Shown here: piece by piece, positions 1 through 32,000 of the stretch
Position numbering within the stretch: position 1 is the stretch's first letter
How the letters are laid out: every line of letters starts with the position of its first letter
Source: Candidatus Heimdallarchaeota archaeon
GTDB lineage: Archaea > Asgardarchaeota > Heimdallarchaeia > Heimdallarchaeales > Kariarchaeaceae
Assembly (NCBI GenBank): GCA_030149205.1
Contig: JASBSB010000004.1
Location: forward strand, 150,001 to 182,000
Length of the DNA: 32,000 nt
Direction: 5' to 3'
The notes under the pieces: model-generated
What the model was told of the DNA's origin: nothing
What the model saw: the letters and a program-made list of their open reading frames with translations, nothing else
Databases searched by the model: none
Translations under genes and position numbers: made by a program

Positions 1-54
1 TCTTTAGGTTCCAATTATCAGAAAAGGATTAAAATAGAAAACTGACTCGTATCA

Positions 55-843
55 ATGGTAACTCCATATGATATAATCGCGGCATTTTTTCATAATGTAT
101 ATTTATCGCTGGTTAGTATATATGTGTTTTTCATACAATATGCTCCACTTTTATGGCAAGGATTCTTAATAACACTTCAAATCAGTGCATTTTCAATCAT
201 GTTTGGAGTTGTGTTAGGTGTTTTTGCTGCATTAATGAAAATTTCGTCAAATGTTATTCTACGTTCTCTTGCAACAGGATATATTGAAATCTTTAGAGGA
301 ACCCCATTGGTGGTACAAATACTCTTTATAGCCTTTGGGTACCCGTTACTTTTACAAAATGTATTTAATGTGAATTTAGTCGCTGGTTCTTGGAACAATC
401 CGACTGGTTTTTGGAAAGCTATCATGGCTTTAAGCTTAAATACTGGTGCATATCAAGCTGAAATTATTCGAGCTGGGATTTCAAGCATACCAAAGGGACA
501 AATGGAAGCAGCAAGATCTGTTGGTTTAACTTATGGGGAAGCAATGAGGCACATTATCCTTCCTCAAGCATTTAGAATAATTACTCCTCCACTTACTAAT
601 GAATTTATTAACATAGTCCTAAACAGTAGTCTAGTAATTTTAATTCCAGTTCAGGATTTAACTTTCTGGGGAAATCAAATTGTTTCGGCGACCTTCAGGG
701 TAATGGAAACATGGACAATAGTAGGGGGTTTATATTTTTCAATGACCTTACTCCTTTCTCGGTTATTCCAGTATCTAGAAGAAAAGTATAGAATTCCTGG
801 AGTTGGGTTTTCAACAAAGGGTGGAACTCCCAGATTAGCTTAG
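55..843 (+). CDS. Polar amino-acid ABC transporter permease (HisM/GlnP family)
   Basis: Family motifs YIEIFRGTPLVVQ, LNTGAYQAEIIRAGISSIPKGQMEAARSVG (EAA loop) and IILPQAFR; several TM segments; directly followed by the ATPase gene. Confidence 0.95.
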   Translation: MVTPYDIIAAFFHNVYLSLVSIYVFFIQYAPLLWQGFLITLQISAFSIMFGVVLGVFAALMKISSNVILRSLATGYIEIFRGTPLVVQILFIAFGYPLLLQNVFNVNLVAGSWNNPTGFWKAIMALSLNTGAYQAEIIRAGISSIPKGQMEAARSVGLTYGEAMRHIILPQAFRIITPPLTNEFINIVLNSSLVILIPVQDLTFWGNQIVSATFRVMETWTIVGGLYFSMTLLLSRLFQYLEEKYRIPGVGFSTKGGTPRLA

Positions 844-847
844 GTGA
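842..847 (+). promoter_or_regulatory. Archaeal-type Shine-Dalgarno (AGGTGA) overlapping the permease stop codon
   Basis: AGGTGA is complementary to the conserved 16S 3' end (GAUCACCU). The same hexamer precedes starts at 6606, 21941 and 29178. Confidence 0.6.
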
Positions 848-1593
848 TTGAAGTGACGAGTCTTTTAGAAATTAAAAATCTTGTAAAAACATACAGCAAA
901 CAACCAGAGCCAGCTTTGGATGATGTTTCAATTAAAGTAGAAAAAGGTGAGGTTGTGGTAATTATAGGTGCATCAGGGTCTGGAAAATCAACGTTACTCA
1001 GGTGCATAAACAGATTAGTTGAGCCAAATGAAGGTGAAATATTGTTAGAAGGTGAAAATATTTTAGATCCAACTTACAATGTAAATGTCCTTCGACAAAA
1101 TGTTGGAATGGTTTTTCAGTCCTTTAATCTCTTTTCGCACCTCACGGTGATAAAGAATTTGACGTTAGGGTTAACCAAAGTTAAAGGAATACCAATCGAT
1201 GAGGCGACCAACGTGGCAATGGACATACTAGAAAGGGTGGATCTTGCAGATAAAGCAGATAATTATCCAGCAGAACTTTCTGGTGGGCAACAACAAAGGG
1301 TAGGTATAGCAAGAGCACTTGCTATGAGCCCTAAACTTATGTTGTTCGATGAACCCACCTCTGCTTTGGATCCAGAGTTAGTGGGAGAAATTATTAGCAT
1401 AATGTTAAGCCTTGCTAAAGAACATATGACAATGCTCGTGGTTACTCACGAAATTGGTTTTGCAAGAGAGGCTGCAGATCGAATAATTTACATGGACAAG
1501 GGTAAAATAATTGAGGAACAACCGGGAAATAAACTATTAACTGACCCTCAGCATCCTCGAACTAAGCAATTCTTGCAAAGAATTAGGAAATGA
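844..1593 (+). CDS. glnQ: Polar amino-acid ABC transporter ATP-binding protein (GlnQ-like)
   Basis: Walker A GASGSGKST, Q-loop VFQSFNLF, signature LSGGQQQRV, Walker B/D-loop LMLFDEPTSALDPE, H-loop VVTHE. The true start may be the GTG at 853, 5 nt after AGGTGA (842-847). Confidence 0.93.
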   Translation: MIEVTSLLEIKNLVKTYSKQPEPALDDVSIKVEKGEVVVIIGASGSGKSTLLRCINRLVEPNEGEILLEGENILDPTYNVNVLRQNVGMVFQSFNLFSHLTVIKNLTLGLTKVKGIPIDEATNVAMDILERVDLADKADNYPAELSGGQQQRVGIARALAMSPKLMLFDEPTSALDPELVGEIISIMLSLAKEHMTMLVVTHEIGFAREAADRIIYMDKGKIIEEQPGNKLLTDPQHPRTKQFLQRIRK

Positions 1594-1639
1594 CAATCTT
1601 TTCAAACCAATACCATTTACTTTAAGAAAAATCAGAAAA

Positions 1640-2023
1640 TTGAAACTTATGATCTTCTTATTGTTAGCAGGTCTCTTAGGTGCATTGGGTGTTGGAATTG
1701 GGGCATTTGGTGCTCATATTTTGAAGAGTTCAGTCACCCCTGAAATGTTGAGTATTTATGAGACTGGAGTGTTGTATCATTTAGTGCATTCAGTAGTATT
1801 ACTGGTTATTGCGTTTGCACTTGAAGGAAACCTCCTGAATTCTGAAAAACCTTTGTTGCAAATCTCTTTTTGGTCAATTTTTACTGGTATTATTATATTT
1901 TCAGGGTCGTTATACCTCTTGGTAATTATCAATCAGAGATGGTTAGGAGCAATAACTCCAATCGGAGGTGTAGCATTTATTGTTGGATGGCTGATTCTAG
2001 CCTTTGTTGGATATAAGCATTGA
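1640..2023 (+). CDS. DUF423 (YgdD/TMEM256) family small membrane protein
   Basis: GALGVGIGAFGAH, YETGVLYHLVH, IFSGSLY and LGAITPIGGVAFIVGW match the family pattern; 4 TMs. ATG 1649 is an alternative start. Confidence 0.9.
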   Translation: MKLMIFLLLAGLLGALGVGIGAFGAHILKSSVTPEMLSIYETGVLYHLVHSVVLLVIAFALEGNLLNSEKPLLQISFWSIFTGIIIFSGSLYLLVIINQRWLGAITPIGGVAFIVGWLILAFVGYKH

Positions 2024-2192
2024 AATAAGGATTAATTTTAATAAAGGTCTAGTTAGACTCAATTCATAACTACCTTCATTTTTATAACTTTCTGAAATTC
2101 AATTCTGGTTCGATTAATATTTGTTTAATTTGCTTTTTACTATAATAACAATCCGTTTTTATGGTAAAAATCTTTGGTTTTTAATTTGTGAT

Positions 2193-2432
2193 TAACTGAG
2201 CGTCTGTATTTAGTCAATACAGACATCCAGCTGGATCAAAGATCCGATGTTAGACAGGTAAAACCTGTTGGTGAATATTTTCTTCTGAAAATATTTAAGC
2301 AAATTTCAACAAGATCAGATGATGTTAATCCCCATCATCAGGTCTTGGAGGAATCGGGGGAATTGGATAACTTCCTTTGAAATCCATAATGCATGTATGG
2401 ATGTTCAATTATACCTGATCTACGTACAGTTG
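2193..2432 (+). ncRNA. Candidate structured non-coding RNA or long leader (unknown family)
   Basis: ORF-free 540-bp gap containing at least seven stems: 2202-2210/2216-2224, 2233-2237/2241-2245, 2253-2259/2263-2269, 2273-2282/2287-2296, 2310-2324/2333-2347, 2353-2358/2414-2419, 2361-2367/2404-2410, 2382-2388/2396-2402, plus a closing helix 2193-2198/2427-2432. G-U pairs favour the + strand. Confidence 0.55.
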
Positions 2433-2566
2433 AAAATAATGCGTTTTACTAATAATATTTCAAATTATACAAGGTAGAGACCTGTTCTGGCAAAGTAGGA
2501 ATTTTTAGTAAGTGTTCAAAGACTTGTCATTACTCATTAATATGAGGAAAAAAAGAGGCAATTGAA

Positions 2567-4117
2567 ATGGGTGGAAGACCTTTATGGGGAAAATGCTACT
2601 CCAGACTATTTTATTACAACCTTTTTGATCTTGAAGAATTAAACAAATATTCTCAGCAAATTATTCAAATATTTAACTTTGATCCGGATATATTTACTGT
2701 CATTGATAGAAGCAAATTCACAATTAATACTACAAAAGGTAAGTTGTTAAATAATTTTAAATTAAAGAAGAATGGAACTGTAGAATTTCCTAAAGGATTC
2801 TCACCTATATTTTTGAATTCATTTGGGGCAATCCGCTTAAAAGTTACAAATTCAGATTATTCTGACTATTTAATTCGAAAAAAGGCTGATAACCTATTTC
2901 TAGTGCCTATTAAATTAGAAATTAACAAGAATGACAAAGATTCAAAGCTTGATGTTTTCATAGAAATAATTTCTCCTTGTTGGATTGGGATAGTAGTGTA
3001 TGTTTACAAACCCTTTTCCAAAAAGGAATTAGATAGTTACTTTAAAGGGTTAGAAGATAGGATTTCGAACTCATTAGGGAAATTATTTGGCTTGAAACTT
3101 TCATTTAGCAAAGAAAGGACATCCACTATGCATACTTTTGCTTTTGATAAATTTCAATCATTTAAATCTAAAACTCAATTTACTTTTAAGTTTCCTCTCA
3201 AATATCCCTCAAATTCAGAATTTGCTCTTTTCTCAATCGTAGTTCTGATCAAATTATATGGAATAGGAATTCTAAACGCAGTTTTTAAATCTAAAATTTC
3301 AGAACCTAACATAAACGGTAACTTAGAGAGGTTTTTGGGACTGTGTACGCAGTCACTACTCTTTCAACTCAATCCAGAACTGCTGTTTCCAGGTAAAATC
3401 CAATCTCAATACCTCTGGATCAGAAATTCAGAATTAAGAAATCAGGCCAATCAATTGGTTAACTTGAGAAATAGGGGTCAAATTTTCAGAACGACATTAG
3501 AGATGATACAAAGGATAAACCATGATTTTACTTTGAATTTAAAATATTATATCAATTCACATGTTATGGCTGACCACGTCTACCGCTCAACTATTAAGTT
3601 TGAACTGGCTAAGTTTACCTCTCATTTGCAAACCTCATTTTCTAGGAGCACTAAGGGAGTAAATCTAATTGTAATTAATCTCCTTATCATACTTGCATTA
3701 CTTAATGATTATCAAAATAAGAATCACGAATTCATATACCTCAAAATTTTATCAAGGATTCCTGAACCAATTCGAAGTTATTCACAAAGAAAGGCTCTTC
3801 TTTTGAATAACAAATCATTTGGTCTAAATCTCAATTTACTCAAACAGAATGTAGAAAAGCTGTATACAAACTACAAAAATCTATATACGAACAATCCCAA
3901 AAATTTGAGTTTTAGAAGATCGTCATATTTCACAGAGAACTCTTTGAACACAGTATTACTTCTCAGAGAGAGAGGGATTATCACAAACATTAGATCCGGT
4001 AACAGAATTATTGTAACTTTAAATTTGAAGAACCAATTAATTTCAAGATTATTAGCAATCCCTAATTATCAGGATATCCTATTTAATGAATTATCGTCAA
4101 TACTAGATAATTCCTAA
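2567..4117 (+). CDS. Hypothetical protein (516 aa, basic), possible C-terminal winged helix
   Basis: Long ORF with GAGG 8 nt upstream; no catalytic motif recognised. The C-terminal NSLNTVLLLRERGIITNIRSGNRIIVTLN resembles a wHTH recognition helix plus wing. Confidence 0.75.
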   Translation: MGGRPLWGKCYSRLFYYNLFDLEELNKYSQQIIQIFNFDPDIFTVIDRSKFTINTTKGKLLNNFKLKKNGTVEFPKGFSPIFLNSFGAIRLKVTNSDYSDYLIRKKADNLFLVPIKLEINKNDKDSKLDVFIEIISPCWIGIVVYVYKPFSKKELDSYFKGLEDRISNSLGKLFGLKLSFSKERTSTMHTFAFDKFQSFKSKTQFTFKFPLKYPSNSEFALFSIVVLIKLYGIGILNAVFKSKISEPNINGNLERFLGLCTQSLLFQLNPELLFPGKIQSQYLWIRNSELRNQANQLVNLRNRGQIFRTTLEMIQRINHDFTLNLKYYINSHVMADHVYRSTIKFELAKFTSHLQTSFSRSTKGVNLIVINLLIILALLNDYQNKNHEFIYLKILSRIPEPIRSYSQRKALLLNNKSFGLNLNLLKQNVEKLYTNYKNLYTNNPKNLSFRRSSYFTENSLNTVLLLRERGIITNIRSGNRIIVTLNLKNQLISRLLAIPNYQDILFNELSSILDNS

Positions 4118-4939
4118 ACCATTCATAATCAGCACTATAGAAATAAAAATCAACGTTAATGCAATCACAAGTGATATTTGCCAAGCTCTTAGTTTAGGTT
4201 TAAAATAATTGCCAATGATCGCCCCTAACCCTAAACTTATCATTAGCACTATCGTAAGTTCAATGTTTCTGCTCCCCTCGAAGTAATGAGTTAAACCTCC
4301 TGTCAGTGAGGTAAAAATAATCATGAACAGTGCTGTTCCTGTGGCTATAACTGAAGGGACTCCGTATGCAACTATGAGAAGTGGGCTTTTTAACCACCCT
4401 CCACCAACCCCTAACATACCAGACAAAAACCCAATAAATAATCCCGCTACAATTAGAATAGGCACTGAGACAGTGTAAGTTGATCCCAATGTTGAAAGTG
4501 TGACAGTAGGTTTTAAATACAAAATACCTGATTGAGAGCCAGAACTTTTCTTAGTCTTCCCAGACCTTTCAGTCATTGTTTTCCTTATCATTTGTATGCT
4601 CAAAAGGATAGCAACTATACCAAAAGTAATTTTTATGATATAATCTGGGAGAGCAGTTGTTACTAAGGCACCAATATACGCCCCAGTCATAGTAGGGATT
4701 TCGAAGAGTATCCCAAGCTTAAAATCTATCTCTTTTCTTCTCCAGGCACCAAACGCACCGATAAGGGCTGGAACTGTTAAACTTATTAAAACTGCACCAA
4801 TCACTGTTTTAACCGGTAACCCAAATAACACAGGAAGGAGAGGAACCAAAAATACACCTCCACCGAATCCAGCGATTATACTAAATATTGCAACAACAAA
4901 TGCCAAAATACCTATGGTTAGAATTAAAATAAAATCCAT
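4103..4939 (-). CDS. Sulfite exporter TauE/SafE (TSUP) family membrane protein
   Basis: Duplicated glycine motifs IAGFGGGVFLVP and GMLGVGGGWLKSP, ATGTALF; about 8 TMs in two repeats. Confidence 0.9.
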   Translation of the reverse strand: MDFILILTIGILAFVVAIFSIIAGFGGGVFLVPLLPVLFGLPVKTVIGAVLISLTVPALIGAFGAWRRKEIDFKLGILFEIPTMTGAYIGALVTTALPDYIIKITFGIVAILLSIQMIRKTMTERSGKTKKSSGSQSGILYLKPTVTLSTLGSTYTVSVPILIVAGLFIGFLSGMLGVGGGWLKSPLLIVAYGVPSVIATGTALFMIIFTSLTGGLTHYFEGSRNIELTIVLMISLGLGAIIGNYFKPKLRAWQISLVIALTLIFISIVLIMNGLGII

Positions 4940-4993
4940 AGTTTTTCTATTAATGTTTTTTTTTAAGATGTATGGTAGCTTATCAAAAGTAGT

Positions 4994-6373
4994 TTAATAA
5001 ATGTGTAACTTAGTTTTAGGGATATTGATAATATTAAAGGATAGACCTCTCTCCTTTGGAATCTTCCAAATGATTGGATTAGGGAGTAGATTGTGAAAAG
5101 TATAAGTTTCTTTGAGAATCAAAATTTCAATATAATTAATCGTCTCGAGATCACTTGCTCCTGTGGAGAAAACAAACAAACCACCAGTAAAGTGACCGGG
5201 GTTATGAATCTTTATTGCTTGATAAAATGGAAAATTCTCAAGGATACCTTTTATCCTATAAAATAATTCTGAATCACAGGTTGTTATTAAAAGGTAGGAT
5301 TCCCAAAGCTTTGTGGGATCTAACCTTACCCCTTTAACTAATATCTCTAATTGTTGAAATTTAAGTAATTTTTTCTTTATTAATGAATTAGGAGAATCAA
5401 TTCCCTTTGTAAATTCCTTTTGCGTGACTGCGCCTTCTAATGCTTTATTCAGTATTTGTCTATCTATTTCATCTAAATTAATTCTCTTTGTAGGAATTTG
5501 TATCAACATTGATCGCGATAACGATGTTTGATAGATCTGAGTAAGGAAATCAACTTTTTTGCTTTCTAAATCTCTTGCAAGTTTAATTTCTGGGTAATGT
5601 GATTGATTGAGAAGTAGAACCTTTACTTTACTTTTGTCAAATGATTCAACAAATGAAATTAATTTGACAATTAATCTAGTTTCGTTTGGTATTAAAATTT
5701 GATAAATATAATCTGGCTTTTTTGGAGCTCCAACTTGAATGGAGTAGATCCAAGGGGATTCCAACATAAATACATCTTTAATAGAACTAAATTTAAGGAT
5801 CAACACAAAATATGTGAAATTTAATTTTGGAAAATCAATATAGAATAATTCCTGTAAAATATTTTTATCTCTCAATTTTTTTAAATTTCGACTGATTTCA
5901 GGGATAGTAGAAAAATTATATGTTTCATAAAGAATCTTTGGAGAAATCTTTTGACTTAAAAATGAATTGTATGTCAACTGTTTTTGTAAGGGTGTAAGTT
6001 TTAAATAATTTTTTTGTCTGTCTCCTTCCATTAAGAGATAGAGAAATTTTTCTAAGATGGACTCATCTGATTCAACAATAACTGTTTTAATTTCATAAAC
6101 AGTTTTTGTGTTTAGGGAAGTTAATGAAAAATAAGGGAGGTATAATTTCAATGGTGTTGAAATAAATATACCCTCAGCACTCCAAATTGCACTAATACTA
6201 TATCCATCTTGAATCCATATTTCATAAAACAAAAATTCAATTAATAACTGCTGTTTGAGCAAATCTTCTATTTTTGCTAATTGACGGATTCTTTCAAACC
6301 ATAATTTTTTCTCCCTTTTTCGAAGATACTCATATAATCTGGGATAATGGGTTAACAATCCTTTCTCAATCAA
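4994..6373 (-). CDS. Transcription regulator-like protein with two Lrp/AsnC-type HTH + effector modules
   Basis: Two segments fit the Lrp pattern: LTPLQKQL...PEISRNLKKLRDKNILQELFYIDFPKLNFTYFVLILK and LDEIDRQILNKALEG...NSLIKKKLLKFQQLEILVKGVRLDPTKL; N-terminal extension of about 120 aa. Confidence 0.6.
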   Translation of the reverse strand: MIEKGLLTHYPRLYEYLRKREKKLWFERIRQLAKIEDLLKQQLLIEFLFYEIWIQDGYSISAIWSAEGIFISTPLKLYLPYFSLTSLNTKTVYEIKTVIVESDESILEKFLYLLMEGDRQKNYLKLTPLQKQLTYNSFLSQKISPKILYETYNFSTIPEISRNLKKLRDKNILQELFYIDFPKLNFTYFVLILKFSSIKDVFMLESPWIYSIQVGAPKKPDYIYQILIPNETRLIVKLISFVESFDKSKVKVLLLNQSHYPEIKLARDLESKKVDFLTQIYQTSLSRSMLIQIPTKRINLDEIDRQILNKALEGAVTQKEFTKGIDSPNSLIKKKLLKFQQLEILVKGVRLDPTKLWESYLLITTCDSELFYRIKGILENFPFYQAIKIHNPGHFTGGLFVFSTGASDLETINYIEILILKETYTFHNLLPNPIIWKIPKERGLSFNIINIPKTKLHIY

Positions 6374-6460
6374 TTCTATACTAATCTACTCAGATATATT
6401 TATCTATATTGTGCAATTAGATATGCAAATTCACAATTCTGAAAACAATATCACACTAAC

Positions 6461-6470
6461 TTTTATAAAT
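6461..6470 (+). promoter_or_regulatory. Putative TATA box for the structured leader and the 154-aa gene
   Basis: TTTTATAAAT lies about 20-25 nt upstream of the first hairpin at 6489, the expected archaeal TATA-to-TSS distance. Confidence 0.4.
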
Positions 6471-6488
6471 CTCAAAGGGAGTTCAGTT

Positions 6489-6589
6489 TAGACTGTGTCC
6501 ATCAATAGTCTACGGTTACTGGTCGAGTTTGATATTAATGTGGGGAAAAGGAGAGTATCAGTCCAAACTCTAACTTTTCCCTAGTAACC
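6489..6589 (+). ncRNA. Candidate pseudoknotted leader or small RNA
   Basis: Hairpin 6489-6496/6505-6512; closing stem 6514-6522/6581-6589; nested stems 6525-6530/6565-6570 and 6531-6536/6554-6559; loop GGGAAAAG 6543-6550 is complementary to CTTTTCCC 6574-6581, giving crossing (pseudoknot) topology. Confidence 0.55.
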
Positions 6590-6595
6590 ACTTTT

Positions 6596-6601
6596 AGGTG
6601 A
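6596..6601 (+). promoter_or_regulatory. Shine-Dalgarno AGGTGA
   Basis: 4 nt upstream of ATG 6606. Confidence 0.6.
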
Positions 6602-6605
6602 ATAA

Positions 6606-7070
6606 ATGAACCTGATATGCGTTGGTATTCCGGTAAATAATCGTTCCGAGTACAAAAAACTAATTTCAAATCTTTCGAATCTGTCCTCAAAAGCATATTT
6701 AACTCCAATCGAATCCTTTAAATTTCCAGAGCTAACATTTCTCATTTATGACAGAGTAATAGATAAATTGATTAAGTCTAAATTTGATTTTATTAATCTA
6801 AAAATTATGAATATAAAGATGATAGAACATAGGTTTGGGAGAATTAATAGATATCAAATGATTGAAACCAATCTTCTTTTCCAGAGTGACTTTGTTAGAC
6901 CTGAGAGTTATTCTATGGTTCAAGCTGCAGAATATGTTAAAGACTATAACTTAGAAACAGAATACATAAAATTTCAGTTAAGAGGGGAACATTTTCAAAT
7001 TATTTTACCAAGATACTTACGATCAAATTTCATAGAATTGAAGCAAATGTTCCTTGAAAATAAATTGTAG
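6606..7070 (+). CDS. Hypothetical protein (154 aa)
   Basis: ORF with strong SD; no intact motif recognised; weak by-eye resemblance to the 2H-phosphoesterase layout. Confidence 0.65.
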   Translation: MNLICVGIPVNNRSEYKKLISNLSNLSSKAYLTPIESFKFPELTFLIYDRVIDKLIKSKFDFINLKIMNIKMIEHRFGRINRYQMIETNLLFQSDFVRPESYSMVQAAEYVKDYNLETEYIKFQLRGEHFQIILPRYLRSNFIELKQMFLENKL

Positions 7071-7167
7071 TTGACTTACAAGGAAGAATTGTTAGTGGCA
7101 AGTCACAGTTTAAATGTAGTCAGAAGAAAAGACTTAATTCATTCTTTTCAAGAACAAACTTGCACAT

Positions 7168-8301
7168 ATGATTGAAAGTAAGCAGGTTATTAACCTAACA
7201 AAGAAGTTAATTAGTGTAGAGACAACGAATGGAAAATCCTTAGCTGGTGCTAAGATATTGAAACAATTTTTTGATGACAATGGATTAAAGTCCACAGTTA
7301 ATGAATATTCTCCAGGGGAGGGGAATATAATTGTAAAAGTTGGCCCCATTGAAAATGGAGCGTTTTTACTTTCGGGCCATATTGACACAGTTCCATTTGG
7401 TGACCTTTCTAAATGGATACACCATCCCTTGTCTGCTCACGAAGAACAGGGTTACATCTGGGGAAGGGGGTCTGTTGACATGAAGGCAGGAACTGCAGTT
7501 TTGGCAAATTTAATGGTTGAAGCTTCAAGAGTAGAGGATCAATTTAAAAAAGGATTAATTTTTGCGGGATCAGGTCAAGAAGAAGTAGGTTTACTTGGTG
7601 CTAAAGCTCTTGTGGAAGATGGAATTATGCTAAATGTTGAGCAAGTTCTAATTGCTGAACCCACTAGTTTGAACTCTATAATATATGAAAAGGGTATTTT
7701 ATGGTTAGAAGTTGAATGTTTTGGGGTTCAATCCCATGGATCAAGACCTGAACTAGGCAAAAATGCGATTGAAGGTCTGGCTCTTATCTTAGATGATTTG
7801 AAAAAGTTATTACCAACCTTAGAAAATGAGGCGGTTGGAAGAACTAGTATTAATTTTGGAATGATTTCTGGTGGTTCTGCCCCAAACGTAGTTCCTGATT
7901 ATGCTAAATTGACCTGTGATATTCGAACCACACCAGGTGTAAGTACACAGGAGATTATTCGAATATTTACAAACTATTTTGATGAAATTCAGAACGGATT
8001 TACTTACAAATTAAATGTTCTTCAAAGTGAGGAATCTCTAGAAACTAGTTCCACCGTTCTTGCAAATATAATTCTCGAAGAAACCAAAATGAGGGTTAGT
8101 AAGGCTTCTTCCATCAAGATGACTGGAACCTACTTTGGTACAGATGGAGCAATTTTCATAGATAAAAAGAATGTACCATTTGTTATTTATGGTCCGGGCT
8201 CTACCGAACTTCTTCATCAGACTAATGAGAAAGTTTCAATAGAAGAAATTTCCATAGCTTATGAATCTATATGGCAATCCATATTAAAGTATTGTACCTA
8301 A
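7168..8301 (+). CDS. M20 family metallopeptidase (ArgE/DapE-like deacylase)
   Basis: SGHIDTVP, GRGSVDMKAG, QEEVG, AEPT, dimerisation domain GVQSHGSRPELGKNAI and NVVPD, C-terminal HQTNE. Confidence 0.93.
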   Translation: MIESKQVINLTKKLISVETTNGKSLAGAKILKQFFDDNGLKSTVNEYSPGEGNIIVKVGPIENGAFLLSGHIDTVPFGDLSKWIHHPLSAHEEQGYIWGRGSVDMKAGTAVLANLMVEASRVEDQFKKGLIFAGSGQEEVGLLGAKALVEDGIMLNVEQVLIAEPTSLNSIIYEKGILWLEVECFGVQSHGSRPELGKNAIEGLALILDDLKKLLPTLENEAVGRTSINFGMISGGSAPNVVPDYAKLTCDIRTTPGVSTQEIIRIFTNYFDEIQNGFTYKLNVLQSEESLETSSTVLANIILEETKMRVSKASSIKMTGTYFGTDGAIFIDKKNVPFVIYGPGSTELLHQTNEKVSIEEISIAYESIWQSILKYCT

Positions 8302-8386
8302 AAATATGTAGTTTAAAATAAAAAAAATTTGTTCAATACGCGTAGGTAAAAATATATCTTTTTAAAATTATTTTCTTTTTAGTATT

Positions 8387-9085
8387 ATGGTTTATTCTAG
8401 TCAAAACACTGTGTATGATCAACCAGAGTTAGGGTTGTTTGAAAAGCAGGCTTTGAGCGTTGAGTTATTTATTATAGGTGTAGTTACAACACTCATCCTC
8501 TCAACAGTTCTTCTATTTATCTCATCGAATGTTCACACGATTTTAGGAATTATTTCTATTTTAACTATACCAATAAGTGTGTATTATTATTTAAATGGAA
8601 GTACAAATAAAAATTTCAGAGTAGTTTACATCCTTTTTGTTTCATCTATGACTTTTATCTTCACAATGATTTTTTCATTCACATCGTCATCTAATTTAGG
8701 ATCATTAATTTTGGGATTTCCAATACTGATTTCATCAGCAGTGATTGTTAACTTTATGATGTATAATGATAAATCCAACCTAAATCTTAAGAAATATAAA
8801 ATGAGATTGTTGTTATTTGCACTTATAATAATGGTTTTCTTCCTATATATTTCTATTATAAATCAAATTTCTATGGCAATAATAATTTGGATGGCTGTTA
8901 CGACTTTGATTTATGGAGGAACAATCTTCTACGAATATAACCAAATGGACAAGGGACAATTTGTTAGTTATAATAAAGCTGGTTGGAGAATGTACAATAG
9001 TATATATTATCTTTATGAAGGAATTATTATTTTTATAATTCAGCTAATAGTTGAGGGAGACTCAAAGTCAAGGAATAGACTCTAA
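8387..9085 (+). CDS. Divergent Bax inhibitor-1/YccA (TMBIM)-like 7-TM protein
   Basis: 7 hydrophobic segments. Its C-terminal half is collinear with the neighbour (GTIFYEYNQMDKGQFVSYNKAGWRMYNSI vs FYLLFDYGRLMRGQYSSPARMAWNLYWDI), and both start MxYSS. Confidence 0.6.
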   Translation: MVYSSQNTVYDQPELGLFEKQALSVELFIIGVVTTLILSTVLLFISSNVHTILGIISILTIPISVYYYLNGSTNKNFRVVYILFVSSMTFIFTMIFSFTSSSNLGSLILGFPILISSAVIVNFMMYNDKSNLNLKKYKMRLLLFALIIMVFFLYISIINQISMAIIIWMAVTTLIYGGTIFYEYNQMDKGQFVSYNKAGWRMYNSIYYLYEGIIIFIIQLIVEGDSKSRNRL

Positions 9086-9256
9086 AAATTTATAGTATCA
9101 ATAACTTAAAAATTATTTATTAAATGAACTTTATGATTTAAGGTGAATACCTTCAATATATTTTACTCAAACAAATCCCATCACAGAATAAATTCGTAGT
9201 AAAATAACTATTACAACAATGTTAATCATTAAATATTGAATAAAGGGAGAGAGATT

Positions 9257-9928
9257 ATGGCATATTCTAGTACTGGATATCAAGGATACGGATATGATAG
9301 CAATTACATGAAAGCCAGAGTTATGGAGCTGTTAAGTCAAGGATTGATTTTTGCTGTCATAATCTCGGCATTAATGATTTTTCTACCCTTAGGATTACAG
9401 ATTCTTTTGGCAATCCCTGCGGGTATAGCAGAGATTATTGCTATCATAGGTTATTTTTTTGCTAAAAATGAAGGTACAATTGAAAAATTATATTACACAT
9501 TTGTTGTTTCCTCAGCAGTTCTGTTAGGATTCTCATTAACCTTTTATTTATCTTCCTCTAGTGGAGCTTTCATTGTTGGAGGTGCCTTAGGTGCAACCGC
9601 TCTTATTGTTGGAGGTATTTTTACTTACGTAGAAAGAAATCAACCTGATGTTGCAAAATATGGAAGAAGATTATTCTTTTTTGGAATTGTATTTATTATA
9701 CTTAGTTTTGCTATGTTAATCTTCTTTCCTTCATATATAGGATTTCTCCTGATGTCTTTTTTTGGTGCAATCCTATTCAGCTTTTATCTCTTGTTTGATT
9801 ATGGAAGACTTATGAGAGGTCAGTATTCAAGTCCTGCTCGTATGGCTTGGAATCTTTACTGGGATATTCTACTTATATTCAAGTATATACTAGAATTCAT
9901 CTATCTCATGTCTAACAGTAATAATTAA
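9257..9928 (+). CDS. Bax inhibitor-1/YccA (TMBIM) family protein
   Basis: Signature LFSFYLLFDYGRL...MAWNLYWDILLIF with both conserved aspartates; 7 TMs. ATG 9257 (after GGGAGAGAG) is preferred over TTG 9236. Confidence 0.85.
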   Translation: MAYSSTGYQGYGYDSNYMKARVMELLSQGLIFAVIISALMIFLPLGLQILLAIPAGIAEIIAIIGYFFAKNEGTIEKLYYTFVVSSAVLLGFSLTFYLSSSSGAFIVGGALGATALIVGGIFTYVERNQPDVAKYGRRLFFFGIVFIILSFAMLIFFPSYIGFLLMSFFGAILFSFYLLFDYGRLMRGQYSSPARMAWNLYWDILLIFKYILEFIYLMSNSNN

Positions 9929-9988
9929 AGATCAATTCTTCATTGAATCAGTGGATATTTTTTATAAGCTTGAATAATTTAAAATTTC

Positions 9989-10600
9989 ATGGAATTACTG
10001 AAGAAATATCTCCCTGAGATATTGTTCATAATCTCCAGTTTAAACGATGGATCAAGTGGAAGGTACAAGCTTTCAAAACAGTTAGGAATATCCGAGTTTA
10101 CGGTTAGGAAAATCCTAGAAGAATTGAACAGAGTGGGACTTACCGCAACCTCTGGAAAATCAAGTGGTAGAGTTGGAAATTCATTAACAATTAAGGGAAA
10201 AGAACTGGCAAATAATCTAAGTAAACAATTTTTGATTTCGAAAACCCTTCCCTCAGAACTAATCGTTCTCCTCCCAGAAAATATGAGTCCATATTTATTC
10301 GTCTTTAAGAGCGATTCTAAATCACTGTTTAACTCAAATGGTGTTTACGAAAGAGATATGGTGGTAAGAAGTGGAGGTCATGGGGCAATATTGTTAACCA
10401 AATCAGATAAAGGTTGGATCTTCCCTAATTCTAATGATTCTAACATAATAATGTCCAATACAATGTTTTCTAGATTTAATTGGTTACTTGTAAGTCTTGG
10501 TAAGACACCGTCCAATGCAATAAGAGGTGGGCTTTCAGTCATTATATATTACTGTGAAGACAAATTTCTTCAAATTTTCTCTGAAATAAATAGTAATTAA
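9989..10600 (+). CDS. Winged-helix protein with DUF4443-like C-terminal domain (putative archaeal regulator)
   Basis: N-terminal HTH GRYKLSKQLGISEFTVRKILEELNRVGL with a wing, followed by GVYERDMVVRSGGHGAILL, resembling archaeal DUF4443 proteins. Confidence 0.7.
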   Translation: MELLKKYLPEILFIISSLNDGSSGRYKLSKQLGISEFTVRKILEELNRVGLTATSGKSSGRVGNSLTIKGKELANNLSKQFLISKTLPSELIVLLPENMSPYLFVFKSDSKSLFNSNGVYERDMVVRSGGHGAILLTKSDKGWIFPNSNDSNIIMSNTMFSRFNWLLVSLGKTPSNAIRGGLSVIIYYCEDKFLQIFSEINSN

Positions 10601-10703
10601 CTATACAATAGTTGTAATTTTATTCTTAAGGCTTTACTTGTAAAAATATTTGGGGATTAGACAATCAGAAAGTATTTTTAGGATCAAATCATAATAATTC
10701 GTA

Positions 10704-11153
10704 ATGACTGTAACTGATGTTTTTATTCTTGATACTTCTGGTTACCCCTATTTAGCAAGATGTTATGGTGGTATAGCCTGTAAAGCGAATCCAGATCATT
10801 CCTTATTAACGGCTTTTTTTGCGGCTCTCTCAGCCTTTGCTAATGAATTGAATCAAAATCATCTAGAAAATGTAATATTTGATGAACTTGGTCTTGTTTT
10901 CGAACAAGAAGATGATATTATTGTTGTTGTGGGAGTTGAAGAAGAAAAGAGTCTAGACTCAGAAAGACCATTAGCAAAGAAAATCAAAGCTACATTTTTG
11001 AAAAACGACCTTTTCAAAAACTTCGATAATGAAGAATCTCTTATTGTACAAATAGATGAGCTTGTCGATAAACATGCTATGGGTGATATAAAACCCTTGG
11101 TCACAAAGAGACGTCGAAATTTCTTTAATAGATTAAAATCAATCTTTTCTTAA
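10704..11153 (+). CDS. Longin/roadblock-like small protein (Asgard-type)
   Basis: VFILDTSGYPYLARCY...DHSLLTAFFAALSAFANEL...ENVIFDELGLVFEQEDDIIVVVGV follows the beta-beta-alpha-beta-beta-beta-alpha-alpha longin order. Confidence 0.7.
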   Translation: MTVTDVFILDTSGYPYLARCYGGIACKANPDHSLLTAFFAALSAFANELNQNHLENVIFDELGLVFEQEDDIIVVVGVEEEKSLDSERPLAKKIKATFLKNDLFKNFDNEESLIVQIDELVDKHAMGDIKPLVTKRRRNFFNRLKSIFS

Positions 11154-11234
11154 ATAGCTAAAATGGTATTCTAAGTTCATAAATGGGATTCTAAACTAAA
11201 TTACATTATATTTGGAATGGATTGTAAATTTGAG

Positions 11235-12173
11235 TTAGAGTTCTTTTTTATTAAGGTTTTCAATATTCGAATACCATTGTTCTTTTTGAACCTTCAATTT
11301 CCGAAGAAGCGCCTCAGATGAAACATTATCTAACTCTAACTCACCGATGACTCCCACATCTCCATGAAAATCACCACCTGCTGTTTTTAATAAGTTATGT
11401 TGAGTTATGTATTGCTTTAAAATTTCGTTTCCCTCTTTTTCGTATTGAGGGTCAAGAACATACTTTTGAGTATAATCATATACAAGCTCCACTCCATCAA
11501 GCGGAAATGATTTTAAGCTTTCAATTAACCTTTGAAACCTTTGGATTGAATTATTTCTGTAGGCTAATGGATGTGCCCATACAATAATTCCCCCAGATTT
11601 ATGAGTCAAGGAAATCCATTCTAAGAGGGTTTTCGAGATTTTGGGGATACCCAAAGGTTTTCCATCTCTTAAATATTTATCAAAAGCTTCCTCCAAGGTT
11701 TTAACATATCCCTTTTTAACCAAAAGACGACCAACATGGGGTCTACTTAAAACCAAATCTTTCTTGGTAGATTCTTTTTTTGCCTCTCCTATGATTTCTT
11801 CCATTGAGATTGCCAATCCAATCTCGTTGGCTTTCTCCACTATTTTCTCCATTCTATTTTCTCGGTTTTCTATCATTTCTAAGGTAACATCATATATTTC
11901 AGAATTTTGAATTTGTGTAACTGAATCATAAAGAGACAACATATGTAGCTTTTCAGTTCCTAGAGAGGTAGATACCTCTATTCCAGCAATTAGTTTTTTG
12001 GTATAAATCTCATTCATTGCGTTGAGTTTCCAAGCTTCAATAGTACCTTCAAAATTATCATGATCTGTGATACAAAAAACTTCAATACCTTTTTCTTCTG
12101 CTTTTGTTAATAATTTCTCAACACTCCAGGTTCCATCTGAATGGATTGAATGACAATGAATGTCAACCTTCAT
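11235..12173 (-). CDS. PHP-domain phosphoesterase (TrpH/YciV-like)
   Basis: Metal ligands DIHCHSIHSDG, ITDHDN, GIEVS, HML, RPHVG, WAHP, GGDFHG. Confidence 0.92.
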   Translation of the reverse strand: MKVDIHCHSIHSDGTWSVEKLLTKAEEKGIEVFCITDHDNFEGTIEAWKLNAMNEIYTKKLIAGIEVSTSLGTEKLHMLSLYDSVTQIQNSEIYDVTLEMIENRENRMEKIVEKANEIGLAISMEEIIGEAKKESTKKDLVLSRPHVGRLLVKKGYVKTLEEAFDKYLRDGKPLGIPKISKTLLEWISLTHKSGGIIVWAHPLAYRNNSIQRFQRLIESLKSFPLDGVELVYDYTQKYVLDPQYEKEGNEILKQYITQHNLLKTAGGDFHGDVGVIGELELDNVSSEALLRKLKVQKEQWYSNIENLNKKEL

Positions 12174-12207
12174 AAATTTTTATCTGCAATTTCCTTTATT
12201 ATAATTG

Positions 12208-14052
12208 TTATAACACCTTGTTTAACCAATTAACTACCTCAGAATATGCTTTGATTTTATTTGACCGCTTGACTACACCATGTCCTTCATCAGCAAACCT
12301 AAGCAGTTTAACAGGTAAACCTTTGGCGAAAAGATTATCATACATTTGCAAAGATTCTGAGAGGGGAACCCGCTCATCATTATCTCCCTGGATTATGAAC
12401 AAAGCACTTTTGATTTTATCAACTTTATGTATTGGAGAAATACTATGTAGTAACTCTCTGTCATTTTCCAGGGAACCGTATTCTGCTTCTCTAAGTTTTC
12501 TTCTCCAATCTGCTGTGTTTTCAAGAAATGTAACAAAGTTTGATATCCCTACAATATCAACAGCTGCCTTCCAATCCTCAGGGTATTCTGTTATAGCTGA
12601 AAGTACAGCAAATCCACCATAACTTCCCCCATAAATTATTAATTTACCTGCATCAACTGTAGAATCAGTTTGAATCAAGTGATCTCTTAAAGCTTTTATA
12701 TCTTTTATTGAATCAAGTCTCTTTTCCACATTATCAAGATCCATAAAAGTTCGACCAAACCCACTACTGCCTCTGATGTTTGGCGCAATAATATTGTATC
12801 CGTTAGCTGTAAAAAACTGTATCAGAGGACTGAAAGAGGGTCTAAACTGAGATTCCGGACCTCCATGTATCATGAATATCGTAGGTTTAACACCTATGAC
12901 CTCAGAAGAAAATTTGAAGTAACTCACTTCTAATCCATCGAAACTGTTGAATTGTTTAAGCTCTGCTTTAACAAAATTAGCATTGTTTAAACCGGGAATC
13001 GAAGAGAGTGTTACATCCCATGACTTGCCTGAATGTCTGTCAAAACATATTACTCTCATAGGTTTATCTGATGATGAAATTGAGAGAAGAATTTTACTTT
13101 CATCTTCTGAGATTGAAGCTCCACTAGTAAAAGATCTTGCATCACCAGAAATATACACTACATCACCCTCTAAATTTAGTGTTCTAAATTCAGTAATCTT
13201 ACTTCCATTAATTTGTATTTCATAAAATTTTGAAATACCACTTTGATTGGTTATCATTAAGTAAAAATCACCAGAATTACTCGGTATAACAGCACTTATC
13301 TCACCAGAGATTTTGTCATTTCCAACTAATGGAATATAGGTTCCATCCATGTTGAGGATTCCTAATCTGTTAAAATCAGAATTGTAATTTGAATATACCA
13401 ATACGGAAGAGTCATCAATAAATTTAATCGGAATCCAAACATATCGTCGATCAGAATTCAATTTTGATGTTATAGAGGATTTTAATTGTTTTTTAAGATC
13501 AAATAGAAACAATTCAACATGTGTGTTAGCTAAAAATTCAGATAATATTAGGATTGAATCAGTTGAATTCACACAACTAACAGAATATAACCCAGAATCC
13601 GGTTGATACACTAATTCTTCCTTATGTTCTAACAGGGGAATCTTTCTTCTGTATGTTGCAAAAACAGATTTGTTTACAGTATTACTTGAGTAATATACGT
13701 ATTTTTCTGTGATTTTGTTAATTCTGTATTTTGCGGTCAAGTTATCACTAATTTGATGAACTTTTCCTGTCGTATCAATCAAATGCATCTGAAAATTCTC
13801 ATTTCCACCTTTATCAGATAAGTACAAAATGGTGTCATCACTCAGATATTTTGGGTTTGTACATCTGTCTTCACTGGCTGTTAAGCGAATCGGCCAGGAG
13901 TTTTCATTCTCCTTAACCTTGGTTTTATAAATTTGAAAGACTCCAGTTGAATCATATACAAATGTAGCGTATTCCCCATTCTTTGAAAAATTTGCACCGC
14001 CTGAGGATTCTATGTTAAGATAAGGTTCAAGTGAAACATTCATAGAAATCAC
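12208..14052 (-). CDS. S9 family serine peptidase (prolyl oligopeptidase/acylaminoacyl peptidase-like)
   Basis: N-terminal beta-propeller, IHGGPESQ, PNIRGSSGFG, nucleophile GGSYGG, acid QGDNDERV, DEGHG. ATG 14043 is a likely start. Confidence 0.95.
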   Translation of the reverse strand: MISMNVSLEPYLNIESSGGANFSKNGEYATFVYDSTGVFQIYKTKVKENENSWPIRLTASEDRCTNPKYLSDDTILYLSDKGGNENFQMHLIDTTGKVHQISDNLTAKYRINKITEKYVYYSSNTVNKSVFATYRRKIPLLEHKEELVYQPDSGLYSVSCVNSTDSILILSEFLANTHVELFLFDLKKQLKSSITSKLNSDRRYVWIPIKFIDDSSVLVYSNYNSDFNRLGILNMDGTYIPLVGNDKISGEISAVIPSNSGDFYLMITNQSGISKFYEIQINGSKITEFRTLNLEGDVVYISGDARSFTSGASISEDESKILLSISSSDKPMRVICFDRHSGKSWDVTLSSIPGLNNANFVKAELKQFNSFDGLEVSYFKFSSEVIGVKPTIFMIHGGPESQFRPSFSPLIQFFTANGYNIIAPNIRGSSGFGRTFMDLDNVEKRLDSIKDIKALRDHLIQTDSTVDAGKLIIYGGSYGGFAVLSAITEYPEDWKAAVDIVGISNFVTFLENTADWRRKLREAEYGSLENDRELLHSISPIHKVDKIKSALFIIQGDNDERVPLSESLQMYDNLFAKGLPVKLLRFADEGHGVVKRSNKIKAYSEVVNWLNKVL

Positions 14053-14165
14053 TCATTCTTCTTTTTTTTAATCTATGCCTATACCTAAACGTCAATAGAT
14101 TTCTATAAGATATACGTTGGTAAATGTGAAAAAGCTTTTTAGGGGTAAAGTTTCTTTAGATAGGT

Positions 14166-15122
14166 ATGGACACGAGCAAGAGCAAGAAGGTTAGTTATCT
14201 ATGTTCTTTTTGCAACCAAACCCGTAATCTACTTATAGATGAGGATGTCCATCTTAATAGAAAAGAGCTTGAAATTAACGGATTGGCTAGTTATATTGAT
14301 GCTCATGAAAAACCTGGAACACGAACCCAACTCCACGGTGTAAAATTGCAGATTGATGCGAATTTTCACGTGCGTTCCAATGATGTTATTTCTAAAGAAG
14401 ATAAGATACAAAAAAGACCAGTAAACCTCATACCAGTACCAAAGAGGAAGATCAAGCAGTTAAATACAAGACATACCTGGAAATCATGGTATTCTTTGGA
14501 GGTGTCTTCGGAGGGTAATTCAATTGAATTTGCATTACAAAGCCCAAACTTTTCTTCTATGAGTGTTGAGGGGATAATATCAATAACCAGTCCCTTAAAT
14601 ACGGTAAAGTGTAAAATAATCCCAACAGATTTTGTGTATGAAAACCCACAATTCCTTCAATACCTTACTGAATGGTTACAAGCGTTTGTAAGGTCATTAG
14701 AGTTAGCAGGTGAGATTTTTGTGGATATAATTCCAGAAATTCTGAGATATATTGATTTGAATATTGAAACAAGAATTACAAAAACACAAGAAGAGATTTT
14801 AGGTGCATTAATTGATAAATCTAGCATATTTTTGGTGTACCCAGAAAATTTAAAATTAATAACAAACTCAAGACTCGAGTTAAATAAACCAGGTCTTCCC
14901 CAAAAAGACCTTAAACGTGTATCAGAGAAAATTATATCTACTCCAACTTTTCCCTTAGGGGATATTCAAACTTTACTCGAGGATGAAATTTTAACTTATT
15001 CTCCTTTGGAAGAGGAAATCATTATTCTTTCACTTGCGTATTTAATAGAGTTGGGAGGTATTGATTATAAATTATCATGGGTGAGACCAATTAAAACCAC
15101 CTCTTTAAATCTATCAAAATAA
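14166..15122 (+). CDS. Hypothetical protein with N-terminal CxxC...H...H putative Zn site and possible C-terminal wHTH
   Basis: YLCSFCNQ...IDAHEK...LHGVKLQIDANFHVRS at the N terminus; LGDIQTLL...EEIIILSLAYLIELGGIDY at the C terminus. Confidence 0.7.
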   Translation: MDTSKSKKVSYLCSFCNQTRNLLIDEDVHLNRKELEINGLASYIDAHEKPGTRTQLHGVKLQIDANFHVRSNDVISKEDKIQKRPVNLIPVPKRKIKQLNTRHTWKSWYSLEVSSEGNSIEFALQSPNFSSMSVEGIISITSPLNTVKCKIIPTDFVYENPQFLQYLTEWLQAFVRSLELAGEIFVDIIPEILRYIDLNIETRITKTQEEILGALIDKSSIFLVYPENLKLITNSRLELNKPGLPQKDLKRVSEKIISTPTFPLGDIQTLLEDEILTYSPLEEEIIILSLAYLIELGGIDYKLSWVRPIKTTSLNLSK

Positions 15123-15191
15123 ATTTTGCTGAAGAAATGTTGAAATACGTTATTACCGATTGATGTACTTTATATTTGTACAATAAATTTT

Positions 15192-15569
15192 GTGTCTGTG
15201 AGTATACCTACAATCACTGACCTATCCAAGGAAGGCTTGATAGAGGATGAAGAACGAGGTTTGCTATATCAATATATTGTGGGAAATGATATTTGTAAAA
15301 CTGCAAATCTAAGATTTATTACAATACCACCAAATAAACAATTTGAAAGCCATGATCATAAGCATTTACAGGTGTTCTATTTTCTTTCTGGAGAAGGAGT
15401 AATAATAGTTGATGAAAAGGAGATACAGATATCAAAATCTTTGAGGGTCGTTGTGAAACCCTTTCAAGAACATAGTATTAAGAATACAGGGGAACATAAT
15501 ATGGATATTCTTGTGTTTGATGAATTTGATGAATGCTACAAATTTAGTTCTCCGTATGTTGATTTTTAG
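15192..15569 (+). CDS. Cupin domain protein (Cupin_2-like)
   Basis: PPNKQFESHDHKHLQVFYFLSGEG...VVVKPFQEHSIKNTG: two-motif cupin with His ligands. Confidence 0.9.
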   Translation: MSVSIPTITDLSKEGLIEDEERGLLYQYIVGNDICKTANLRFITIPPNKQFESHDHKHLQVFYFLSGEGVIIVDEKEIQISKSLRVVVKPFQEHSIKNTGEHNMDILVFDEFDECYKFSSPYVDF

Positions 15570-15596
15570 AATAACAGATTTATATTAAAATTCCAT

Positions 15597-16289
15597 TTAC
15601 TTCTTTTTATGGTTCCTAATTTTAGTGTATACAATAATTGAAAGCATTGTCAGACTGATGATAAATGTCTGAAGCCCTGGTGTTGGAGACTGATTTGTGT
15701 TAAAGTTAGATATTGTACCTTTGATTGAGAAGATCTCAAAATTAAGCCAAAAACCAAAGGAGCTGGTATTTGCATAGACCAACACACCAGAATTTTTTTG
15801 ATATGTCAATTGGGTGTTTTGAAATTTATCTTCAATGTGTATTTTTACAACTGTATAGGGTTTTCCAAGGATTGATTGCGTGGTTTCTTCATAGGAGTGA
15901 ACAGTTGAATTTAAACCACTTATCAGTTGTTTGGTTACATCCCAAGTTTGGTTAGCGATAAAACCCAATTCTTTACCGATTTTCCAATACCCCAGAACCA
16001 AAGCTGAGTTAGCTTCTGCATCATCAGCTGTTTTGGTGAGATTACCTAGCTGAATTGTTACATTTGTAAAACTTTGTGAGGGATTGAATAATGTCACATT
16101 CATGAGGGTATTTTTAGTAAAAGTATATTTCACTGAATTATTTGGCTCATACCACGTGGCTGGATTAGTTTGAGAGTTTAACACCTTGTATGAGACTTCA
16201 ACAGCTGTCGCTGGAATTGCACCAGATTGAGTCAACGGTAGCCCCAATATGAAAATTAATGCAATAGAAATTATGAATCTTGAATTCAT
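15597..16289 (-). CDS. Exported surface glycoprotein with PGF-CTERM-like C-terminal sorting signal
   Basis: N-terminal signal peptide; 8 N-x-S/T sequons; ends with TPGL + TM helix + KIRNHKKK. Confidence 0.75.
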   Translation of the reverse strand: MNSRFIISIALIFILGLPLTQSGAIPATAVEVSYKVLNSQTNPATWYEPNNSVKYTFTKNTLMNVTLFNPSQSFTNVTIQLGNLTKTADDAEANSALVLGYWKIGKELGFIANQTWDVTKQLISGLNSTVHSYEETTQSILGKPYTVVKIHIEDKFQNTQLTYQKNSGVLVYANTSSFGFWLNFEIFSIKGTISNFNTNQSPTPGLQTFIISLTMLSIIVYTKIRNHKKK

Positions 16290-16426
16290 AAGTATTAAAT
16301 ATTTGACTCTTTATAGGTGTTTTCTCCTATAACTGATATTATAATTACTCATCAATTTTTTACTAATCTTTGGAAAACATATTTCTTATACCATTTAAAT
16401 TAAAAATGCATTAATTTGGTAATCTT

Positions 16427-17323
16427 GTGAATATTTTTGTTTTTGCTGTGGTTCTTGCTTTGGTTGCTATGTTAGCTTGGGGAATCAATTCATTTATTTT
16501 GAAACGTGGGGTAAGAAATATTCATCCACTTCAGGCAATTGTGTATAGAAGTCTTGTTGCTACACCTATTTTACTTTTATTATCTTACGTACTTTTCGCA
16601 AAAGATTCAATATTTGTCTATTTCAAACCTGATTTAATACTGTGGTTTACCTTAGGATCATCTTTTTTCATAGTTATAGGAGATTCTCTCTTTTTCCTTG
16701 CCTTAAAGAAATACCCTGTGACATTAATCTTACCGATTGCTTCAATTTATCCCTTAATAACAACGATAATACTAATATCAACCAAAACCGAAACGATTCA
16801 TATTACCACGGTTGTTGGTACGATTGTAGTTATACTAGGCGTCAGTCTTGTAACAGGAGGATCGAAGATTCTTCCGATTCCTAAGGCTGCAATTCTTTAT
16901 GGGCTTTCAATTGCTTTTTTTTGGGGATCTTCAATTTTTATGGTGAGATCAGTATTGCTTTATCAGGGAACTAACGCTTTTTCCATTACAGCTATCAGAA
17001 GTGTATTTATGATGGTAATTTCAATAGTTGTGTTAGGTTTTATCGCAATAAGAAGTGGTCAAGCTCCAACACCAAATTGGACTGAACATCGTGAAGCAAT
17101 GAAATTTATGGGAATCAGTGGTATTCTTGGATGGGTGGTGGGAGCTTCATCGTTTTTCTTTGCAGTTCAGTTGATAGGTGCTGCCATCCCCACTCCAATA
17201 ACTAGTGCCAATCCGGTGATCGCAGGTCTTTTGGGGTATTTTACAGGAATTGAAGATATAGGGCTTTATCAATTGTTAGGAATATTAGTTACGGTTATTG
17301 GAACTATAATTATAATATATTAA
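16427..17323 (+). CDS. DMT/EamA family transporter
   Basis: 10 TMs in two EamA repeats (AMLAWG...GDSLFFLALK...PIASIYPLIT; IAFFWG...ASSFFFAVQLIG...PITSANPVIA). Confidence 0.92.
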   Translation: MNIFVFAVVLALVAMLAWGINSFILKRGVRNIHPLQAIVYRSLVATPILLLLSYVLFAKDSIFVYFKPDLILWFTLGSSFFIVIGDSLFFLALKKYPVTLILPIASIYPLITTIILISTKTETIHITTVVGTIVVILGVSLVTGGSKILPIPKAAILYGLSIAFFWGSSIFMVRSVLLYQGTNAFSITAIRSVFMMVISIVVLGFIAIRSGQAPTPNWTEHREAMKFMGISGILGWVVGASSFFFAVQLIGAAIPTPITSANPVIAGLLGYFTGIEDIGLYQLLGILVTVIGTIIIIY

Positions 17324-17372
17324 ATTAGTATTAATAATTGAATTAGATTTATAATCTGACAGATGATAATTG

Positions 17373-19340
17373 TTATGCTAATAATTTTTCTATGATAGTT
17401 TCCATGTTTTTGACAACTTTGTTGAGGTCTGTAACCTCTCCTTCACTCATAACAGCGTTCTCATAGAGTTGATCAATGATAGTTGAGGTAATGTCTTCGT
17501 TTAACTTTTTCTCAAGACCCTTAATAATTGGATGCTCTGGATTGATCTGTAAAATTCTTCCTTCTAGAACATCACTTCCAAATCCACCACCAACGTTATT
17601 GGCGCTCATATATTTCATAGCCCGTTGAAAGTCAGAACCAAGACCTCCTTTCGGTGTTACCAATCTTACTGGACTCGAAACGAGCCTTTGAGAGATTTTG
17701 ACATCCTTGACCTTGTCACCTAATTTTTCTTTAAATGTTTTGATTAAGTCAGCATGAGGGCCAGTTTCTTCCTCTTCGTTATCCTCCTTATCTTCCTTCT
17801 CATCTTCAGAACCTGTATCAGTTTTTGATTCAGTCTCATCTTGGTCAATTAAGAAGAATTTCTTTTCCTCATATTCTCTTACGTTTATCATCAGGAAATT
17901 GTCAATTGGTTCTGCTAGCAAGAGAACCTCGAACCCCTCTTTCTCATAGTATTCAAGATGAGGTGACCTTTTTAGTAGCTCGATATCATTACCAACCAAA
18001 TAGTAGATTTCCTCTTGATTGGGTTTCATTCTCGTGATATAATCATCAAGGCTTACAGATCCTGTTCTTCCATCAACATGATCATAAGTTGAATAAAACC
18101 TAAGAAGGCGGATTAATTTATCCTTATTCTTGTCATTTTGGGTAACTCCTTCTTTTAAGAACACACCGTATTCTCTGTAAAATTTGAGATATTTCTCATG
18201 GTCGTCAGAGGCTAATTTTTCTAATTCCTCAATAACTTTTTTCTGAATATATTTTTTCATTGTTTGAATAACTCTGTTATTCTGAACTACTTCTCTAGAA
18301 ACATTTAGGGGAAGGTCTTCACTATCAACCACTCCGACAATGAATCTTAGGTATTCAGGCAATAAGTCCTTATTGTGTTCCTGGATGAGTATCTTTTTAG
18401 AATACAGTCTTAACCCCCATTCAACGTCAGGCATGTAAAATGAAGCAGATTTTGTTGAAGGGATGAACAAAACCGAATAAAATTCGATAGGTGACTCGGT
18501 TTTAATGTGAATTGTAACGAATGGTTCATCGTATTTATTTGTGGTATTTCTGTAGAATTCTAAGTATTGTTCTTGTGTGATAGTTGAGGGATCCTGTCTC
18601 CATAGCGCCTGTTGAGAATTTAATATTTCTGGACCCTTGTCCTCTTTCTCTTCACTTCCCTCTACTTTCTCTTCATCGGTTTCCTTCTCCTCAGTTTCTT
18701 CCTCTTTCTTAATCTCAATCAATCTGATCGGAAAAGTAACAAAGTCACTGTATTTTTTGACGAGGGATTTCAATCTGTGAGATTCAAAATACTCTAAATC
18801 ATCTTCCTTTAAATGTAAAATTATCTCAGTACCACGTTCATCTTTCTGGGTTTCTTCAATGTCATAACCGGTTTCTCCATCTGAGGTCCAATGATATGCT
18901 TTTGCATTAGGTGAAAATGATCTTGTTTTAATCTCTACTTTATCACTAACCAAAAAAGCAGAATAAAAGCCAACCCCAAATTGACCAATTAGTTCATTTT
19001 TATCTGGAGAGTCCTCGATTTTTTCTAAAAATTCTAACGTACCACTATGAGCAATAGTTCCTAAATTTTCGATCAGCTCTCCTTTGTTCATCCCAACTCC
19101 TGTGTCTTTAATCGTGAGTGTTTTTTCATCTTTGTTAGGAATTAAATCAATCACTAATTCCAAATCTTTCTGGAAGACCTTCTCACTTGTTAATGTTTTT
19201 ATTCGAACTTTATTCAAAGCGTCTGACGCGTTGGAAATCAGTTCCCTAAGAAATACTTCCTTGTGTTGATATAAAGATCTAATGATGATATCTAAGACCT
19301 TTTTGACATCAGTTTTGAATTCAAGTTTTTGCGTACTCAT
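17373..19340 (-). CDS. htpG: Molecular chaperone HtpG (Hsp90)
   Basis: YQHKEVFLRELISNASDA, IKDTGVGM, NLGTIAHSGT, IGQFGVGFYSAF, GVVDSEDLPLNVSRE, LQINPEHP. Confidence 0.98.
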   Translation of the reverse strand: MSTQKLEFKTDVKKVLDIIIRSLYQHKEVFLRELISNASDALNKVRIKTLTSEKVFQKDLELVIDLIPNKDEKTLTIKDTGVGMNKGELIENLGTIAHSGTLEFLEKIEDSPDKNELIGQFGVGFYSAFLVSDKVEIKTRSFSPNAKAYHWTSDGETGYDIEETQKDERGTEIILHLKEDDLEYFESHRLKSLVKKYSDFVTFPIRLIEIKKEEETEEKETDEEKVEGSEEKEDKGPEILNSQQALWRQDPSTITQEQYLEFYRNTTNKYDEPFVTIHIKTESPIEFYSVLFIPSTKSASFYMPDVEWGLRLYSKKILIQEHNKDLLPEYLRFIVGVVDSEDLPLNVSREVVQNNRVIQTMKKYIQKKVIEELEKLASDDHEKYLKFYREYGVFLKEGVTQNDKNKDKLIRLLRFYSTYDHVDGRTGSVSLDDYITRMKPNQEEIYYLVGNDIELLKRSPHLEYYEKEGFEVLLLAEPIDNFLMINVREYEEKKFFLIDQDETESKTDTGSEDEKEDKEDNEEEETGPHADLIKTFKEKLGDKVKDVKISQRLVSSPVRLVTPKGGLGSDFQRAMKYMSANNVGGGFGSDVLEGRILQINPEHPIIKGLEKKLNEDITSTIIDQLYENAVMSEGEVTDLNKVVKNMETIIEKLLA

Positions 19341-19361
19341 ATAAGTAAAATGCGACTATAA

Positions 19362-19369
19362 TATTTATA
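19362..19369 (-). promoter_or_regulatory. Putative TATA box of htpG
   Basis: TATAAATA on the minus strand, 22-29 nt upstream of the ATG, consistent with a leaderless or short-leader archaeal transcript. Confidence 0.4.
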
Positions 19370-19527
19370 ATAACTATGTTATATTACAATACCCTGCGTT
19401 CTTAGTGTAAATTAGGATTTTTTTGTCAACCTAATAGCGATAATTAATACAAAGAGGTGATAGAACTTTTATTTTAGATTTAGTCTTTAAGAATAAATAT
19501 TTATCTGAGCTAAATTACATTCATTTA

Positions 19528-20790
19528 ATGGTCTATAACAATTTAATGTTAGACTTCCCTCTATTGATTTTGGGATTATTGTTAGTAGCAGCTTATCTGC
19601 TTGCTATGCTATTTGAAAAATTCAATTTACCACATATATTATCATATCTAACGATTGGGTTTATTGGGGGAAATTTTGTATTTACAAATATTATAAGAGA
19701 CGTAAAGGTTCAAAGTGAGATCTCGCACTTATTTGAAGTTTTTGAAATCCTTGCATTAGGATTAATCGGGTTTCAAATTGGGACAGAACTCCACATCAAA
19801 GACTTCTTTAAAAATCCTAAGGAACTATCTATTTTGGTGCTAAGTAATGTCATAGGGACATTTCTTATAGTTTTTGTGATAATTTTTCCCTTTGTCCCAA
19901 ATATTGCGGTAGCAATTCTACTGGCAGCGTTAACTACTTCAACAGCTCCTGCTGCTGTGGTTGAAATCATACGAAAACTAAGAGCAAAGGGACCAGTGAG
20001 TGAAAAAATTCAATGGATATTAGCATTTGACGATGTTGTTGCGGTAATTTTTGTTGAAATTATTCTGGTTTTTTCAATTATTGCATTCGGTGGAAATATA
20101 ACTTTTGGTGAAATCGTTTTTCAGCTCTTTAAAGAACTCGGGTATGCAATTATAATAGGGATCGTCATTGGTCTTACATTGAATTATATTTTGAGTAACT
20201 TGGAGAATAAAATAACAAAAATGGAGATTACAATTGGTTTCACCATATTGGCAATAGGCTTATGTGAATACTTAGGATCCTCAGCAATCACAGCCACCAT
20301 GTTTTTAGGTGCAACAGTGATTAATGTTGGACAGGATGATTTTGAGGGTGTTCAGGATGTCATAGACATTGTGGTTAGTCCTATAATTGCTATATTTTTC
20401 ATTATCATTGGTTTGAAAACAGATATTGGGTTTTTCAACCCGTTTCCAATTTTTGCAATCACTTATTTTGGTGCAAGAGCAATTGGAAAATTTTTCAGTG
20501 TTTATTTTGCTGGACAGGCTATGAAATACAGCGAACCTCAAAAAAGCAGTCTTGGTCTTGGATTGCTCCCCCAAGGAGGAGTGGTATTAGGACTTGCAGC
20601 AGTTGCTAGTGAAAAGTTGATTAAGATCGGGGAAAGTTCTTTTGCAACTTTTGTTTTAACTAGTGTTATAATTTCTACTATTCTGTCTGAATTTATTGGA
20701 GCCATTTCTACTGATTTCGCAATAAAAAGAGCAGGAGAGGAGGGGAAAGCTGGAAACGCTAACACAGAAAATATCACGCACCATCAATAA
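19528..20790 (+). CDS. Cation:proton antiporter (Na+/H+ exchanger, CPA family)
   Basis: 12-13 TMs; IGFQIGTEL, TTSTAPAAV, AFDDVVAV, FFIIIG, GLGLLPQGGV. Confidence 0.9.
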   Translation: MVYNNLMLDFPLLILGLLLVAAYLLAMLFEKFNLPHILSYLTIGFIGGNFVFTNIIRDVKVQSEISHLFEVFEILALGLIGFQIGTELHIKDFFKNPKELSILVLSNVIGTFLIVFVIIFPFVPNIAVAILLAALTTSTAPAAVVEIIRKLRAKGPVSEKIQWILAFDDVVAVIFVEIILVFSIIAFGGNITFGEIVFQLFKELGYAIIIGIVIGLTLNYILSNLENKITKMEITIGFTILAIGLCEYLGSSAITATMFLGATVINVGQDDFEGVQDVIDIVVSPIIAIFFIIIGLKTDIGFFNPFPIFAITYFGARAIGKFFSVYFAGQAMKYSEPQKSSLGLGLLPQGGVVLGLAAVASEKLIKIGESSFATFVLTSVIISTILSEFIGAISTDFAIKRAGEEGKAGNANTENITHHQ

Positions 20791-20850
20791 AAGCTAAATT
20801 TATGTGTTATTATACAAAAGATAAAAGCTCGATTAAGTTCAAATTAGTTA

Positions 20851-21789
20851 TTGGATTCATTAAGTAACATTCAACTGTATTTTAAGAGAGAAATAAATGA
20901 TATCATAGAAAATAAAAACAGCAAAATCAAAGTAGTTGAAACTATAACCCTTTCATTACTTTCAAGTTTACTTTTACTCAAAATTCAACCAAATGTGTTC
21001 TTATATGGGATGACTTTCCTCGGTATATTTCTTATTAGCAACAAATTTTATGATGAGGTTAAACTTTGGTTTCCTTTGCTCTTATTTGTATTACTGTATA
21101 ATCTAACTGGCCTTCTTCCGATTCATTTAAGTCCAGGCTTCAAGATATTTTTTGACTTTGACCAAAGCTTTAGTTACCTAATATTAGGAAAGAACACTCC
21201 CTTATCTTTTTATCTTTTTAAACATCATATTCCTATTTTTGATGTACTGTTTGGCACAACCTATATTTTACAATCAATAATTCCTATTTTGATTATCCTT
21301 TACGTTAGAAAATTTCATTCTAAGTCTTTTTATCGATTGAGCCTGGCAGGAGGGATTGTGGGAATTGTATCGATTCTTCTCTCTACATTCTTTCCAACAT
21401 TTCCTCCATGGTATATCTATTACTATGGAACTGACAATCAAATACCTGTACACCTCAATCCAGAGTTTGCAGCTGGTGGATTGATCTACCTTGATCGAAT
21501 ATTTGCGACCAATATTTTTTCTCAACTAATGTGGAATCTCAGTTCTTCAAAATTTTCTGCATTTCCAAGTTTACATGTTGGAACTAGCACTTTTCTATAT
21601 TTCCATTTTAAATTTAATTCAATTAAAGGTAGAAATATATTATTGATTTATCTCCTTCTTACTTGTTTATCTGTCTCTTATTTATTACATCATTGGTTAT
21701 TAGATTCAATTACTGGACTGATAATAGGTGCGAGTACATCGTTTCTAACAAATAAAAAATTTATAGATAATTTCCCAAATAAAATTTGA
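20851..21789 (+). CDS. PAP2-superfamily membrane enzyme, AUR1/IPT1 (inositol phosphorylceramide synthase)-like
   Basis: FPTFPPWY, SAFPSLHVG and HHWLLD with the intact H/H/D triad; about 8 TMs. Confidence 0.8.
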   Translation: MDSLSNIQLYFKREINDIIENKNSKIKVVETITLSLLSSLLLLKIQPNVFLYGMTFLGIFLISNKFYDEVKLWFPLLLFVLLYNLTGLLPIHLSPGFKIFFDFDQSFSYLILGKNTPLSFYLFKHHIPIFDVLFGTTYILQSIIPILIILYVRKFHSKSFYRLSLAGGIVGIVSILLSTFFPTFPPWYIYYYGTDNQIPVHLNPEFAAGGLIYLDRIFATNIFSQLMWNLSSSKFSAFPSLHVGTSTFLYFHFKFNSIKGRNILLIYLLLTCLSVSYLLHHWLLDSITGLIIGASTSFLTNKKFIDNFPNKI

Positions 21790-21928
21790 ACTTAACTTAA
21801 CTTTAAAGTAAAAATAACCAAAATTGCTGATAGAATTGGTATTTAGGAATCATAGTTTTGAGCCTTAAACACATTCTTTTAATATTATAGTAAAAATTTT
21901 TTTTCGAGAAACTGTCTATTTTATTGAC

Positions 21929-21934
21929 AGGTGA
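21929..21934 (+). promoter_or_regulatory. Shine-Dalgarno AGGTGA
   Basis: 6 nt upstream of ATG 21941. Confidence 0.6.
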
Positions 21935-21940
21935 TTTACA

Positions 21941-23743
21941 ATGGAATTAAAACCTGATGAAATTAGTTTTAGAATCTCTGGACAGAATGGTGATGGTATC
22001 TTCTCCGCTGGAGACGTTTTTGCCAAAATTTGTAGTAGGTCTGGTTTGAATGTACATGGTTACCGATCCTATCAATCTGTAATAAGAGGAGGTCATGTTA
22101 ACTACAGTGTCAGAGCTGCTAACTGGGATGCGAAGGCACCAGCAGACCATATTGATGTTCTAATCTCAATTAGAGGATCTGGATTTGAAGTTGATGCCCC
22201 ACATATGTCCCCCTATGGCATTATCCTATATGATAGTAAGGGTTTTCGAATAAAACCTGATGAAATTAAGGTTAAAGAGGGTGTAAAAGCTATTGATATG
22301 CCTGCGCTTGAACTGGCTTCTCAGTATTCAAATCTGAAAATTGTAGCCAACACAGTATTTATGGGTGCGGTTGTGTATCTGTTTGACCTTGACCTTAAAG
22401 TTTTCGAGAACATTCTTGCAGAAAATTTCTCAAAGAAAGGAAAAGAGGTAATCGATTTAAATGTGGATTCTGCCAGGGCTGGTTATAATTGGGCTAAGGA
22501 AAACGTTCCACAAATTGATCATGATGTAAAAATTGATACAACTAAACCACCAAAGATGATTATTGGAGGAAATGAATCAATAGCTTATGGGATGGTGAAT
22601 GGAGGGCTACAATATTTTGCTTGGTACCCCATGACTCCAGCAAGCCCAATCGGACAATTCCTTACGAGTTATGGTGTTAAAGCTGGTGTGGCTGTAAAAC
22701 AGATGGAAGATGAAATAAACGTCTCAAATAATGTTGTTGGAGCTGCTGTTGCTGGTGCAAGAGCTGCTTGCGCAACATCTGGAGGTGGCTTTGCATTAAT
22801 GACTGAAGCAATTGGATATGCATCCATGGTTGAAGCACCAGCAGTCTTTATTGAGGTTGCTCGTGGTGGACCATCAACTGGTCTTCCAACAAAACAGGAG
22901 CAAGGAGATCTACATCAATTAATAGGCGCATCACAAGGAGATTTCCCAAGAGCGATAATTGCTCAAACAAGCGTAGAAGATGGGTTTTATCTGGGCCAAG
23001 AAGCTCTAAACATCGCAGAAAAGTACCAGATGCCAGTGCTAATAGCCTCTGATTTATACCTTGGTGAACATTTTGAGACAGTCAACGAGTTCGATTATGA
23101 GAGAATACCAATAGAAAGAGGGAAACTTATTCTAGATGAGGTTCCAGAGGAGCAAAGACCCTATAAGAGGTATTTAGTTACTGATGATGGTGTTTCACCA
23201 AGGACTATTCCTGGAGTGAAATTTGGCAGGTATGATGCTGGGTCAGATGAACACGATGAATTTTCAAGACTTGTCTCTGATGTTCGAGCGGGATTTCCAG
23301 AAGCAATAGAAGTGAGACTTCAACAAATGAAGAAAAGGATGACAAAAATGGATGTCCTACTAAAAGAGCTACCTGCACCTGTGGTTGAAGGTCATTCGAT
23401 TGATGATTCTGACCTATTGATAGTTTCATGGGGTAGTCAATTAGATATCGTAAGAGAGGCTAGAGCGCACCTTGAAAAAACTAACAACATCAGAACTTCA
23501 CATCTTCATATCAAATATATTCTTCCCTTCCATTCTAAAGAGGTTGGAGAAATATTGAGATCTTTTGAGCAGAAAGGTGTAAACATAATGATGTATGAAG
23601 GCAATTATACTGGTCAAATGGCTCGACACATCAGAGCAGAAACTGGTTTTGAAATTAAACATAAGTATCTGAGATATGATGGTGAAACTGTTTTACCAAT
23701 AGAAATTGTAAAATATGTCAAAGATACATTTGGAGGAAACTAA
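21941..23743 (+). CDS. korA: 2-oxoacid:ferredoxin oxidoreductase subunit alpha (gamma-alpha fusion)
   Basis: SGQNGDGIFSAG, SVIRGGH, GGNESIA, YPMTPAS, QMEDEI, ATSGGGFALM, RGGPSTGLPTKQEQGD. Substrate specificity cannot be read from the sequence. Confidence 0.92.
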   Translation: MELKPDEISFRISGQNGDGIFSAGDVFAKICSRSGLNVHGYRSYQSVIRGGHVNYSVRAANWDAKAPADHIDVLISIRGSGFEVDAPHMSPYGIILYDSKGFRIKPDEIKVKEGVKAIDMPALELASQYSNLKIVANTVFMGAVVYLFDLDLKVFENILAENFSKKGKEVIDLNVDSARAGYNWAKENVPQIDHDVKIDTTKPPKMIIGGNESIAYGMVNGGLQYFAWYPMTPASPIGQFLTSYGVKAGVAVKQMEDEINVSNNVVGAAVAGARAACATSGGGFALMTEAIGYASMVEAPAVFIEVARGGPSTGLPTKQEQGDLHQLIGASQGDFPRAIIAQTSVEDGFYLGQEALNIAEKYQMPVLIASDLYLGEHFETVNEFDYERIPIERGKLILDEVPEEQRPYKRYLVTDDGVSPRTIPGVKFGRYDAGSDEHDEFSRLVSDVRAGFPEAIEVRLQQMKKRMTKMDVLLKELPAPVVEGHSIDDSDLLIVSWGSQLDIVREARAHLEKTNNIRTSHLHIKYILPFHSKEVGEILRSFEQKGVNIMMYEGNYTGQMARHIRAETGFEIKHKYLRYDGETVLPIEIVKYVKDTFGGN

Positions 23744-23744
23744 A

Positions 23745-24644
23745 ATGTCAGTAACACAGAAAGTAGATTTAAAATTTTCACTTAGTGATTGGAAAGATAA
23801 TGTAGCCAAGCCTACATGGTGTCCTGGTTGTGGGGATTATGGAGTTCTATCAGCAACAAGAAAAGCTTTGGTAAGCTTACAAATAAATCCTGAGGATACA
23901 ATGGTTGTTTCGGGTATAGGTTGTTCCTCTAACTTCCCCCATTTCATTGGGTCTTATGGAATACATTCCTTACATGGAAGAGCAGCTCCAAATGCAATTG
24001 GTGTTAAACTTGCAAATCCAGATCTTACAGTAATAGCTGCTGGAGGTGATGGCGACGGATTCGGGATTGGGCTAGGAGGTTTTCTCCATGCTGCTAGGAG
24101 AAACTTTGATATTACTTATATTGTTATGGACAACCAAATTTATGGGTTAACCACTGGACAAGCATCTCCTACATCTCTCATTGGACAAAAGACCAAAAGT
24201 ACACCATATGGGAACATTGAACATCCAATTAACCCCCTAGCTTCTGCTTTGGCAGCTGGAGCTACCTTTGTAGCAAGGGCATTTTCTGGAGATGGTAAAG
24301 AATTTGCAGAAATCATGGAAAAAGCAATTGCACATAAAGGATTTTCATTTGTAGACGCTTTGAGTCCATGTGTAACCTTTAACAAATTAAATACCTTTGA
24401 TTATTTTAGAGAACGGATTTACAAACTTGAAGACGAAGATCATGATCCATCAAATATTATGAAGGCATATGAAAGGACCTATGATTGGGATCATAATGAC
24501 CGAGTGCCAACAGGTATTTTCTATGAGATATCTAGACCAACCTATGAAGAAATGGATGTAACATTGAAAGAATTTGGTAATCCCGTTAAACGTGGAGCCA
24601 TTAGACCCAAAAATATAAAGGATATAGCGTCCCATTTATACTAA
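23745..24644 (+). CDS. korB: 2-oxoacid:ferredoxin oxidoreductase subunit beta (TPP-binding)
   Basis: PTWCPGCGD, SGIGCSS, LHGRA, GGDGDG...DNQIYGLTTGQASPT, SPCVTFN. ATG 23745 follows GGAGG (23732-23736). Confidence 0.92.
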   Translation: MSVTQKVDLKFSLSDWKDNVAKPTWCPGCGDYGVLSATRKALVSLQINPEDTMVVSGIGCSSNFPHFIGSYGIHSLHGRAAPNAIGVKLANPDLTVIAAGGDGDGFGIGLGGFLHAARRNFDITYIVMDNQIYGLTTGQASPTSLIGQKTKSTPYGNIEHPINPLASALAAGATFVARAFSGDGKEFAEIMEKAIAHKGFSFVDALSPCVTFNKLNTFDYFRERIYKLEDEDHDPSNIMKAYERTYDWDHNDRVPTGIFYEISRPTYEEMDVTLKEFGNPVKRGAIRPKNIKDIASHLY

Positions 24645-24731
24645 ATTAAAGCAAAATTGAATGAATCTTAAGAAATTTTAATTATCAATTTAAACCTAGA
24701 CTGGATTAATCAACCAAGCCAGTTCAAATAA

Positions 24732-26315
24732 TTAAGAAACTGTTAATACCATAGATTTTCCAATAATTTCAATTCTTTGTAAATCAGTTTCTTTCGAATT
24801 AAAATCTGGATCCCAAATTAACTTATCTGATATTTGAATGAATGATTTGTTATCGTCTGATAGAGGCTTTTCTGATTTTTGGCTCCACCATTGCAAAAGT
24901 GTGTCGAAATTTGGCACTATTACCACCTCTTTTTCATCAAACATTGAATTGTATCTTGAGATCAGTTCAAAGTAATGTCGAGCGATAAGTAATGAGATTT
25001 CACCAGCCTTGTTTACTAAAGATTTCTTATCCAGGTAAACAACATTGTCTTCCTGAGGAATTTCAGCTTGTAAAATCTGTTCATACTGTATTTCTTTCTT
25101 TTTCTCCAATTTTCTCATCATGTAGTATGTGTAGAATTGCGGGACCGGTAAAGCATTGAATAGGTGGTCTTGAGTGTCTATTTTATACTTTTTAAGAACA
25201 TAATTAAATTGGAGGGGAGCTACGACGAACAAGGCCATAGGGATTAAAAATAATATTTGTATTAACACAAAGGCAAATCCACCATCTTGTCCTGTTCTAA
25301 AGACAAAAATAAGAGATGTAAAGAATAATGTTCCAATATATGCACCTATAAACCAAAGAAGAGATTCCTCATGAATAAAGCCTGCAAGTAATCCCCCAAC
25401 AAATAAACCAGAGTAAAAAAACAAAATACTCTGAATTGTCGATCCTGCTAGAAAAGTGACAGAAAGAAAAAGTATCACAGGTAAAGATGCGAGAAAGGCT
25501 GACTGAACGGCAAAGAACATTGGTTCATATTTTCGTTCCAAATAAGTCCCTGATACACGGTAGCTGGGGATATTCTTTGCATATTCTGCTCTTAACTTAA
25601 TGGCTTTGTATCCAACAATCAATCCAAGAATTGTCCCAGATATAGCTCCAAATCCTATTTGTAGTGCTAGAAGGAAATCTGCTTCTTTGATCCCATATAC
25701 AGAAACAACCTCTGATATCACCTTTGAAGGAAGGGAATTTACAAAGAAAAATAACATTGCTAATATCCAGATATGGAAGAAACCAGTTTGACTAACCTTG
25801 AGTTGTAATAATGGTATTGGTGTGTCTCTAGGTTCCCAAATCGCATCTTTGCTGAATAGAGCAAATCTTTGTTTAAGGTTCCCTAATCTAATCCTATTAA
25901 CCAAAAATGTTCCTACTGCGAATAGTGTGGGGATAAACACTAATATTACAATTCCTTCGACACCAATAGTAAAATTCCCAAGAAAGAGTTTTAACAGATT
26001 TATTCCAAATATTCCTCCACCTGAAATCAATTGAGTTAAACCAAACGAATTTATTGTCAACAATAAAGCAGTAAGCATAAAAGGAATAAATACAAGGCTT
26101 AATCTCCAATTATTAATTTGATAAAATGAGATAGCTGTACCCCTTGATGTCTCTGCTACTCGACATTGGATTTCATTTGGTCCCATTGATTTCACACCAG
26201 ATATATAAGCTCTGGAGGACTGGATATTACTTGATGTTCTAAGTCCAAATCTTTGAAAATAGTTTTCTATTTTGTTTGTTACTCGTCTAATTTGAATGCT
26301 AGGTGCTTCACTCAT
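24732..26315 (-). CDS. Polytopic membrane protein (about 10-11 TMs) with soluble N- and C-terminal domains
   Basis: Hydrophobic core; ATGA overlap with the upstream gene; GGAGG at 26325-26329; last gene of the MoxR operon. Confidence 0.8.
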   Translation of the reverse strand: MSEAPSIQIRRVTNKIENYFQRFGLRTSSNIQSSRAYISGVKSMGPNEIQCRVAETSRGTAISFYQINNWRLSLVFIPFMLTALLLTINSFGLTQLISGGGIFGINLLKLFLGNFTIGVEGIVILVFIPTLFAVGTFLVNRIRLGNLKQRFALFSKDAIWEPRDTPIPLLQLKVSQTGFFHIWILAMLFFFVNSLPSKVISEVVSVYGIKEADFLLALQIGFGAISGTILGLIVGYKAIKLRAEYAKNIPSYRVSGTYLERKYEPMFFAVQSAFLASLPVILFLSVTFLAGSTIQSILFFYSGLFVGGLLAGFIHEESLLWFIGAYIGTLFFTSLIFVFRTGQDGGFAFVLIQILFLIPMALFVVAPLQFNYVLKKYKIDTQDHLFNALPVPQFYTYYMMRKLEKKKEIQYEQILQAEIPQEDNVVYLDKKSLVNKAGEISLLIARHYFELISRYNSMFDEKEVVIVPNFDTLLQWWSQKSEKPLSDDNKSFIQISDKLIWDPDFNSKETDLQRIEIIGKSMVLTVS

Positions 26316-27049
26316 TGACCATTTCCTCCAATTTCATTGGTTACTTCCAATTTGCTAAGTTTTCTCTTTCTTCTGTCATCTCTAAATTCTACCACGATCC
26401 CAACCACTCCTGGGGCTAAAAATATGATTCCAACAATCCCAGCAAAGCTAGCAAAATATGTCAGATAGACAGAGGGAGGAAACCCATAAAGATTAATCAA
26501 AGCTTGAGCTTGTGGTCGCTGAACAAAGATAGTTCCTGAGTCAGGAAAATAAATTGTATAACTCGGTGAATTATTAACATCCTGTGTAACATTTCCTGCT
26601 GTGTATGCGAAAATTTGGATCCTGAGAATAAAATCTGTAATACTTGTAGGAGCAGTCAATCCCTCCACATAAGATACAGTAGTTGTTGTATTCAAGAGGG
26701 GACGATTGATAAATTTACTTTTCTGATCATAAATTGGAATTGTTGCACCGACGGAGGTATTTTTCCCTCGCTCACTTTGCGGAACCAACTGATAAACTAT
26801 AGATAGGATATATATGGCAGAAAAGTTATCTTTAGGAAGTGATGTTGCTGTGATGTTTACTCTGATATTGTTGATTGAGTTTTCTGGCCAAGTTATTGGT
26901 GCATCAACCAGAGCATCCATCTGGTATAAACCATTTGTAGTCAATGTAAAGCTCTTTTTTGCTCCAGTTAAACCATTTGTGTTATAATTTAAGTTATTGG
27001 AAGCTACCAATAAAACCAATAAGAATATGGATATATATTTTATTTTCAA
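26312..27049 (-). CDS. Single-pass exported glycoprotein (signal peptide, beta-rich ectodomain, C-terminal TM, basic tail)
   Basis: Signal peptide MKIKYISIFLLVLLVAS; 6 N-x-S/T sequons; TM followed by RDDRRKRK; TTGA overlap with the upstream gene. Confidence 0.8.
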   Translation of the reverse strand: MKIKYISIFLLVLLVASNNLNYNTNGLTGAKKSFTLTTNGLYQMDALVDAPITWPENSINNIRVNITATSLPKDNFSAIYILSIVYQLVPQSERGKNTSVGATIPIYDQKSKFINRPLLNTTTTVSYVEGLTAPTSITDFILRIQIFAYTAGNVTQDVNNSPSYTIYFPDSGTIFVQRPQAQALINLYGFPPSVYLTYFASFAGIVGIIFLAPGVVGIVVEFRDDRRKRKLSKLEVTNEIGGNGQ

Positions 27050-28221
27050 GTTCTTCGCTCCTCTATTTCTTTTAGTAGATTATTAACTCGGGTTGCATAA
27101 TCAATGAAGGTTTCACTGCTGATAGGTTCCTCACTTTCTTCAATGATTCTACCTTCACTTACCAGATTCATAATATCTATTGCAACTGCCTGAAGTTTAT
27201 GCTTGATAATTTCAGTTTCTAATTGTTTAGAATCTAGGTGTAATACATCTTTTTTGAATACACTTCGAAGTGTTTCTATTAATTGCCAGTAATACCCTAA
27301 ATACGCCTGAAGGTCTCTATTTTCGTTAGATGTATCGCTAGTATCTTTAAAGGCCTGGATTTGAACAGGTTCTACTAGCATGAGTTCTTCTTGTTGTTGT
27401 TGAATTCGCTCTATTTCTTTTAGGTTTCTCCTTCTAAACACCCAATATGCGAATAAGAAGGATAACAGGGGAGCAATTAACCCAAGGATAGCAAAAATCA
27501 ACACCTGATCCTGAGCTGACCGAATTATATCATTTATATTTTGTTGTTTTACTTTATACTGGAAAAATTTAACGTTGAGATTTTCTATGGCGTCCAGAAC
27601 ATTCACAAAAGAATATGAGACTTGAGTTTCCCATGCATCATGAAATGCGTCAATTGCTCTGTTGGTATCGACAAATCTTATACGGTGTCTACCGTCAGGG
27701 TCTCTTGTTAAATTAAGTAATTTCGAAGGAGATGCTGAGTAAATAATTGCTCGACTGGGTAGTACCACATTGTAATCTATATTAGCATGATAAAACTGAC
27801 CTGATGTTGAAGTAGGATTTGGAATCCTGTATTCTAGCCAGAATCTATCAATGAAAACTAACATTCCTGAATAATTATAGGGCACAAAATTATAGGAGTA
27901 TGAATATTGAACATAAAGTGGAGGATTGTCAATTTGCATACGATCTGGATATTTTTGAATATTTCCTAAAGGTACCCCATACTGATCGAGCGCCTTAAAG
28001 TTCCAAATATTTGAAGTGTTGACCCATATTTTCATGATATTCTGCTTTGTTGGAATTTGAAGTTTTATTGTTAGATGGATACTATTGTTTTCAAAAATCT
28101 CATATTGACCATACCAATTTATTCTTTTTTCCGGAATATTTTGCTGTGCATTCGTAGGTGCTAAAAATGCTGGTGAAAGTAAAAGGAATATGAAAAAGAA
28201 TCCCAAAAGGAGTTTTTTCAC
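27046..28221 (-). CDS. Possible independently initiated second module (391 aa) inside the 710-aa ORF
   Basis: In-frame GTG (codon 320) 6 nt after GGAG (28228-28231), starting KKLLL...AQQ, which mirrors the ORF's own N-terminal signal peptide. Confidence 0.5.
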   Translation of the reverse strand: MKKLLLGFFFIFLLLSPAFLAPTNAQQNIPEKRINWYGQYEIFENNSIHLTIKLQIPTKQNIMKIWVNTSNIWNFKALDQYGVPLGNIQKYPDRMQIDNPPLYVQYSYSYNFVPYNYSGMLVFIDRFWLEYRIPNPTSTSGQFYHANIDYNVVLPSRAIIYSASPSKLLNLTRDPDGRHRIRFVDTNRAIDAFHDAWETQVSYSFVNVLDAIENLNVKFFQYKVKQQNINDIIRSAQDQVLIFAILGLIAPLLSFLFAYWVFRRRNLKEIERIQQQQEELMLVEPVQIQAFKDTSDTSNENRDLQAYLGYYWQLIETLRSVFKKDVLHLDSKQLETEIIKHKLQAVAIDIMNLVSEGRIIEESEEPISSETFIDYATRVNNLLKEIEERRT

Positions 28222-29178
28222 TTCAATCTCCACTTTGTGGTCGTGTTCAACATCTATAGCCTGCCGCTTTGGAAGTTGACGAGCCTGATCCTTCTGTTTC
28301 TGATATCGCCGTTTTGCCAAAAGGTAAGCAATCAGTACAGAGAATAGTGACGCCACGATGGCTAGTGTTGAAATAATCTGAAAAGCAGAATTAAGGAAAT
28401 CTAATCTGTTTTTATCATTTTGCTGCTTTTGTTGTTGTTGAATGTTCTGAAGAATAAGCTGATTAAACTGTAAATATATTTGGTCAAATGAGTACGTGAC
28501 CTCAGTAATTAGTGGATCGTGTTTTGAATCCATTGCACGGTTTCTATATTCCCAATGTAGAACTGCGGGATTTAAGCTTTGAAGACTGCCATCTGTTGGA
28601 GCATAGCTTACAATCCCTGCTCCTTGTGGAAGAATGATAGTGTTAGAGTAGTCAACTTTGTACCAAGAAGTACCATTGTTTCCGGGTAATGGAAAATTAA
28701 CAACCTGAGATTGAAAAACAACTATGAAACCTGTATCCTTTACCACATCTGGATTGTAATAAGCTTCAATTTGATAAGCAAATTGTTTATCGTTAGGTGT
28801 AATGGATAAACTGTCATTTGCCTTCGAAGGCTGCCAACTTACAGCTGAGGGATTGTTGGGCGTCAAAGGATCATAGACTTTAGGAGTCCCTATAATATCT
28901 GAGACGTTTAAGAAGAATGATAAAGTATTCCCAGCAATAAATTCCCAATAGAGAAAACCCCAAAATATTGCTTTTGGTCTCTCATTTCCAACTGCCCTAA
29001 AATATTGCACACCTTCGACAATACAAACATTTGATGGATCTGAAATTGTAAGACAAAAATCAGGAATACTTGTAAATTGCTTTTGTGGAGTGGTTGTGAC
29101 TTGTTGCGCATGATTCATTGGTACATTTCCAATGACTAGAAACAAAACAAGTGTTACAATTAGCAAAAGCTTTTTCAT
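27046..29178 (-). CDS. Membrane protein made of two paralogous signal peptide-ectodomain-coiled coil-TM modules
   Basis: Repeated motifs IILPQGAGIVSYAP/VVLPSRAIIYSASP, NRAMDSKHDPLITEVTYSF/NRAIDAFHDAWETQVSYSF, FSVLIAYLLAKRR/LSFLFAYWVFRRR. SD AGGTGA at 29183-29188. Confidence 0.8.
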   Translation of the reverse strand: MKKLLLIVTLVLFLVIGNVPMNHAQQVTTTPQKQFTSIPDFCLTISDPSNVCIVEGVQYFRAVGNERPKAIFWGFLYWEFIAGNTLSFFLNVSDIIGTPKVYDPLTPNNPSAVSWQPSKANDSLSITPNDKQFAYQIEAYYNPDVVKDTGFIVVFQSQVVNFPLPGNNGTSWYKVDYSNTIILPQGAGIVSYAPTDGSLQSLNPAVLHWEYRNRAMDSKHDPLITEVTYSFDQIYLQFNQLILQNIQQQQKQQNDKNRLDFLNSAFQIISTLAIVASLFSVLIAYLLAKRRYQKQKDQARQLPKRQAIDVEHDHKVEIEVKKLLLGFFFIFLLLSPAFLAPTNAQQNIPEKRINWYGQYEIFENNSIHLTIKLQIPTKQNIMKIWVNTSNIWNFKALDQYGVPLGNIQKYPDRMQIDNPPLYVQYSYSYNFVPYNYSGMLVFIDRFWLEYRIPNPTSTSGQFYHANIDYNVVLPSRAIIYSASPSKLLNLTRDPDGRHRIRFVDTNRAIDAFHDAWETQVSYSFVNVLDAIENLNVKFFQYKVKQQNINDIIRSAQDQVLIFAILGLIAPLLSFLFAYWVFRRRNLKEIERIQQQQEELMLVEPVQIQAFKDTSDTSNENRDLQAYLGYYWQLIETLRSVFKKDVLHLDSKQLETEIIKHKLQAVAIDIMNLVSEGRIIEESEEPISSETFIDYATRVNNLLKEIEERRT

Positions 29179-29186
29179 AAAATCAC

Positions 29187-30158
29187 CTAGATTGTGGGAA
29201 CGGGGATATTCCTTAATACTCGAGTAATAATAGACTCAGAGTTTACTCCTTCAAATTCCCATTCAGGAGATACAATCACTCTGTGCCTTAAGATATTTGG
29301 TGCTACCTTCTGTATGTCAGATGGATTTACATAATCTCTTCCTTCCATAACTGCATTGGCTTTACCAGCAATCGCAAGCCACAATGAAGCTCTTGGAGAT
29401 GCACCAATCACGACTTCCTCACTTTCCCTGGTAGTTTTTGTGAGTTTAACGATATACTTTATGATATCCTCTGAAAGTCTAATATCCTGTCTAATAAAAT
29501 TTTGATACTCAATTATCTCACTTGGTGACATTATAGGTTTTATGGTCTCTAATTCTGCATAGGCGTCTGTTCCATCAGTAAATCTTCTAACTATATCAAC
29601 TTCCTGATCTTCAGAAGGGTAATCCACGACAACTTTGAACATGAACCTGTCAACTTGAGCCTCTGGTAGAGGATACGTTCCCTCTTGTTCAATTGGATTT
29701 TGTGTTGCTAAGACCAAAAATGGTTTCGGCAGTTCATGGCGCTTGTTTTCAGACGACACCTGCCTTTCTTGCATAGCCTCAAGCATAGAGGCCTGGGTTT
29801 TTGGAGGAGCTCTGTTAATTTCGTCAGCTAATAAGAGATTTGTAAACACAGGTCCCTCTGAAAATCTGAACGAACCATCAGAAGGTTGGTAAACACTGAC
29901 ACCCGTAATATCAGTTGGCATAAGGTCAGGTGTGAATTGGATTCGTTTAAATTCACAATCCAATGATTTTGCAAGAGCTCTAACTAACAATGTTTTGGCA
30001 AGCCCTGGAGCTCCTTCTAAAAGAACATGTCCATCTGAAAGCAGACCTAAAATGACGAAATCTACTATATTCTCTTGCCCCACTATAACCTTACGGATTT
30101 CATCCTTTATTTGAGATATTTTTGAATGAACCTCTTTAACCTTTGTGAGATTTGACAC
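29187..30158 (-). CDS. moxR: MoxR family AAA+ ATPase (MoxR-proper type)
   Basis: GHVLLEGAPGLAKT, RIQFTPDLMPTDITG, LLADEINRAPPKTQ, ATQNPIEQEGTYPLPEAQVDRF, GASPRAS, LRHR. Confidence 0.96.
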   Translation of the reverse strand: MSNLTKVKEVHSKISQIKDEIRKVIVGQENIVDFVILGLLSDGHVLLEGAPGLAKTLLVRALAKSLDCEFKRIQFTPDLMPTDITGVSVYQPSDGSFRFSEGPVFTNLLLADEINRAPPKTQASMLEAMQERQVSSENKRHELPKPFLVLATQNPIEQEGTYPLPEAQVDRFMFKVVVDYPSEDQEVDIVRRFTDGTDAYAELETIKPIMSPSEIIEYQNFIRQDIRLSEDIIKYIVKLTKTTRESEEVVIGASPRASLWLAIAGKANAVMEGRDYVNPSDIQKVAPNILRHRVIVSPEWEFEGVNSESIITRVLRNIPVPTI

Positions 30159-30232
30159 AAATGATAATTTGATTGAACAATTATAAAGCTTCTATAATGT
30201 CAAAATTAAAGATAAGAATTTTTCACTTTTTA

Positions 30233-31309
30233 TTAACCACCAAAAGCTGTTAAGATATTTCTATAAGCGTCAATCCCAGTTGTTAAAATTACAACCGTTC
30301 CGGCTACCAAAATGAGTAGTGTCGAGATAAAACCTCGCTTGTTTGATGTATAATATTTATTAGCACCAAATCCTGGAAAAACCTCAACAAGGACGTACAT
30401 TCCAAGTAAACTTGCAATTAATCTTAAAGTGACAATTAAAGAAGGATCACTAACGCTTGTAGATGTTAGATAAAAGATAAACCCAGCTATAACGATTAAA
30501 TAATAAACAAACATACTTTCATCAGGGAATAACTTGGTGTAAAAGTATTCTTTCAAACTATAATCAACCTGTTGTTGTCCTCCCATAGGATTGGAGACAA
30601 ATACTGCTACTGCGTCTTGTGTGAATTTCCGGTTTTTAAGATCAGGTTTCAAGTTAAATAATAAAATTGGAACAAAGAAGGAAGAACTTACGAGGGCAAT
30701 TATTAAACCAAAGTATGAAATATTAAATTTAATATCAAACCCTTTTTGACGAATTCTATATCTGTATAGGTAAATAATTCCAAATGGAAGGGTTAGGTTT
30801 AGCAAAATTGAGTATAAGATAACAAAAAAATTCGGAAAACTATTAATTACAATCATAAACCTAAACCATAATGAAATCCCTAGGATTAATCCAAGAAAAG
30901 ACAAAGATTTTATTTCATCATTGGTAAAGAGTGGAGTGTCACCATATTTAGGTATTAGATTGTAAGGAATTGATGTGTCTGAAGCGATATACCACGGTGT
31001 TGTACTCTGGGTTTGCAATTGACTAGGAGGAATCATAGGAGAAGGGGATTCAGAAGGGATATAGCTGTTAGAAGAAGTAGGAGATCCAGATGGGATATAA
31101 CTAGAAGAGGGAGTTCCCTGCCCCCCCTTCAAATCAAATCCACATTTTGGGCAAAAGTTTTGGTTGGGATTTATAGAATTTTGGCAATTAGGACAGATAG
31201 CTTGACCTGCTTGTGGAAGTTCTGGTAGGGAAGAACCACATCTTTGACAAAATCGATCACCCTGTTGGTATATTTTACTACATACAGGGCACTTACCTGA
31301 GCTCAACAA
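30233..31309 (-). CDS. Double zinc-ribbon protein with Ser/Pro-rich linker and a C-terminal membrane domain (M50-like, apparently inactive)
   Basis: CPVC..FCQRC and CPNC..FCPKC ribbons; linker with repeated SYIPS; about 6 TMs. Confidence 0.75.
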   Translation of the reverse strand: MLSSGKCPVCSKIYQQGDRFCQRCGSSLPELPQAGQAICPNCQNSINPNQNFCPKCGFDLKGGQGTPSSSYIPSGSPTSSNSYIPSESPSPMIPPSQLQTQSTTPWYIASDTSIPYNLIPKYGDTPLFTNDEIKSLSFLGLILGISLWFRFMIVINSFPNFFVILYSILLNLTLPFGIIYLYRYRIRQKGFDIKFNISYFGLIIALVSSSFFVPILLFNLKPDLKNRKFTQDAVAVFVSNPMGGQQQVDYSLKEYFYTKLFPDESMFVYYLIVIAGFIFYLTSTSVSDPSLIVTLRLIASLLGMYVLVEVFPGFGANKYYTSNKRGFISTLLILVAGTVVILTTGIDAYRNILTAFGG

Positions 31310-31377
31310 TTCCCTAATTAAAATAAGTATTTTAATAGGTTCTATTCAAGCATCATAAATTTAGATAATTATCAACC

Positions 31378-32000
31378 TTATTTCTCTAAAACTGAGATTC
31401 CAGGCAGTTCCTTGCCAGAAAGTAGTTCAAGAGTTGCTCCTCCACCTGTTGAAAGATGTATTGGTGAATTATCAGGCAGAGTAAGATTTGATTTCTGAAG
31501 CATTTTATTGATTGCATAAACACTGTCACCTCCACCAATTATAGTTCTTACCTGTCTTTGTAGGATGAATTCAGCAACTTGTTCTGTCCCCTTAGCAAAA
31601 TTATCCACCTCAAAAACACCCATTGGACCATTCCAAAATATAGTTTCTGCTTTCTCAATCTCTTTTTTTATAAGGGATAAAGTTTCAGAACCAATATCTA
31701 CACCAATCATCCCTTCTGGAATTTCAGTAACCTTCACATATTTGATTTCTGAAGGCTCTTTAATAGAGTCTGAAACTACCACATCTTTTGGAAGAATAAG
31801 GGTCTTGCTCAATTTCTTGGCTTGGGATATAACCGACTCCGCTTCACCTAACATCTCCGCTTCTAAAAGTGAGTTTTTTACATCAATCCCCTGTGATTTG
31901 AGAAAGGTGAAGGCCATACCTCCACCAATTATAAAGGTATCAGCCTTATTTAGAAAATTTTGCACAACTGGTAGTTTATCAGAAACCTTTGCTCCTCCAA
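31378..32000 (-). CDS. pgk: Phosphoglycerate kinase, 3' part (gene begins beyond the window end)
   Basis: Frame open to the window edge: GGAKVSDKL, GGGMAFTF, DIG, WNGPMGVFE, GGGDS, STGGGATLELLSGKELPG. Confidence 0.97.
   Translation of the reverse strand, partial: GGAKVSDKLPVVQNFLNKADTFIIGGGMAFTFLKSQGIDVKNSLLEAEMLGEAESVISQAKKLSKTLILPKDVVVSDSIKEPSEIKYVKVTEIPEGMIGVDIGSETLSLIKKEIEKAETIFWNGPMGVFEVDNFAKGTEQVAEFILQRQVRTIIGGGDSVYAINKMLQKSNLTLPDNSPIHLSTGGGATLELLSGKELPGISVLEK

Follow-up and report, generated by a model that had tools for sequence, protein, structure and literature searches.

The gap and the genes beside it

The window considered here, meaning the whole 32,000-nt stretch of DNA that was analysed, covers C1:150001-182000 of a Heimdallarchaeota genome of 3.3 Mb in 12 contigs that is 93.5% complete and has a GC content of 35.5%. 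Near its left end an intergenic gap separates two genes, both on the plus strand, and a segment within this gap (hereafter the element) had been flagged as a structured RNA by a model working from the letters alone. The main features of the locus are the following.

1640-2023, plus strand, DUF423 gene, left flank of the gap
2116-2134, plus strand, left arm of an inverted repeat, matching 2637-2651 at 15/15 and 2655-2673 at 17/19 positions
2193-2432, plus strand, the element, inside the ORF-free gap 2024-2566 (543 bp)
2567-4117, plus strand, 516-aa orphan ORF, right flank of the gap, converging on a TauE gene
2637-2673, plus strand, right arms of the inverted repeat, within codons 24-36 of the orphan gene

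The sequence-only reading had described an ORF-free gap of about 540 bp, and this is borne out, as the gap measures 543 bp (2024-2566) and holds no ORF of at least 60 aa, its sole ORF being one of 52 aa at 2319-2477. Gap and orphan gene together (2024-4117) have a GC content of 0.28-0.33, compared with 0.36-0.43 in the flanks. The best matches of the DUF423 gene on the left are at most 60% identical to it, those named to a taxon are bacterial (Hydrogenedentes, Caldilineaceae and others), and only 8 of 47 genomes of the order carry a DUF423 gene. This patchy distribution and the bacterial best matches suggest that the gene was acquired horizontally.

The 516-aa protein on the right retrieved only itself from a 5.8-billion word-indexed library and no homolog from a 1.8-billion library of representatives searched exhaustively with HMMER. 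It has no match in Pfam (even at E ≤10), PADLOC or PHROG and no usable match in an ESM Atlas features search, and the only contigs found to encode it belong to the source assembly. The AF2 single-sequence model, with a pLDDT of 38, is too poor for a fold search. A second strain is represented in run X2, a hydrothermal-vent metagenome of an independent study, by locus fragments that are ~97% identical at ~3x depth (runs X3 and X4 gave no cover of the locus). Run X1 is probably the source sample, and the sequencing runs listed for this DNA include no RNA run. Six changes separate the two strains in the orphan ORF, four of them synonymous and the other two conservative (Y>F and F>V), a pattern that weakly supports a genuine gene kept by purifying selection.

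The inverted repeat reaches from the gap into this gene. Its perfect 15-nt pairing joins 2116-2130 with 2637-2651, and the repeat pairing forms in the minimum free energy (MFE) fold of 2105-2685, which has a z-score of -4.75. By a rough estimate, several such pairs would be expected genome-wide. The repeat could close a large leader domain, mark the ends of an old element, or be due to chance.

Fold, strength and strand of the element

The predicted fold on the plus strand is made up of the following hairpins, listed with their mean pair probabilities where these were calculated.

2134-2170, plus strand, AT-rich hairpin of 12 pairs upstream of the element, in the folds of both 2024-2566 and 2105-2685
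2202-2224, plus strand, hairpin 1, perfect 9-bp stem with a 5-nt loop (0.97)
2233-2245, plus strand, hairpin 2, 5-bp stem with an AAA loop and two GATC sites (0.99)
2253-2269, plus strand, hairpin 3, uncertain, GACAGGT/ACCTGTT with 7 pairs including one G-U (0.40)
2273-2296, plus strand, hairpin 4, 10 pairs (9 Watson-Crick and a terminal G-U) with a UUCU loop (0.99)
2310-2347, plus strand, hairpin 5, 7 + 7 bp around an A-A mismatch with an 8-nt loop (1.00)
2354-2380, plus strand, G-rich hairpin, uncertain, an alternative to the nested domain proposed by the sequence-only reading (0.59)
2382-2402, plus strand, hairpin 7, perfect 7-bp stem (0.94)

Every helix that the sequence-only reading listed is present where it was placed, and of the ~240-nt multi-branched RNA that it drew from them, the five local hairpins stand with pair probabilities of at least 0.94, while the closing helix and the nesting have low pair probabilities (0.1-0.4). 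Specifically, the closing helix 2193-2198/2427-2432 has a pair probability of 0.32, the nested 3' domain (ATCGGG/CCTGAT and AATTGGA/TTCAATT) 0.09-0.14 and the CATC/GATG helix 0.05, and hairpin 3 competes in the MFE structure with a long-range pairing to about 2413-2421. A closed multi-branched fold is thus one among several predicted alternatives, and the safe description, as far as the folding model goes, is five stable stem-loops in tandem, each with a sequence of its own. The loop of hairpin 7 (AUGCAUG) is self-complementary, and the upstream hairpin at 2134-2170 overlaps TATA-like hexamers and two T5 tracts.

Folding strength was compared with shuffled sequence, as the sequence-only reading had proposed, and with the rest of the genome. 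On the plus strand the element folds with an MFE of -77.2 kcal/mol, against a mean of -52.0 (sd 4.1) for dinucleotide shuffles, which gives a z-score of -6.18, far beyond chance; none of the 200 shuffles folded as stably, and the fold stays the same when longer contexts are folded. For the native control, ORFs of at least 100 aa were masked and the MFE of 240-nt windows (step 60, both strands) was regressed on GC, yielding 5768 windows from 625 ORF-free gaps of at least 200 nt. Plus-strand windows over the element rank 1, 3 and 4 in GC-corrected MFE (the one starting at 2084 is the 3rd), ahead of gaps with tRNA or rRNA leader sequence in them, and the exact segment 2193-2432 has a robust z of -4.56 among the native gap windows. 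Additionally, the 240 nt of the element contain four perfect Watson-Crick hairpins of at least 7 bp, where the genome mean is 0.21, and only six loci genome-wide, the element included, reach four or more per 240 nt. The sequence feature is therefore real and statistically exceptional for its own genome. It should be noted that the element is the tip of a continuous tail and no lone outlier, the next loci having z-scores of -3.9 and -3.7. Within these bounds it is the genome's best predicted candidate for a structured RNA that has escaped annotation.

The highest hairpin count of the genome is found elsewhere, in a 420-nt stretch of 15% GC at C2:307200-307620 with five perfect hairpins of at least 7 bp.

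The strand is less clearly marked than the fold. The sequence-only reading had argued for the plus strand from at least six G-U pairs that work on that strand only, an argument that proves weak: two of the six lie in the robust stems, which comprise 43 Watson-Crick pairs and only those two G-U pairs (the terminal one of hairpin 4 and an internal U-G in hairpin 5), the other four are in weak helices, and the minus strand itself folds with a z-score of -5.23 against shuffles and ranks 17, 65 and 70 of the 5768 windows. The MFE difference between the strands, ~10 kcal/mol, is found in 23% of the gap windows of the genome. After composition is controlled for, the plus strand still folds somewhat better than the minus strand and is modestly favoured.

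Because the palindromes are perfect, a role of the element at the DNA level is possible, whether as a replication origin (perhaps a single-strand origin), as an attC-like recombination site or as a set of palindromic operators, and overall we regard such a role as improbable. Both strands fold well, the 240 nt contain four GATC sites where about 0.8 would be expected, and the element adjoins an orphan gene of unknown function, which in the origin variant would be the initiator of an integrated replicon. In Pfam, however, neither an HUH nor any other recognisable Rep motif was detected for the orphan protein, the Orc1/Cdc6 genes that the genome possesses are on other contigs (C8 at about 249-254 kb and C4 at about 261 kb), no repeated ORB- or iteron-like boxes occur, and the GC skew does not turn at the locus. 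With no adjacent orc1/cdc6, ORB boxes or skew inflection, a replication origin was rejected. The closing arms loosely resemble, by eye, the R'' and R' cores of attC sites at 6/7 positions each, but attC sites measure 57-141 nt and the element 240 nt, there is no co-oriented array of cassettes, the neighbouring genes being housekeeping genes in mixed orientations, and no tyrosine recombinase (PF00589) lies closer than ~41 kb; an integron attC site or gene cassette was accordingly rejected on length, the missing array and the lack of a nearby IntI. An operator array, finally, is at odds with the fact that every palindrome differs in sequence. As the stems all differ, a reading as DNA-binding sites would need a separate protein for each stem, which supports the RNA reading.

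Distribution of the element and of the surrounding block

The element is a single-copy sequence: neither blastn nor a covariance model, built from the single sequence and its consensus fold, found a second copy in its own genome, and a MITE or other repeated mobile element was rejected because both recovered this locus only. Outside the genome, blastn gave no match in 40 relatives, and the covariance model none in 46 other genomes of the order or in 150 other genomes of the phylum sample. In the 7 other genomes of the order with a DUF423 gene the next gene follows it directly, with no gap, and around these homologs the model with its filters off reached 9 bits at best. When 8.3 kb was compared within the family by blastn, only coding parts matched, at 64-76% identity and with synteny lost; in same-genus genomes the neighbouring ABC-transporter genes are ~66% identical in DNA sequence and gene order is not kept.

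Searches of sequence collections gave 0 matches to an exact 22-mer of the element in metagenome and viral contigs and 0 blastn matches of the element to phages and plasmids. A 21-mer from the G-rich junction matched genome contigs twice, both bacterial. One match is in a Bacteroides fluxus sulfatase gene, of which 27 nt encoding LEESGELDN are identical to 2345-2371, and the other in a Desulfobacterales GTPase gene. Both encode LEESGEL and tblastn found nothing beyond this motif, which points to chance and not to a pseudogene, so both were read as coincidence.

The sequence-only reading had held that a lack of conservation or covariation in relatives would speak against it, and no match was in fact found. 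The orphan gene is equally absent from the relatives, though, and they have no gap after DUF423, which makes the locus look like a species-specific insert and not like a failed test. Gap and orphan gene would together form a species-specific block of ~2.1 kb that the relatives are without, and the lack of conservation is for that reason uninformative about the function of the element.

The only comparison within the element comes from run X2, which differs at three positions: 2201 C>T, after which a weak helix would still have a G-U pair there, 2210 T>C, which breaks the loop-closing pair of hairpin 1, and 2212 A>T in the loop. All three lie no more than 43 nt from a contig end and may therefore be errors. 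At 2213-2554 no changes are listed where X2 covers the sequence, the cover being thin and patchy, and indels at 2111-2117 fall where the left repeat arm begins.

No described RNA family accounts for the element. The Rfam 15 scan of the whole 32-kb window at gathering scores gave 0 matches, and a permissive scan (E ≤10) of 1950-2650 gave best scores of 11-17 bits with E-values of 1.7-9 and none below 1, its snoRNA matches appearing only at E ≥3. An identity as RNase P RNA or SRP RNA was rejected, since the genome has its archaeal RNase P RNA (RF00373) at C2:167079-167352 with 140.5 bits and its archaeal-type SRP RNA (RF01857) at C8:238090-238395 with 64.4 bits (E 5e-14). A tRNA or tmRNA was likewise rejected, as ARAGORN, run genome-wide, lists none at the locus and RF00005 has no match there. 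Guide RNAs were judged by eye. A C/D guide sRNA should have RUGAUGA and CUGA boxes 50-70 nt apart with a k-turn, and the element has one 6/7 C-like box at ~2316 and misspaced CUGA motifs at 2195, 2285 and 2416; an H/ACA guide sRNA should have a pseudouridylation pocket and an ACA box after the hairpin, and the hairpins have neither an internal pocket nor a trailing ACA. The missing Rfam match, and RNase P and SRP RNAs located elsewhere, agree with the sequence-only reading, which had recognised none of the known families, and by these sequence comparisons the element belongs to no described RNA family.

The score of the SRP RNA is below the Rfam gathering score of 96.5 for Archaea_SRP, and default Rfam annotation would therefore miss the gene at C8:238090-238395.

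The isolation of the block also bears on whether the element has any role as RNA. It could be a functionless, hairpin-rich, low-GC relic that arrived with the orphan gene or arose beside it, possibly from a decayed mobile or viral fragment, or from palindromes made and kept perfect by template-switch mutation. This reading is somewhat unlikely in our estimation, and several observations are in its favour: none of the relatives searched has the gap or the orphan gene, and DUF423 in relatives abuts the next gene; the block is poorer in GC than its flanks; the near-perfect Watson-Crick stems contain few G-U pairs, suggesting palindromes that are young or act at the DNA level; the perfect 15-nt inverted repeat flanks the region as terminal repeats would; and any genome has some most extreme window, this one having five other hairpin clusters. 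Conversely, a single-copy sequence with no viral, plasmid or metagenome match allows no mobile-element family to be identified, the right arm of the inverted repeat is inside an ORF that appears to be under purifying selection, and without selection or a dedicated mutational process, five independent stems would hardly yield a z-score of -6.2.

Candidate transcription signals and comparison with known systems

Signals that might define a transcript were read against the habits of the genome. Among 1591 promoter-proximal ORFs, TATA-type hexamers (TTTAAA, TTTATA, TTTTAA, TTTTTA) show a sharp peak between -30 and -26 relative to the ATG, and from the position of this peak the genome appears to make mostly leaderless mRNAs. 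In the same ORFs Shine-Dalgarno-like motifs peak at -15 to -6 and involve a smaller set of genes, and tRNA genes have TTTAA(A/G) about 30 nt upstream. Two features at the locus are candidate signals by this standard.

2156-2161, plus strand, candidate TATA box TTTTTA, with a putative start near 2182-2186
2502-2506, plus strand, candidate archaeal terminator, the first T5 tract after the element

The gap contains five T5 tracts (2079, 2134, 2156, 2178 and 2502), none of them within 2183-2501, an arrangement with a probability of ~0.01 if the five positions were uniform and independent; A5 tracts likewise bracket the region, for the minus strand. Competing TATA-like hexamers are present at 2124, 2141 and 2178. 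The orphan gene has signals of its own, with TTAATA (2537-2542) exactly at -30 of its ATG and GAGG (2555-2558) at -12 to -9. AT-rich gaps often contain TATA-like hexamers and T-runs, so calls of promoters and terminators made from them are weak. Even so, the signals would fit a separate RNA of ~320 nt beside an orphan gene with its own promoter better than a leader of at least 375 nt.

We tentatively favour, at somewhat less than even confidence, a species-specific, stand-alone structured RNA of ~320 nt encoded on the plus strand. The transcript would start near 2184, with the TTTTTA at 2156 lying ~28 nt before it, extend across the hairpin body, which is free of T5 tracts, and end at the T5 at 2502, and the orphan gene would be transcribed separately from its TTAATA at -30. 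The hairpins would then act as a stable scaffold or as a protein-binding RNA, and if termination at 2502 were leaky they could shield or gate the orphan mRNA as a structure at its 5' end. We infer the transcription of the element, its strand, its ends and any function from such features. Counted in favour are also the plus-strand orientation of both flanking genes, a TATA-like hexamer at the usual distance of the genome before the element and the retention of the locus in the ~97%-identical X2 strain. Counted against are the lack of a homolog, and hence of covariation, the almost entirely perfect Watson-Crick stems with a minus strand and DNA cruciforms nearly as good, and the facts that the strand asymmetry is ordinary for the genome and that the element is only the top of a continuous tail.

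The sequence-only reading had proposed either a new ncRNA or a regulatory leader of the orphan gene, and while the fold beyond chance and the lack of an Rfam family leave the general proposal standing, its second half is weakened by the promoter geometry. As a predicted long structured 5' leader of the orphan mRNA, the transcript would start upstream of 2116, and 2116-2134 would pair with codons 24-36, enclose the hairpins, the Shine-Dalgarno motif and the AUG, and so control translation or decay. Such a leader would suit the co-oriented gene that begins 134 nt downstream of the element, the GAGG within the Shine-Dalgarno zone of the genome and the inverted repeat, whose 15/15 arm and 17/19 copy both form in the MFE fold of 2105-2685. 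We consider it unlikely nonetheless, given that the genome is predominantly leaderless, that TTAATA sits at the promoter distance of the ATG and that the T5 at 2502 lies between hairpins and gene. Further, three more T5 tracts (2134-2182) follow the proposed start, shuffled targets pair with the element as well as the translation-start region does (p 0.69), and the X2 indels touch the margin of the left repeat arm.

No known prokaryotes are more closely related to eukaryotes than the Asgard archaea, whose non-coding RNA repertoire is, to our knowledge, almost unexplored. If the element is transcribed, it would count as a structured RNA particular to its lineage and linked to an orphan gene, and it would illustrate on a small scale how new RNA-protein pairs come into being. 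Hairpin array and 516-aa protein might even constitute a dedicated, Asgard-specific RNA-protein module, a prediction we hold to be a long shot, and if it were true, neither part would have a relative in current databases. At present the element is the top follow-up candidate in its own genome and not a discovery.

Several known systems resemble the locus in part. The omega RNAs of IscB/TnpB, the msr-msd RNA of retrons and the bridge RNAs of IS110 are also structured RNAs of 150-300 nt upstream of and co-oriented with a gene for ~400-500 aa. The 516-aa protein differs from their partners in having no RuvC, HNH, RT or DEDD domain and no homolog, and the locus differs in being single copy and without element ends; such a cassette was rejected on the lack of Pfam and PADLOC matches and of homologs for the partner protein. 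MITEs and small archaeal palindromic repeats share the strong fold, the AT-richness and the bracketing by a 15-nt inverted repeat, whereas the element is single copy and has many local hairpins instead of one long terminal-repeat stem, and no target-site duplication was seen at it.

The same genome contains a repeat of another kind, ~110 nt long and common to C7:473386-473625 (minus strand) and C2:372966-373080 (plus strand), which has a tRNA-like 3' fragment, GTTCGATTCTAGCC, at its beginning, followed by two perfect hairpins rich in GC. A contig ends at one of the copies, and the repeat may be where an integrated element attached, or it may have caused the assembly to break.

Another likeness, within the same genome, is the cluster at C8:255130-255440, which also has short, sequence-distinct, near-perfect hairpins (six of them) in an AT-rich spacer of ~300 nt. 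It differs in having no sequence or covariance-model similarity to the element and in its position directly upstream of the 23S rRNA gene. On its other side is an orc1/cdc6 gene (C8:253798-254085), and the cluster, which precedes the 5' end of the 23S rRNA gene, may be a pre-rRNA leader or origin-flanking DNA.

Lineage-specific small RNAs and long structured 5' UTRs are known in archaea from dRNA-seq, as in Methanosarcina mazei and Haloferax volcanii. Like the element, they are intergenic and promoter-proximal, measure tens to hundreds of nucleotides, and are often confined to one species and missing from Rfam. They were defined by their transcripts, whereas the element is known here from its sequence; and compared with archaeal sRNAs it is unusually dense in hairpins, stands beside an orphan gene and belongs to an Asgard genome whose mRNAs appear to be mostly leaderless.
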